Part shown: one piece after another, positions 1 to 64,000 of the stretch
Position numbering within the stretch: position 1 is the first letter of the stretch
How the letters are laid out: the number at the start of each line of letters is the position of its first letter
NCBI GenBank assembly: GCA_048939015.1
Contig: JBHLPW010000003.1
Location: 1-64,000 of the forward strand
Source of the DNA: Promethearchaeota archaeon
GTDB taxonomy: Archaea > Asgardarchaeota > Lokiarchaeia > Sigyniarchaeales > SOKP01
Direction of reading: 5' to 3'
DNA: 64,000 bases
Notes under the pieces: generated by a model
Database searches by the model: none
Told to the model about the DNA's origin: nothing
Seen by the model: the letters and a program-made list of their open reading frames with translations, nothing else
Made by a program: the position numbers and the translations under genes

Positions 1-1515
1 AGGGGGCTCTTGGACCGCTTGGGAGGCAGTGGGTGATTCGAGAGCTTGGACACTATTAAGTGGTGATGGTACGAAAACTGTCTATTATGAAATTAAAGAT
101 AATGCATACTTAATATCTCAATTCAACGATAGTATCATTTTAGATACAACCGCTCCTACTGGTTCTATTATTATCAATGATGATGATACGTGGACAAACT
201 CCACTTCTGTTTCACTTTCTTTAACATATGGAGATACAACCTCTGGAGTGTTAGAAGTGCGATATAGAAATGAAGGGGGCTCTTGGACCGCTTGGGAGGC
301 AGTGGGTGATTCGAGAGCTTGGACACTATTAAGTGGTGATAGTACGAAAACTGTCTATTATGAAATTAAAGATAATGCATACTTAATTTCTCAATTCAAC
401 GATAGTATTATTTTAGATACAACTGCTCCTACTGGTTCTATTATTATCAATGATGATGATACATGGACGAATACTACAAGTGTAATGCTATCATTAACAT
501 ATGGGGATGCTACTTCTGGAGTGTTAGAAGTAAGGTATAGAAATGAAGGGGATGCTTGGACCGCATGGGAAACAGCTGGGGATTCGAGAGCTTGGACATT
601 ATTAAGCGGTGATGGTACGAAAACTGTTTATTATGAAATTAGAGATAATGCATACTTAATATCTCAATTCAATGATTCGATTATTTTGGATACAACCGCT
701 CCTACAGGTTCAATTATTATCAATGATGATGATACATGGACAAACACCACTTCTGTTTCACTTTCTTTAACATATGGGGATGCTACTTCAGGAGTACTTG
801 AAGTGAGGTATAGAAATGAAGGGGATTCTTGGACCCCCTGGGAAGCTGTAGGTGACACAAAAGTCTGGACATTATTGAGTGGTGATGGTATGAAAACCGT
901 TTATTATGAAATTAGAGATAATGCATACTTAATTTCTCAATTCAACGATAGTATTGTTTTAGATACAACTGCCCCTACAGGTTCTATTATTATCAATGAT
1001 GATGATATATGGACGAATACTACAAGTGTAATGCTGTCATTAACATATGGAGATACAACCTCTGGAGTGTTAGAAGTGCGATATAGAAATGAAGGGGGCT
1101 CTTGGACAGCATGGGAAACAGCTGGGGATTCGAGAGCTTGGACATTATTAAGTGGTGATGGTACGAAAACGGTTTATTATGAAATTAGAGATAATGCATA
1201 CTTAATATCTCAATTCAATGATTCGATTATTTTAGATACAACCGCTCCTACTGGTTCTATAATTATTAACGATGATGATACATGGACGAATACTACAAGT
1301 GTAATGCTGTCATTAACATATGGGGATGCTACCTCTGGAGTGTTAGAAGTGCGATATAGAAATGAAGGGGGCTCTTGGACCGCTTGGGAGGCAGTGGGTG
1401 ATTCGAGATCTTGGACATTATTGAGTGGTGATGGTACGAAAACTGTTTATTATGAAATTAGAGATAATGCATACTTAATATCTCAATTCACTGACACTAT
1501 AGGGCTAGATACCAC
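1..1515 (+). repeat. Intragenic tandem repeat, 273-bp unit (91 aa), 5 full copies plus a partial copy at the window start
   Basis: The DTT codon anchor recurs at 143, 416, 689, 962, 1235 and 1508. Copies differ by scattered substitutions. Confidence 0.95.
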
Positions 1516-4500
1516 AGATCCACTTATTGTATTCAATGACCCTATTAATAAATCATATTACAAATCAGCACCTCCAATTAATATTACCGTTTATGAATTA
1601 AATCCTAGTGTTCCTCTTTGTACTTACACAGTTATTGGATATTCACCGATAAATAATGAATTGACTAATAATACAGAAATTACTTTAAACCAAGATATTT
1701 GGAATGACTTACCAGAAGGAGAATTTCAAATAGTTTTTACAAGCTTTGACCTTCTTAATCATAGAACTGATCTTATAATAACACTTTATAAGGATACTAT
1801 GGCACCTACAATAGAGATAAATTCCCCCGCAAATAAAACAAGTTGGAATTCTGCTCCTTATCTAAATATTAGTGCAGTAGATCCAAATCTGGACACTATC
1901 TGGTATAGTGTTTATAATATCAATATTACCTTATCAAATAATGTGTTGGAGCAACTAAATAGTTCAATTTGGAGCATTTTACCAGATCAAGGAGAATTCG
2001 AAGTTCATATATATGCAAATGATACTTTTAATCATTTAAACACTACTTTTACTCTATTATTATATAAAGATGTTGTTTGTCCAACATTAATTATAAATTC
2101 ACCCTCAAATAATTCTTATCACGACTTAGCACCATTTATAAACGTGACAGTCTTAGATCCCTATTTTGATTCTCTTTGGTACCGAGTAGAAGCTCAGGAA
2201 GTGCCTTTAACAAATAACACTAGCCAGCAATTGCTTTCTAGTATTTGGGACAGTATACCTGATGAAGGAGATTTTACAATTTATTTTTATGCTAATGATT
2301 CGGCAGGTAATTTAAATAATTTATTCAAATTAAACTTACATAAAGATATATTAGATCCGGTAATCACGATCATTAACCCTGATTATGATGATTTATTTGG
2401 TGTTATTGCCCCTAGTTTTGAACTTTTTATAAACGAACTTAATCTAAATCAAACGTGGTACATGCTATATAATCAGACATGGAATTCAATAAACTATTCT
2501 TTTACAGGATTGAACGATCAAATTAATCAGGGTGCTTGGGATGGATTCTGGAATGGTACAGTAACAATTAGATTTTATGCCAATGATACTTTAAATCATA
2601 TTGGATTTAGTGATGTAATAATCAGGAAAAATATTTTTGCACCAGTAATCACGATTATTAATCCGAATTATAATGAATTATTTGGAATTGGAGCTCCAAA
2701 TATAACGATTTATAAATCGGGGCTTGAGTTAAATACAACTTGGTATAGCATTGATTTTGGGAATACTAACTATACTTTTATGGGATTAGATGTTGTAATC
2801 AATCAAACTGCATGGGATATTTATGAGTTTAGTGATGTGACTATCACATTTTATATTAATGATTCTCTTGGAAAAATAGGATTTGACACTGTTATCGTAA
2901 GGAAAGACCCAGATCCTCCAATAGTTACTTTTATTTTTATTGATCCTTCCACTAATAATAGTTATTGGTATGAAGAACCCACTTTCCGAGTTTCAGTGTT
3001 TGAACCTAATATAGACACAATTTGGTATCGTGTGGGCATGACTAATGTCTTTATCTCAAATAATACTGATACTGCACTAGAAAGTGCAATATGGAATATT
3101 CTTCCTCAAGGGAGTTTCACTATTGAAGTTTTCGCTAACGATACATTGGGATATATTAATGATCCAATAATCGTTATATTTAAGAAGGACACACTCGCAC
3201 CTAAACTGGTAATTAACCAACCTATTGATTTTACTTATTATGATTCACGTCCCTCATTCAATATCACAGTCTATGATCCCAATTCAGCAATACCAGATTG
3301 TACTTATACGGTGAGTGGATACTCTCCAATTTGGTTAGAGAATAATACCAAAGTACTACTCGATCCAATTATTTGGGGTGATCTTGCTGATGGGGAGTTT
3401 CTCGTATATATCGTTGCTTATGATACTTTTGGGCATGTCAATAATTCAATTATTCTTACATTATACAAGGACACTTCACCTCCTGTTTTTGAAACGGTTA
3501 CTCCAAGCAATTCTACAACCTTTAACTCTGCTCCGAATTTAAAAATATCATATTTTGACCCAAATCTTCATAAAATCTATTATAAAGTGGGTTCAGATAT
3601 AATATTTATATATAATAATACTGAACAGTTATTTGACGACTCAATTTGGAGTATATTAGATGAGGGTCCTTTCACAATTGAATTTTATGCAAATGATACA
3701 TTTGGTTATAACAGTAGTGTGATCTATCTAACACTGATTAAGGATATCACCACTCCAAACATAATAATAAATTCTCCAGATAATAATACATATTATTCCT
3801 TACCCCCTCTTATGAATGTCACTATTTCTGATTTATATCCTGATACTTTATGGTATACTTATTTAGGTACTAAAGTGATACTCTCAGGGGTAGAACCACT
3901 TGATCTCTCTATCTGGAATAGTCTAGATCAAGGTGAATTTCAAATTAACTTATTTGCGAATGATACAGCTGGGAATCTTAATAGTAGTGTATCTTTGACC
4001 CTCTTTAAAGATACTTTTGCTCCCTACATAACATTAAATTCCCCACTTAATAATACTTATTGGAATACTCCTACAATTTTTAATATTACGGCCTACGATC
4101 CAAATCTCCTTTCGATTAAGTATCAAGTAGTTGGATATTCGGCAGTAGGATTAGCAAACAATACTGCTGAACCTCTTAATCCTTTTATTTGGTATGGAGG
4201 GGCGCAACCTCTTCCTGAAGGAAGGTTTGTTGTGTATATTATAGCAGAGGACACACTAGGGAATATAAATAATTCAACTAGATTGACATTATATAAAGAT
4301 ACAGTTCAACCAGTAATAAGTATAAATCAACCCCAAACTAATGATGTTTATGGGGAAATTGCCCCTAATTTTGAAATAAATGTAATAGAAGATTACATAA
4401 ACACTACCTGGTATGTTCTTGTTGGAGAATCTGGTGAAATTCCATTTATAGGATTTAATGGAACAATTGACCAAACAGCTTGGGAATTAATAGGAAATGG

Positions 4501-5632
4501 CACAGTTACTATTAGATTTTATATAAATGATTCCGCTGGAAATGAAGTATCTAGCGAAGTAACAGTACGGAAAAATTTATTTGCTCCTATCATAACTATC
4601 AATTCTCCTGGAACAAACAACTTATTTGGACTCAACTCTCCAAGTTTTGTAATCTACAAATCGGGTTCAGACCTTCAGTCAACCTGGTATACTTTAAATA
4701 ATGGAATAACAAACATCACTTTTACTGGCTTGGGAGGAATCATAGATCAAACGGTATGGGATGCTTTTGGATTCGGGACTGTTACTCTCAGATTTTATGT
4801 TAATGATTCTTTAGGAAATATTGGATTTGATGAAGTTTCGATAAGAAAAGATCCTGATTTTCCTATTATTATCATGAATTCTCCTCTTAATAGCACAGTT
4901 TTTGCATCTACACCATTTATTAATTTAACAATCATAGAACCTAATTTAGATAAAATCTGGTATCAAATTAACAGTAACCCTGCAGGTATAACAGTAAATC
5001 ATTCTTTTTTTATGGATCTCTCATTATGGAATTCTTTAGATCAAGGAGAATTTGAAATTAAGCTTTTTGCTAATGATACTCTTGGAAATGTTAATACTTT
5101 TATGAAAGTCATTCTAATTAAAGATACTATTGGTCCAAATATTACAATAATACAACCTCTTGAAAATTCAAGAGTGGGAAGTAGCGCTCCCTTTTTTGAG
5201 CTCTCAATTTACGATGAGCATGGTGTAGATTCAAGCTGGTATATATTAAGTTGGGATGAAATGTTAATAATCACTTTTACAGGTACGATTGGCAGAATTG
5301 ATGAATATTTATGGGAACAGATTTGGAATAATATGACTCAGGGAGCTATAGTGACTGTTAGATTTTATGCAAATGATTCTGTTGGAAATGAAAATTTTAT
5401 TGATTTAAATATAGTTATAGATAAACCAGTCAGCTTGCCTAAATTTATTTCAAATCCACTAGGTTTAGCACTGCCATTAATAGGTATTGGTGCTATGGTC
5501 CCTGTCACATTGAAATTAATGAACAGTAGTTACTATAAAAACTTAGGCGAAAAAGAAAAGAGCAAATTGAAAAAACTTCTCGCATCATCCTTCTTTTTGC
5601 TAGGATTATTTTTAATCTTTGGTTTTATTTAG
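2..5632 (+). CDS. Giant cell-surface glycoprotein with tandem Ig-like repeats and C-terminal membrane anchor (5'-truncated by the window edge)
   Basis: The frame is open from nt 2 (GGSWTAWEAV...), so the ORF-track start at 29 is artificial. It has near-identical 91-aa repeats, then more than a dozen divergent DTxAPxIxIxSP...WY...YANDTxG units, many NxT/S sequons and two C-terminal hydrophobic helices. Confidence 0.85.
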   Translation, partial: GGSWTAWEAVGDSRAWTLLSGDGTKTVYYEIKDNAYLISQFNDSIILDTTAPTGSIIINDDDTWTNSTSVSLSLTYGDTTSGVLEVRYRNEGGSWTAWEAVGDSRAWTLLSGDSTKTVYYEIKDNAYLISQFNDSIILDTTAPTGSIIINDDDTWTNTTSVMLSLTYGDATSGVLEVRYRNEGDAWTAWETAGDSRAWTLLSGDGTKTVYYEIRDNAYLISQFNDSIILDTTAPTGSIIINDDDTWTNTTSVSLSLTYGDATSGVLEVRYRNEGDSWTPWEAVGDTKVWTLLSGDGMKTVYYEIRDNAYLISQFNDSIVLDTTAPTGSIIINDDDIWTNTTSVMLSLTYGDTTSGVLEVRYRNEGGSWTAWETAGDSRAWTLLSGDGTKTVYYEIRDNAYLISQFNDSIILDTTAPTGSIIINDDDTWTNTTSVMLSLTYGDATSGVLEVRYRNEGGSWTAWEAVGDSRSWTLLSGDGTKTVYYEIRDNAYLISQFTDTIGLDTTDPLIVFNDPINKSYYKSAPPINITVYELNPSVPLCTYTVIGYSPINNELTNNTEITLNQDIWNDLPEGEFQIVFTSFDLLNHRTDLIITLYKDTMAPTIEINSPANKTSWNSAPYLNISAVDPNLDTIWYSVYNINITLSNNVLEQLNSSIWSILPDQGEFEVHIYANDTFNHLNTTFTLLLYKDVVCPTLIINSPSNNSYHDLAPFINVTVLDPYFDSLWYRVEAQEVPLTNNTSQQLLSSIWDSIPDEGDFTIYFYANDSAGNLNNLFKLNLHKDILDPVITIINPDYDDLFGVIAPSFELFINELNLNQTWYMLYNQTWNSINYSFTGLNDQINQGAWDGFWNGTVTIRFYANDTLNHIGFSDVIIRKNIFAPVITIINPNYNELFGIGAPNITIYKSGLELNTTWYSIDFGNTNYTFMGLDVVINQTAWDIYEFSDVTITFYINDSLGKIGFDTVIVRKDPDPPIVTFIFIDPSTNNSYWYEEPTFRVSVFEPNIDTIWYRVGMTNVFISNNTDTALESAIWNILPQGSFTIEVFANDTLGYINDPIIVIFKKDTLAPKLVINQPIDFTYYDSRPSFNITVYDPNSAIPDCTYTVSGYSPIWLENNTKVLLDPIIWGDLADGEFLVYIVAYDTFGHVNNSIILTLYKDTSPPVFETVTPSNSTTFNSAPNLKISYFDPNLHKIYYKVGSDIIFIYNNTEQLFDDSIWSILDEGPFTIEFYANDTFGYNSSVIYLTLIKDITTPNIIINSPDNNTYYSLPPLMNVTISDLYPDTLWYTYLGTKVILSGVEPLDLSIWNSLDQGEFQINLFANDTAGNLNSSVSLTLFKDTFAPYITLNSPLNNTYWNTPTIFNITAYDPNLLSIKYQVVGYSAVGLANNTAEPLNPFIWYGGAQPLPEGRFVVYIIAEDTLGNINNSTRLTLYKDTVQPVISINQPQTNDVYGEIAPNFEINVIEDYINTTWYVLVGESGEIPFIGFNGTIDQTAWELIGNGTVTIRFYINDSAGNEVSSEVTVRKNLFAPIITINSPGTNNLFGLNSPSFVIYKSGSDLQSTWYTLNNGITNITFTGLGGIIDQTVWDAFGFGTVTLRFYVNDSLGNIGFDEVSIRKDPDFPIIIMNSPLNSTVFASTPFINLTIIEPNLDKIWYQINSNPAGITVNHSFFMDLSLWNSLDQGEFEIKLFANDTLGNVNTFMKVILIKDTIGPNITIIQPLENSRVGSSAPFFELSIYDEHGVDSSWYILSWDEMLIITFTGTIGRIDEYLWEQIWNNMTQGAIVTVRFYANDSVGNENFIDLNIVIDKPVSLPKFISNPLGLALPLIGIGAMVPVTLKLMNSSYYKNLGEKEKSKLKKLLASSFFLLGLFLIFGFI

Positions 5633-5653
5633 ATTATCGGAATTAGTATTAAC

Positions 5654-7507
5654 ATGAAGAAAATTGTAAAAACAATATTATTACTATTCTTTCTATCCTT
5701 TATTTACCCTTCATTTCTCAGAAGTAATTTTATCAGTGAGTATGATATTAATTATAGGTTTTTGAAGTCTATTTCATCTATTAAAACTTCTCAATGGTCT
5801 AGTGAAATAACGCTTACTGTTGGAAATCATCCAGTATGCGTATCCGTTGGTGATATAAATAACGATGGTTTTAATGATATCATTACAACTAATCAAGCAG
5901 ACAATACGATATCGATTTTTTTATGGAATTCAACCTATTTTGATTGGAATCCAGAGATTACAAAAGATGTAGGATATAGTCCTGAAAGTGTTTCAATAGG
6001 GGATGCTAATAATGATGGATTAAATGATATGGCGATCTCTTCGCTTGATAATATTGTTACATTATTTCTCTGGAATACTAGCTCTAAAAATTGGGATAAA
6101 TTCATGAAAACCGTAGGGGATGATCCTGAATGTGTTATAATTGGAGATGCGAATAATGATGGTCAGAATGATATAATAACTGCTAACATGGGAGATTATG
6201 ATATTTCGATATTATTATGGAATACAACTATTAAAGATTGGACCCCGCAAATAAGAAAACATACTGGATATGTTCCGTATAATGCATTTTTGGGGGACGT
6301 AAATAATGATGGTTTTAATGACATAATAACAGCTAATTATGGGATTGACAACAATATGTCTATTTTTCTTTGGAACTCTACTTCTAAAAGTTGGGATGAT
6401 AGAATGACAAAATATGCAGGAAACTTCCCTTTTTGTGTTTTTGTTGAGGATACGAATAATAATGGTTTAAATGATATGGTAGTTTCATCTCTTGATGGTA
6501 CTGCATTCATTTATTGTTGGAATGATACTATTAAAAATTGGAATAAACCTCTAATAAGAACTATTGGGACAAGTCCGCGAAGTATTTTTATACAAGACGT
6601 GAATAATGACAACTACAATGATATTGTAAGTGCTAATTATCATGATGATAATGTATCAATACTTCTGTGGAATAACTTAATAGGAGATTGGAATGATATA
6701 TTCACAATTTCTGTTGGAAGAGAACCTCTTTTTATTTTTGTAGAAGATGTAAATAACGATGGAAGCAATGATATTATAACCGCAAATTCAGATGATAATT
6801 CAATTTCAATTCTCTTGAGTAATACATCTCAATTGGATACTCCCTATCTTGAAACTATATCACCAAATCCAGATGTTGATGGGATTATTAATTTAAATTG
6901 GAGTGATATAAGTGAAGCGGATAATTATATAATTTATAGGAATGAAAATTATATTTCACAAACCTCTGGGTTAACTCCATTAGTAGTAGTTAATCAAAGT
7001 ATGTATAATGATACAATTGAACTGAATGGTGTTTATTATTATGTGATTGTTGCTTTAAACTCGACTGCTATCAGTCCCATTTCAAATTGTGAAAGTGTTG
7101 TAGTATCCATCCCCTTAGATGCACCTTCTTTAGATCCTATCTTCCCAACTATAAGTATTGATGGTATGATCGATTTAAATTGGAATAATATTTTAGGAGC
7201 TCGAGTTTATTATATCTATAGGGATAATACAATCATTACAGACTCAGAGGAAGCATCGTTAATTGCTCAAACAACCGAATCAACTTTTTTAGATACTATT
7301 TTAGTAAATGGAATCTACTACTATGTTGTAATTGCTGGCGATTTTTTATCAAATAGTTCGATATCCAATTGTGTGGAGGTTACAGTTGAATTTCAAACAA
7401 GTAATTCTATTTCAACTGATCCATCATTCTTTGTTGTATTTACTCTTTTTGTTTTGATTACTGTTGTTGTTGTGAAATCTAAATACAATCGAAAATCTAG
7501 CATATAA
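5654..7507 (+). CDS. FG-GAP/VCBS-repeat beta-propeller protein with two FN3-like domains and a C-terminal TM helix
   Basis: Signal-like N-terminus; seven (G/E/Q)DxNNDGxNDI-type Ca-binding repeats; two L-D-x-P...LNW...YxIYR...YYYVxVA units; TM helix plus basic tail. Confidence 0.85.
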   Translation: MKKIVKTILLLFFLSFIYPSFLRSNFISEYDINYRFLKSISSIKTSQWSSEITLTVGNHPVCVSVGDINNDGFNDIITTNQADNTISIFLWNSTYFDWNPEITKDVGYSPESVSIGDANNDGLNDMAISSLDNIVTLFLWNTSSKNWDKFMKTVGDDPECVIIGDANNDGQNDIITANMGDYDISILLWNTTIKDWTPQIRKHTGYVPYNAFLGDVNNDGFNDIITANYGIDNNMSIFLWNSTSKSWDDRMTKYAGNFPFCVFVEDTNNNGLNDMVVSSLDGTAFIYCWNDTIKNWNKPLIRTIGTSPRSIFIQDVNNDNYNDIVSANYHDDNVSILLWNNLIGDWNDIFTISVGREPLFIFVEDVNNDGSNDIITANSDDNSISILLSNTSQLDTPYLETISPNPDVDGIINLNWSDISEADNYIIYRNENYISQTSGLTPLVVVNQSMYNDTIELNGVYYYVIVALNSTAISPISNCESVVVSIPLDAPSLDPIFPTISIDGMIDLNWNNILGARVYYIYRDNTIITDSEEASLIAQTTESTFLDTILVNGIYYYVVIAGDFLSNSSISNCVEVTVEFQTSNSISTDPSFFVVFTLFVLITVVVVKSKYNRKSSI

Positions 7508-7577
7508 TGTTTATGATTAAAACCTAAAATCATAAAAATATAGAGAAATCTCATAAATTTATTTAATATTTTCTAAA

Positions 7578-7612
7578 ATAAAAAAAAAGTGAGAGTTTTT
7601 ACGGATCTCTCA
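7578..7612 (-). terminator. Hairpin plus poly-T terminator-like element
   Basis: The minus strand reads TGAGAG-N11-CTCTCA followed by a T run, and lies between convergent genes. Confidence 0.45.
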
Positions 7613-7662
7613 ATCCGAACAACCTATTTATTAAGAGCAACTGACGAGGAAACTTTATTGTT

Positions 7663-8433
7663 TCAGCTCGGGAGTTGGGGAAAGTTGGGGAAAATACATC
7701 TTTTTTGTGCCAATATATACGCGAACTCTTGTTCGTCCAATGGACAACCACTATACTTGAGCCCGAATTCAATATAAACTTCCTTTCCAGGAATTTCGGT
7801 GAGTTGTTCACCATCCTTACATGGATAATGTTCGGAAATAAAATTTTCCAATCCGCCTGATAATACAGGATATTGATTACTGTCTAAACATACGACATTA
7901 CCACAATAGGCAGGTACTCCTAACCAATGCTTTGGTACGCAGCATGGATCTTCAGGATTTAATGGAGTCCAGTCTAAGTTCCATCCTTGGATCATTTCTG
8001 CAACGCCATCTTTATTCTTATCCTGATAGATAGAAATGCCCATCCATGGCCAGCAGCCATATGTATCTTCAGGTGTATAACCACCTGTGATCTCAAGCTC
8101 CCACCACCAGGTTTGAGCCATTTCGTTTGTAATGCAAAGTGGAAGAGGTAATAGTTCCCCTGTAACTTCGTCGATATAGGGGAAGTAATAATCAACCAAT
8201 TTAATCTCTCCAGGCACGGTATCAAATGGACCTAAAGAGTATCTAGGCGCTACTGGCACGAAATGTTCATTTCCCGATTTGGATTCTTGAAGACGTATCT
8301 CCGAACCCGATAGTGATTCATCACATAGACCCCCAACAGCCAATGCAATGGCGACAAAGAAAGATGCTACTAACACAACTTTTAACCCATTAATAATATT
8401 AGATTGACGTTGTGAAGTCACATCTAATCTCAT
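7663..8433 (-). CDS. Hypothetical exported/membrane-anchored Cys- and Trp-rich protein
   Basis: 256-aa ORF with an N-terminal hydrophobic helix and acidic, Cys-rich body. No family recognised. The C-terminus may be altered by a 10-bp duplication. Confidence 0.65.
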   Translation of the reverse strand: MRLDVTSQRQSNIINGLKVVLVASFFVAIALAVGGLCDESLSGSEIRLQESKSGNEHFVPVAPRYSLGPFDTVPGEIKLVDYYFPYIDEVTGELLPLPLCITNEMAQTWWWELEITGGYTPEDTYGCWPWMGISIYQDKNKDGVAEMIQGWNLDWTPLNPEDPCCVPKHWLGVPAYCGNVVCLDSNQYPVLSGGLENFISEHYPCKDGEQLTEIPGKEVYIEFGLKYSGCPLDEQEFAYILAQKRCIFPNFPQLPS

Positions 8434-8572
8434 TGCCCTTTTTCACTTTATTTCTTAGCAAACCACCTTAATTATAATTTAATTTGCTAATGTATATTTT
8501 GTTGGATTTACTTATAAATTTTTTGTATTGTATATTTAACATAAAAATAGACTTTTATATAGCCAAATATGA

Positions 8573-9553
8573 CTATTTTGATTTCTTTGAATGATCTAAA
8601 ATTAACTTCAATTCATAGAAATCTAATTTTTTTCCTAATTTTTGTTTCTCTAGTGCCTGATTTAGCTTCCTTTCTATTATTTTTTTTGAATATTTTCGTT
8701 TTCTAATAAATTCTTTCTTATTTTGCACTTCTTTCTCTTTAACTACTCTTGGTTTTTTCCTTTTCTTTAATTGGGATAAATCTTCAAGCATATTATTATA
8801 ATTCTCATTTAATAAATCCATATATAATTGATTATAATAAACAGAAACCTCTTTATTATCTGATAATATTACTGCAATTTTTGATTTTATAATATCAAAT
8901 TTTCTTGCTGCTTTATATAATGCAAACATTTTTTTATGTGAGAATAGAAGTCTAGCTGACCATTTTTTTAGATTACTATAGTTCTCTGTTAGCTTTAATT
9001 CAAGAGTATCTATTTTTTTCTTTGTATTATAGAATTTGCTACTTTGAAATTTTCTTTCTTGATTTTTCTCCAATTGTAATAATTGGTTAACATTTATCTT
9101 TGCTTCATCTTCTAGTATTACTAGTTCTTCTGTGATTTTATTTTCAGCATTAATGTCTAAGTTCTGATTTTCTAACTGGTAATTTAGATTAGAAATTTTA
9201 AATTTAATATCCTTAATAGAATTTTTCAAGAATTCTATCTCTGTTAAAGCTTCATTATTTAATTTTGGTGTTTTTATTTTTTTTAATTCATTAGTAAGGC
9301 GAATCCATGTTTGTTCATTTCTTGATTTCTCTCTTCTTAAGATTTTAATTTTTTGTTTGTAATAATCTCTTTGATCAAGATAAAAAGCTCTAGCAATAAA
9401 TAACACCTTCTGAATTCTGAAATCAATCATTTGAAAACTAAAAACAAAATCTCTTAATTTCTGTTTAAATGAATTTTTATTGCGAATAAATTCATTTACC
9501 TCATTTTGTAGATTATCAAAATAGTATTCAAAATTATTGTATTTACCACTCAT
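8573..9553 (-). CDS. Archaeal coiled-coil protein (COG1340-like)
   Basis: Long K/E/L/N heptad pattern. The C-terminal ALEKQKLGKKLDFYELKLIL resembles the tail of this archaeal family. Confidence 0.65.
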   Translation of the reverse strand: MSGKYNNFEYYFDNLQNEVNEFIRNKNSFKQKLRDFVFSFQMIDFRIQKVLFIARAFYLDQRDYYKQKIKILRREKSRNEQTWIRLTNELKKIKTPKLNNEALTEIEFLKNSIKDIKFKISNLNYQLENQNLDINAENKITEELVILEDEAKINVNQLLQLEKNQERKFQSSKFYNTKKKIDTLELKLTENYSNLKKWSARLLFSHKKMFALYKAARKFDIIKSKIAVILSDNKEVSVYYNQLYMDLLNENYNNMLEDLSQLKKRKKPRVVKEKEVQNKKEFIRKRKYSKKIIERKLNQALEKQKLGKKLDFYELKLILDHSKKSK

Positions 9554-9765
9554 TAAGAAATTTAATAAAAGCTGATTTTTATTATTTTCCGCAAATTTTA
9601 TTCAAAATAATGATTCAGATATAAGATTATCAATATCAATTGTAAACAAAAAAATAAAATCAATATTTATAAAAAACCATAAATTAAGATCTTTTGGAGT
9701 TAATAGACTTCGATACTACGCCGTTTTAATATTTTCATTCAAAATCGGAAGGAGAAATAATAACA

Positions 9766-11448
9766 ATGGAACATAAATTGGAAGATGTGAAAAATGTTGG
9801 AAAAAAAACCGCTGATCTGATGAGGTCAAATGGGATTAAATCTGTTGAAGATTTAGCATCTATTGATATTAATGACTTATTGAAAGTAAGAGGGATTGGT
9901 GAATCCACTGGTAAAATGATTATTGAAAATGCGAAATTGATGTTAAATACCATAAGTAAAAATGAAAAGAAAGAAAATTCTCGATTGGATAAGTTAAATA
10001 GTTTTTCTTCTTCGTTAAAACCTTCAGAAACAATTAAATATCGTTCTGAAAAAAAAAACTATGAGCCCCATAAAAAACTCCAAAAGAAAAATGATTTTGA
10101 AAAAAAAATACAAGATTTTAAAAAGAAAATTCCTTCTGCAAGTATTTCAAAACCAGAAATAAAAAAAAATAAAGAAGATTGCTTAGTCGACCTCTTTAGT
10201 AATGAAAAAATCCAACGAATACAATTTTTACATAATCATCTTAAACAAATTGAGCATAATGTTTATAAAAACTATAATAATTTCCCATTGGGTGATTTAG
10301 ATTTATTTTTGGAATATATCAATATTCTAAATATCAATTATAAGAACAAAAATCATAGTTTAATAATCAATGAATTAAGCCTTACTTCTAATTATTATGA
10401 TCCTGCGAGTAAAAAAAAAATACCTATTAACGATATTATGTATGAATGTGCACGTGTTTCTTGGATTTTAGCAAAAATTTATGCTTTTCTTTCAGAAAAA
10501 TATCAAAATAATGAAAATTTTGAAAATGCTATTTTACTTATGGTAAGAGCTAGTCAAATGTATAAAACTGCAACTTACTTTAGTTCTTCTGCTGTTTATC
10601 AAGAAGAAAAAGGACTTAACCTCGATCCTGAAATATTAGAACTAAATTCAGAAGAATGTAGAATTTTAGCACAAAGTATTGCTGCGTTGAGAGAAGAAAA
10701 AAATAATAATTTATTACTGGCATCTAATTTGTATGCAGGTTTAAATGCTTTATCAAAAAGGCTATATTATTTGAGGGAGCATGAGAAAAAAAAAAAATGG
10801 CAAATAGAAGCAAAAATGAATTATCATATGGGTAAATCTTATCAAATGAGAATAATAGCTATGCTCAATCTTATAAATCAAGATAAATTTATTAAAGAGT
10901 CGCTAGATACTATAAGAAAATTACACATAAAGGCCTATTATTACTTCACTAAAGCAAAAGACATATGGGAAAAAATGTTACAAAATCTAAATAATCTTTT
11001 AGAAGAAGAAATAAAAATATTGAAGTCAAATTTAACAGTTGTTAATACAAATATCGTAGAAACAGAAGTTAAAAATATCGATTATAATGAAGTAAAGGAT
11101 ATTCAAGATTGTGAACCAATTATTATTATTCCAGAGATTCATTCGTTGATTTTTCCAAAACCCATAACTTATTTAACTAAATTTCCCCCTAAAGATGTAA
11201 ATATTAAAAGAATTAAGAAATTTAGAAACTTATTTTTCAATAATTATCATCCCACGAATGAAAAACAAGATCTCTTAAATCTCAAATCAGCAATTGGAAG
11301 AACAATTAGGCAAATAAATATACTTTATGACAACAACGATATTGAAATTGACAAATATGTTGAATTAATGGAAAAATATAATATCAGGCTAAAAATGATT
11401 GAAGATAAGATTGCAAAATTTAACAATTCGGAAAAAAAAAAGAAGTAA
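9766..11448 (+). CDS. (HhH)2 domain + BRO1-like domain + C-terminal helical hairpin protein (paralogue A)
   Basis: The N-terminus LEDVKNVGKKTA...LLKVRGIGESTG is a RadA-N-type HhH pair. No ATPase motifs. The core YYDP...IMYECARV...LDPEILE...ILAQ follows the BRO1 pattern. The HhH call is firm; BRO1 is by eye. Confidence 0.7.
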   Translation: MEHKLEDVKNVGKKTADLMRSNGIKSVEDLASIDINDLLKVRGIGESTGKMIIENAKLMLNTISKNEKKENSRLDKLNSFSSSLKPSETIKYRSEKKNYEPHKKLQKKNDFEKKIQDFKKKIPSASISKPEIKKNKEDCLVDLFSNEKIQRIQFLHNHLKQIEHNVYKNYNNFPLGDLDLFLEYINILNINYKNKNHSLIINELSLTSNYYDPASKKKIPINDIMYECARVSWILAKIYAFLSEKYQNNENFENAILLMVRASQMYKTATYFSSSAVYQEEKGLNLDPEILELNSEECRILAQSIAALREEKNNNLLLASNLYAGLNALSKRLYYLREHEKKKKWQIEAKMNYHMGKSYQMRIIAMLNLINQDKFIKESLDTIRKLHIKAYYYFTKAKDIWEKMLQNLNNLLEEEIKILKSNLTVVNTNIVETEVKNIDYNEVKDIQDCEPIIIIPEIHSLIFPKPITYLTKFPPKDVNIKRIKKFRNLFFNNYHPTNEKQDLLNLKSAIGRTIRQINILYDNNDIEIDKYVELMEKYNIRLKMIEDKIAKFNNSEKKKK

Positions 11449-11634
11449 GAACCAAATTAAACTTAAGAAAATTTTATCATCTCTAGCATAGTACTACATC
11501 TCCCTCAAATCTTAAATTAATTATAAAACCTATTTCAAAAATATTTTTTCAATACTGTCGAAGCAATTTGATTAAGTTTAAAAAAAAAAATTGAATATAT
11601 TATATTATCTGTAACAATAGATATTCAATATTAG

Positions 11635-13617
11635 GTGACGAATATAACATCTATAATGTATGTGGCTAATAGTATTGGAAAATCGACTGTAGAAAGAATG
11701 AAACAAATGGGAATAGACTCAATTGAAAAATTAGCATCTTCTAGTGTAGAAAATTTATTAGCTATCGATGGTATTGGAGTTTCAAAAGCAAAAGACTATA
11801 TCCGTTTTGCACAGCAGCATATTGAAAGAATTAAAGCAAAAGAAAAAATATTTACTATGATTAATAAAGCAGGGACATCTGATGCTCCAAAATCAGTGGA
11901 TAATCTTAGTGTTTTAAAATCACATGATAAAATTTGTGATTCAAAAGCCCCATTTAGCTCAATAAAAAAAATAGCCTCTTCGAGTATTGATGAATTATCC
12001 AAAATAAAGGGTATGAGTCCAGCAGAAGCACAAAGGTATATAGAGATTGCAAATAAGTATATTACAAGCATGAGGAAAGAAGAAGCTGCACCAAAAGTCC
12101 AAGCCTTAGGTTTTATAAAGTTCGATGAAAAAAGAGAGAAAACAAATTTAGAACTACCAATGACACCTAAACAAAAGCAAGATTTAAAATTGAAATTAGA
12201 AAAACCTCAAATTGACATTAAATCACTTAAAAGACCAGTTATTGATAAGAAAGTAATCAAAAAATCAGAAAAAACAAAAACTGTAAAATTAGAGCCATTA
12301 AAAGTAGATATAAAGCCAACACCAGTATTAAAAACATTTTTTAATACTGAAACTATGCAAAATATTCGATTTTTCCACTTCAAAATCAAAAAGCTGGAAG
12401 AATTATTAGCTAGAAATGTTTCCTTTGACTTTTCTGAGTTAAATAACATTATAGATTATGTTCAAATTCTTAATACTAATTATAAGACTCAAAGTCAAAT
12501 TAAGATCTTTAAAGAATTAGAGATAACTCCATCATTCTATGATCCTATCGCGAAAAGGGATATTGAAATATGGGATTTAATTTTTGAGTGCGCAAGAGTT
12601 TTAGAAATTTCAGCGCAGGCATATTCTTCTCTTTCAGCAAAGTTTGAATTAGAGGATTTAATGGAAAATGCCATTGTAGCGATGGTTGAGTGTAGTAAAA
12701 TGTATAAAACTGCTGCTTATTTTAGTGCTGCTTGTACTCGACAAGAAGATAAAGGAATCTTGTTGTCAGTTGAGACTCTTGAAATGAAATCGGAGGAAGC
12801 TCGAATTCTTGCCCAAAATTTAGCCACTATAAGTGAAGAAAAGAAAGAAAATTATTCAATGGCTGCGAATTTATCTGCAGGATTAAGTGCTCTTGCCAAA
12901 AGATTAGCTTTTTTAAAGAAATATGATGATAAGGAAGAAAAACACTTCAAGGCTCAATATAATTATGATATGGGTAGATCTTGCCATTTATATTCTAAAT
13001 CTCTATTAAAGTTACAGCCAAAAGGTGAAAATGCAGAAAAAGTTAGAGATTATCAGAAAAAAGCTAATTATTACTATCTAAAAGCTGAAGAAACATGGGA
13101 ATATATGTTAAAAAAATGTGAGGAATTATCAGAACCGGAAAAGAAAAACATAAAGAATAATTTAATAGTAGTAAATGAAAAGATAATTCAAAATGATGTT
13201 GAGATAATAGATGATAATGAGGCTTTAGAGATACAAGATCCAGAACCACTTATCATCATTCCAGAAAATTTGGCACCATTTATGCCAAGGACCACTAATT
13301 ATCTTACAAAATATAAACAAACAGATCTTAATTTTGATGCCTACTTACGGTATAAAAATATAATGTCTGATGTAATGATGAATAAGAATAAAATCGAAGA
13401 ACTGCGAAATAATAAAGCAGGTATTGGTCGAACACTTAAACAATTACAAATCCTATACGATAATAATGATATTGACATTAACAGTTTTACTGAACTTTAT
13501 GAAAAATATTCTATAAAACTTGAAAACATAGAATCTGCAATTCAAAATTTAACAAATCCTGAAAAGAAAATTAATAGAACAAAACCTCATAAGGAGATTC
13601 TTAAAACAATTATGTAA
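11635..13617 (+). CDS. HhH-repeat + BRO1-like domain + C-terminal helical hairpin protein (paralogue B)
   Basis: HhH motifs SIGKSTVE...LLAIDGIGVSKA and LSKIKGMSPAEA. It is a clear paralogue of 9766..11448 (ECARV, MYKTA, SEExRILAQ, EPxIIIPE, IGRT, LYDNNDI are shared). GTG start. Confidence 0.7.
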   Translation: MTNITSIMYVANSIGKSTVERMKQMGIDSIEKLASSSVENLLAIDGIGVSKAKDYIRFAQQHIERIKAKEKIFTMINKAGTSDAPKSVDNLSVLKSHDKICDSKAPFSSIKKIASSSIDELSKIKGMSPAEAQRYIEIANKYITSMRKEEAAPKVQALGFIKFDEKREKTNLELPMTPKQKQDLKLKLEKPQIDIKSLKRPVIDKKVIKKSEKTKTVKLEPLKVDIKPTPVLKTFFNTETMQNIRFFHFKIKKLEELLARNVSFDFSELNNIIDYVQILNTNYKTQSQIKIFKELEITPSFYDPIAKRDIEIWDLIFECARVLEISAQAYSSLSAKFELEDLMENAIVAMVECSKMYKTAAYFSAACTRQEDKGILLSVETLEMKSEEARILAQNLATISEEKKENYSMAANLSAGLSALAKRLAFLKKYDDKEEKHFKAQYNYDMGRSCHLYSKSLLKLQPKGENAEKVRDYQKKANYYYLKAEETWEYMLKKCEELSEPEKKNIKNNLIVVNEKIIQNDVEIIDDNEALEIQDPEPLIIIPENLAPFMPRTTNYLTKYKQTDLNFDAYLRYKNIMSDVMMNKNKIEELRNNKAGIGRTLKQLQILYDNNDIDINSFTELYEKYSIKLENIESAIQNLTNPEKKINRTKPHKEILKTIM

Positions 13618-13650
13618 CTTAAATATAGCTAAGAGTAAATATTGCTTTAG

Positions 13651-14172
13651 GTGCCATATATTAATTCAAAACTTATAGATATAGCTAAGAAACTTAGTTT
13701 TTATATAATATTAGGAATTATAATATTGGTCTTTATATTTAATCAATTAATAGCGATTATACTGGCCTGCATTTTTTTCCTAATTTATTTAATCTCATAC
13801 TCAATCAATTCATCATCAAAAGGAAGACTTCTGGGATTAATAGACTCATATCTAATAATAAGTGATAATGAAATTGCTAATAAACTTCAACGTTCTTTAG
13901 AGGACGTTAGAAAAATTCTCTATAGGTTATCTAAAAGTCAGAAAAATAAAAAATGGCTAGTTGTATTCTTAAACAATCGTTATATCTTTTTAAATGAAAA
14001 AGGTGTTGAACATTTCTTGCAATTTTATGAGCAAGGATTAAATGAAAAGAAAATTCTGGAAAGTCTGCAAAATGTGATGAAAATTAATTCTAGAGCTGAA
14101 GTCAGAGCTATTCAGAATACCTTATCTGATCTTAATAGACTTACTTATTCAAAATTAGAGCCTAAGAAGTGA
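13651..14172 (+). CDS. Membrane-anchored (2 TM) protein with putative tandem winged-helix domains
   Basis: N-terminal hydrophobic hairpin; ISDNEIANKLQRSLEDVRKIL followed by a beta-hairpin (WLVVFLNNRYIFL); a second HTH-like segment GLNEKKILESL...SRAEVRAI. Starts 33 bp after paralogue B. Confidence 0.6.
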   Translation: MPYINSKLIDIAKKLSFYIILGIIILVFIFNQLIAIILACIFFLIYLISYSINSSSKGRLLGLIDSYLIISDNEIANKLQRSLEDVRKILYRLSKSQKNKKWLVVFLNNRYIFLNEKGVEHFLQFYEQGLNEKKILESLQNVMKINSRAEVRAIQNTLSDLNRLTYSKLEPKK

Positions 14173-14230
14173 TAATAATAAATATTTAATTTCTTCTCAT
14201 ATCTATGAATCCTAATAATTTCAATTTTAG

Positions 14231-14764
14231 TTATACAATTAAAGAAATTGTTTTTTTATAAATAACACTAAAATTTTGACGATTTAGATTAAAAATCTGC
14301 ACTCCCGGAAGATGTTGGAGATAATTTTTAATTGGATGTTTAAGTTTTAAACCTATTGTAGCTAATATTGGTATTTCTAAAGAGAATAGGTCTTTTATAA
14401 AATTATAGAATTTATGAGAAAACAATTCCATCTTACCTATCTCATCAATTACAACCAAATTAACTCTCTTTCCTTCAAGATTCAAACTTTCTTCAATATA
14501 TTTATCAAATTCTTGAATAAAAACACTATATTTACCAAGCCTATGTTCGGTTTTGAAATTTCCTGCTCTTGCTAAATGAGATCTTTTTTCAGAATATACA
14601 TCTACAATATCAAAACCTATACGATTGCCATTTTTTCTGACTTCAGGGGTTAAAAAACCATGTATGGCAAAATCTTTTTCTTTATGGAAATATTCAATGA
14701 TTTTAGAGATAAGTGTTGATTTACCGCACCTAGGAGGACCAGTAATAAGTATTTTATTAGTCAA
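14231..14764 (-). CDS. Nucleoside-triphosphatase, THEP1/NTPase_1 family
   Basis: Walker A GPPRCGKST, GFLTPEVR..G.RIGF, GKY.V and Walker B VVIDEIGKMEL. Confidence 0.92.
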   Translation of the reverse strand: MTNKILITGPPRCGKSTLISKIIEYFHKEKDFAIHGFLTPEVRKNGNRIGFDIVDVYSEKRSHLARAGNFKTEHRLGKYSVFIQEFDKYIEESLNLEGKRVNLVVIDEIGKMELFSHKFYNFIKDLFSLEIPILATIGLKLKHPIKNYLQHLPGVQIFNLNRQNFSVIYKKTISLIV

Positions 14765-14864
14765 AACCGGAATAAATGCAAGTTTTATTTATAATCAAAA
14801 TATAAATGAAATTAGAATATTATAAATTACTTATTTTATAAAAATTATAATTTAGGATGAAAAA

Positions 14865-15812
14865 ATGAAAAGTTCTACATTTACTTTTACAGATCAAGAT
14901 GGAATTGAAATTTTCGTATATAAATGGGAACCGGAATCTGAACCTAAAGCTATTGTACAAATACTTCATGGCTTAGCAGAGCATGCGAAGAGATATACAC
15001 GATTAGCAGAAGCATTATGCAATGAAGGATATGTTTGTTATGCAGATGATCATCCCGGTCATGGATTAACTGCTGGTGATTTAACAGAAGCTACGTTAAA
15101 AGGACGAGCAGGGGTATTAGGTCCTAGTGGATGGAGAGGGGTTGTTAATGCAATTCACGACTTATCAAAAATTATAAAGAAAGAATACCCTAATCTTCCA
15201 TTATTCTTAATCGGACATTCATGGGGTGCTTTCTTAGCCCAAGATTATATTCAAGATTGGGGGGATGAAATTAAAGGATGTGTTCTAAGTGGTACTAATG
15301 GGAAAGTAAGAGGCATGGTAATCAAGGCTGGAAAATTACTTCTAAAAAGCGAAATTAAAAAGCTTGGACCTACTGAACCAAGTCAAAAAATGTATGATAT
15401 GAATTTTAAAACCAATAATCATGAATGGGATAAAGAAGAAGGGGCAACTGGATTTGAATGGCTTAGTAGAGATAAAGCAGAAGTACAAAAATATATAGAT
15501 GACCCTTGGTGTGGATTTATTCCTCCCGCAAATCTATGGCTGGAATTCCTTCATGGATTTGAAAAACTGTATGATGCAAAAAATGAAGAAAAAATGCCGA
15601 AAGATTTACCTATATTTGTTATATCTGGATCTTTATGTCCTATAGGAAATAAAACTAAATATGTCAGAGGTATGATTGATCGTTATAAAAAATACGGTAT
15701 GAAAGATGTGATATATAAGTTTTATGAAGATGCTCGACATGAAATATTTAATGAAACAAATCGCGAAGAAGTCTTTCAAGATGTTATTAATTGGCTCAAT
15801 TCTCACTTATAA
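14865..15812 (+). CDS. Alpha/beta hydrolase, lysophospholipase/monoacylglycerol lipase family
   Basis: HGLAEH, DHPGHG, nucleophile GHSWG, WLSRD...Y..DP.CGF, and catalytic His in ARHEIFNE. Confidence 0.9.
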   Translation: MKSSTFTFTDQDGIEIFVYKWEPESEPKAIVQILHGLAEHAKRYTRLAEALCNEGYVCYADDHPGHGLTAGDLTEATLKGRAGVLGPSGWRGVVNAIHDLSKIIKKEYPNLPLFLIGHSWGAFLAQDYIQDWGDEIKGCVLSGTNGKVRGMVIKAGKLLLKSEIKKLGPTEPSQKMYDMNFKTNNHEWDKEEGATGFEWLSRDKAEVQKYIDDPWCGFIPPANLWLEFLHGFEKLYDAKNEEKMPKDLPIFVISGSLCPIGNKTKYVRGMIDRYKKYGMKDVIYKFYEDARHEIFNETNREEVFQDVINWLNSHL

Positions 15813-15845
15813 TAATTGAGGGAAAAACTGACTTAATAATTCTAT

Positions 15846-16979
15846 TTATTTTTCTAATTCTTTAAATTGTTGTAATAATTTCTTTTGTTTCTCTGAGATT
15901 TTTCGAGGTATTTCAATATTCACTACTATATATTGATCTCCTCTCCCTCTTCCTCGCATATATGAGACTCCACGATTCTTTATTCTAAATTCAGTCCCAG
16001 GTTGGGTACCAGGAGGAATTGGTAATTCTTTTTCAGTTAATTTCTTTTCTTTGTAGTCCAACGTAGGAACATTGATTTTTCCTCCAATTATTGCAGTTAT
16101 AATATCCACATTTACAGGTGTATAAAGATCATTTCCACGTCGTATAAAGTCTTCATCACCAGTTATTCGAATTCCTAAATAAAGATCTCCTGGTATTGCA
16201 TTAACAGATGGCACATGTCCAGCCCCCTGAACCTTTAAATGAACACCATCTTCAACACCTTCAGGAATCGAAACGTGAATTGTTTTCACTTCGGGTACTA
16301 CTTTCTTTCCTCCACATGTCTTACACTTTTTCTCAATTATTTTCCCTGTACCGTTACAAGTATAACATTCGGATTCACGAATAATTGTACCAAATCCAGA
16401 TTGTGTCATTTTTCTAATTCTTCCAGTTCCTTGACATTCTGGGCAAACCTTTACACTATTGGGATCTTCTGCTCCAGTTCCTTCACAATCATCACAAGGA
16501 GTATATCTTTCAATAGGAATGTCCTTTTTGACACCGAACATTGCTTCCTCGAATGTTATTTCTATATGATCTTCTAAATCTTGTCCTACTTCCCTACGTG
16601 GAGAAGTTCTTCTTCTCGCTCTTGAACCAAAACCACCAAATCCGAAATCATCAAATCCTCCAAATGAGCCAAAACCACCAAAAATACTGCGTAATAATTC
16701 GTCAATTCCTGGTATACCACCACTGAAAATATCACTCATATCTACGTGAACTCCACTAAAACCAAATCTATCATAATTTTGACGTTTATTCTCATCACTT
16801 AAAACCTCATAAGCTTCCTGAAGTTCGATAAATTTCTCCTTCGCTTTTGGATCGGTCTTATTCAAATCGGGATGGAGCTTTCTAGCTAAACGACGGTATG
16901 CTAGTTTAATATCATTCAAACTTGCATCTTTAGCCACACCAAGTACTTCATAGTAATCCCTTTTCTTCTCAGAACTCAT
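15846..16979 (-). CDS. dnaJ: Chaperone DnaJ
   Basis: J-domain ([11 protein letters not shown]), G/F-rich linker, four CxxCxGxG-type zinc motifs and a C-terminal substrate domain. Confidence 0.98.
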
Positions 16980-17200
16980 AATTTCAAAGAATCATTTTGT
17001 TAATTAATAAGTTAAATACTTATGAGATTAAAATTGATAATGAAATTTATTTTTTTAGGTAATAGGCTATTGAATAGATTATTTGTTGATTTCTTTATAA
17101 ATTTCAATTTAATTGATACTTTTTAGAAAACTATTTTTTTATCATAAAATAAATGTAATATAATTTTCACATAATTTTAATTAAGATTATAGGAGATTTT

Positions 17201-17722
17201 ATGAATAAGATAGTTATTATAATCGGGGGAATTATTGGAGTCTTTGCTGCTCTTCTATGGGTCTTTGAACCTTCACTTGGTTGGTGGGAAGTTACTGTTG
17301 AAGATTATTTAGTAATATTTGATGGTGCTGGATATATTAGTCCTTTTGGTTATGGAAGTAATACCGCAAATTCAGATATCGTATTTCATGGTCCCCTACT
17401 TCTAATCGGAGGAATTATCTTTTTAGCGTTTTCCTTATTAGCTATTATTTTTGCTATTAAAGAAAAGAGGGGCTTGTCAATTATGTCTGCTTTTCTCATG
17501 ATTGGTGGGTTGGGACTCTTTTGCTATGGGCTTACGGTGATTCAAGATTTTGAAGACATTTTAGAAGGACTGAATTTTTTGACTGGAGCAGAGTATACGG
17601 TATTTTTTGGTAGTGAAAATTTAGGAGCTCTAGGATTTTGGGCTTGGAGATTAGGGAATGGTTTTTTTATAGCAATTGGAGCATTTGTTGTAACTTTAAT
17701 AGGAGCTCTTATAAAAAAATAG
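17201..17722 (+). CDS. Four-TM membrane protein (claudin-like topology)
   Basis: TM1 is followed by WW and a beta-rich loop, then a TM2-TM3 hairpin, a second loop, and GNGFFIA leading into TM4. Confidence 0.6.
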   Translation: MNKIVIIIGGIIGVFAALLWVFEPSLGWWEVTVEDYLVIFDGAGYISPFGYGSNTANSDIVFHGPLLLIGGIIFLAFSLLAIIFAIKEKRGLSIMSAFLMIGGLGLFCYGLTVIQDFEDILEGLNFLTGAEYTVFFGSENLGALGFWAWRLGNGFFIAIGAFVVTLIGALIKK

Positions 17723-17856
17723 TCTTCTTTTTTTTTTATATGGATTTATTTGACAATATCCTCATATTTCAACAACATTCTTAATTGATGGTTAAATTTA
17801 AAAAGGCAATCAATTCTGAATACATATAAAAATAAATTCGTTTTAGAGTATTCGAA

Positions 17857-19380
17857 ATGCAATTAAACAAGAAATCCAAAATTGTTATAATTTCCATATC
17901 ACTAATAACTCTAATCACAATTCCTACCACAATTTTTATCATATTCCAACTTAGTAATGTAAGATCACTTAATGATCCATCAAATATGGGTGTAGATGAA
18001 TGGATTGAGGATTTTAATTCTTTTTTTAATTTTATTGAAGAGAACTACCCATATATTTGGCTCAAGAATCGAACTCATGGGTTTAATTGGTTAGATTTAA
18101 AAAATGAGTATGTAAATCGTATTAAAATTGCTAATTCCAACGAGGAATTCCTAACAATAATGTTTGATGCGGTAAATGCACTCCAAAATAGGCATACCCA
18201 AATTGAATATCCTGGTAATATGGCACAATATCATTCTGATTATGAGAATTGGTATCCCCTCAATGAAGTTTTCTCCGATAAAGTAGTAGAATTCTCTGAA
18301 TATTGGGAACCTATATTTGTCAATTGTTATAGAAATAAGTACCAAAGAAGTTATGAAGTTCTTATTGTTTATGAAAAAGGAGATTATATAATATTTAATA
18401 ATACATTTCTAGAACAACTTTACGGATCTGGGTTAAAAATAACAAAAGTTAACGGGGAACCCATTGATGAAGCTATAAAAGATTGCTATAACCAAGATTA
18501 TCTAGATTGGGATTTTCAGAGAAATAAACACTATTTATGGATGATATCCCCACGTGATTTTGGAGAAAATGCAGTATTCACCATAAGGAATTCTACGGGT
18601 TATGAAACCAACAAAACTTTTAGTACAGTTTCTGAATATTCTCTTTCTCCTTATAGTTATCCAGAAGATATGATAACCACGCAAACCTATGAAAGCATGA
18701 ATGCTAGTTATATTCATATAAAAAATTTTGTAAATGAGTATCTCAACCCTTATACGGATGATATAATTAACTTCTATCATCAAATTGAGGATTATGATAA
18801 TTTGATTATAGATATCAGAGGAAATCCAGGAGGCAATTATGCGGGATGGATAAATACTATTGTTAAACCTCTACTGAAAAATCAACAAATTTTTGAACTC
18901 TATCTAGCATACAGAACAGACGAGTATAGTAGCACGTTCCGTGAATCAATGGGAATTACGAGTCAAATATCAAAAGGTAGTTTTACATATCTACCACCAG
19001 AGGCTTACACTGATGAATTCGAGATCTATAATTATCAGCATACAATTACACCCACCTATGAAGTTAATTTTAATGGTGGAATAATTGTATTAACAGATAA
19101 CTATGTATATTCTGCAGCCGAAGGCTTTACTCTCTTTTGTAAACAAACAGGATTTGCTACAATTTATGGGACACCGAGTGGAGGAGATGGTATTATGGAA
19201 TTTCCTACGTATTATGCACTTCCTAATAGTAAACTTGTTATTTGCATAAGTTCAGCCTTAGGATTAGACCATACTGGGCATGCAAGTGAAGAAGTACGCA
19301 CACAACCAGATTTCTATTATGAAAGTTCCTTTGGAAACTTTACCGAACTTATTGACTACGTTTTAGGGAATTTACCTTAG
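17857..19380 (+). CDS. Membrane-anchored S41-family peptidase
   Basis: N-terminal TM; IIDIRGNPGG; catalytic YSAAE; GTPSGG; QPD. Confidence 0.9.
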   Translation: MQLNKKSKIVIISISLITLITIPTTIFIIFQLSNVRSLNDPSNMGVDEWIEDFNSFFNFIEENYPYIWLKNRTHGFNWLDLKNEYVNRIKIANSNEEFLTIMFDAVNALQNRHTQIEYPGNMAQYHSDYENWYPLNEVFSDKVVEFSEYWEPIFVNCYRNKYQRSYEVLIVYEKGDYIIFNNTFLEQLYGSGLKITKVNGEPIDEAIKDCYNQDYLDWDFQRNKHYLWMISPRDFGENAVFTIRNSTGYETNKTFSTVSEYSLSPYSYPEDMITTQTYESMNASYIHIKNFVNEYLNPYTDDIINFYHQIEDYDNLIIDIRGNPGGNYAGWINTIVKPLLKNQQIFELYLAYRTDEYSSTFRESMGITSQISKGSFTYLPPEAYTDEFEIYNYQHTITPTYEVNFNGGIIVLTDNYVYSAAEGFTLFCKQTGFATIYGTPSGGDGIMEFPTYYALPNSKLVICISSALGLDHTGHASEEVRTQPDFYYESSFGNFTELIDYVLGNLP

Positions 19381-19444
19381 TCTCTCAAATTAACAAGATC
19401 GTGCAAAAAAGAAGTAAAAATCAATATAATAAAAGTTAGTACAT

Positions 19445-19573
19445 TTAGCATACGATATCTCTTAGTCTCTTCGCATTTTCTATGAGAAAAGGTACATTAT
19501 TTCGATATCTCTTTTTTTTGTCTTTTTCTTTTTTCTTGCGCTTCTGTTGCTGTAATTCCTTTGGCAATTTCAT
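19445..19573 (-). CDS. Putative small basic protein (42 aa), below the ORF-track cutoff
   Basis: Hand translation gives MKLPKELQQQKRKKKEKDKKKRYRNNVPFLIENAKRLRDIVC*. It fills an otherwise empty intergenic gap. Confidence 0.4.
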   Translation of the reverse strand: MKLPKELQQQKRKKKEKDKKKRYRNNVPFLIENAKRLRDIVC

Positions 19574-19757
19574 AGCTAACAATTATTTTTATCCTTTAAT
19601 TACATCCTACTGATAAGAAACAGAATATATAAAGGTTATTAGAACAAAACTTTTCATATTTATTATATAATTGATATCTTAATTAGAATTCAATCACTAT
19701 TTATACCTATTATTAGAATTTTATTAAAGGTTTAAATAATAAATCTGGTCTGAAATC

Positions 19758-21488
19758 ATGAGTTTAATAATAAAACTAGCTTATTTGTTTAGTCCTTTTA
19801 TTAGATTAATCAACTCGATAAAAAGGATTGCATCTCGTTATAGTAGACATTTTGGGGCATCAAAGCCATCTAATACTCTATTTAAACTAGGGTCATGGAA
19901 TGGTGATGTCCTTGTCCAAACAAAGTATGGTTTAGTATCTGGTTTTTTAGATAAAGGATCTTGGTGCTGGAAGGGAATTCCCTATGCCAATCCTCCAGAG
20001 GGGGAGCTTCGCTGGAAAGCTCCACTTGATCCTACTCCCTGGATCGGAACCCGCAAAACAAAAAAGTTTGGAAGTTCTTCTGCACAAACCATGCCTTTTT
20101 TAGGTTCAATTGGTTCAGAGGATTGTCTTTATCTTAATATTTGGCGTCCTAAAACACCAGATACAAAATTACCAGTCTATTTATATATCCATGGAGGGGG
20201 AAATTCAATTGGATCATCTGCGGATGTTTCCTATTATGGGAATGCGATTGTTGAGAAATGTAACTTATTATATATCTCAGTTAATTACCGTCTTGGAGCA
20301 ATGGGGTGGTTAAAACATCCTGCAGTGACAAATAATGGTTCTCCTGAAGATAAAAGCGGGAATTTTGGTACTCTTGATCTGATAAAAGCTTTAGAATGGG
20401 TACGAGATAATATAGAAGCATTTGGAGGGGATCCTAATAATCTTACGATTGCAGGGGAATCCGGTGGTGCTTTCAATGTTCTCTCACTTCTTATCTCGCC
20501 TCATGCAAAAGGACTTTTCCATCATGCTATAGTTGAAAGTGGATTATCTCTTATGGGGAGTACTGATACTGCAGAGACCCAAAGTAATGATCTTCTTATT
20601 AATCTCCTCATAAAGGATCGTAAAGCAAAGAATCAAGTAGAGGCTAGGGAAGTTATAGATAAAATGTCGGAAAAAGCGGTTAATCAGTATCTTCGTTCAA
20701 AATCTGCATTTAAAATTTTAAAATGTATACCCAAAATGGATTTTGGAATGGCTGAATGGCGAACTATTTTCACTGATGGTATAGTTATACCAAAAGAAGG
20801 ATTTTCTGTTTTTTCAAGTGGTGATTTTCAGGTGGTACCTATAATTATTGGTTGCACTAAAGATGAATTAAAACTTTTTGGCAATTTTAGAAAAGATCCT
20901 CCCAAGAATACAAGAAAATATGATTTAGTTTGGGGCTATCGATCACTACTGTGGCGTGTGAGTGGTCTTGATTCTTTAGTGACTAAGATGAATTCAAATA
21001 CAAATGTACCCATTTACGCTTACCGATTTGATTGGGGAAGCCCCGATAAAGATGGTGTGAGTGTTCTACCTAAAAAGATGGGACGAAACATAGGTGCTCA
21101 TCATGCTACAGAAATTCCTTTCTTTTTAGGGATGGGAAAAAGCTCTATTTCTATGCTGATTGGAAAAACACACACTAAGCGTAATAAACCTGGTCGGGAA
21201 AGATTAAAAGAATTGTGTATGAATTATCTTGCTAATTTTGCAAGAACAGGAAATCCAAACGGAGAAGGTTTACCCTATTGGCATCCTTGGGATAATACAG
21301 AAGGAAAAGACAAAATTCTTGTCCTTGATGCTACTTTTGATGATTTAAAGATTTCCTATTTAAAAGATATACTTACTGTGAAGAGTGTTATTGACCTCAT
21401 TAATTTTGAGCTTAAAGAACCTGAACTAGGGACGATCCTATCCTATCTTGATGAAAGAGTACCATTTGGAATTAATGAGCCTGGATAA
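19758..21488 (+). CDS. Type-B carboxylesterase (para-nitrobenzyl esterase-like)
   Basis: GIPYA.PP.GELRWKAP, SEDCLYLNIW, IHGGG, NYRLG, FGGDP.N.T.AGESGG and GAHHATEI. Confidence 0.93.
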   Translation: MSLIIKLAYLFSPFIRLINSIKRIASRYSRHFGASKPSNTLFKLGSWNGDVLVQTKYGLVSGFLDKGSWCWKGIPYANPPEGELRWKAPLDPTPWIGTRKTKKFGSSSAQTMPFLGSIGSEDCLYLNIWRPKTPDTKLPVYLYIHGGGNSIGSSADVSYYGNAIVEKCNLLYISVNYRLGAMGWLKHPAVTNNGSPEDKSGNFGTLDLIKALEWVRDNIEAFGGDPNNLTIAGESGGAFNVLSLLISPHAKGLFHHAIVESGLSLMGSTDTAETQSNDLLINLLIKDRKAKNQVEAREVIDKMSEKAVNQYLRSKSAFKILKCIPKMDFGMAEWRTIFTDGIVIPKEGFSVFSSGDFQVVPIIIGCTKDELKLFGNFRKDPPKNTRKYDLVWGYRSLLWRVSGLDSLVTKMNSNTNVPIYAYRFDWGSPDKDGVSVLPKKMGRNIGAHHATEIPFFLGMGKSSISMLIGKTHTKRNKPGRERLKELCMNYLANFARTGNPNGEGLPYWHPWDNTEGKDKILVLDATFDDLKISYLKDILTVKSVIDLINFELKEPELGTILSYLDERVPFGINEPG

Positions 21489-21645
21489 TAATGAAATTCT
21501 TGTAATTTTATATCTCAATTAGGTTTTCAACCTTTTTTCTTTTTCCATAAAAAAGATTTGAAATGATTAAGATTAATCATATTAATGAAATGAAAAATAG
21601 AAATATTAAAATAATAAAGGAATTTTAGGAGATAAAAAATTGGAA

Positions 21646-23664
21646 TTAATCTTCATCCCAATCAACGTCTACAACTTTCTTTTTCTTATCTTCTTCCTTT
21701 TCTTTTTTGTATGTTGCTCCACCAGCACCAGTTTCACCTGGGGGGGCTCCGCCCATACCTCCTGGAGGGACTCCACCCATTCCACCAGGTGGAACACCAC
21801 CCATACCACCAGCTGCGCGCTGAGCCTGTTCAGCAGCTTGTTGGTATACCTGATCTTGAGCTTGAGTTTGATAAATTCTTTGAGAAAAGCTGTACATAGA
21901 CTTCTGAAGATTTTCAATACCTAATTTGATTCTCTGGACGTCATCAGTTTTGATATCCTCTTCCAAGGATGCTATAGCAGCTTCAATCTCTTTCTTCTCA
22001 TTTTCTTGGATCTTATCTTTATTATCTTCCATTAATTTCCGAGTTTGATAAATCATTGAATCTGCATTGTTTTTAGCTTCGACTAATTCTCTCACTTTTT
22101 GGTCTTCTTCTTCAAATTGTTCTGCGGTTTGGACTTTTTCCCTAATTTCCTCTGGAGTCAACCCTTGAGAACCTGTAACCGTAATCCCCGTTTCTTTTCC
22201 TGTTCCTAAATCCTTCGCAGTTACATGCACGATTCCGTCAGCATCAATTGAAAATTTTACTTCAATTTGAGGAATACCTCGAGGCGCTGGTGGAATACCT
22301 GTTAAATGAAACATTCCTAAAGATATATTATCTTTAGCCATTGCTCGCTCTCCCTGAAGGACGTTTATAGTGACTGCAGGTTGATTATCAGCTGCTGTAC
22401 TGAAAACTTGACTTTTTTCAGTAGGAATTGTGCTGTTTCTTTCAATTAATTTAGTGAATACACCACCTAATGTTTCTACACCTAATGAAAGTGGAGTAAC
22501 ATCAAGAAGTAATAAATCTTCAACATCTCCTGCAATTACACCCCCCTGTATTGATGCTCCAATAGCAACACATTCCATTGGATCAACAGAATGCTCAGGT
22601 TCTTTTCCACCAAAGAATTTCTTGAACCTTTGTTGAACAGATGGCATTCTTGTAGGACCACCAACTAATATCACTTTATCAACATTATTAGGTGCTAATT
22701 TTGCATCTGAAATAGCTCTTTGCATAATTGGATCAAGTCTTCTGAGAGTAGGCTCTATTAAAGACTCTAGTTTTGCTCTAGTAAGTTCCATGGTTAAATG
22801 AACGGGTTCTCCTCCTTTTTGACTTATATAGGGGAGATTGATAGTAGTGGAAAGTGTAGTGGATAATTCAATCTTAGCTTTTTCACCAGCATCTTTAATC
22901 CTTATCCATGCCTTTGAATCACCCTTTAAATCGATTCCTTCCTTCTTTTTGAATTCTTCGGTTACCCAATCAATTATTTGATTATCCATATCAGTTCCAC
23001 CAAGCTGGGTGTCACCAGCGGTGGATAGGACCTCAACAACTCCTTCTCCATATTCCATGATAGTGATATCAAAAGTACCCCCTCCAAGGTCTAATACACA
23101 AATTTTCATTAATTTATCCTTTGTGTCTTTGTCTAAACCATAAGCTAAGCATGCAGCTGTAGGCTCATTAATCATACGAACTACTTCAAGACCAGCAATT
23201 TCTCCCGCATTTTTGGTAGCCGTACGTTGAGCATCGTTAAAATAAGCGGGTACGGTAATTACAGCTTTCTTAACTTCTTCTCCCAAATATGCTGATGCAT
23301 CTGTTTTGATTTTTTTTAAGATCATGGCACTTATTTCTTCAGGTGAGAATTCTTGCCATTTATCCCCCACCTTCAATTTTGCTTTGTAAGAAGTTCCCAT
23401 CTTTCTTTTAATCGCTGTTATAGTACCATCAGGGTTCGACACAGCTTGACGCCGTGCGGGTTCTCCTACTATTTTTCGTCCATTTTCATCGAACGCAACA
23501 TATGATGGAAAGGCTTTTCCTCCAAGAGTTCTACCTTCGGCTGCAGGTACAATCTCTGGTTTACCAGTTCCTGTCAAAACTGCACAAGCACTATTAGATG
23601 TTCCCAGGTCTATTCCTATTATTTTCTCTTTTCTTTTTGGTTTTTCAGTTTGGTCTTCACTCAT
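21646..23664 (-). CDS. dnaK: Chaperone DnaK (Hsp70)
   Basis: [42 protein letters not shown] and [14 protein letters not shown]. Confidence 0.99.
21737..21810 (-). repeat. 24-bp coding repeat x3 (GGMGG[V/A]PP) in the DnaK tail
   Basis: The translation reads [24 protein letters not shown]. Confidence 0.9.
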
Positions 23665-23908
23665 TGCAATCTCATCTTATTTTCTTGGATTTGATTGTAT
23701 TTATACTATTAATTTTGAATGATTTATTAGAATATAATAATTTAATTATTTTAAATTGTAAATCTACTACTATTGTTAGGTAATTAAAATACAATTAAAA
23801 ATTTTATTTATAAAGATCTCTAAGTCATAAAATTAAAAAAAGTTTATCGATTTTTAAACATATAATCACATTTCAATACATTTCATTATGAATTAGGTGA
23901 GAAATAGT

Positions 23909-24730
23909 ATGGCAGACAGTAATGACAATAATATAAAAGATGGAGTTGAACAAGAAATGTCTTCTGAGATCAAGGCAGAAGAAAAACAAGGAAATACCGA
24001 AACTGAAACGTCTACTGAAGAAGTAAAACAATTAGAAGAAAAAGAGCATTATGAATTAGATTATTTTTCTAAAGAGGATTTGGTTAAAGAAAAAGAAAAA
24101 CTCGAAAAAGAATTAAAGGAATTAAAAGAAAAGACTGAGAAATTACAGAAAGAAAATGGTGAATCGAAGAATAAATTCATGCATCTTCAAGCTGAATTTG
24201 AAAACGCACAGAAAAGATGGGACAAAAACCGTCAAAATTTGAGAATTGAATACACAGCTTCCGTATTAAGAAATTTCTTACCTTTATATGACTCCTTTAA
24301 GAAAGCTCTTGAAAGTGCGAACGATGCCGAAAAGAAGATTATTGAGGGCTTTTACAACCAATTTATGAATATTTTTAAATCCTATGGTGCTGAGCCTATT
24401 AAGGTAGAAATTAACAATGAATTTGATTATAGTATCCATGAAGCATTAACATCAATTGAAAAAGAAGATGTTCCAGAGAATAGCATTTTAGAAATAGTTC
24501 AGGATGGATTCAAATATGGAAAAGAAATTATCCGCTATACTAAAGTTATAACCTCAAGAAAACCAAAATCTCCTGAACCAGAACCTGAAGAAAAATTGGT
24601 TGAAGGAGAGGTAGCTGAAGAATCAACTACAGAAGAAGATAGACCTGTTGATAAAGAAGTAGAAGAAAAACAAGCAAAAGAAAAAAAGCACAAAAAGCAT
24701 AAGAAAGAAGAAGATAAAGAAAGTTCATAA
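23909..24730 (+). CDS. grpE: Nucleotide exchange factor GrpE, with an acidic/basic C-terminal extension
   Basis: LQAEFENAQKR, FLPLYDSFKKA, FDYSIHEAL and VQDGFKY...IIR. The ATG at 23909 follows the SD-like AGGTGA and is preferred over GTG 23897. Confidence 0.93.
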   Translation: MADSNDNNIKDGVEQEMSSEIKAEEKQGNTETETSTEEVKQLEEKEHYELDYFSKEDLVKEKEKLEKELKELKEKTEKLQKENGESKNKFMHLQAEFENAQKRWDKNRQNLRIEYTASVLRNFLPLYDSFKKALESANDAEKKIIEGFYNQFMNIFKSYGAEPIKVEINNEFDYSIHEALTSIEKEDVPENSILEIVQDGFKYGKEIIRYTKVITSRKPKSPEPEPEEKLVEGEVAEESTTEEDRPVDKEVEEKQAKEKKHKKHKKEEDKESS

Positions 24731-24818
24731 TCAATAATTTGATATTTATTTATCTTAACCTAAAAGATTAATAATTTTAATTTGCTTTCTAACTTAAAAA
24801 TAAAAATAAAGATTAAAC

Positions 24819-25073
24819 ATGGCTGAAGAACCACAACTCCCTCCTCTCCCAGCAATCACAGATGATTGGGACCGTAAGAAAAGATTTGTTGAAAAAAAAC
24901 ATACTATTGTCAAATGTGGTGAATGTAAAGAGAGTTATTCACGTTTGTTCACACCTGGAGATTTTGTATTTAAGAAATTAACTGGTGAGGAATGTGAAAA
25001 ATGTCATAGGGCCAAATCCTTAACAGTTGTAGAGATCTATTCTGAATGGATTGATCCTAAGAAAAATAAATAG
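24819..25073 (+). CDS. Small zinc-ribbon protein
   Basis: 84 aa with CGEC...CEKC and the motif R.F..GDFVFK. Confidence 0.75.
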   Translation: MAEEPQLPPLPAITDDWDRKKRFVEKKHTIVKCGECKESYSRLFTPGDFVFKKLTGEECEKCHRAKSLTVVEIYSEWIDPKKNK

Positions 25074-25080
25074 TATTTAA

Positions 25081-25719
25081 TTATTTCCTTATCCTTTTTC
25101 TATTAATCCATATATATAGACATCCTAAAGCTATACCAAATGCTATCAGAATTGAGACAGACATAAAAAACCCTGGAATACCGAGAGTATTGATATCAAA
25201 AAAATAATAGATATAATTTCCTGTTATTGTCCCATAAATGACTGCAAATATGATATAGCATAATGGATATATCATCCAATAAAGTAAATAGTTCCACTTA
25301 TATTGCATTTGAATTTCTGTTAATATCCAATCAATAATGAAGGCAATTGGAGTAATATAATGTAGAACTAGATTACTAAATGCTGCCCATCCTGTTGGTT
25401 GGTAAAATGGACTCAGTAAGATTGCAAAGACCACGAAAGTTATTGTTATATACATAGTAAAAGCACCTTTGAGAGGCCCCATAATTTTACTAAGAGATTC
25501 TGGTTTATTATGCCATAAAATTGCTAGTGTAAACCATATAGTTATTATAGAGTTAGTTTGTATTGTGAAAGCTATAAAGCTATTAAACCATTCGAGGAAC
25601 GGACGACCATATATAACAGCATAGACAATTGGACTTGTTATAAAAGTAAACCAACTTAGTGCTGCAAAAATAATACGATAAATTAAGAGATTTTTGCCTG
25701 AAAGTGTTAAATTTTTCAT
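25081..25719 (-). CDS. Pr6Pr / FAR-17a-AIG1-like integral membrane protein
   Basis: About 6 TM helices; FTIQTN, LHYITP...DW, YPL.Y and YYFFD motifs. Confidence 0.8.
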   Translation of the reverse strand: MKNLTLSGKNLLIYRIIFAALSWFTFITSPIVYAVIYGRPFLEWFNSFIAFTIQTNSIITIWFTLAILWHNKPESLSKIMGPLKGAFTMYITITFVVFAILLSPFYQPTGWAAFSNLVLHYITPIAFIIDWILTEIQMQYKWNYLLYWMIYPLCYIIFAVIYGTITGNYIYYFFDINTLGIPGFFMSVSILIAFGIALGCLYIWINRKRIRK

Positions 25720-25795
25720 TTTTATAAACTCCTAATAAATATTTAGATGTGTATTAAGCAAGAACAATGATATTAAAACTATTCTCTTATGGATA

Positions 25796-25842
25796 TCTCG
25801 AGTCCTAGCATCTTTATACTAAGATTTGCCATCGAGTAAGGA
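25796..25842. repeat. Direct repeat copy 1: displaced duplicate of the meaB 3' end (att-like)
   Basis: 44/47 nt identical to 29799..29845. Confidence 0.92.
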
Positions 25843-25873
25843 ACATAAAAAAAAAGAAAAGAAAAAATTTTAA

Positions 25874-28800
25874 TTATTTATTTAATGCTTTTTCTTTTTT
25901 ACGCTTTTGATATATTCTTATAGAAATTATAGTAGCAGCTCCTAATAAAACAGGAACTACCATGTCAAAGCCTGGCACTGTAGGAGGAGGATTAGAAGGA
26001 GGATTAGGTTCTTCCCCAACAGTTGTAAATGTCCAATCCGGAGATTGAGCTGTACTTATTCCATCATCGGCTACTACATACCATGAATAAGTGGTTTCCG
26101 CTGAAAGTCCTGACCAAGTTGCCGAAGCTGTACCACTCCCACCGATGATTATATCCGTACCTATTACACTGCTATCTGAAGCATCATAAAAAGTAACTGT
26201 TAAGTCATCCCCATTACCATCGTAAACATCAACACTTAATGTAGGATTATAATCAATATTCATTGCCAGATCACTTGGAGATGGATTTGTTGGTTCATTT
26301 GGTATTTGATTTATAGTAAATGACCATGTAGTAGATTGATTAGTATTTAACCCATCATCTGCTATTGCATACCATGAATAAGTGATTCCCAGTGAAAGGC
26401 CAAACCAGGGTATCGAAGCTGTACCAATCCCACCAGAGACAATATTGGAAGTTATTACACTATCATCAGATGCGTCATAAAATGTGACTGTTAAGTCATC
26501 TCCATCACTATCGTAAACATCGACACTTAATGTAGGATTATTATTAATGATGATTGCGCCATCAAATGGAGATGGATTTGTTGGTTCATTTGGTATATGA
26601 CCTGTAATAAATGACCATGTAGTAGACTTACTTTTATTTAACCCATCATCAGCAATTGCATACCATGAATAAGTGGTTCCCGGTAAAAGACCCGACCAAA
26701 TAACAGAAGCTGTACCACTCCCGCCATAGACAATATCGGAATTTATTACACTGTCATCCGATGCGTTATAAAATGTAACGGTTAAGTCATCCCCATCATC
26801 ATCGAACACGTCTACACTTAATGTAGGATTAAAATTAACGTTAAGTGCACCATCACTCGGAGATGGATTTATGGGCTCATTAGGTACAAGATTAGTAGTA
26901 AATGACCAAGTAACAGACTTACTTTTATTTAACCCATCATCAGCAATTGCATACCATGAATAAGTGGTTCCCGGTAAAAGACCCGACCAAATAACAGAAG
27001 CTGTACCACTCCCGCCATAGACAATATCGGAATTTATTACACTGTCATCCGATGCGTTATAAAATGTAACGGTTAAGTCATCCCCATCATCATCGAACAC
27101 GTCTACGCTTAACGCAGGATTATAGTTAACATCTATGGCACCATTGCTAGGAGATGGATTGGTTGGTTCATTAGGCGTATGAACTGTGGTAAATAACCAT
27201 GTAGCAGATTTACTTTTATTTAACCCATCAGCGGCTGTTGCATACCATGAATAAGTGGTCCCCGGTAAAAGACTCGACCAAATAACAGAAGCTGTACCAC
27301 TCCCGCCATAGACAATATCGGAATCTATTACACTGTCATCCGATGCATCATAAAATGTAACGGTTAAGTCATTCCCATCATCATCGAACACGTCTACGCT
27401 TAACGCAGGATTATAGCTAACAACTGTGGCACCATTGCTAGGAGATGGATTGGTCGGCTCATGAGGTATGTGATTTATAATGAATGACCATATAGCAGAT
27501 TGATTCGTATTTAACCCATCATCCGCTATTGCATACCATGAATAAGTGATCCACGATGAAAGGCCAGACCAGGTTATCGAAGCTGTACCACTCCCACCAG
27601 AGACAATATCGGAATCTATTATACTGTTATCCGATGCGTTATAAAATGTAACGGTTAAGTTATCCCCATCATCATCGAACACGTCTACACTTAACGCAGG
27701 ATCATTGCTAACAACTATGGCACCATTGCTAGGAGATGGATTGATTGGCTTATTAGGTACATGATTAGTTGTGAATGACCATGTAGCAAATCGAACCGCC
27801 TTTGTACCATCATCTGCTATTATATACCATGAATAACTCGTACCAATTGTTAGTCCCGACCAGGTTATCGAAGCTGTACCACTCCCACCAGAGACAATAT
27901 CGAAATCTATTATACTGTCATCTGATGCATCGTAAAATGTAATATTTAAGTCATCCCCTTCTAAGTCATTCGTCTCTACACTTAATGTAGGATTATAATG
28001 AAGACCAATAGCGCCGTCAGCGGGAGATGGATCATAGATAGATAAGCTTTTTTGAATATAAGTGAGTTCTATGAATGGTGGAAAATTACTTGCATATTCA
28101 GTATAACAAATCGCGTCACCTGTAGGATTTACAGTATGATTATGGGGAGCACTAGATGTCGTAGTTTGGAGAGTTCTAGCTGTTGAAGGTGCGTGATAGA
28201 TTGGTACCCCTCCTGGATCAGTTACCAAACCGGTTAAACCCGTTACATAGGTAATGTCGTGACTATGAGTCATTGGATCATTTAAAATACCATGCGTATG
28301 TAAAGGAACTTCACTATAGATATGGCGGTGAGTTTCATTTCCTCCAGTAATTCCAGGGTCTTCCCCAGTTGCTAATCCTCTTGGAAATCTATTAACCATA
28401 TTAGGAGTACCATATGATCCATTGCATTGGTACCAACCTGAGGGGATATCTGCCATTAAATTTCCCCACATAACAATAGAACCCATAGGTAATGCATCGG
28501 TTATCACTGTATTCATTATAAAAGCTAGCTTATAATATGGGGGCAAATGGTTTGAATTTTGAGTAGTGCATTCTGTTATTCCAGCTTCGTTCATAGTATG
28601 GTTATGAGGCACATTAGCGTCATATGTATGATAAGTATCAGTAAAAAAAGACTGCGCACCACCAGGATAAACAAATGTTCCAAAAAATGCACTCATATCA
28701 TAATCATGAGTGTGACTGAATCCTTCACTAGAAAGGGAATGTGAGTGAATTGGTATATCAGTATATGTATGATTATGGGTTAAGCTTCCACCTGAAGATC

Positions 28801-29533
28801 CTGGATCCTCTCCTGAAGAGACTCCTTGGATGAACTTATCCCGAAGATCAGGCGTTCCGTCTGATCCATTGCAAATTATCCAGCCTGTAGGAAGATCTTC
28901 AATAGAGCCTGCCCACATAACTATTAATCCAATAGGTACACTCGGATCACTTGTTTCTTTCTCGATAAATGCCAACTCATAATACGGTGGGAGAATATTC
29001 TCTTCAGATGTATAACAGATAGGGTTGCCTGTTTGCTCTACTTCATGTGAATGAGTGGCAGAATCAGGAGTACTTGTTGAAGTACTATAACCCACAACCT
29101 CCGTAGTACCCCCTTCCTGACAAAGTGTAGTGGTTTGGGGTAATAAATAGTTGTGGTTGTGTTGACATTGTGCTGTACTAGTTATGCCATGATCATGATA
29201 GGGAACCATTGTATAACTATGATTATGTGAACTACTACCACCTATGGTTCCAGGTTCTTCCATAGTATCAGTACTGTAGACAAACTTATTACTTATATTT
29301 AACGTTCCACCGCTTCCATCACATAACTTCCAGCCATTTGGGATTGTATTTAGGGGTCCAGACCATAAAGCAATTATTCCTGAGTGGTCAGATTCGGCAT
29401 TAATTCTAAGATTATTCTTATTTGTAAGTCTAGTGACAAATCCTGAATTATTATAACTGTTTATAGAGAAAAGAACTAATAAAAATATAGTTACAGTTAA
29501 AAATCTCTTAGTTTTATCATTTTTTTTAAACAT
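25874..29533 (-). CDS. Cell-surface protein: 3 tandem phage-tail-collar/HxH modules + 7 Ig/FN3-like repeats + PGF-type sorting signal and TM helix
   Basis: Signal-like N-terminus; three G.I..W.G....P.GW..C[DN]G..GT....F...PP[YF]..L.[FY]I units; seven 97-aa PSP.....P.LSV...D.D...VTFY...YSWY..ADDG repeats; Pro linker, VPGF, TM helix and basic tail. Confidence 0.85.
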   Translation of the reverse strand: MFKKNDKTKRFLTVTIFLLVLFSINSYNNSGFVTRLTNKNNLRINAESDHSGIIALWSGPLNTIPNGWKLCDGSGGTLNISNKFVYSTDTMEEPGTIGGSSSHNHSYTMVPYHDHGITSTAQCQHNHNYLLPQTTTLCQEGGTTEVVGYSTSTSTPDSATHSHEVEQTGNPICYTSEENILPPYYELAFIEKETSDPSVPIGLIVMWAGSIEDLPTGWIICNGSDGTPDLRDKFIQGVSSGEDPGSSGGSLTHNHTYTDIPIHSHSLSSEGFSHTHDYDMSAFFGTFVYPGGAQSFFTDTYHTYDANVPHNHTMNEAGITECTTQNSNHLPPYYKLAFIMNTVITDALPMGSIVMWGNLMADIPSGWYQCNGSYGTPNMVNRFPRGLATGEDPGITGGNETHRHIYSEVPLHTHGILNDPMTHSHDITYVTGLTGLVTDPGGVPIYHAPSTARTLQTTTSSAPHNHTVNPTGDAICYTEYASNFPPFIELTYIQKSLSIYDPSPADGAIGLHYNPTLSVETNDLEGDDLNITFYDASDDSIIDFDIVSGGSGTASITWSGLTIGTSYSWYIIADDGTKAVRFATWSFTTNHVPNKPINPSPSNGAIVVSNDPALSVDVFDDDGDNLTVTFYNASDNSIIDSDIVSGGSGTASITWSGLSSWITYSWYAIADDGLNTNQSAIWSFIINHIPHEPTNPSPSNGATVVSYNPALSVDVFDDDGNDLTVTFYDASDDSVIDSDIVYGGSGTASVIWSSLLPGTTYSWYATAADGLNKSKSATWLFTTVHTPNEPTNPSPSNGAIDVNYNPALSVDVFDDDGDDLTVTFYNASDDSVINSDIVYGGSGTASVIWSGLLPGTTYSWYAIADDGLNKSKSVTWSFTTNLVPNEPINPSPSDGALNVNFNPTLSVDVFDDDGDDLTVTFYNASDDSVINSDIVYGGSGTASVIWSGLLPGTTYSWYAIADDGLNKSKSTTWSFITGHIPNEPTNPSPFDGAIIINNNPTLSVDVYDSDGDDLTVTFYDASDDSVITSNIVSGGIGTASIPWFGLSLGITYSWYAIADDGLNTNQSTTWSFTINQIPNEPTNPSPSDLAMNIDYNPTLSVDVYDGNGDDLTVTFYDASDSSVIGTDIIIGGSGTASATWSGLSAETTYSWYVVADDGISTAQSPDWTFTTVGEEPNPPSNPPPTVPGFDMVVPVLLGAATIISIRIYQKRKKEKALNK
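26020..28045 (-). repeat. Intragenic tandem repeat, 291-bp unit (97 aa), 7 copies
   Basis: TTTAACCCATCA recurs with a 291-bp period. The central copies are nearly identical. Confidence 0.92.
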
Positions 29534-29793
29534 TGGAATAACACCTTAAAATTTGAAAGGTATCACTGTCTAATTTGGTTTCTTAAGCTTAAAAACCTTA
29601 TGGTCAATTCTATCAGAAATTAATAAAATTCTACATTATAAGTAAAAAAAAGATAAAGAATTACTATTTATAAGTATATGAATTCAATTAATAATCTTTT
29701 CGACAAAATTTAATGTAATTTCTATTGAAATCTCTTGATTTATTGTGGATTACGTTTATTCAATATCAAAATAAGAAGTTTGAGTTCTAATTC

Positions 29794-30789
29794 TTATTTC
29801 TCAAGTCCTAGCATCTTTATAATAAGGTTTGCCATCGAGTAAGGATCTAATGATTTCTGAATGGCTTGATCAATGTACTTTCCAATTTCTTTATCAGAAC
29901 TGAGTAAATCTTCAACCTTTTTAGTCAGTTTATGTTTTAAAATTTGTAACGTCTCATTTGTAATCCGGTTTTTCATATAATTCGAAATGACTCCTGATTG
30001 TTCCAGAAATAGTTGATGTTGTTTAATTAATTTTAATAGCTCATCAAAATTATCACCGGTTTTAGAGTTAACCTTTGTTATTTCAGGTGTCCAGAGCTCT
30101 ATCTTAGCATACTTTCTGTGGATTTCATTTGAATCATATTTATAATTTTTTCTGAATTCTAACATCTGTTTTATTTCCGCAATTTTCTTATCTGCTCCGG
30201 ATAAATCCATTTTGTTAACGACAAAAATATCAGTTATTTCCATGATCCCTGATTTTATTGCTTGAATATCATCACCCAATCCCGGAACTAATAACACTAC
30301 TACAGTTTGTGCAGATTTAAAGATATCAACTTCTGATTGTCCAACACCAACGGTCTCAACGATAATAATATCACATCCATAAGCGTCAAGAATTTTTATT
30401 ACATCCTCTGTGGCACGAGCAAGACCTCCTAATTGTCCTCTATTGGCCATACTTCTAATAAAAACATTATTAAGGGAGAAATTCTGTTTCATACGGATTC
30501 GATCTCCCAAAAGAGCCCCACCAGTTAAAGGGGAAGTTGGATCGACACATATTATCCCGACTTTTTTACCTTGTTCAACATAAAACCTAGTTAAAGTAGA
30601 AATGAAGGTAGACTTACCTGTACCTGGTGCTCCAGTTATTCCTAAGATATAAGCGTTACCTGTATATTCATAAATAGAATTAACAATGTCTTCCGCAACA
30701 TCAATATCATTCTCAACAAAAGTAATTAGACGCGCAGCAGCTCTAGGGTTTCCATTTAATAATTGAGAAATAAAATTAGAATAATCCAT
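29794..30789 (-). CDS. meaB: Acyl-CoA mutase-associated GTPase MeaB/ArgK
   Basis: GITGAPGTGKST, VDPTSP.TGGALLGDRIRM, ETVGVGQSE and NKMD. Confidence 0.96.
   Translation of the reverse strand: MDYSNFISQLLNGNPRAAARLITFVENDIDVAEDIVNSIYEYTGNAYILGITGAPGTGKSTFISTLTRFYVEQGKKVGIICVDPTSPLTGGALLGDRIRMKQNFSLNNVFIRSMANRGQLGGLARATEDVIKILDAYGCDIIIVETVGVGQSEVDIFKSAQTVVVLLVPGLGDDIQAIKSGIMEITDIFVVNKMDLSGADKKIAEIKQMLEFRKNYKYDSNEIHRKYAKIELWTPEITKVNSKTGDNFDELLKLIKQHQLFLEQSGVISNYMKNRITNETLQILKHKLTKKVEDLLSSDKEIGKYIDQAIQKSLDPYSMANLIIKMLGLEK
29799..29845. repeat. Direct repeat copy 2 (within the meaB 3' end)
   Basis: Encodes PYSMANLIIKMLGLE of MeaB and matches 25796..25842. Confidence 0.92.
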
Positions 30790-30797
30790 TCTATTAA

Positions 30798-31199
30798 TTA
30801 TCTTTTCAAGTTGTTTTTAACAAATTCAACAATCGTTTTCAGATCGGTACCAGGTCCATAAAAACCTTTTAATCCACTTTTTTCTAAAAAAACCTTATCT
30901 TCATCCGGTATGATACCACCTACAGCTACAAGAACATCATCAATTCCTTTTTCTTTCAATTTATCCATGATAACTGGGCATAATGCATTATGAGCACCGG
31001 ATAACATACTTAGCATCACTGCATCAGGGTCTTCTTGGATAACTGTATTGACAACATCATCTGGAGTTTGGTGAATTCCTGTATAGATGACTTCCATTCC
31101 CGCATCTCTAAGAGCCCTTGCGAGAACTTTTGCGCCTCTATCATGACCATCTAATCCCGGTTTACATACAAGTACTTTGATTTTCCTTTCTTCTGGCAT
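30798..31199 (-). CDS. Cobalamin-binding small subunit of acyl-CoA mutase
   Basis: KPGLDGHDRGAK (DxHxxG), SMLSGAH and GGIIP. Confidence 0.95.
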   Translation of the reverse strand: MPEERKIKVLVCKPGLDGHDRGAKVLARALRDAGMEVIYTGIHQTPDDVVNTVIQEDPDAVMLSMLSGAHNALCPVIMDKLKEKGIDDVLVAVGGIIPDEDKVFLEKSGLKGFYGPGTDLKTIVEFVKNNLKR

Positions 31200-31212
31200 T
31201 TAAAACCACATC

Positions 31213-32868
31213 CTAAAATATTGAATCTTCATGATAAGTTCCGAACACTTCTTTTAAAGCATTTATGATTTCTCCGATAGAGGTATATTCTCTTACAGCA
31301 TCAATGATGAATGGCATTAAATTTTCTGTACCCCTAGCTGCTTCTTTTAGGCTCTCAATTTTTTCCTGAACTTTATCATTATCTCGTTCTTCTTTTAATT
31401 TATTTAATTTTCTAATTTGTTCACTTGCTACTTTTTCATCAATTTTTAAAAGCGGAACTGAACATGGTTCCCTTTGTTCGAATTGATTTACAGCTACAAT
31501 TGTTCTTTCTCTATTCTCGACTTCCTGCTGATATTTATAAGAAGCATTAGCAATTTCTTTTTGAAAGAAGTTTGCTTTTATAGCAGGAACAACCCCTCCT
31601 AGTTCTTCTATTCTTCTAAAATAATCTTCTGCTTCTTCTTCCATCTTATTTGTTAACCATTCTACGTAATATGAACCAGCTAAAGGATCAACGGTATCAG
31701 TTACTCCTGATTCGTGTGCGATTATTTGTTGAGTTCTTAATGCTATTTTTACAGCATTTTCTGTTGGAAGGCATAAAGCTTCATCAAATGAATTGGTATG
31801 TAAGGATTGTGTTCCACCAAGAACAGAAGCTAACGCTTGTATTGTTACTCTGGCAATATTATTTTCTGGTTCTTGAGCTGCTAAAGAAACTCCAGCAGTT
31901 TGCGTATGAAATCGTAATCGCATTGATTCTGGTTTTTTTGCACCATATCTATTTTTCATATGTCTAGCCCAAATACGCCTAGCAGCACGATATTTACAAA
32001 TTTCCTCAAAAAAATTATTATGAGAATTAAAGAAGAAGGATAAACGAGGTGCAAATTCATCAATATCTAATCCTCTTTCGAGGGCGGCTTCAACATAAGC
32101 AAATCCATCTGCTAATGTAAATGCTAATTCTTGAACTGCTGTTGATCCCGCTTCTCTTATGTGATATCCACTAATACTAATTGTATACCATTGAGGTACA
32201 TACTTCGTACAATATTCAATTGTATCTACAATAATTCGCATAGAGGGTTCTGGAGGAAATATCCATGATTTCTGGGCTATATACTCCTTTAAAATGTCAT
32301 TTTGAATGGTTCCTCTTAATTGTTCTGGAGTATGTCCTTGCCTTTCAGCAGTGACAATGTATAACGCTAATAAAATAGAGGCAGGACCATTTATAGTCAT
32401 AGAAGTACTTATCTTTGAAAGATCAATCCCATTGAACAAAGTTTCCATATCTTTTAATGAATCTATAGCAACTCCTTCCTTTCCAATTTCTCCTAATGCT
32501 CGAGGATCAGTTGCTTCAATGCCATAAATAGTGTGTAAACTAAAGGCTACACTTAATCCAGTATTACCATGATCAATTAAAAATTTATATCTCTCATTAG
32601 TTTGTTCTGCATTACCAAATCCTGCGAATTGACGCATTGTCCATAGTTGTCCTCTATACATATTTGGATATGCGCCTCGAGTGAACGGATATTGTCCTGG
32701 AAACCCTAGATCAAGGGCATAATTAAAATCTTTAACATCATTAGGAGTGTATAATCTTTTTATTTCAATTTCAGATAAGTTCCTAAAACTTTGTTTTCTT
32801 TCCTTCTTAAGTGAAATGGAATTCTCCCATTCTTCCATTTCTCGCTTAATTTTATCATGTTCAGTCAT
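31213..32868 (-). CDS. B12-dependent acyl-CoA mutase, substrate-binding large subunit (isobutyryl-CoA mutase-like)
   Basis: PFTRG.Y..MY, WTMRQFAGFG, QNDILKEYIAQK, ISISGYHIREAG and GGTQSLHTN. Confidence 0.93.
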   Translation of the reverse strand: MTEHDKIKREMEEWENSISLKKERKQSFRNLSEIEIKRLYTPNDVKDFNYALDLGFPGQYPFTRGAYPNMYRGQLWTMRQFAGFGNAEQTNERYKFLIDHGNTGLSVAFSLHTIYGIEATDPRALGEIGKEGVAIDSLKDMETLFNGIDLSKISTSMTINGPASILLALYIVTAERQGHTPEQLRGTIQNDILKEYIAQKSWIFPPEPSMRIIVDTIEYCTKYVPQWYTISISGYHIREAGSTAVQELAFTLADGFAYVEAALERGLDIDEFAPRLSFFFNSHNNFFEEICKYRAARRIWARHMKNRYGAKKPESMRLRFHTQTAGVSLAAQEPENNIARVTIQALASVLGGTQSLHTNSFDEALCLPTENAVKIALRTQQIIAHESGVTDTVDPLAGSYYVEWLTNKMEEEAEDYFRRIEELGGVVPAIKANFFQKEIANASYKYQQEVENRERTIVAVNQFEQREPCSVPLLKIDEKVASEQIRKLNKLKEERDNDKVQEKIESLKEAARGTENLMPFIIDAVREYTSIGEIINALKEVFGTYHEDSIF

Positions 32869-33027
32869 AACAATTCTCTCTCTAAGGCTAACTTGGAGGT
32901 TTAATCTAATAATCTATAAATGTTAATTCTTCAATTAGATAAGAGAATAAAATTATTTTAACTTTATTTTATTCTTTCTAATGAAAGTTGAGAATATTAA
33001 ATTTGGAAATTAATAAAAAAGAAATAA

Positions 33028-33909
33028 TTATTGAGAACGAGAAATAATAAAATCTACTAGTTTGCCATAACTTTTTACATTTTCGAAACTTTTTGGAGCC
33101 TTTTCCATAAAAAATTCTTTGAAAACTTCCCAATTCTCCTTCTTACCTTCAGGTGCTTCAGATAATACTCTTTTGACTTCTTGAAAGTCATAGCTAAAGA
33201 TTAAGCCATCATCAATTCTATTAGCGTTCTCAGATAAGAGAAAGAGATAATAATCATTTAAGTCCCACGGATTTAATACATGTTCTGGTTTGTTTCCATC
33301 TCCAGCTTTCTTTCCCCTCAATAAACTTGTATCAACTTGTGTTGGTAAAACCATTGTGAAATTAATATTCTCTCTTTTATATTCTGCTGCCATCGCTTTC
33401 TGCATCCCAACGACGGCATATTTAGTTGCAACATATGCTGTAAGTTTTGAGGGGGCATTTGGATATGCTTCACTTCCAGTAATTATAAATCTTGCTTTAT
33501 CTTTTTTATCATCTGTTTTCATATATGGATAAGCTGCCTTAAATGTATGAAACACTCCAAGCACATTAACATTCAAGATTTCAGCAAATTTTTCGTTTAT
33601 AAATTCATGAGTTACCCACATTCGAGAATATCCGGCATTAGCAATAACTCCGTTAATTGGACCAAGTTCATCGTGAAATGCCATAAAAGCCTCCATAACT
33701 TCCTGAAATTTTGTGATATCAGCAGTTTTGACAATAACTTTTACTTTATTACCTAAACCTTCAATTTCTTTTTTCGTTGAATTTAATTCTTCAATAGTTC
33801 TTGAAGTCAATCCAAGATTAGCTCCCTCTTTTGCACAAGCTATTGCAATCGCCTTTCCGATACCTCTACCTGAGCCAGTTATTACAACGTTTTTTCCTTT
33901 TAACAACAT
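33028..33909 (-). CDS. Short-chain dehydrogenase/reductase
   Basis: TGSGRGIG, NAG and catalytic YVATK. Confidence 0.92.
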   Translation of the reverse strand: MLLKGKNVVITGSGRGIGKAIAIACAKEGANLGLTSRTIEELNSTKKEIEGLGNKVKVIVKTADITKFQEVMEAFMAFHDELGPINGVIANAGYSRMWVTHEFINEKFAEILNVNVLGVFHTFKAAYPYMKTDDKKDKARFIITGSEAYPNAPSKLTAYVATKYAVVGMQKAMAAEYKRENINFTMVLPTQVDTSLLRGKKAGDGNKPEHVLNPWDLNDYYLFLLSENANRIDDGLIFSYDFQEVKRVLSEAPEGKKENWEVFKEFFMEKAPKSFENVKSYGKLVDFIISRSQ

Positions 33910-34039
33910 TCCAATAATTCACTTATATTTGATTGAAATTTAATTATTTAAGTATAATTGAAAAATAATGAATAAAGATTTCGATTTCAAATTAAACGAA
34001 TTCTCTGTTAAGAACATAAATTATTCTACTGATGAATAT

Positions 34040-35503
34040 TTACCCCCAAAAGGGTTTCCAACGATTCCAGATGTCCCACCGATCGATATGCTTAATATTA
34101 TAAAGAAATGCTTTTAATCTATATCTACTTTTTAAAGTTTTATAAATTTGTCGGGACATATAGCGAGGGCGTTGCATAAGCCTCCTATGCGCATAATTTA
34201 TTCCAGCCATAATTTCACTTAAAGGAATAGGAAGAACAGCAGTACCAACCTCCCAACATTCATCAGGATTAATTCTTTTTTCTTTTACCATTTGATCCCA
34301 GATCCAATTTCCAGGAATTATTCCTAAAACGTGAAACTGTGGAAAATCAATATCTAATTTAATTGATAATTTGAAAGTTTCAATGATTTCCTCACGAGTC
34401 TCAATTGGAGCTCCTACTATAAAATTGCCTAGTACAATATCCATTCCAACTTTTCTGGAATTTTTTAATGCATCATAAACCTGATTTAATGTTATATTTT
34501 TCTTATACCAATCTAAAATCCTCTGTGAACCACTCTCAATCCCATAACTTATTATTCTACAACCCATGTGTTTCATTGCACTCAATAGTTCCCTTGAACT
34601 CTGAGTTACTCGACCTTCAGCCATCCAATTTAATTCAATTTTTTCTTTTCTTACTAAATAAGAGAGTTCCATTAATCTTTTCTTACTTATGGTGAAGTTG
34701 TCATCAATCCAATACAAATTTTGATAACCTTGACTCTCAAGAAGAGCAAGTTCTTCCACTATATTTTTGGGAGATCTTGGACGCCATTTTTGCCAAAACT
34801 TAGAGCTTGAGCAAAAAGTGCATTGATAAGCACACCCCCTTGAAGAAGCCGCAGTAGTAAAATTACCTAGAGATATATCAAGCCCTTCCACTTCACTTTT
34901 ATACTCTATATTTCCTAAAAATTTCCGATTTGGAAAAGGAAGGATATCAATATTTTCTATAAGAGGTCTATCATCATTTTTAACAATTCTGCCATCATCT
35001 CTATATGTCAAACCCCTTATATCTTCAAATCCTTTATTCTTTTCAGTTTTTTCAGCAATTTCTAAAAGAGTATTTTCTCCTTCTCCCCTAATGCATGCAT
35101 CAATGAAAGGGTATTTATTTAGAATTCTGGTATCATTAAATGTGGCGTGATAATTCCCAAATAAGATTTTAACATTTGGATTGATATCCTCTTTTACACA
35201 TTTAGCAATTTCGGCGGATGTAATCCCTGTTCCCGCAGTCGTTATTGTTGAAAATCCTAAAATATCTGGATCTTCATGTTTTATCCAATTTAGAGTTCTT
35301 TCAAGTGAAGCTCCTCTAGCAAATTGGTCAAATATTGATACATCATAATTATTTTCACTTAGATATGTAGCTAGATAAAGAATTCCCATTGGTGGAAATC
35401 CATAAAAATTTATTTTTTCCTCATTATAATCCTCAGCCTCTTTTACAGTACCACAAAATGTTCCATGTTCAGGAGGTTTTGGAAAAATTAAAGATATTTT
35501 CAA
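34040..35503 (-). CDS. B12-binding domain radical SAM protein
   Basis: PPMGILYLA, GNYHAT, RGEGE, SRGCAYQCTFC, DDNF and YGIESGS. TTG start. Confidence 0.92.
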   Translation of the reverse strand: MKISLIFPKPPEHGTFCGTVKEAEDYNEEKINFYGFPPMGILYLATYLSENNYDVSIFDQFARGASLERTLNWIKHEDPDILGFSTITTAGTGITSAEIAKCVKEDINPNVKILFGNYHATFNDTRILNKYPFIDACIRGEGENTLLEIAEKTEKNKGFEDIRGLTYRDDGRIVKNDDRPLIENIDILPFPNRKFLGNIEYKSEVEGLDISLGNFTTAASSRGCAYQCTFCSSSKFWQKWRPRSPKNIVEELALLESQGYQNLYWIDDNFTISKKRLMELSYLVRKEKIELNWMAEGRVTQSSRELLSAMKHMGCRIISYGIESGSQRILDWYKKNITLNQVYDALKNSRKVGMDIVLGNFIVGAPIETREEIIETFKLSIKLDIDFPQFHVLGIIPGNWIWDQMVKEKRINPDECWEVGTAVLPIPLSEIMAGINYAHRRLMQRPRYMSRQIYKTLKSRYRLKAFLYNIKHIDRWDIWNRWKPFWG

Positions 35504-35671
35504 AGGATAATTATAGAATGTAATAAATATTAATAACTTAGAAATTTGTCCTAATAATTAAAACCTCACCATTTCAATTTCAATTGACTATTGTGTGAAT
35601 AAGGAAATATATCTATAAAAATAAAATAAACATTACATAATCTACGAACAACCGGTAAAAGGATTAATAAT

Positions 35672-37135
35672 ATGAAATTAAGTGATAAAAAAATCGAACG
35701 AGTAGCACTGATCAATCCAAATTATATTACGAAGAGCATTACTGATAAATTTACACTTCCAGCTTTGGGATTAGAATACATTGCAGCTAACATTTTAGAC
35801 TTAGTTGAAGTGAAGATTATAAACGGGAAAGTAAGAAACTTAAGTGTCACTCAAATAATGAAAGAAATTATTGATTTTAAACCGGATGTTGTAGGAATTT
35901 CATGTTGTTATACAATAGGTATTAATTTTGCTTTAAAAATTGCAAACGAATCAAGAAAAAAAGGATATATAACTGTCTTAGGGGGTTGGCACCCTAATTT
36001 TGAATACTCAGAAATTTTGAAATATCCATTTGTAGATCTTATTGTTAGGGGAGAAGGTGAAATTACATTTAGAGAAGTAATTGAAAATAAAGACTTAGAA
36101 AACATAGAAGGTATCTCTTATAAAAGCAATGGAATAATATTCAATAATCCAGATCGTCCATTGATTAAAGATTTGGATAAATTACCATTTCCTACAAGAA
36201 GTCTAAGACATAAAAAGTCGTATTTTCAAGCATTTCAAATGCCTATAGATGTCATAGAAACTTCAAGAGGCTGTCCACATAGATGCATTTTTTGTAATAT
36301 ACATTTATTTTATCGGGGAACCTATAGAACAAAAAGCCCAGAAAGAGTTATAAAGGAATTAAAAATCATTTCAAATCAAAATAAACGTAAAAATGTTTTT
36401 ATTGTAGATGATAATTTCACAGCTAATATTAAACGTGTAGAAAAAATCTGTGATTTAATTGTTGAGGAAGGTATTGAATTAGATCTTATATGCCAAAGTC
36501 GAATTGATGTGATTAAGAAATATCCTAAGATTATTAAAAAGATGGCTAAAGCAGGATTTTGGCTGTTTTTCCTTGGTATTGAATCTTTTAATCAGAAATC
36601 TCTAAATAATATCCAGAAGAAAACTCAATTTAGAGATATTCTTGAAGCAATCCAAATTCTTCATGATAATGATATACTATTAATTGGAAGTATGCTAGTA
36701 GGATCTAAACTTGATGAAACTGAGGAAGATATAAACCAAATGATAAAAATTGTAAAAAAATTAAGAATTGATTTTCCTCTTTATTCTATTATGACTCCAT
36801 TACCAGGAACTCAATTCAGGAAGTATTTAATTGAAAATAACTATGAGATATCTAAAAATTGGAGAGAATATAATTTTACTACGGCGGTAAATTCTTTAAA
36901 TAACTTATCAAAAGACAAGGTAGAACAATTATTATCAAAAGCTTATTATTACGGATACTTTCATAGAGGATGGAGAGAGACAATGCTAAGGATCTATAAA
37001 AGGAAGGGAATAAAGCTGTTTTTGAACCCTAAAAATTTACTTGCTATGAAGGATCTTTTGTATTTCTTTAGAGATATTAGAAGAATGGGAAGTCATGAAA
37101 CTTCAAGTTCCATCCAGCCTATAAGATTTAATTAA
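35672..37135 (+). CDS. B12-binding domain radical SAM protein
   Basis: LGLEYIAA, GGWHP, RGEGE, SRGCPHRCIFC, DDNF, GIES and TPLPGT. Confidence 0.92.
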   Translation: MKLSDKKIERVALINPNYITKSITDKFTLPALGLEYIAANILDLVEVKIINGKVRNLSVTQIMKEIIDFKPDVVGISCCYTIGINFALKIANESRKKGYITVLGGWHPNFEYSEILKYPFVDLIVRGEGEITFREVIENKDLENIEGISYKSNGIIFNNPDRPLIKDLDKLPFPTRSLRHKKSYFQAFQMPIDVIETSRGCPHRCIFCNIHLFYRGTYRTKSPERVIKELKIISNQNKRKNVFIVDDNFTANIKRVEKICDLIVEEGIELDLICQSRIDVIKKYPKIIKKMAKAGFWLFFLGIESFNQKSLNNIQKKTQFRDILEAIQILHDNDILLIGSMLVGSKLDETEEDINQMIKIVKKLRIDFPLYSIMTPLPGTQFRKYLIENNYEISKNWREYNFTTAVNSLNNLSKDKVEQLLSKAYYYGYFHRGWRETMLRIYKRKGIKLFLNPKNLLAMKDLLYFFRDIRRMGSHETSSSIQPIRFN

Positions 37136-37190
37136 TTATTTAATTTCAAATTTTAAAATAAATGAATAATAGAAACTTCAGTCGTACAAA

Positions 37191-38372
37191 ATGGTAAAGA
37201 TTATCAATAAATCTAAGGATCAGAATTACAAATTCCCAATATTGGGATATCCGGGTTACTTTTTCACAAAATTCTTTGATACAGTTAAACCTCTCTCACA
37301 CTTACTTGACAAATTAGAGACAAATTGGCTAAGTAATGATTTAAATAAGCTCACCATAAATAAGCCTGTATTTATTACAGGTCTTGCCCGTAGTGGAACC
37401 ACGATAATATTAGAAATGTTACATCAGCATCCTGAATTAGCATCTCACCGATATAGTCATCTTTTATTACCCTATCTACCTCATTGGTTTAGCCTGATTA
37501 TAAATAAACTTTCGAGATTCTTCCTCAAAAATTATCTAACAAAACCTTTCGAACGAGTACATAAAGATGGTATAATTGTGACTCGTGATAGTCCTGAAAT
37601 GGTTGAAGAAGTAATTTGGCAACAGTTTTTTGATCATCTTCATAACGAAGAGGTTTCAAATATAATAAATACGGAAATAGTTAATCACAAATTTGAAAAA
37701 TTCTATAAAACACATATTTGTAAACTTATTATAAATCAAAATCGTTCTCGATATTTAGCAAAAAACAACTATAATATTACGAGATTAGAATATTTATTAA
37801 AAATTTTTCCCAATTCTAAATTTCTACTCACTATACGCAATCCGATAGAACATATCTCATCATTAATCAAGCAAACAGCTTTATTCATAAGGATGGAAAA
37901 AGAAGCTCCCCTTTTAATCGATTGGTTAAGAATAGTTGGGCATTATGAGTTTGGTTCTCAACATGTTTGCATTAATTCAGGTAATACAGATATTATCCAT
38001 AAAATTCGAAAGTTATGGGCCCATAAAGAGACCTACGTAAAAGGCTGGGCATATTATTGGGATTCTATTTATGATTACATTTCTAAATGCATAGAAACTA
38101 ATTCAAACCTTAAAAAGGCTACTTATATTGTTAGATATGATGATCTATGTGAGTTTCCGGCGAGAGTTATTGATGAAATTCTTTTGCATACTGAACTACC
38201 TAACTCTGAATTTGCAGAAGTTAAGAATTACTACATAAAAAATTTACACAAACCTACTTATTATACCTCCAAATTCACAGAACAAGAACTTAATCAAGTT
38301 TATGAAATAACAAATGCAACAGCTAAATGGTTCAAATTGAAAGATATAAAGGAGGGGATTTATATACGTTAA
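37191..38372 (+). CDS. PAPS-dependent sulfotransferase
   Basis: 5'-PSB PVFITGLARSGTT, 3'-PB IRNPIEHISS and VRYDDL. Confidence 0.88.
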   Translation: MVKIINKSKDQNYKFPILGYPGYFFTKFFDTVKPLSHLLDKLETNWLSNDLNKLTINKPVFITGLARSGTTIILEMLHQHPELASHRYSHLLLPYLPHWFSLIINKLSRFFLKNYLTKPFERVHKDGIIVTRDSPEMVEEVIWQQFFDHLHNEEVSNIINTEIVNHKFEKFYKTHICKLIINQNRSRYLAKNNYNITRLEYLLKIFPNSKFLLTIRNPIEHISSLIKQTALFIRMEKEAPLLIDWLRIVGHYEFGSQHVCINSGNTDIIHKIRKLWAHKETYVKGWAYYWDSIYDYISKCIETNSNLKKATYIVRYDDLCEFPARVIDEILLHTELPNSEFAEVKNYYIKNLHKPTYYTSKFTEQELNQVYEITNATAKWFKLKDIKEGIYIR

Positions 38373-39364
38373 AAGTAAATTTCCTTTCCGATTTATATGC
38401 GTTAAGGCAAATAATCGGCGTGAATGGAGCACTTAATGCGACCATGAGTCAAGCAAAAGTGATGCAAAACTATGTAAAGATACTTTTTAACAAGTATGGT
38501 GATGGATATGATATAATTCATTGTCATGGATGCTTTCCTTATACATCTCACTTATTAAAAAGAGGATTAAAATCAAAAAAACCAGCAATATTATCTCTTC
38601 ATCAAAATCATTATGATATTGATCAATCATTTCTGTTTTCAAAGCCTCTATCTCAGATTTTCAAATTATATTTAAGAAGATATTGTGCACTTAGTGATCT
38701 GATAATCTGCCCAACTGAGTATTCAAAACAGATTGTAAAGAAAGAATTAAGAATAACCAAACCAATAAAACTAATCTCAAATGGCATTGAAACACAAAAG
38801 TTCAACAATTCAATAGAAAAAAGAAAAAATTTCCGAAAAAGATATGGATTAAATAAACCAACAATTTTAAGCGTAGGAATGCCAACGGTAAGAAAAGGAT
38901 TTTTTGATTTTATTCAATTTTCAAGAAGATTAGAAAAATTGTACTTTATGTGGGTTGGGGTAAGAGCCTTCCCAATAATACAACCTAATTATAACATTAA
39001 TTCTAAGAACTTTTTCATGCCCGGTTTTATCGAAGATATAGTATCAGCTTACTCAGGATGTGATATTTTCTGTTTTCCATCATATTATGAAGGAGAAGGC
39101 ATTGCTATCTTAGAGGCAATTAGTTGTGGTTTACCAATCATAATACGTGATTTGCCTGTTTATGATGGCAGATTTATTGATGGATATAACTGTCTTAAAG
39201 CAAGAACAAATAAAGAATTTATTGAAAATATAAACTTTTTATTAGATAATCCTGATGAGCGTAAAAGAATCGCTAAAAACGGATTAAAAACGGCAAGAAA
39301 GTTTGATATTAAAAATACAGGTAAACAAATCTTCGAATCATACATGGAATTAATGGGATCTTGA
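38327..39364 (+). CDS. GT4 glycosyltransferase, resembling glycolipid (diglycosyl-lipid) synthases
   Basis: PTEYSK, ISNGI, RKGFFDF, FPSYYEGEGIAILEA (EX7E) and RDLPVY. The start is uncertain and overlaps the upstream gene. Confidence 0.88.
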   Translation: MVQIERYKGGDLYTLKVNFLSDLYALRQIIGVNGALNATMSQAKVMQNYVKILFNKYGDGYDIIHCHGCFPYTSHLLKRGLKSKKPAILSLHQNHYDIDQSFLFSKPLSQIFKLYLRRYCALSDLIICPTEYSKQIVKKELRITKPIKLISNGIETQKFNNSIEKRKNFRKRYGLNKPTILSVGMPTVRKGFFDFIQFSRRLEKLYFMWVGVRAFPIIQPNYNINSKNFFMPGFIEDIVSAYSGCDIFCFPSYYEGEGIAILEAISCGLPIIIRDLPVYDGRFIDGYNCLKARTNKEFIENINFLLDNPDERKRIAKNGLKTARKFDIKNTGKQIFESYMELMGS

Positions 39365-39405
39365 ACTTATGATTCCATATTTGAATTTACCAATTATCAA
39401 TTATT

Positions 39406-40155
39406 TTATTTGTTAATTAAATCTTTTAAAATAACGAATTCAACTTTATTTAAAAGAGCGAACTTAATTAAGATATTTATTTTTTTAACAAATGTATCTC
39501 CTGAGTTTATCCAGCGATCTGGTCTAAATAAGTAATCCTTAAATAAATTAAGTTTACTTTTATGAGTCACCATTACATTTTTAATATCTATTATTTCAGA
39601 AGGATGAAAGTATAAAACAACCAAATCATTTTTTAAGATCTTTCTTTTTAATATGTTGTAACCAAAAGGCATTCTTAGAGATATGTCTAGGGGTTGAAAT
39701 TCTAGAATAGAATAAGGATTTGATATATTTTGACTATATTTTCGATTAGATTTAAACGAAGAATCATAATGAAAACCTAAATTGTACAAAATTTTGAATA
39801 GGAAATCAGGAGGTTTTAAATAAGGAGCTCGAAATCCAATAATTTTTGAACTTAAACAGATCTTTTCAAGAATCTTCTTATTCTTGGCTATTACCTCTTG
39901 ACACTTATCAAATTTTAGTTTATTTAATCTTTCATGATTTAACCCATGGCATGCGATTTCATGGCCTTTACTTTCAATTGTTCTTATAGATTCAGGGAAT
40001 TTTTTAGCAATGCTTCCAGTACAAAAGAAGGTGCATTTTAGATTATAATAATCTAAGAGTTCTAGAATTCTTGGGATCCCTTCTTTTACTCCAAAAAATG
40101 TATCTAACAAAAAAGGTATGTCTCTCTCAATATCAATTGTTAACGCGATTTTCAT
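39406..40155 (-). CDS. Polysaccharide deacetylase (CE4/NodB-like)
   Basis: LTIDIE, HEIACHGLNH, GFRAPYL, YDSS and YFHP.E. Confidence 0.9.
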   Translation of the reverse strand: MKIALTIDIERDIPFLLDTFFGVKEGIPRILELLDYYNLKCTFFCTGSIAKKFPESIRTIESKGHEIACHGLNHERLNKLKFDKCQEVIAKNKKILEKICLSSKIIGFRAPYLKPPDFLFKILYNLGFHYDSSFKSNRKYSQNISNPYSILEFQPLDISLRMPFGYNILKRKILKNDLVVLYFHPSEIIDIKNVMVTHKSKLNLFKDYLFRPDRWINSGDTFVKKINILIKFALLNKVEFVILKDLINK

Positions 40156-40317
40156 TGTATGAAGAGTGCCTTATAATATAAAATGGAATCAATTTTAACT
40201 TTAATTAAATTATATTAAAAGATTAATTAATAATATTTGTGCTTAGAGCGAACAAATTAAAATTAACTAAATCATTAATATACTTAGATTAATAATCTTA
40301 AAATTGGAAAAGCTACA

Positions 40318-41511
40318 TTGAAAAGTACAAGAAATTTTTATGAAGATTTATCCATCTGTGTAAAAGAAACTGCAAACGAATGCCAATTATATAAAAATCT
40401 ATGTAATCATTATGATTATGATTTTGATCAAACTATTAATGAATCTAATCTAGGGGAAATTCCCTTTATTCCATGGAATTTATTCAAATTATCAAATAAC
40501 AAATTTAAGGAATTATTAAGGGGAAATACTTTTGAAAAATTAGAATATTGGATGGAATCTTCTTCAACATGTGGAGATCCTAGCATCGTTGGACGGTTGA
40601 ACAACGATATCGAAGTTTTGAAAGCAAATTATAATGAGGTTTTTAATAGTTTTTCGAATAAAGAACAAGTTAATAATTTAATATTGTTTGCTCCAGATAT
40701 GAGAATTATTAATAAGATTAGACATACTTTCTATGGCAAGAATGCTTATCTTCTATATAAGAGTATAGTCGATATTTGGGAAGGAAAGCATGTAAATTTT
40801 TTATTACAATTCTTTCTAGGGAAAACTATAAGAGAAATGATTACTTCATTAAAAGCTCGTGCTGTAATTGGGATTAATGGAAAATTATTAAAGTCTGAAC
40901 TAAGCAGAGTCGAGAAAAATAAAATTCCAACAATTATGGCTAATTCTCCACTATGGATGCATAAAGTATTAAAGGACTATTACCAAAAAGAGAAGAAAAC
41001 CTTTGATTTGAGTGAAAATTTTTATATTATCACAGGCGGTGGCGGTTGGGATGGTACAAAAGGGCGCGTAAAATTAGGACATCGTGTAAAAAAACCAGAA
41101 TTCATTGAACAGATGTGTGATATGTTCAATATTACTGTAGATAAATTTTGTGATAATTTTGCTGCCACTGAAAGTCCAATGGCATGTGGAGGACATTGGT
41201 CGAAAAAATATAATGATTTTATACTCCATATAAATAATAATCAAGGTCGAATTGTTGTTCGAGATATTGAAACAGCAGAACCTATTAAAGATATAGGTAA
41301 ACCAGGAATTTTGGAATTAATAACCCCTTATGGTGTGAGCAGTTATGCGGGAGTAGCAGTTTTACTAGATGACGTCGTTCAAGTTGAAAATTGGGAGAGA
41401 TGCCCTGAATGTGGTCGAGAGGGAGCTACTTTTAGAGTTTTGGGACGATTAACCCCTTCAATAGGGAAAGGTTGCAGTTCTTTATTTACTTTAGATGCAC
41501 TTAAAATGTAA
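40318..41511 (+). CDS. LuxE-like acyl-protein synthetase / adenylating enzyme
   Basis: EIPFIP...FK, SSSTCGDPS P-loop, TGGGGW.G, ATE, F.VLGR and C-terminal KGCS. Confidence 0.75.
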   Translation: MKSTRNFYEDLSICVKETANECQLYKNLCNHYDYDFDQTINESNLGEIPFIPWNLFKLSNNKFKELLRGNTFEKLEYWMESSSTCGDPSIVGRLNNDIEVLKANYNEVFNSFSNKEQVNNLILFAPDMRIINKIRHTFYGKNAYLLYKSIVDIWEGKHVNFLLQFFLGKTIREMITSLKARAVIGINGKLLKSELSRVEKNKIPTIMANSPLWMHKVLKDYYQKEKKTFDLSENFYIITGGGGWDGTKGRVKLGHRVKKPEFIEQMCDMFNITVDKFCDNFAATESPMACGGHWSKKYNDFILHINNNQGRIVVRDIETAEPIKDIGKPGILELITPYGVSSYAGVAVLLDDVVQVENWERCPECGREGATFRVLGRLTPSIGKGCSSLFTLDALKM

Positions 41512-41547
41512 AATGCAGAAAATGAAACTTTGATGAACTAGAATAAG

Positions 41548-42666
41548 ATGCGAGTTTTAGTAATAGGTGCAGGATTAACTGGCTGTACATTAGCACGTTT
41601 AATGAAAGATAAAAATTATCTGGTTTCAATAAAGGAGAAGCAGAATTATATTGGAGGGTTATGTTATACAACAACCTCCACTAATGGTATATTATATGAA
41701 CCTTTTGGAGGTCATGCATTTCACACTAATGATCCTCGTATTAGAGAATTTGTTCTTCAATTTTCAGAATTTAATGATTATTTTCATAGAAAAGGTATTA
41801 TTATAAATGGTATATTGCGACCTTTTCCTCTTAGTAAAGATACAATACTTCAGATGGAAAATGGCAAACAAATTCTAAAGGAAATTGATGAACGACCTGA
41901 TATTCCGGATTTAACAAATTTTGAAACATATGCAATTTCACAATTTGGAAATACTTTATATAAATTGTTTATATATAATTATTCCAAAAAAATGTGGGGA
42001 TTAGAACCTGCAAAGTTGACAACTGAATATATCAGAAATCGAATCGAAATGAAAGAACACAATACTCAAATGTTTGATGATTATTTCCAAGGATTACCCA
42101 TTAGAGGATACACTGAATTCCTTAGAAATATGATACAAGATATCCCAATACAATTACGTATTAGTAGGTATGATGAGTCTTCATATGACCTTATTTTATA
42201 CTCTGGTAGAATAGATGAATTATTTAAATTTAAGTTTGGAAATTTACAATTCAGGTCCCTATTATTTGAATATAAAGAGAATGAAAATTGGGAGAACCTA
42301 AATTATGGATCAATTAATCTCCCCCAACATAAAAGATATATTCGAAAGGTAAACTTCAATGTTATGTATAAACAAAAAAATGATAATTCATGGATTCAAT
42401 ATCAAGAACCAGTAGCTCATAATGATAATAATTTACCATTGTATCCAATATATACTAAGAGAAATCTAAAGTCATTTGATAAGTATTTAATTGAGGCATG
42501 CAAGTCTGATAAGATTATTCCTGTTGGTCGTTTAGGATTATATAAATATTTAGAAATGGGACAAGCTATTAATTTAGCAATGAATATGATGCCCTTAATC
42601 GAAAATTGGAAGAAATTTAGTCCTAAAGAAAGATATTCTGAAATTAAAACATTATTAAATTCTTAA
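41548..42666 (+). CDS. glf: UDP-galactopyranose mutase
   Basis: GAGLTG FAD motif, IGGLC, GGHAFHT, YSKKMWG, FQGLP..GY, YP.Y and GRLGLYKYLEM. Confidence 0.88.
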   Translation: MRVLVIGAGLTGCTLARLMKDKNYLVSIKEKQNYIGGLCYTTTSTNGILYEPFGGHAFHTNDPRIREFVLQFSEFNDYFHRKGIIINGILRPFPLSKDTILQMENGKQILKEIDERPDIPDLTNFETYAISQFGNTLYKLFIYNYSKKMWGLEPAKLTTEYIRNRIEMKEHNTQMFDDYFQGLPIRGYTEFLRNMIQDIPIQLRISRYDESSYDLILYSGRIDELFKFKFGNLQFRSLLFEYKENENWENLNYGSINLPQHKRYIRKVNFNVMYKQKNDNSWIQYQEPVAHNDNNLPLYPIYTKRNLKSFDKYLIEACKSDKIIPVGRLGLYKYLEMGQAINLAMNMMPLIENWKKFSPKERYSEIKTLLNS

Positions 42667-42681
42667 GTAATTTTATTTAGG

Positions 42682-43452
42682 TTACTTTTGCTCCCTCCAA
42701 CTGAGATCTTTAGCTAGATTATGGAAAAAATCTTTTTTTATTCGATATTGAGTAATCCGTCCTAAACTACGACTTGCATTTAAAGATCTGCCACTAGTTA
42801 ATACTGAAACAAAGTTAAGAGTTCTAATTTTACCAGTCTTCAGTTTTCTACTTAAATATATTAAAGAATCTGAAAAAACCTTATCCATTCCTATCAAGTC
42901 GGGAGGCAATTGTTTAAATCCACCAGCTTTAAAAAATATATTTCTTCTAATAATTATATTGCATCCTATAAGTTCCGGATATCCCAATAAGGATTTGAAA
43001 AAATAATATATATGCATACTTATGTTAAGAAAGAAATATTTTGTGAGAGTAAATCTCCAAGAACCTAAACCAAATGAAATAACTCTCCCATCATGGTACT
43101 TGACTCTTGCACTGCAAGCAAATAAATTTTTTTTTTTTTTAAATATATTGTAGACTTTCTGTAAGAAATAGGGATCTATTAACGTATCAGCATCTAAAAA
43201 AACTAGGATACTACCATAAGTTTTAGGTACAGCGAAATTTATCTGGTGTGATTTCCCTTTTTTTGGCGAAATATACACTTTTGCATATTTTTTAGCAATA
43301 GAAACGGTCTTATCGACACTTTGCCCATCTGCTACAATAATTTCATATGAAAAGTTACAAATTTGCTTTTTAACAGCAATTAATGTTTCTTTTATGTGAT
43401 TTTCCTCATTGTACGTCGGGATAATAACTGAAATCTTTGGATTACGAATCAT
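42682..43452 (-). CDS. GT2 glycosyltransferase
   Basis: ISVIIPTYNEE, D.QS.D.T, FLDAD, GGF and TSGR. Confidence 0.9.
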   Translation of the reverse strand: MIRNPKISVIIPTYNEENHIKETLIAVKKQICNFSYEIIVADGQSVDKTVSIAKKYAKVYISPKKGKSHQINFAVPKTYGSILVFLDADTLIDPYFLQKVYNIFKKKKNLFACSARVKYHDGRVISFGLGSWRFTLTKYFFLNISMHIYYFFKSLLGYPELIGCNIIIRRNIFFKAGGFKQLPPDLIGMDKVFSDSLIYLSRKLKTGKIRTLNFVSVLTSGRSLNASRSLGRITQYRIKKDFFHNLAKDLSWREQK

Positions 43453-43571
43453 GTCTTTTATAGTAGGTTAAATTGTAAACAGAAAATCTATAATTTATTA
43501 GTAGATGTTATTTTATTATTCTATACAAGTATTAGATTTATTATATAATTAATTGATAATAAGATAAGACA

Positions 43572-44699
43572 ATGTCTAAGAAGGACTCCACTAAGATGAA
43601 ATTTTTAGCAAAGGGGTTTGTAATTTCATTTTTTTTCTTATGTTTAAGCGCATTTGTTATTATTGTAATAATTATTAACCGTCTCTTTTTACCAATTCCA
43701 TTGGTGGATTCTGTATATCAATTTATAAGACCTTGGTTATTGTTTTTCTTTTATGATTATACCATATTTATCTATTCTATAGTCTTTATTTGTTATACAC
43801 TACTACTTCTTTTCTATGTTTTTGGATATAATTTAGCAAAAGTAAAACATATGACAGGGTCAATAATCTATATTTTTAGTTTATTAGGATTTGTGTTAGT
43901 TACTTTTTTTGTCAGTCACTACGCATACGCTAGTATATTATTTAATCAAGATATAACTCTTAACACAAGGTTAATGCTATTAATGCTCTTTTTACCTATT
44001 ATATTTGCATTAGGTTTATTCCTATTTTTAGTTAATACTGATTTTCTCATATTTTTTAAGGATTTAATAAAGGCTAGAAAAGTATGGAGGCATAATAGAC
44101 CTGGTTTTGAAATCGAAGTGAAGGGAAAAATAACCAATATAATTATTAACACTGAAGAACATATTTTCACTCCTGTCCCAATGTTAATTATTGCCAAGTA
44201 TCTCCAGACTAAAGGATTTTCAGTTTCATGGTTTGTTAGAGGGGCTTTTAATCACGTAATATCGTTAATTACTACATATTTAACTGGATGGCCGCGGGCT
44301 AGAAACATATTATTTCGATTAACTGGGATGAAAATAGGGGAAAATTGCCATATTTCTCAAAAAGCAATACCAGATCCTCTTCTACCTGAGCTAATCGAAT
44401 TTGAAGATGGTAGCGGATGTGGAATTGGAGTAAAATTATTAACTCATAATGCAATGAATATCCAACATGGTACATTTAGTTTTGGACCTATAAAAGTTTG
44501 TAAAAATGCGAGAATTGGAGCTTATTCGGTTATATTACCCGGAGTAACAATAGGTGAGGGGTCGATTATTGGGGCTAATTCACTAGTTAGTGACGATATA
44601 CCTCCATATTCTATTGCTTTTGGTTCTCCCGCTAAAGTTGAAAGGGAGTTAACTGATGAAGAAAAGAAATTAGTAAATAAGAATTATCAAAATTCTTAA
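43572..44699 (+). CDS. Membrane-bound acyltransferase (4 TM + left-handed beta-helix hexapeptide domain)
   Basis: Hydrophobic N-half; GMKIGENC, LTH, IGAYSVILPGVTIGEGSIIGANSLV and GSPAK. Confidence 0.85.
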   Translation: MSKKDSTKMKFLAKGFVISFFFLCLSAFVIIVIIINRLFLPIPLVDSVYQFIRPWLLFFFYDYTIFIYSIVFICYTLLLLFYVFGYNLAKVKHMTGSIIYIFSLLGFVLVTFFVSHYAYASILFNQDITLNTRLMLLMLFLPIIFALGLFLFLVNTDFLIFFKDLIKARKVWRHNRPGFEIEVKGKITNIIINTEEHIFTPVPMLIIAKYLQTKGFSVSWFVRGAFNHVISLITTYLTGWPRARNILFRLTGMKIGENCHISQKAIPDPLLPELIEFEDGSGCGIGVKLLTHNAMNIQHGTFSFGPIKVCKNARIGAYSVILPGVTIGEGSIIGANSLVSDDIPPYSIAFGSPAKVERELTDEEKKLVNKNYQNS

Positions 44700-44793
44700 A
44701 TCCTATTGTATTAATCTAATGAAAATTTGCATTAATATTAAAAAAAAAAATTAGAAGTGAATTAATATAACAGAAAATAATCTCAAGCTTTGG

Positions 44794-45630
44794 ATGAAAT
44801 ATTTGATCATTCTTGCGATTTTTATTGGTGTAATATTAATAACTGCCGAATTGGACTGGGCTGCTGAACATTTTAATATAGGACTCGGTGTACAACTTAC
44901 TTGGCTAATTATTCTACTCAGTTTAGGATTTATTCTCCCTATCTGTTTTATGTATCTAGCTGGTAATAAAGACATCGAAAGAAGAGATTCAGATAAGAAA
45001 TGGCTAATAATTGCAATTATTCTGTTTCTAATTGCTAATGGAATACCAATTATATTTTATGTAATTCTAGGTAATCCACCTGGATTTTTATTATACTTAC
45101 AATTAGCACTATTTGGTTTAATTCCGGCTTTTTTTCTTCAACCAAAGGAGATAAAAAACCGAATCTTATTATTAGCCATTCTTTTTTTAACAATTATTAT
45201 CCCAATAGGTATTTTAGTTCAGATCACAATAGGTGAGGTTTGGGCTCAACTAATTGCATATGGTTCAGCAGATAAGACGATGTACTATTTAGCATTCTGG
45301 GGTTTACTGATGACATTTTTCTTTCTAATTATTGCAGTTGGTTGGAAATTGGGAGGCGGTTCTAAAAGACAAAGTTGGAATATTTTTATAGCAGGTACAT
45401 TATTACAATACAGTACACTTGAAGATTTCTTTTATTTCATTTTAAATGGACAATCGCTTCCTGGTACATGGCCTTGGATGAGTAATTTTGTTATAAATTT
45501 AGAACTATTATTTGGTCATGTCCCTACCGATTTAGATCTTTTCATTTTCTGCCTTATTATTAGTATAATAGCAATTTTTATTCTTTTTGATGGTCATGGG
45601 TATATTTGGACAAAAATTAAGGCAAGATGA
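44794..45630 (+). CDS. Hypothetical polytopic membrane protein
   Basis: About 8 hydrophobic segments. The LEDFFYF...P..WPW motif is not assigned to a family. Confidence 0.7.
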   Translation: MKYLIILAIFIGVILITAELDWAAEHFNIGLGVQLTWLIILLSLGFILPICFMYLAGNKDIERRDSDKKWLIIAIILFLIANGIPIIFYVILGNPPGFLLYLQLALFGLIPAFFLQPKEIKNRILLLAILFLTIIIPIGILVQITIGEVWAQLIAYGSADKTMYYLAFWGLLMTFFFLIIAVGWKLGGGSKRQSWNIFIAGTLLQYSTLEDFFYFILNGQSLPGTWPWMSNFVINLELLFGHVPTDLDLFIFCLIISIIAIFILFDGHGYIWTKIKAR

Positions 45631-45760
45631 TGAATTTTTTTTTCTTTTTTCACATTATATACTATAAAACCAAAAAATCTTTAATTAATATTGTTATAAT
45701 TTGATTTATTAATTCACAAAGCTTCAAATCATTAAAGAATTATTTATCATTAAAAATCTG

Positions 45761-47275
45761 GTGGTTCTTTTGAAAAATTATGATATAATATTTATACATC
45801 CACCAAGATTGTTAGAACCTGATTATCGAAAACATGCTAAATTAGTTCGAGGAACCTTTATTTTTATTCCAATGGGTCTTTTTGCGATTGCTGATATCCT
45901 TGAAAGAAAGGGTTTTGGAGTCAGGATAATAAATTATCCTTTAGAACAATATTTAAACCGTAATTGGAGTTTAATTGAGGAGTTAAAACACATAAATTTC
46001 AAAATTTGTGGAATAGATCTTCATTGGATTCACAATGCAAATGGTGCTATAGAAGTTGCTAAGATCGTTAAGGATGTAAATCCTAATGCTAAAGTATTAT
46101 TTGGTGGGTTTAGTGCATCTTATTACCACAATGAAATCTTAAAGAATTACAATATAATTGATGGTGTTATAAGAGGCGAAGGCGAAATTCCCTTTTTAAG
46201 ATATGCTGAAAATCTAAGTAAAAATACTTCATTTGATATGGTTCCTAATTTATCTTACCGTAATTCTTCCGGTCATATTAAAATAAATCCTATATCTTAT
46301 GTTGCCAATTCTTTAGATGAACTTAATTTTACCAACGTATCCTTTCTAAAAAATGCAAAACAATATTTTGAATATAGTAGAAAAATTATGGGTATCTCTT
46401 TTAATCTTCCAATTGGGAGAGGCTGTCCATTTAATTGTCCATTTTGTGGAGGGGGTCAAAAGGCTCAACAATGTTTCACAGAAAGAAAGAAAGTTATCCT
46501 TAGAAGTCCAGAAAAAGTAATAGAAGATATCACTAATATCTCGGACAAATATAAAATTCCAAGTATCTTTTTCGGACATGGTACATATCCATCAAATTTA
46601 ACATATTGGAAAAGATTATTTAGGTTGATTCAACAGGAAAAATTTGATATTGGAGGAGATTTAGAAATATGGCGATTACCGTTTCCTAAAGAAATGTGGG
46701 ATTTATTTTATAAAACTTTTAATCTTACGTATTCATCAGTAAGTATTTCTCCTAGAATAATGTCTTTGAACGTTCATCAAAAAATTGCTCAAATTTGCGA
46801 TCCTACATTCTATTTTCCCGCACATCTAATAAGAGATTTAATAAAGAATGCGATTTTGTACCAAATAACGTTAAGAATTTGGATGACAGTTGGTTTTCCA
46901 TTCCAAACTCGCCTAGATGTTATAAAAGATTTCATGTTCGCGATCAAGAGTTTAATAAAATATGGTAAATCAAAACTAATGCCAATTACCATAATGAATG
47001 AACCATATTTTGTATTCCCCGGTGCGCCTGCTTATGAATCTCCAGAACTATTTGAGATGATTCTAAGATATAAATCTTTTCCAGAGCTAGTCGAAGTTTT
47101 CAAACAGACCAAATCATTATTTAATAGGTTATTTAGTTGTAATAATTATGGAACAAAATATTTATCCCAAACTTCGATTCGTTATTTAAATTTTTTATTT
47201 TCTTTAATTACTTTACCTATGCTCATAACATCAACCTCAAACACACATAATATTAGAAAGGAAAATATACCATGA
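45761..47275 (+). CDS. B12-binding domain radical SAM protein (Ta0216-like, divergent core)
   Basis: IHPP, PMGLFAIA, IDLHW, GGFSAS, RGEGE and GRGCPFNCPFCGG. Confidence 0.85.
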   Translation: MVLLKNYDIIFIHPPRLLEPDYRKHAKLVRGTFIFIPMGLFAIADILERKGFGVRIINYPLEQYLNRNWSLIEELKHINFKICGIDLHWIHNANGAIEVAKIVKDVNPNAKVLFGGFSASYYHNEILKNYNIIDGVIRGEGEIPFLRYAENLSKNTSFDMVPNLSYRNSSGHIKINPISYVANSLDELNFTNVSFLKNAKQYFEYSRKIMGISFNLPIGRGCPFNCPFCGGGQKAQQCFTERKKVILRSPEKVIEDITNISDKYKIPSIFFGHGTYPSNLTYWKRLFRLIQQEKFDIGGDLEIWRLPFPKEMWDLFYKTFNLTYSSVSISPRIMSLNVHQKIAQICDPTFYFPAHLIRDLIKNAILYQITLRIWMTVGFPFQTRLDVIKDFMFAIKSLIKYGKSKLMPITIMNEPYFVFPGAPAYESPELFEMILRYKSFPELVEVFKQTKSLFNRLFSCNNYGTKYLSQTSIRYLNFLFSLITLPMLITSTSNTHNIRKENIP

Positions 47276-47320
47276 TTGGTATTAAAAAAAAATAACTTAA
47301 TCCCCTTAAACCAAGAGTTA

Positions 47321-47839
47321 TTACAACGCAGTTATTCCTGCCATTAAAGTGGCTATTAACAGAAGTATTGTATTAAATGTTATCCCGATAAGTCCTATTA
47401 TTTTTCCAGCTTTAAGAATAGAACTTAAAGATTCCATTTCTTCTGCTTTTCTATAGAATATTCTAGAAGCAATTCCAAACATTATTCCTATCACATGTGC
47501 TATTATAAGCCCAATAAAAACTCTTCTCAATAGGAAAATATAAGAAAAAATAGGATCTAAAACTGCTGTGGATCCAATATCAAATGTGATTGACAAAATG
47601 ACAATTGAGACTATTCCAAATCCTAAAGATTTCTTTGAATAGGAACCAGCACTTCCTTTCATTTTTGATTTTTGTCCTATAATTTGATACACGGGAGGTG
47701 AAATAGGTATTGAATCATTTCGATCTCCAGTAGTCTCCAATTGAGATGGTCCATATGCTCTTTGAACTTTATTCCCGCAATACTGACAAAACCGTTGATT
47801 TTCAAATTCTAATTTTTGCCCACAATTCTTACAATACAT
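47321..47839 (-). CDS. Zinc-ribbon domain membrane protein
   Basis: MYCKNCG...FCQYCG followed by 3 TM helices. The ATG at 47839 is preferred over the ORF-track start at 47911. Confidence 0.78.
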   Translation of the reverse strand: MYCKNCGQKLEFENQRFCQYCGNKVQRAYGPSQLETTGDRNDSIPISPPVYQIIGQKSKMKGSAGSYSKKSLGFGIVSIVILSITFDIGSTAVLDPIFSYIFLLRRVFIGLIIAHVIGIMFGIASRIFYRKAEEMESLSSILKAGKIIGLIGITFNTILLLIATLMAGITAL

Positions 47840-47929
47840 AGGGTTTTTCTCAATATGATCATATAAATTGAATCTAATACAAAAGGGATTACATATTAAA
47901 TAAAGAAACAATAATTAATAAAAATTTAG

Positions 47930-49294
47930 TTATACTTTAGATAAAGCTAATACTTCAGCTTCTTCTCTTTCTAACAACATTGGAGTTTTTTCCCAACTTA
48001 TTTCTTTAGGAAGTTTAAATTGCCGTAAAAACATAAAAAGATGAATATAGCCACTAATTGGAAAAAGTAATAAAAGACTATAATGTTTATCACAATACTT
48101 TCTTATAACATTGAATAAAAACCCAAATTGAAAGAAGAGACACGAAATATTCCAGATTAGCATATAAAATTCTCCAATTAAAGCATAGAGTATCGTAAAA
48201 CCAAGAATAATAGGAATCCATGTATCCATGTTTGCAATAACCATCATTGTCATGTTTCTTGCAATAATTAAAGATTTTCCATTTTTATATTCGCTTTCCA
48301 TTGCCATTAATTGGGGCATATCACCAATAAATCCCGCAAGCCATCTTGTACGTTGTTTGACTAAAATTTCCCAATTATTTGGTACATATTCATATATTTT
48401 TGCTTTAGGCGAAAATCGAATATCGACTCCATCTAGATTTAGAAGCACAGATAGATAAAGGTCTTCTGTCATTGAATCTTCATTAAAACCACCATACTTT
48501 CTAAGATATTTTGTTCTCACCGCAAAATTTCTGCCGAATGAATAGGCTGATGAACCCAGTCTATTTTTAACTTCAAAAAGTAATCCACCACCTGAAACTA
48601 TACCATAATCTAAGAAGATTCCTCGTGTCAATTCATTTTCTTTCCAATTCTTGACTAAAACAGGGCCAATTACAGCATTATTCTTTTCTTTTTGAAATGG
48701 TGAAATCAAATTTCTTAGAGTATGGGGTTCTAATATACAACCTGAATCATAAAGTACTACAATATCGTTTTTTACATGATCCAAACCATAATTAAGTGCT
48801 GCAGGTTTTCCTTTTTTAGGTAAATCTTCTGAAAGTAATTTAATATCCAGGTCTTTATAATTATTTATAAAGTTTTTACAATAATCTTTTGTCTTTTCTG
48901 TTGAACCGCTTGTTATTATAATTATTTGGATATTTTCTTTTGGGTAATCTGAATTAGCTATCGATTTTATTGTTCGTTCTAATAATATTTCTTCGTTTTT
49001 TGAAGCTATTAGTATACTTATTTTTGCATAAAATGGAGTTTTTGTTTTATATCCTCTCCCAAATGAAGCAAAGAAATGTATTCCATAAAAAATGATAAAT
49101 CCTGCCAGCATTATTAATCCAATAAATGGAAATATGAACCACCAATATTCTAAAGGTGCTGTTAAAAAGGTATCAATTGCTTCTTTAACTTTTGATGGCC
49201 AAAAGGGTGGAAAAAAGATGTGGATTAATACAAAAAAAATTATAATAATAGCTCCATAGAGGAAATATCTATAAAGTTTCATTTTTCTTAACAT
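47930..49294 (-). CDS. Membrane GT2 glycosyltransferase (cellulose-synthase-like fold)
   Basis: GKPAALN, TED and QRTRW motifs, with TM helices at both ends. Confidence 0.9.
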   Translation of the reverse strand: MLRKMKLYRYFLYGAIIIIFFVLIHIFFPPFWPSKVKEAIDTFLTAPLEYWWFIFPFIGLIMLAGFIIFYGIHFFASFGRGYKTKTPFYAKISILIASKNEEILLERTIKSIANSDYPKENIQIIIITSGSTEKTKDYCKNFINNYKDLDIKLLSEDLPKKGKPAALNYGLDHVKNDIVVLYDSGCILEPHTLRNLISPFQKEKNNAVIGPVLVKNWKENELTRGIFLDYGIVSGGGLLFEVKNRLGSSAYSFGRNFAVRTKYLRKYGGFNEDSMTEDLYLSVLLNLDGVDIRFSPKAKIYEYVPNNWEILVKQRTRWLAGFIGDMPQLMAMESEYKNGKSLIIARNMTMMVIANMDTWIPIILGFTILYALIGEFYMLIWNISCLFFQFGFLFNVIRKYCDKHYSLLLLFPISGYIHLFMFLRQFKLPKEISWEKTPMLLEREEAEVLALSKV

Positions 49295-49308
49295 ACCTTT
49301 TTTGTTTT

Positions 49309-50238
49309 TTATAAATTATCCATTTTTTTTAGGTTTTTCCAGATGTATTTTCCAAATAGAATCACTGAAAGTACCATAATTACTAATAAACTGATTTGAT
49401 AAATTATCATGGTCCAATTAACAACCCATGTGTGGGTCGCTGTCCAGATCGAGGTAGCTGCGGGATTGATCAAATTTGTTATTAACACAGTGAGACTTGA
49501 AACACCATACATTACGTAGAATGTAGTAATAACTAATACTCGCGTTATTCTTTCACCAATAAATGGTTTAGTTTCTTGTAAACCTAATCCTTCGTGTCTA
49601 GCTCTCATATACTCATATATGAATATTAGGAAAATATTAGTCCAAACCATCCATTTAAAATCTAATCCATTTATAGACAAGACTGAAAGACTCGTAGGAA
49701 TAAGGCATACTAACATTAAAGTATCACTAACGCGGTCAATCACATTATCTAACCAAGCACCACTTTTAGACTTAAGATTTAATAATCTCGCTATCGCTCC
49801 GTCAATTCCATCAATTATTCCCGTAAAAAGAACCAAAAGTGCAAGAGCAAAAAACCACGCACCATATAAGGGTTGTTGAGTGAATAATCCTAATGTATGG
49901 CCTTTTCCCACCATAATCACTCCATAAAAAATAAGAAATGATAAAATCAAATTCATAAACGATACTTTATTTGGAGTTAAACCCATTCTTATAAAGATTT
50001 TAGCACCTTTGTATGTAATAGGCATATAAAGTTTTCCTGAAGGATCCTTTTTCATTTGTGCAAATTGTTTCTCTAATTTGTGTGCTTGTCCATGATCCTT
50101 TAGCCAATCTCTTATAAATTCATCGCAACTCATAAATTCTTGGTTGACTTTCTCTTTAGAGATTCCACTAAGAAAAATAATTACAAGACATATGAGTAGT
50201 ATTATAGGAAATACAATAGTAAACACAATTTCTGTCAT
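49309..50238 (-). CDS. CDP-alcohol phosphatidyltransferase family protein
   Basis: TPN.VS and the signature DGIDGAIAR...S.SGAWLDNVIDR. Confidence 0.92.
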   Translation of the reverse strand: MTEIVFTIVFPIILLICLVIIFLSGISKEKVNQEFMSCDEFIRDWLKDHGQAHKLEKQFAQMKKDPSGKLYMPITYKGAKIFIRMGLTPNKVSFMNLILSFLIFYGVIMVGKGHTLGLFTQQPLYGAWFFALALLVLFTGIIDGIDGAIARLLNLKSKSGAWLDNVIDRVSDTLMLVCLIPTSLSVLSINGLDFKWMVWTNIFLIFIYEYMRARHEGLGLQETKPFIGERITRVLVITTFYVMYGVSSLTVLITNLINPAATSIWTATHTWVVNWTMIIYQISLLVIMVLSVILFGKYIWKNLKKMDNL

Positions 50239-50565
50239 ATTTATATCTTCAGTTTTTCTAATCTAATTTTTAATTTGGTAATTTTTATTAGAGTATGAGG
50301 AAATATTTAAATTTATTGTAAAAAGGTGTCAGAGTTTAATGCGTTTAACAAAAATATCACTTATTGAATTTTTTCCTTTATTATTGTCTCATTCTGATGA
50401 ATTCTTTTAGTATTTTGAAATTAATCATACACACTTTTATTATTTAAGTCGAAATTTGAATACGTGAAAGGTTGATATAATTAAGAATTGGACTCCCATA
50501 ATTATATTAAATCCCAAATCGTTATTTACGTAGAAAAAAATACTTATGTTTAAGAGTTTTAAAAT

Positions 50566-51426
50566 ATGTCAAATCAAAGTTTAGAATTGAGATGGAACAA
50601 TTTTGGGAGATATATTCTTGCTGTAGCAATTTTATGGCTTTTTATATTTATTCCGTATGTTGCATTTGGAGTTATTGTACTTCAATTCATCTTTATAAAT
50701 TTAGCAATAAATGAGATTAAAATTATAAAATCTCAACTTAATAATCCAAATCTCGAAGTTTTTTGTTCAAAAGCTATAGCGGGGAATATAATTAAATTAA
50801 TTGGTTTAATAGTCATCAATGTTGGGGGTGCAATGATAGCGGGGTCAATAATGCTACGTCGTTTCTTTCATATTTTTCCAAGAATGCTGATTTTTATTCC
50901 TCCACTAGTAGTTATTATTGTTGGATTTGTAATAATGATTATAGCTAGTAGCATTGAAATGCAAGCTTGGGAAAACTTAAAGAATTTTCTTCAACAAAAT
51001 AAGGAATCTTTTCCGACTAAAATAGCTCAAAATGTAGTTGAAGGTGCAGATAACTTAAAGTCTGGAACTTTTTTATGGGCACTTGGATTTCTATTTATCC
51101 CTATAATAATTGGATGGTTATTCCATGTAGCTGGTTATTTCAAATTAGCATCTTTCAATAAATTGGTTCCAAAGAAAGAAATTGAAATAATTCCAACTCC
51201 TGAATATAAATCAACTAGTTCTCACGTACTTCAAACAGCTACTACACCTGCTTATCAGTCAACTACTGTTCCTGTTTATCAAACGATTGTGGCTCACACT
51301 AACAGACCAGATCTAGAAAATATTCAAGGAGAAAGAAATGACTTTAATTTCTGCCCAATATGTGGAGCAAAATTAGATCGAGCAGCTAAATTTTGCGGTG
51401 AATGTGGATCACATTTAAGGGATTAA
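50566..51426 (+). CDS. Membrane protein with C-terminal zinc ribbon
   Basis: Several TM helices and a low-complexity linker, then FCPICG...FCGECG. Confidence 0.8.
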   Translation: MSNQSLELRWNNFGRYILAVAILWLFIFIPYVAFGVIVLQFIFINLAINEIKIIKSQLNNPNLEVFCSKAIAGNIIKLIGLIVINVGGAMIAGSIMLRRFFHIFPRMLIFIPPLVVIIVGFVIMIIASSIEMQAWENLKNFLQQNKESFPTKIAQNVVEGADNLKSGTFLWALGFLFIPIIIGWLFHVAGYFKLASFNKLVPKKEIEIIPTPEYKSTSSHVLQTATTPAYQSTTVPVYQTIVAHTNRPDLENIQGERNDFNFCPICGAKLDRAAKFCGECGSHLRD

Positions 51427-51551
51427 GATAGGTATAAAAATTTTTAATTAATTTTCTTTTAATTATTTTAATTTTTCCAAATTAATTTATTGAATAATTT
51501 TTTTGCTAAGAATTTTAAATTTTTTTTTAAAATTAATCTAATTTAATAATT

Positions 51552-52691
51552 CTATGCTTCAATATAAGCTTCTTTTATTGCTGAACATCCTCCACACCTT
51601 ACGCAACCCGCTTTATTTTGTAATGGATTAAGTCCATATTCTCTCATCAGTTTTCCACTTTCTTTATATATGTCTAACAAGTCAAGATAGTTTGTAATTG
51701 GTAGATCTTTTTTTCCGGGGATAGATCTCACGGGAGTAATGTATGGAATCACTCCAATTGAAATAACTTTTTCTACATCTTTAATAAAATTTGATTCTGA
51801 TTCTCCAAATCCGGTTAAAATGTAACTACTAACTTGATTTTTTCCAAATATGTCAATTGCGCGTTTCCAATTTTTTTCATATAATTCATAGGAAAGACTG
51901 AACTTACCAGGTGTAATAGCTTTTCTTAAAGATTCATCAAGAATTTCTATATGAATACCTATTGTTTCAGCTCCAGCTTCTTTTAATTTATTAATATATT
52001 CTAAATCTTCTAAAGCTTCAATTTGAACGTGAATGGGTAGATCAGGATGGTTTGTTTTTACTCCTTTTAATAATTCAATATATCTATTTGCTCCTTTGTC
52101 TATAGTATCCTCAGTCCCACTAGTTAAAGTCATATGCTTACATCTTCCTTCTTTTTTAGCTGCAATAATGACTTCTGACATCTGCTCAGCAGTTTTTTCT
52201 TCTATTGTTGCATTATTTTGTAAACTTACTTCGATACCACAAAAAGTACATGCTTCTCCACAAGCCCAATATATACATTTTTGATATATTGTACTTGCTA
52301 GACAATCTATTCCATGAACTAGAGCTACTTTTTTCATTGGAATTCCGTCTGAAGTTTTATATTCAGGGCTGTAGAATTGTGGATTTTGAATTAATTTTAC
52401 CTTTCCAAACCTGGTTTTATTCTTATTATTATAAATTTCGAAGTAGCTATTTTCATTCTCTTTTAAATATAGTTCAGTTTTATTGCGATTGTTCCAAAGT
52501 GCTATATTTACTAAAGTATGCTCGTCTTCTAATAGAAAGTATCTCCCTCCGGAAGGTCCTGCACCACCTTTTCGTCCGAAATCAATTTCAATACCTTGTT
52601 CTTTATATTGAGGGATTAATTCACTATCTAAATATAGTCCTTTACATAACAATTCAGTTTTCTTTTCTAATATGGTTTTAGAGTTAATCAT
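51552..52691 (-). CDS. Radical SAM protein, MSMEG_0568-like family
   Basis: RKGGAGPS, HG.DCLAST, C.YW....CTFCGI, HVQ and C-terminal KAGCVRCGGCSA. Confidence 0.85.
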   Translation of the reverse strand: MINSKTILEKKTELLCKGLYLDSELIPQYKEQGIEIDFGRKGGAGPSGGRYFLLEDEHTLVNIALWNNRNKTELYLKENENSYFEIYNNKNKTRFGKVKLIQNPQFYSPEYKTSDGIPMKKVALVHGIDCLASTIYQKCIYWACGEACTFCGIEVSLQNNATIEEKTAEQMSEVIIAAKKEGRCKHMTLTSGTEDTIDKGANRYIELLKGVKTNHPDLPIHVQIEALEDLEYINKLKEAGAETIGIHIEILDESLRKAITPGKFSLSYELYEKNWKRAIDIFGKNQVSSYILTGFGESESNFIKDVEKVISIGVIPYITPVRSIPGKKDLPITNYLDLLDIYKESGKLMREYGLNPLQNKAGCVRCGGCSAIKEAYIEA

Positions 52692-52945
52692 AAGACCTGA
52701 AAAAAGAATTCGATAATATTTTATTCTTTTATTAATTTAGAGTGTTTTAGTTATCTTTATGGAATTTAAATCTGGAGCTTATTTAATTTTAGGTATTATT
52801 TAAAATAAAAAGAATTCCAAAAAATTTTATTTCAAAATACTTCTACATATTTTTTATGTCAAGTAAAGAATTAAATAAAAAAGAAAATAATCAACCATAA
52901 TTTTAAATTTTAGTATTTATATCTATATTCAAAATTAATTAAAAG

Positions 52946-53650
52946 TTGAAAATAATGACTGGAATTAGAGATTACATATGGTTTTTCCCTTTTATAGGAG
53001 CAATACTTACAGCAATTAGTCTTTTTACACCATCTTTAGTTTTTCCATCTGGAATTAACTTTGTACTTCAGTTTATGGATGGTTTTTATGTAATTATTGG
53101 TGGAGGATATGGACCTTCTGTAGGATTCACTCATATCCCAGGTCTCATGATTGTGGGTATTATTTCAACAGTATTACTAGCAATATGTACAATTATCTTA
53201 TTTATCTCTGCTTTTTCCCATAGAAGAAAAAAAGCACCAGTATCCTGGATAATTCTTGGAATTATTCTTATTGGAGGGACGATTTATTATATTGGGGGAT
53301 CACAATTAGCTTATTTTATTTACAGAATAATAAATGATGGATATCCGACTAGTTTTTGGCAGGGTAGAATTCCTAGTTTTGCATCCATCGCTCCATTTAT
53401 AGGAGGAGGAACATCAATCTTAAGCTTTATTGTTAGTAGAATTACAGGTGAACAAGAGGTAGATATTAAACCAGTTGATAAAAAAGAATCGTATGAAAAT
53501 ATATACAGAGCGCCTATAAATGAAGAATTATCTCACACCTTCCCAACTGCACAAACTCATATTGCTAAATTCTGTCCCGTATGTGGTGTGAAATTGGAAA
53601 ACCCAGAAGGCCGATTCTGTCCGAGTTGTGGAAGTGATGTTAAAAAATAA
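52946..53650 (+). CDS. Four-TM membrane protein with C-terminal zinc ribbon
   Basis: Four TM segments, then FCPVCG...FCPSCG. The start may be ATG 52955. Confidence 0.78.
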   Translation: MKIMTGIRDYIWFFPFIGAILTAISLFTPSLVFPSGINFVLQFMDGFYVIIGGGYGPSVGFTHIPGLMIVGIISTVLLAICTIILFISAFSHRRKKAPVSWIILGIILIGGTIYYIGGSQLAYFIYRIINDGYPTSFWQGRIPSFASIAPFIGGGTSILSFIVSRITGEQEVDIKPVDKKESYENIYRAPINEELSHTFPTAQTHIAKFCPVCGVKLENPEGRFCPSCGSDVKK

Positions 53651-53846
53651 TAGTTATTTTCTTCTTAATTCTTTTTTAACAAAAATTCTAATGATCCATT
53701 TTCGATAAGAATTATTTAATATAATTTCAATGATAAGGATTTAAATTATTGGAATTATTAAAATGAAATTTGAATCAAAAGTTTTATTAATAACCTAAAA
53801 CAATCTCTTTTTACATTAAATTAAGAAATTCAAATAGTGTATAATT

Positions 53847-54260
53847 ATGCCAAAAGTAGAAAGAACAGTAGATATTTCAGCATCTCAGGATAAAATATGG
53901 CAAATTATTGATAATGATGACGATTATGCTAGATGGAATATTGTTGTAAATGAAGTCTCTAAACTTGGTGAGGGTAATTATTTTTTTAAAACAAATGTTG
54001 GAGATGTAACTTCTCAAAGGGTAGAAACAGTTCCACCTGAGCATCTTTCAGCAACTCAAGAAGGAAGCCCTATGACAAGTTTAGGATATAGCTTAAAGCC
54101 AAAGGGAGATGTTGTCGAAGCTACAATCTGGGCAGAATTTGATGATGCAAGTCAAGAACCCGTGTTAGGAATTGCTGGAGAAATGCTCCTTAAAAGTCTG
54201 AAAAAATACGCAGAATATCTTGAATCTGGTGGAGATCCTAACGAATTCTCTAAAAAATAA
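53847..54260 (+). CDS. SRPBCC/START-fold protein
   Basis: VE.TVDI.A....IW.II......RW and C-terminal helix LKSLKKYAE. Confidence 0.85.
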   Translation: MPKVERTVDISASQDKIWQIIDNDDDYARWNIVVNEVSKLGEGNYFFKTNVGDVTSQRVETVPPEHLSATQEGSPMTSLGYSLKPKGDVVEATIWAEFDDASQEPVLGIAGEMLLKSLKKYAEYLESGGDPNEFSKK

Positions 54261-54418
54261 TATTTTTTTTTATTTTCTTTTTTAAAAATCGAGAACCAAA
54301 TTATCTTTAAACTTTCTTAGATGCTTTAAATTTAAAAAAACTTATTAGAAATAACAAATTTTATTATAGATAGGTAAATTCTATTTCCAATAGAATATAA
54401 CAGTAGAAGTGAAATATT

Positions 54419-55051
54419 ATGGCACATAAACGTCCTTGGCATTGTTATAGCAAATGGACTCGTAGACCTTATCAATACAAGAGATCTTCAAATCGTAGAC
54501 GTGAATATGCACGTGGTGGCGCTCAAAGCAAGATTGTTAGGTTCTGGGGGGGTAACAAAGATGTTGCATGGGAAGATTGGCCTCTTGTTGTGGGATTAAA
54601 AGTAAACTCCCAAATCCAAATTTCTTCAAACACTTTAGAAGCAATAAGAATTACTATAAACGGAGTTCTCCAGAGGAAACTCGGAAGACAAAATTTCCGC
54701 CTTCGAGTAAGACCAAAACCATTTCACAAAATTAGAGAGAATCGTATGTTAGCATTTGCAGGTGCAGATCGAGTTCAATCCGGGATGAGAAACTCCTTTG
54801 GAAGATCTACAGGAGTATGTGCTCGAATCAGAGCAGGACAAGTTATTGTAGACGTAGGCACACATTTAAGAAACCTTCCGTTAGTAAGAGACAGATTAAG
54901 AGTAGCATCAATGAAAGTAGCTAGTTCTTGTCAGATTGTAATTCTGAGATATAAGACACCTGAATTATTAAAACAATCAGGATTACCATTATATGATGAT
55001 AAAAAGAGAAGAGAAATACCTCTTTATGAATTAGAATTAGCTGAAACTTAA
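54419..55051 (+). CDS. rpl10e: 50S ribosomal protein uL16 (archaeal L10e)
   Basis: RPWHCY, QI.SN.LEA.RI, PFH.IREN.ML..AGADR.QSGMR.SFGR and CARI..GQ. Confidence 0.96.
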   Translation: MAHKRPWHCYSKWTRRPYQYKRSSNRRREYARGGAQSKIVRFWGGNKDVAWEDWPLVVGLKVNSQIQISSNTLEAIRITINGVLQRKLGRQNFRLRVRPKPFHKIRENRMLAFAGADRVQSGMRNSFGRSTGVCARIRAGQVIVDVGTHLRNLPLVRDRLRVASMKVASSCQIVILRYKTPELLKQSGLPLYDDKKRREIPLYELELAET

Positions 55052-55109
55052 TTTATATCATTTTTAAATCTTAAAATTACTTTATTCACTAAAAGTTCTA
55101 TATTAAATA

Positions 55110-55988
55110 TCAAGCCTTCTTTTGCATTTCCTTAATATTAATATTCTGTTTAGGTTTTTTGAAAATATTCATCATAAAAACACCTATAATTATAATAATT
55201 ATCGAAAAAATAATACCAATTGAAATTGTTGCTCCTTGTATAATTAATAATTCAAAAAAGACTGGGCCTGCAATATACAAGGAATTGTACATTGGGACTA
55301 ATTTCGAAGCATCAGCGCCCTTAGCAAACCCTATTTGAGTTAATATTAACGCAATAAACCCTGCTAGAAAACTAAACAAAAATATAAAGCTATCTATTTC
55401 TAATCTAAATACTCCTGCAAGAGTTTCAATAAAATTACTTGAGGTTAGCCCGATTCTTTTTAAGACATTATCGGTACCTCCCATTGTTCCAGCAACAGCA
55501 CCAAAAATAAAAGCTACGGCAATCTTAGTCTTCCAAGAAAATCCAATAAGTATAGAAAAAAATATAATCATTACAAGAATAATTATAAAAAAGTTTCCAT
55601 AATTAATCGTTCCTGTGACCTCTGGTTCCAAAATATAAAAAAATCCAACCATAGTTGTTCCAATAGTAATTAATATGGCTCCTATTAACTCATAATTATT
55701 AATCTCCTCATGTAAGATAAAACGTGAATAAAACATCAATAATATCAACCCTAGTCCAAAAACACTCGAAAATACTGCTGCTGAAGCAAAGGTGGTTCCC
55801 AGTATCTGCCAAATAGGAATTGTGTTATTCAATGCAAAACCTATAATATAGATCAAAGGTTTTTTCCCTTTTTCTTTTAATGACTTCTTTCTTGAAAAGA
55901 TTTCAATACCATGACGTTCCATGCCCTTAGCAAGATGCAACGTCAAAGTATTGATAATTCCAAATATAAGACCTAAAATAACAGACAT
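55110..55988 (-). CDS. DMT-superfamily transporter (NIPA Mg2+-transporter-like)
   Basis: About 9 TM helices; ILHEEI...ELIGAILI.IG; LTQIGF.....S.LVP.Y. Confidence 0.7.
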   Translation of the reverse strand: MSVILGLIFGIINTLTLHLAKGMERHGIEIFSRKKSLKEKGKKPLIYIIGFALNNTIPIWQILGTTFASAAVFSSVFGLGLILLMFYSRFILHEEINNYELIGAILITIGTTMVGFFYILEPEVTGTINYGNFFIIILVMIIFFSILIGFSWKTKIAVAFIFGAVAGTMGGTDNVLKRIGLTSSNFIETLAGVFRLEIDSFIFLFSFLAGFIALILTQIGFAKGADASKLVPMYNSLYIAGPVFFELLIIQGATISIGIIFSIIIIIIGVFMMNIFKKPKQNINIKEMQKKA

Positions 55989-56120
55989 TTTAAAGAAGGT
56001 TTGGAAATATTATTTATAGATTATGTGAATTACCTAAATAAATCTAGTTAAATTATAAAATATTATAAATTATTAGTATCCCATAATTGTTTAATTTTTA
56101 AAATCAATTGAATATATATT

Positions 56121-57470
56121 TTGAAAGATCTCGAACCGTTCTTTAACCCCAAAAGTATTTTAATAGTTGGTGTGTCAAGGAAAGCCTATACTTTTAGTTA
56201 CACCATTTTAAAGAACCTTTTAGAAATTTTTTACAGAGGAAATTTATATATTCTAAATCCTAATGCTGATGAAATATTAGGAATTAAATCATATCATTCT
56301 CTAAATGAGTTACCCGAAATCCCAGAACTAGCTGTTATCGTTTTAGGTAAACAGCTTGAAGAAATTTTCGAAAAAGTAGCGAAATTCGGAGTAAAAAATA
56401 TTGCAATTGAATCCGAGTTAAGAATTGAAACTGAAGATCCAATCTTAATAGCCAATTTGAATGCAATCAGTGAAAAATACGGTGTCTCTTATATGGGGCC
56501 TTCAATGATAGGTATTATTAATTTTAATAATAATTTCACTACTTCAATAATACCTGTAAGACAATATCTTATGCAAAAACATCGAAAAATAAAAGAAGGC
56601 ATTAGTTTTATTGCTCAATCAGGAGGGTTAGCTGGAGCTATGGGTTGGTGGGCACCATCTCAAGATTTGCCCATATCTAAAGTGATTCATTTAGGATATG
56701 GATTTGATATCAATGATGCTGACGTTTTAGAATATTTCAAGGAAGATGAAAAAACGAAGATAATTTCTCTTTTTCTAAGAGAAATCACAGAAGAAATTAT
56801 TAAAGCTGTAGAAGTTATTGCACCATTAAAACCAATTCTATTTTTTTACGTAGGAAAAGATGAATCAAAAGAAGTGGAGTTAGTTGAAGCTGGTGGAATT
56901 GCTGTTTCAAACTATATTGAACTTTTTGATCTAGCAAAGATATTTCTTTGGTGTCCAGAACCGAAAGGTGTTAACCTAGGGATAATTGGGCCAAGCTCTG
57001 GTGCGATTTATTTAATCGTTAAAGAAATGAGAAAACAAGGTTTATCACTTGCTAGAGTGAGTCAAGAACACAAAGAAATCATTCTAAATAAAGTAGGAGG
57101 CTCAACATGTAAATTAGGTAATCCTGTTGATTATTGGCCTCCTGAAAAGTTTGTAGGTACAAAAATATGTGAAATATATAATACGTCCTCTAAAGCTTTA
57201 CTAAAGGATGAAGCTGTTGACGGATTAATTCTGGCATTAGAATTTTTCATTGAAATTGAATTTGACTTCAACATCTTTGCTAAAATTAAAAAATTATTTC
57301 CAGATAAACCACTTATTACCGTATTAATTCAGGCTGAACGTGATGGGGCTAAAAGAGTTATTAAAACGGCCTCAGAATTAAAAATTCCCACTTTTGAAAA
57401 TGAAATTGAACGAGCAGTAAGGGGATATAAAATCCTTTATAATTGGCATTCAAAAATAAAAAGGAAATAA
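56121..57470 (+). CDS. Acetate-CoA ligase (ADP-forming) alpha-subunit homologue lacking the phosphohistidine segment
   Basis: FFNPKSI..VGVS, LNP, GPSMIG, FIAQSGG, GPSSGA and NPVD are present. The SHTG motif is absent. Confidence 0.8.
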   Translation: MKDLEPFFNPKSILIVGVSRKAYTFSYTILKNLLEIFYRGNLYILNPNADEILGIKSYHSLNELPEIPELAVIVLGKQLEEIFEKVAKFGVKNIAIESELRIETEDPILIANLNAISEKYGVSYMGPSMIGIINFNNNFTTSIIPVRQYLMQKHRKIKEGISFIAQSGGLAGAMGWWAPSQDLPISKVIHLGYGFDINDADVLEYFKEDEKTKIISLFLREITEEIIKAVEVIAPLKPILFFYVGKDESKEVELVEAGGIAVSNYIELFDLAKIFLWCPEPKGVNLGIIGPSSGAIYLIVKEMRKQGLSLARVSQEHKEIILNKVGGSTCKLGNPVDYWPPEKFVGTKICEIYNTSSKALLKDEAVDGLILALEFFIEIEFDFNIFAKIKKLFPDKPLITVLIQAERDGAKRVIKTASELKIPTFENEIERAVRGYKILYNWHSKIKRK

Positions 57471-57474
57471 AAAA

Positions 57475-58737
57475 CTATTTTAAAAAAATCTCACTGAGTT
57501 CTTCGGGAACTTCATCAGATTCATCCATTAATGAAAGTGCATAGACAGCTTCTCCACAATTACATTCCTTTCCTTCAAATAAGTAAAATTTAAATTGATC
57601 TTTCCAATTACAAACCTGAACGGTATTTATTTCCGCAATATCTCCGCATATACAATAAATAGCCATCTTTTCTGAATAATCGGGTATAATTTCTTTGAAA
57701 TCTTTTGAAGCTTTACTAAAATCAGAATTATTCAACATTTCGTTAATTTTATCAGCTAAATTATCTTTGAGTGTTGGTACAAAGTAATTAATAACTCCAT
57801 TTCTACCTTTCATTTCTGAAAGGACAATAAAATTTCTCTCCACCTTCTCTTCCTTCTTTTTTTCAGGTACTAAAGGTCCCTGATATTGTTGAAGCGACTC
57901 AGGTATTGGAAATGGCTCTACATCCGCAGGATAATCAAATGTATAAAAATATTGCATAGCTCCTCTTATATTTTTTTGATTTATTAAGGTGAGATTCTCA
58001 TAATCTCTACTATGAAGAACAAATTTTATCAATTGAAGAGGAACTTTTAATTCAATTAACCTCGATCGAATATTAGCTAATAATTCACCTGCGAAATTCT
58101 TTAAAATCATTATATCTTCTCGATTTCTTGTATAGATTTCATGTTTATTTTGCTCTTTAAAAGCAAACCATTTCTTAACGACATTACTTCTAATTAATTG
58201 AGGTATCAAACAAAATACACATAGAACCGGAAAGAGAACGAAAATAGGTAAATTAGGGATAAAAGCTAAACCAAAAATAACAGCGAATAATGGGAGTGTT
58301 ATAATTAAAGTTAATTTTCTCAATCGTTTATCCATTGAACTTTTTATACCCTTACTAAGAGCAAGCTCCTCTGCTTTCTGTTTTAGCCTATTTACAATAT
58401 CAATTATTCCTTTTGATTCGAAACTTTGTTTTAAAATTCTATCCTCCTCTCTTCCTTTACTAAAATCATCGATACTAGCTTTAATTTGTTTTGTGTATTG
58501 ATTTAAAGTGCTATCCTTAAATATGAAATCAAGAGTTTCTTCAGAAAAATAGTCTATAAAACGTACAATGAATAGTTTTTTCTCAACATCTTGAATGTCT
58601 GTTGGACCTAAACCAAGTGCCTCTTGAATAATTTGGCCTTGAGTTTTTCTTTGTGCTCTAGCTGACTTTTTCTTTTTTTTTTCTCGATTCTCCGAGCTCT
58701 CAGATTTTAGCTTTTCATCATTTTCAGTGTCTTTCAT
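57475..58737 (-). CDS. Hypothetical membrane protein with a putative C-terminal zinc site
   Basis: Central 2-TM hairpin, with YCICG and ECNCG near the C-terminus. Confidence 0.7.
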   Translation of the reverse strand: MKDTENDEKLKSESSENREKKKKKSARAQRKTQGQIIQEALGLGPTDIQDVEKKLFIVRFIDYFSEETLDFIFKDSTLNQYTKQIKASIDDFSKGREEDRILKQSFESKGIIDIVNRLKQKAEELALSKGIKSSMDKRLRKLTLIITLPLFAVIFGLAFIPNLPIFVLFPVLCVFCLIPQLIRSNVVKKWFAFKEQNKHEIYTRNREDIMILKNFAGELLANIRSRLIELKVPLQLIKFVLHSRDYENLTLINQKNIRGAMQYFYTFDYPADVEPFPIPESLQQYQGPLVPEKKKEEKVERNFIVLSEMKGRNGVINYFVPTLKDNLADKINEMLNNSDFSKASKDFKEIIPDYSEKMAIYCICGDIAEINTVQVCNWKDQFKFYLFEGKECNCGEAVYALSLMDESDEVPEELSEIFLK

Positions 58738-58996
58738 AATGTATTCATAACTTAATGTTTTAGAATTTAAGCTATGTAATTATTGACCGATAATTAACTT
58801 TTGTAAAATATTTTAATCTTAAAAAATAAAGAGAAGACTATATAGATTAGCTGTTTAAATTTATACGAAATTTGGAAACCTCTTTACATAATAGTAATAT
58901 TTAATAATAAATGAATTCAATTTTAAAGTTATAACCAATTAAGAAATCGAGTGAAAAGTTTAATTTCATTTTTAAAAATTAAACCAGGTAAGAATA

Positions 58997-60820
58997 ATGA
59001 GTGAAACAGTTATACCTAAAAAAAAACGAGCTGGAATTAGAGAGAATAAAAAACCTATAATTGTGGGAAGCACAATAGCAGTCATCGCGATCGCAGGAAT
59101 TCTTAGTGGTATTTATTATCTAAATATAAGACAAGAAAATGGAGTAGAGGAAAAAGACACACTTATCATGGGGCTTCAAATAGGTCCACAATCCTTCGAC
59201 CCTTTTTATTTTGGCTTTCCAGGTCTTCATCCTAGGGAAACCCTTCTGTTGTTTGATCAAGTTGCTGAAGGATTGTTTCAATATGACAGATGGAATAGTA
59301 CTAATCCCATTGTTAATAATCTTGCAACAAAGGGAGAATGGAGTAATGACGGTTTAAATTTTACTTGTACCCTAAGAAAGGGAGTTAAATTTCATGATGG
59401 AACGGTATTTAATGCAACCGCAGTTAAATGGAATATAGATAGACTTTATTATTTTTTAAATCATAATCCTGATGATTATTCAAATATGAGTTGGTGGATT
59501 CCTGTAATGTGGCATCTTCCTGACGGTGTTACGCCGATTGTCAATAAAACTATAGTAATAGACGAATATACGGTACGATTTGTGTTAAATGAACCTTATG
59601 TTCCATTGCAATCTTTATTGATGCATCAAAGCTCTTATATGTTATCTCCTACTTCTACTCCTTTTGATAGACTTATTGATATTCGTAATGTTAATGAAAC
59701 AATGGTAGGAACAGGACCCTTCACTCTGGATTTTTTCAATATAACAGAGGATTTTGGTGTAGGTGTCGTACCTTATACAATTTTGAAAGCCAATGAAGGA
59801 TATTGGCATGGGAAGCCTGAGATTGAGGAAATTATCCTCAAACCTTTTTTTTATGACTACCAAAGATGGGAAGAAATGCGATCTGGAAATCTCTCTTATT
59901 CGGATTCAGTTGATTGGTGGTCTAATCTTAATCTAACAACGCTTGAAATAATGAGAAACACTCCAGAGGTTAATGTATTACCGGTATATTTTCCCTGGCA
60001 TAATTATATTTGGATGCATTACGAAAGAATAAATGGTACAATGAGAAAAGCAATTTCATACGCTTTTAATTATACTCGTCAATTTGAAGAATTTGATTTG
60101 GTATTCCCTGAAATTCGTGGAGAAAGATTGAAATCTTATCTGCCTTCGAATTCTCTTTATGCGAACTGGACAGCCTTTGATATACCAGAATTTAACCTCA
60201 CTAAGGCACGACAAGTTTTAAAAGATGCAAATTGGCCCGGAACAGAAACATTGACTGTAGATGATGATATTAGTCCCGGAAACGATTGGGAACTGAAAGC
60301 AAAAAGTTCAACACCTCTCGCAACATATCATACTGGAGATGGGTGGAATAGTATGCTTCTCCCTAAAGTAGCCGTTTTATTAAATGATACCCTCAAACAA
60401 ATCGGAGTGAAACTCAATGTTTCTCACATGGATGTGGATCAATACTGGGATAATGCTTCTGTAGGCAACTTAGATTTTATTAAAACCAAATATTTAGGAG
60501 ATTATGACGATCCTGACAATATTATTACTCCACAATTTGCCAATATAACGAATTTTGAATGTTTTCAGGCTTATAGGTATAATGATCCGTATATGCAGCA
60601 GATGATAAAAGATGGAAGAACAGAACATGACCCAATTACAAGAAAGCAAATATATTATGAAGTTCAGAGATATCTTATTGAAGAGTCATATCCTCATATA
60701 ATGCTATTCAATGAAAAACTATATACATATTGGAATTCAAATGTAGGAAATGTACTTTCTGCTTATAGATCAGACAACTCATTCCTATTAAAAGACCTAT
60801 ATATCATTAAAAACTCTTAA
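58997..60820 (+). CDS. ABC transporter solute-binding protein, family 5 (OppA/DppA-like)
   Basis: N-terminal TM anchor; LRKGVKFHDGT.FNA.AVKWN.DR, GTGPF, RKAISYA and DY.DP.N. Confidence 0.92.
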   Translation: MSETVIPKKKRAGIRENKKPIIVGSTIAVIAIAGILSGIYYLNIRQENGVEEKDTLIMGLQIGPQSFDPFYFGFPGLHPRETLLLFDQVAEGLFQYDRWNSTNPIVNNLATKGEWSNDGLNFTCTLRKGVKFHDGTVFNATAVKWNIDRLYYFLNHNPDDYSNMSWWIPVMWHLPDGVTPIVNKTIVIDEYTVRFVLNEPYVPLQSLLMHQSSYMLSPTSTPFDRLIDIRNVNETMVGTGPFTLDFFNITEDFGVGVVPYTILKANEGYWHGKPEIEEIILKPFFYDYQRWEEMRSGNLSYSDSVDWWSNLNLTTLEIMRNTPEVNVLPVYFPWHNYIWMHYERINGTMRKAISYAFNYTRQFEEFDLVFPEIRGERLKSYLPSNSLYANWTAFDIPEFNLTKARQVLKDANWPGTETLTVDDDISPGNDWELKAKSSTPLATYHTGDGWNSMLLPKVAVLLNDTLKQIGVKLNVSHMDVDQYWDNASVGNLDFIKTKYLGDYDDPDNIITPQFANITNFECFQAYRYNDPYMQQMIKDGRTEHDPITRKQIYYEVQRYLIEESYPHIMLFNEKLYTYWNSNVGNVLSAYRSDNSFLLKDLYIIKNS

Positions 60821-60877
60821 TTCAAGCTTAATTTATATTTAACCTACTTTTTTTTTCAGCTTAGAAAGTATATATTT

Positions 60878-61858
60878 CTAAGTGCTATAGACGGTATAAA
60901 ATAATATTCCTTCAAGATACAATGAGAAAATATAATTGTTATTTGCAGGAAAATCATCAGATTTAATACTATATCTATTAATTCCTACTGGTTCCGGATA
61001 AAATTCAAAATTATACATTGTCCTATTAAGGAGGACAGTAGCATATTTATAATTGTATAGAGTAAATTTTGCTCCAATTTCAGGAGAATTATCGTTATAA
61101 TTTAAGATGGTTGGAATATCTATTGCTGTAATAATAGAACCAGTAACATTAGCACCCATAAGTTTATGTTGAGTAATATAGATTTTATTTTTAATCGAAG
61201 AAAGAATCCACATACTATTCTGTGTATATTCTACATTGTAAGATTTCAAAACTAATTTTCCATTCTTTGTAACTCCAGTGATGTTCCCTTCGACAATACA
61301 ATTTGTTAGATCAAAGAATATATCACCGTTGGTAATATTAACATTCAAATTACTAATATGGACATTAAACGGGACAATTAAATCAACATTACCATCCATA
61401 ACGGCAGTAGAAATATCAAAAATCACGCCCTTTCTTAGGGTTACTGTTATTGAGACATCCCTTAATAAAGAATCCACTTCAGATTGAGTTACATTTGAAA
61501 ATAGTCTCATTGAGAAATCATATGGTGAGCTTGTTTTATCACCTTCGCTGATATTAAAATAATTTGAATAGCTTTTTCCCGCTAATCCTGAACCAGCCAT
61601 CTCAACATTTACTTCTATCCTCATAAAATAATCAACTGGGGGATCTATATATTTTATTTCGATATCCCCAATTTCAACATTAAGGTTTAATTTTTCAACA
61701 GCTGAACGGTTATCTGGAGTATAGGGATAAGAATAAGAGTAATTGATTATGCCATATGATGAGAGATTAACTGAGAGTACTCCAATTGGGACTGTGATAA
61801 TAAACCCGAAGCTACTAATCAGTATTATAGTAAATATTATTGCTCCTTTTTTCGCCAT
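60878..61858 (-). CDS. Hypothetical membrane-anchored beta-rich protein (adhesin/DUF4097-like)
   Basis: N-terminal TM helix and repeated x-G-D/N-I/V beta-turn motifs (GDIEI, GNVDL, GDIFF, GNITG). Confidence 0.65.
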   Translation of the reverse strand: MAKKGAIIFTIILISSFGFIITVPIGVLSVNLSSYGIINYSYSYPYTPDNRSAVEKLNLNVEIGDIEIKYIDPPVDYFMRIEVNVEMAGSGLAGKSYSNYFNISEGDKTSSPYDFSMRLFSNVTQSEVDSLLRDVSITVTLRKGVIFDISTAVMDGNVDLIVPFNVHISNLNVNITNGDIFFDLTNCIVEGNITGVTKNGKLVLKSYNVEYTQNSMWILSSIKNKIYITQHKLMGANVTGSIITAIDIPTILNYNDNSPEIGAKFTLYNYKYATVLLNRTMYNFEFYPEPVGINRYSIKSDDFPANNNYIFSLYLEGILFYTVYST

Positions 61859-62096
61859 ATTTGTTTGCTGTTAATTTGATTTCAGATGCCTATAATTAAT
61901 TTGATAAGACTCTTTTGTATTTAAATCAATCACTTGCGAATTTGGTTTAAGATGATATAATTGATCTATCACTATGAAATGTATGATCGTAAGATTTAAT
62001 AATATATGAAATTAATTTCTTTGTTACAACAACATTGTGAAATCTCATTTAATATTCAAATTTTCAGAAATTTGAAAAATTCAAAAATTCATTTTA

Positions 62097-63830
62097 ATGA
62101 TTAAAATGGTGGCAGAAAAAAAAAAACCGAAAAAAAAAATTCCTAAATTTAAGGAAATTAAAAAACCTATTATCATTGGGGCTATAATTGCCGGTTTTGC
62201 AATAACGGGAATTATAGTTGGTATTATTATATTAGGTGGTTACGATACAGATAAACCACCTAAAATTTTAACTTTTGGTTATCCTGGTTTACCATTTACT
62301 CTTGATCCACTTGAAGTTGCGTATCCTATAGATATAAATATGCTATACCAAGTAGCTGAAGGTCTATTTGATATTGATGAGAACGGAAACATTATTTCTG
62401 GTCTTGCATATATTAATAATCGTACATGGAGCCAAGATGCGCTAAATTTAACTTGCAATCTTAGAAAAGGTGTTAAATTCCATGATGGAACACTTTTTAA
62501 TGCTTCTGCTGTTAAATGGAATTTTGATAGAATTTATTATTTTCTTAATAATTCACTACTTGAATATCCAGATTTATGGATTTTTCCAGATGGAACTCCC
62601 ATTGTTAATGATACTCAAGTGATTGATGATTACACTGTTAAGTTTGTTTTGAACAAAGCTTTTGTACCTTTCGAAAGCTTATTAGCAACTTATAGTTCCT
62701 TTATAATCTCCCCAACTTCTACACAAGAAGATCGATTTCTCAATCTTGGAAATGATAATATCACCGGAACTGGTGCTTTTATCTTTGAGCACTTCGAGCC
62801 TTCAAAAAATATTTCGATGCTGGCAAACCCAATTTATTGGAATGGTAAACCAAAAATCGATAAACTCATATTAATCGAATTAAATACGACAGACTTTACT
62901 ACTGGTGCCCCACTATTGTCTGGAGACGTCGATCTTATGTTTCGGCATTTTGGGTGGGAAGAAGAAGTACTTGAAACATTCAGAAATAATTCCTCGTTTA
63001 TTGTAGAAGCTGGGCCTTTCTCAAATCTTCGATATCTTGTAATGAATAATGAATTGATAAATAAGACAATGAGAAAGGCAATTTCTTACGCTCTGAATTA
63101 TTCTTTTATCGAAACTCTTGGAGGAATTAGGGCAAAATCTCCTATTCCCGAAAGTATTCTGTATTATAATACTACAGGGATAAATGTACCTTTTTATGAT
63201 GTTTCAATAGCACGTCAAACTTTGAAGGATGTTAATTGGAATAATACTGCTGGTGCTTTAACTGCTGATAATAATATTAGTGCAGGTAATGAATGGGAAA
63301 AATTAGTAGATAATGGAACACCCCTCGCAATATATAATTATACATATGTTAAGAATTCTCCCATTTTTCCCCCCTTAAATTTTATCACATTATTAATTGA
63401 AAACCTCAAACAAATTGGAATAAAAGTTGAACCTTATAATATATCCATTACAAAATATAGCGCACAAAGGTTTGAAACAGGAGGATATCATAGAAATATG
63501 TTCGAACTCTGTTGGGGTTGGTGGGCTGCTGATTATAATGATCCATCCACTTTTATTAATCCACTCTTTACTAATGAAACGGTTGCATTTAATACAGGTC
63601 AGGTTAATGATCATCTCACACAAATGTGGATGACTGAAGCTTTATCAGAAACTGATCCAATAGCTCGAAAGGATTTATATTATGATATTCAAAAACATCT
63701 TATTGAAGAAGTATATCCCATTGCGTTTTCTTACTCTACAGTTTTAGCAGCAATTTATGATTCAAATATCAATGGCTGGAGTACCAATTCTTGGAATTGG
63801 CCCTTTAAAAATGTCTGTTTTGATTTATAA
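62097..63830 (+). CDS. ABC transporter solute-binding protein, family 5 (paralogue of 58997..60820)
   Basis: QVAEGLF, LRKGVKFHDGT.FNA, GTGAF, RKAISYA and W.ADYNDP. Confidence 0.92.
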   Translation: MIKMVAEKKKPKKKIPKFKEIKKPIIIGAIIAGFAITGIIVGIIILGGYDTDKPPKILTFGYPGLPFTLDPLEVAYPIDINMLYQVAEGLFDIDENGNIISGLAYINNRTWSQDALNLTCNLRKGVKFHDGTLFNASAVKWNFDRIYYFLNNSLLEYPDLWIFPDGTPIVNDTQVIDDYTVKFVLNKAFVPFESLLATYSSFIISPTSTQEDRFLNLGNDNITGTGAFIFEHFEPSKNISMLANPIYWNGKPKIDKLILIELNTTDFTTGAPLLSGDVDLMFRHFGWEEEVLETFRNNSSFIVEAGPFSNLRYLVMNNELINKTMRKAISYALNYSFIETLGGIRAKSPIPESILYYNTTGINVPFYDVSIARQTLKDVNWNNTAGALTADNNISAGNEWEKLVDNGTPLAIYNYTYVKNSPIFPPLNFITLLIENLKQIGIKVEPYNISITKYSAQRFETGGYHRNMFELCWGWWAADYNDPSTFINPLFTNETVAFNTGQVNDHLTQMWMTEALSETDPIARKDLYYDIQKHLIEEVYPIAFSYSTVLAAIYDSNINGWSTNSWNWPFKNVCFDL

Positions 63831-63873
63831 AAATTTTAATCCATAGAAAATTCACGTTGAGAAAGAATATAGA

Positions 63874-64000
63874 TTAATAAACATTGTTGGTATTTATTTT
63901 ATATTCAAGTACATAAAAAAAAAGCTCAAAATTATTTTCAGCTGGAAAATCCATTGATATTAATTGAAATCCTTTTGGAAACAATGGATGATTGAGAGGA
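63874..64000 (-). CDS. 3' end of a probable paralogue of 60878..61858 (truncated by the window edge)
   Basis: Hand translation ...FQLISMDFPAENNFELFFY... matches YSIKSDDFPANNNYIFSLY near the C-terminus of 60878..61858. Confidence 0.65.
   Translation of the reverse strand, partial: PLNHPLFPKGFQLISMDFPAENNFELFFYVLEYKINTNNVY

Follow-up and report, generated by a model that had tools for sequence, protein, structure and literature searches.

A mobile single-gene cassette at the 3' end of meaB in a lokiarchaeon, probably inserted by homologous recombination between gene tails

Introduction

The genomes of Asgard archaea are large and contain many acquired genes. In the papers searched here, this gene flux is attributed to integrases, transposases and viruses (PMC8813620, PMC13247210). 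The locus described below raises the question of how a gene can settle between two copies of the end of another gene when it carries no recombinase of its own. It lies in a window of 64,000 nucleotides (the whole stretch of DNA that was analysed) on contig JBHLPW010000003.1 of a Promethearchaeota archaeon. An earlier note, made from the sequence of this window, had proposed that an adhesin gene arrived as an integrase-less cassette and replaced the terminus of meaB. Comparison with related genomes bears this out: the tail of meaB is resupplied and the old one displaced, and the pair L060/G018 documents an imported tail within the gene.

A direct repeat at the end of meaB brackets one gene

The target gene, meaB (29794-30789, minus strand), encodes a MeaB/ArgK-type G-protein chaperone (Pfam PF03308, E = 1e-84). 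It is the last gene of a row comprising mutase, B12-binding and meaB genes, and orthologues with 75-93% identity occur in 36 of the 53 other genomes of the genus. The 47-bp repeat first reported at its end, with 44 of 47 positions matching, extends to a direct repeat identical at 46 of 50 positions (25793-25842 and 29796-29845, 4003 nt apart). The second copy is recovered with E = 3e-14, and a third is absent from the 4.86-Mb assembly. The proximal copy (29796-29845, minus strand) is the working tail of meaB, ending in ...LGLEK; its in-frame translation is PYSMANLIIKMLGLEK followed by the stop codon, and that of the distal copy is PYSMANLSIKMLGLEISIRE, with its stop at 25779-25781. Both translations agree with the earlier reading, as do the three differences between the 47-mers, two of which are synonymous.

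The two copies differ in state of preservation. The proximal tail corresponds to the genus consensus, whereas the distal copy belongs to a displaced remnant (25779-25842, minus strand; repeat part 25793-25842) that lacks a start codon, shows an Ile-to-Ser change and no longer has the original stop codon. When polarised with eight relatives, the differences resolve into four to five derived changes in the distal copy versus one in the proximal copy. Bases specific to this lineage are common to both.

Exactly one gene is bracketed by the 50-nt repeat, which gives a cassette of about 4 kb. This single open reading frame of 1219 aa (25874-29533, minus strand) encodes a cell-surface protein, and no other frame longer than 61 aa occurs between the repeats. 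The separate upstream region and poly-T terminator noted earlier are likewise present. A non-coding region of 260 nt with 21.9% GC (29534-29793, minus strand), presumably containing the promoter of the cargo gene, separates the latter from meaB, and a T-rich run of archaeal terminator type (oligo-T; 25843-25873, minus strand), as read from the sequence, directly follows the cargo stop codon and precedes the remnant. Beyond the remnant lie a Pr6Pr-family membrane protein gene (25081-25719, minus strand; NCBIfam NF038065, E = 1.6e-24) and a conserved 84-aa gene (24819-25073, plus strand), convergent with the meaB row. The 84-aa gene is present at every locus that reaches far enough and forms the right-hand anchor of the variable region.

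Inverted repeats in the region are short, imperfect and at chance level, and target duplications at the locus vary from 50 to 119 nt, with no short duplication of fixed length. No transposase, Cas1 or IntI gene is present that would mark a transposon, casposon, Tn7-like element or integron cassette, and an Rfam scan of 25000-30900 with E values up to 1 returned no match.

Empty sites and the same cassette in other lineages

The proposal that relatives should carry an empty site was borne out. The Pr6Pr gene follows meaB directly in 12 genomes of the genus, of which it is the native downstream neighbour, and the 84-aa gene abuts meaB directly in seven more. None of the genus representatives examined has the cargo at meaB, which counters the possibility that all relatives carry the adhesin there. 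One empty-site genome, G020, aligns to the window on both sides of the cassette, and its positions 1695-1746 match both window copies of the tail. An exact look-up of the window MeaB sequence returned no record and hence no empty allele from the same species. A separate candidate for a displaced tail, G001:C305, was rejected: a meaB with a truncated start is followed by the Pr6Pr gene and the 84-aa gene, and the contig simply starts inside the meaB of a second, more distant strain in the bin.

The closest two homologues of the cargo in a collection of 5.8 billion proteins (77% and 62% identity) stand at the same meaB site in other Lokiarchaeal lineages. The cassette directly follows meaB in L060 and in L061-L063, and its 5' non-coding regions are homologous to that of the window and alignable with it, including the ribosome-site region and a common block of about 25 nt (AATCAAGAGATTTCAATAGAAATTA). 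T-runs likewise follow the cargo in L060 and L061. From the meaB stop codon onward, the window sequence finds its homologues in the other two cassettes rather than in empty-site relatives. Displaced meaB tails of about 106 and 119 nt lie behind the cargo in these two lineages, and the target stretch matched twice measures 52, 106 and 119 nt in the three carriers (52 in the window, determined via G020).

In a tree of MeaB residues 1-295, L060 groups with empty-site G018 (support 98/93) and L061 with empty-site G062 (100/99), while the window falls nearest to empty-site G054 and G020 in an open fork (85/83). The host MeaB proteins are roughly equidistant (78-82%), whereas cargo identity is 77% in one comparison and 61-65% in the others, so that cargo and host sequences appear weakly incongruent in their divergence. 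Taken with the empty sites, the three carriers show three gains of the cassette at one site.

An imported gene end in L060

The clearest record of exchange comes from L060, the one case in which the switch point could be mapped precisely. Its backbone is 91% identical to that of G018 over 2453 nt without gaps. The in-gene tail is of G018 type up to a single 23-nt stretch, located 83-105 nt before the stop codon, and changes after it to the MANLII...LGLEK type. The distal tail behaves in the opposite manner, being donor-like before the same stretch and of G018 type after it (81 of 84 nt up to the stop, ending ...LAGEILKLFFEK and a stop codon). The two tails are thus reciprocal chimeras that switch inside the same 23 nt, which means that the cassette brought the in-gene tail and that the distal one was there before. 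In L060, the in-gene tail is imported.

For the window, import of the in-gene tail is inferred from L060, because the lineage-specific bases are identical in its two copies. Such a pattern would equally result from a donor that is very closely related, from subsequent gene conversion or from a local duplication. Discordant ancestry within the target gene is seen in two genomes: the MeaB body tree groups L060 with G018, and G017 with G067, and each of the two has the other type of tail. The duplications in L060, L061 and G019 all span the stretch 83-105 nt before the stop in which the L060 tails switch. The window repeat comprises the last 50 nt only and does not include this stretch; a later deletion in the window remnant could reconcile both. 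A single fixed crossover site at 83-105 nt is countered only by this shorter remnant and by G017, and the former could be explained by such a deletion.

Other cargo at meaB and similar islets elsewhere

The end of meaB receives more than one kind of cargo. Genes of Pr6Pr, YdjC, HEPN/MNT, GNAT, Imm5-like, LRR and other types occur at the site. A YdjC cassette in G019, G022 and G014 is accompanied by remnants of 165 nt or about 25 nt abutting the 84-aa gene, while G017 has a swapped meaB tail (switch about 45 nt from the stop) and HEPN/MNT cargo with no remnant. Self-similarity and panel-of-tails searches found no remnants at the variable loci of G003, G017, G045, G047, G050, G060, G066 and G069; the scar is therefore not always present beside cargo at this hotspot. 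No integrase, transposase or homing nuclease was found in any cassette copy or at the site in the approximately 36 genus genomes examined, and, in this sample of genomes, no integrase-bearing element occurs at meaB in those loci or in L060-L063.

The arrangement is not confined to meaB. A scan of the genome revealed nine further gene-tail duplications at unrelated genes. Together with meaB, these make up ten islets at ten different genes, each with a gene-tail copy of 44-258 nt behind 1-7 kb of cargo. The ten tails have no shared core, and their longest common word is 11 nt. No recombinase was found among the cargo reading frames of the other islets, six of nine of which were scanned fully, one partly and one not at all. 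Four tyrosine recombinases are encoded in the genome, on other contigs; the contig of the window has no PF00589 match. One of the four, of 311 aa (E = 9e-43), looks like a chromosomal Xer-type enzyme. LAGLIDADG matches are restricted to contigs C8, C14, C23 and C43.

How the cassette may enter meaB

The reading that we favour, and consider probable, is that of a mobile single-gene cassette that enters meaB by host homologous recombination on gene-tail homology. The cassette would comprise a functional meaB tail, the 5' regulatory region, the surface-protein gene, the T-rich terminator and then an older meaB tail fragment. Entry would take place by homologous recombination within the last 50-120 nt of meaB. 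Through a reciprocal exchange, the host would keep its gene body and gain the incoming tail, and its own tail would persist downstream of the cargo as a non-functional remnant. This product can be reached in two ways: by a single crossover with a circular intermediate, formed by recombination between the two tail copies of the donor, or by a break in the meaB tail that undergoes two-ended repair with a cassette-bearing allele as template. The reciprocal chimeras of L060 are compatible with a circular intermediate. No integrase, transposase or nuclease encoded by the element would take part; the work would presumably be done by host recombination proteins after passage of DNA between cells. The conserved tail and the remnant would serve as portable homology arms, with which the cassette moves between species of the genus.

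Alternative explanations have to account for the same features. The earlier note had considered a cassette mobilised in trans, with meaB as its att site. In such a CIME- or satellite-like cassette, a recombinase encoded elsewhere would recognise a core in the meaB tail and insert a circle whose attP mimics the gene end. Direct repeats at a restored gene 3' end are the classic footprint of this process; the same cargo has entered the same gene three times, the genome offers four tyrosine recombinases, and the L060, L061 and G019 duplications cover one stretch. However, no integrase-bearing element resides at the site in about 36 genus loci and two outside assemblies, and the switch points appear to differ, with the L060 stretch missing from the window repeat and the G017 switch lying much closer to the stop. 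In addition, ten unrelated islet tails with no common core would require too many specificities for four recombinases. This explanation is accordingly improbable in our judgement. Ten islets at ten genes without a common core, switch points that appear to differ and the lack of an integrase element at the site in the genomes examined leave host homologous recombination as the explanation that covers more of the data. A homing element resembling the WHO elements of yeasts, its endonuclease lost or acting in trans, is also an unlikely source. It would cut sensitive meaB tails, and repair would copy in a resistant tail together with the cargo. Its expected product fits exactly, namely a chimeric full-length gene, the cargo and an old 3' fragment that acts as right-hand homology (PMC7282813). 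Both L060 exchanges start at one point, as expected from a single break, and LAGLIDADG genes exist elsewhere in the genome. Against this, the three copies of the cassette, the YdjC and HEPN/MNT cassettes and the remaining cargo at the locus all lack a nuclease gene, and the imported tail encodes the genus consensus and is not visibly recoded.

Local origin followed by vertical descent is very unlikely. A single ancestral tail duplication and gene insertion, through illegitimate recombination or replication template switching, would here have been followed in most descendants by precise loss through recombination between the repeats. The lineage-specific bases shared by the window tails agree with this history, direct repeats of 50-120 nt would permit precise loss, and the cargo is a fast-evolving surface protein, so that identities of 62-77% do not by themselves exclude descent. 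Yet the in-gene tail of L060 differs in type from that of its sister and from its own remnant and hence was imported; each of the three carriers falls in a clade of its own, with empty-site genomes next to it; the Pr6Pr gene present behind the remnant in two of the carriers is missing from L060; and many independent precise losses would be needed. An assembly artefact, that is, a chimeric join or collapsed repeat in a metagenome-assembled genome, has a negligible probability, even though contamination of the bin is 6.5% and the 291-nt tandem repeats of the cargo break some assemblies. The distal junction was assembled independently in a separate Logan assembly of SRR30758808, which is 100% identical over the cargo end, the remnant and the Pr6Pr gene (window 24864-26653). 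The same layout also recurs in four unrelated records from different samples, and the remnant shows decay of pseudogene type. The interpretation offered in the earlier note thus stands in part: a cassette at the meaB 3' end and empty sites in relatives were found, while a reduced provirus is not supported and an integrase acting in trans is unlikely.

Relation to known systems and wider meaning

Integrase-less islands flanked by att sites, such as the CIMEs of Streptococcus and decayed integrative elements, carry cargo between direct repeats at a gene 3' end with no recombinase inside, and the meaB cassette resembles them in these respects. In such islands, however, the core is fixed and the att sites are also used by integrase-bearing elements at the same location. 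At meaB, no integrase-bearing partner and no fixed core were found. Closer parallels are provided by systems in which gene ends are displaced. In the rhs loci of Enterobacteriaceae, detached copies of the 3' part lie downstream of the full-length gene (Jackson et al., 2009; PMC2935791). The old end is displaced when a new one is acquired laterally together with downstream cargo, for which the authors propose homologous recombination and circular intermediates with no integrase (PMC2935791). The meaB locus likewise has a full-length gene and a dissociated 3' copy, with a lateral in-gene end shown for L060 and inferred for the window. In contrast to rhs, where the tip is a different toxin domain that changes function, the same MeaB end is supplied here, the gene is kept intact and the payload is unrelated; the cargo is a separate gene rather than a new toxin tip with its immunity gene, and the exchange concerns a housekeeping chaperone gene of an archaeon. 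WHO elements at FBA1 of Torulaspora and Lachancea yeasts replace the 3' end of this housekeeping gene at each entry; the old end stays downstream and provides the homology used by the following entry (Coughlan et al., 2020; PMC7282813). They encode the endonuclease that initiates the process, and their tail confers resistance to it (PMC7282813). The discordant 5' and 3' ancestry of the target gene in L060 and G017 is a shared feature, whereas the meaB cassette has no nuclease and a tail that is not visibly recoded.

Among Asgard elements, the HeimV1 provirus of Heimdallarchaeum adjoins tRNA-Gly and encodes a tyrosine integrase (PMC8813620). Like HeimV1, the meaB cassette is archaeal and inserted at a conserved gene; HeimV1 differs in having an integrase and targeting a tRNA gene. 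The terms 'duplication', 'target site' and 'homologous recombination' do not occur in the text of the HeimV1 paper (PMC8813620). A published description of gene-tail displacement in archaea was not found in the literature searched, which was incomplete.

The locus offers an unusually clean natural experiment, with three entries, each with an empty-site sister, one exchange point mapped to 23 nt and no recombinase gene. It is a tentative possibility that recombinase-free gain and exchange of genes is widespread in Lokiarchaeia, perhaps in Asgard archaea generally. Accessory genes would move in cassettes that depend for their mobility on two tails alone, a functional copy from a conserved host gene and the earlier, defunct one; host homologous recombination would excise them as circles formed between these tails and insert them into orthologous genes of other species. 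If so, the ends of housekeeping genes would be docking sites that span species and would account for a sizeable part of accessory-gene flux in these large genomes. Gene tails themselves would then be attachment sites, and a start-less fragment found after an accessory gene could serve as a dated trace of an earlier transfer. Mosaic evolution of gene ends would follow, with consequences for phylogenies that use such genes. For annotation, the locus is a warning that a fragment of this kind need not be the pseudogene of a duplicated gene or an att site left by a lost provirus.

The cargo protein

The cargo gene occurs once in the genome and is distributed patchily across the genus (12 of 53 genomes). 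Its higher GC content, first judged by eye, was confirmed at 38.7% versus 31.1 +/- 3.2% for the 2024 reading frames of at least 300 aa in the same genome, which places it in the top 0.7%. When the insert was compared at the nucleotide level with the twelve cargo homologues of the genus, similarity was confined to coding sequence (63-82% identity where segments aligned); the flanks were not shared, and none of these representatives emerged as the donor. A search of a viral contig collection with the cargo returned one match of 55 residues with 39% identity at a contig end, and no related element. The suggestion of a reduced provirus is not upheld, the insert being one surface-protein gene of cellular type.

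The protein begins with a signal or anchor segment, continues with three modules resembling phage tail collars with invariant HxH pairs and seven Ig-like repeats of 97 aa each (291-nt tandem units), and ends in a PGF-type membrane anchor. Its Pfam matches are to Collar and Ig-like domains. A structure predicted for the three collar modules from an alignment of 24 sequences was unusable (mean pLDDT 36, pTM 0.22). The N-terminal profile matches three solved chains of tail-fibre type (9qgo, 9nxk and 6ov6), and this similarity at the sequence level suggests a relation of the cargo to tail fibres.

Organization of the meaB locus

The genes for a mutase large subunit (31213-32868, minus strand), a B12-binding subunit (30798-31199, minus) and meaB (29794-30789, minus) are followed, in minus-strand order, by 260 nt of AT-rich non-coding DNA (29534-29793) and a single open reading frame of 1219 amino acids, the cargo gene (25874-29533, minus). 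Downstream of the cargo gene, a T-rich run leads into 64 nt in which the final 16 codons of meaB recur; beyond these lie the gene for a Pr6Pr-family membrane protein (25081-25719) and then a convergent 84-aa gene. The repeat (25793-25842 versus 29796-29845) is identical at 46 of 50 positions; searched against the complete 4.86-Mb assembly it scores E = 3e-14, and no third copy was found. Re-translation confirmed the reading of both copies given in the earlier note, and the GC-richness perceived there by eye is real: at 38.7% GC, the cargo gene ranks in the top 0.7% of the genome's long ORFs. The distal junction is reproduced base for base by a Logan assembly of an SRA run. The distal copy carries four to five derived changes, including an Ile-to-Ser replacement and loss of the stop codon, versus one synonymous change in the in-gene tail. 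Because both copies share lineage-specific bases, import of the tail is not directly visible in the window.

A second MeaB paralogue, 42% identical, is encoded on another contig of the same genome (G000:C71:11687-12568) and in most relatives. On the other side of the locus, four relatives (G020, G010, G023 and G004; loci L010, L012, L020 and L024) differ ahead of the B12-binding gene: their DNA there does not align with the window's mutase gene (about 40% identity in the alignment). The left flank of the mutase/B12-binding/meaB operon may be variable too.

Empty sites and alternative cargo

The DNA downstream of meaB was compared across representatives of the genus. The empty allele that the earlier note had proposed to look for, meaB followed directly by the Pr6Pr gene, occurs in 12 genomes, and in seven others the 84-aa gene comes directly after meaB. 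Other genomes carry different cargo at this point, namely a HEPN/MNT pair (four genomes), a YdjC-like gene (five), and, in one genome each, an Imm5-like gene, a HEPN-nucleotidyltransferase fusion and a five-gene block of 5.8 kb. The insertion spot, which lies between meaB and the 84-aa gene, is hypervariable. None of the genus representatives has the 1219-aa gene at the meaB site; homologues of the cargo, at most 60% identical, are present in 12 of 53 genus genomes and are located elsewhere. G020, one of the two nearest relatives of the window in the meaB tree, aligns to window positions 31192-29794 and then 25842-24305, with its own positions 1695-1746 used twice. Given this alignment and the empty sites, the window allele is therefore a 3.95-kb insertion with a 52-nt target duplication.

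The same cassette in other lineages

In a collection of 5.8 billion proteins, the two closest homologues of the cargo are 77% and 62% identical, and both are encoded directly behind meaB, one on an ENA contig (L060) and the other in a different Lokiarchaeon, represented by three records (L061-L063). Going by the source names of these homologues, the window too comes from a Lokiarchaeon (Promethearchaeota). The 5' non-coding regions of L060 and L061 align with that of the window, starting at the meaB stop codon, and behind both homologues a T-run is followed by a displaced meaB tail. A tree built on MeaB residues 1-295 places the three carriers in separate clades, each next to empty-site genomes. 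L060 groups with G018 (support 98/93) and L061 with G062 (100/99), their targets being matched twice over 106 and 119 nt, respectively; for the window, with 52 nt matched twice, the nearest genomes are G054 and G020, at a fork that is left open (85/83). Three gains of the cassette, a nearby empty-site genome for each (a supported sister in two cases) and one exchange that was mapped make this locus the clearest comparative evidence of the pattern among those examined.

Course and direction of the exchange

The mapped exchange is that of L060, whose backbone matches G018 at 91% identity through 2453 nt without a gap. In G018 and its clade, MeaB ends in LAGEILKLFFEK before the stop. The in-gene MeaB of L060 has instead the ending of the window's clade (MANLII..LGLEK), and its displaced copy ends in LAGEILKLFFEK, with its stop, and continues into G018-like downstream DNA. 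At the nucleotide level, the in-gene copy is G018-like until a 23-nt stretch (AATAAAATTGAGGAATTTATTGA) and donor-like beyond it; the displaced copy is donor-like ahead of this stretch and then G018-like (81 of 84 nt). Judged from these alignments, the two tails are reciprocal chimeras that change over at a single point. One crossover with a circle yields such chimeras, and so, equally, does two-ended repair of one break from a template already bearing tail, cargo and old tail. The chimeras also show that the donor's cassette already held an older remnant.

In G017 (L040, G017:C3; meaB tail and 1061-1817), sister to G067, the tail has been swapped at a point about 45 nt from the stop codon, and a HEPN/MNT pair follows as cargo; its meaB tail is of the MANLII type, although those of G067 and G024 are of the LAGEIL type. 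No displaced meaB remnant survives in G017, and the swap looks like a plain two-sided replacement. The YdjC-like gene (L033 1040-2123, G019:C60; also L032 and L035) entered behind meaB in the same way as the window's cargo. A displaced tail follows it, 165 nt long in G019 and reduced to about 25 nt in both G022 and G014, and these remnants abut the 84-aa gene, as meaB does in genomes without an insertion. Tail exchanges at the locus lack one common point. A fixed crossover site used by the meaB cassette itself is still conceivable, as the region 83-105 nt from the stop lies within the duplications of L060, L061 and G019 alike; the G017 switch, at about 45 nt, speaks against it.

Tail duplications elsewhere and the question of an integrase

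A whole-assembly scan identified ten sites at which the tail of a gene is repeated, over 44-258 nt and in the same orientation, 1-7 kb further downstream. Besides the meaB islet, these are L064 (contig C12:129000-136500), L065 (C32:113800-118500), L066 (C46), L067 (C77), L068 and L069 (C82), L070 (C85), L071 (C100) and L072 (C117). Their target genes include DegT, MvhD/FlpD, an AsnC regulator, rps2, an SMC-like gene, a Mg-chelatase/VWA gene, an AMP-binding enzyme (acyl-CoA synthetase-like) and a ferredoxin-domain protein, and the cargo includes two ABC transporters, a EutA-like gene, NosD/beta-helix surface proteins and a methyltransferase. Among the cargo ORFs scanned (all of those in L064-L067, L070 and L071 and some in L069 and L072), none proved to be a recombinase, and the ten tails have no core sequence in common.

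The duplication described in the earlier note is confirmed, and the note's core inference, that a cassette without an integrase arrived and replaced the meaB tail, is supported by the empty sites and the L060 exchange. Its framing of the repeat as an att site or of the islet as a provirus is not supported: neither the three cassette copies nor the other cargo at meaB contains recombinase, transposase or nuclease genes, and the ten tails lack a shared core. The genome does encode four tyrosine recombinases and LAGLIDADG genes, all on other contigs.

The product of the exchange matches two that have been described. One is that of rhs C-terminal displacement, for which homologous recombination with circular intermediates has been proposed (PMC2935791); unlike in rhs, the new meaB tail leaves the protein unchanged. 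The other is that of WHO elements at yeast FBA1, which use a downstream gene fragment as right-hand homology (PMC7282813); unlike these, the meaB cassette lacks an endonuclease. No published account of gene-tail displacement in archaea was found in literature searches and Asgard papers.

The cargo protein and its 5' region

The cargo comprises an N-terminal hydrophobic anchor or signal, three modules of about 150 aa that each match the phage tail collar domain, seven 97-aa Ig-like repeats and a PGF-type C-terminal anchor; it can fairly be described as a surface adhesin or receptor-binding protein. The collar modules (window 27950-29400; residues about 45-530) lie in tandem in one chain, and their HxH pairs are invariant in all three across 24 homologues. 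A profile of the collar part matches three solved tail-fibre-type chains, each from an entry of three chains, which suggests that one chain here imitates the tip of a trimeric fibre; structure prediction of this part failed to give a usable model.

The 5' non-coding region of the cassette (window 29534-29793; L060 2512-2853; L061 5646-6000) retains several nearly unchanged blocks, for example one of 25 nt and the 20 nt leading up to the start codon, although the proteins are only 62-77% identical between copies. These blocks are likely a promoter or operator. About 85 nt present in L060 and L061 are missing from the window.

Direct repeats of 106-281 nt, with 84-86% identity, also flank cargo homologues that lie elsewhere in the G014 and G004 genomes (L113 8431-8532/12625-12731; L114 6282-6562/9267-9547; L115 7595-7700/11083-11187). 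In L113 and L114, one copy is the tail of a neighbouring gene, and this surface-protein family seems to be a frequent cargo.
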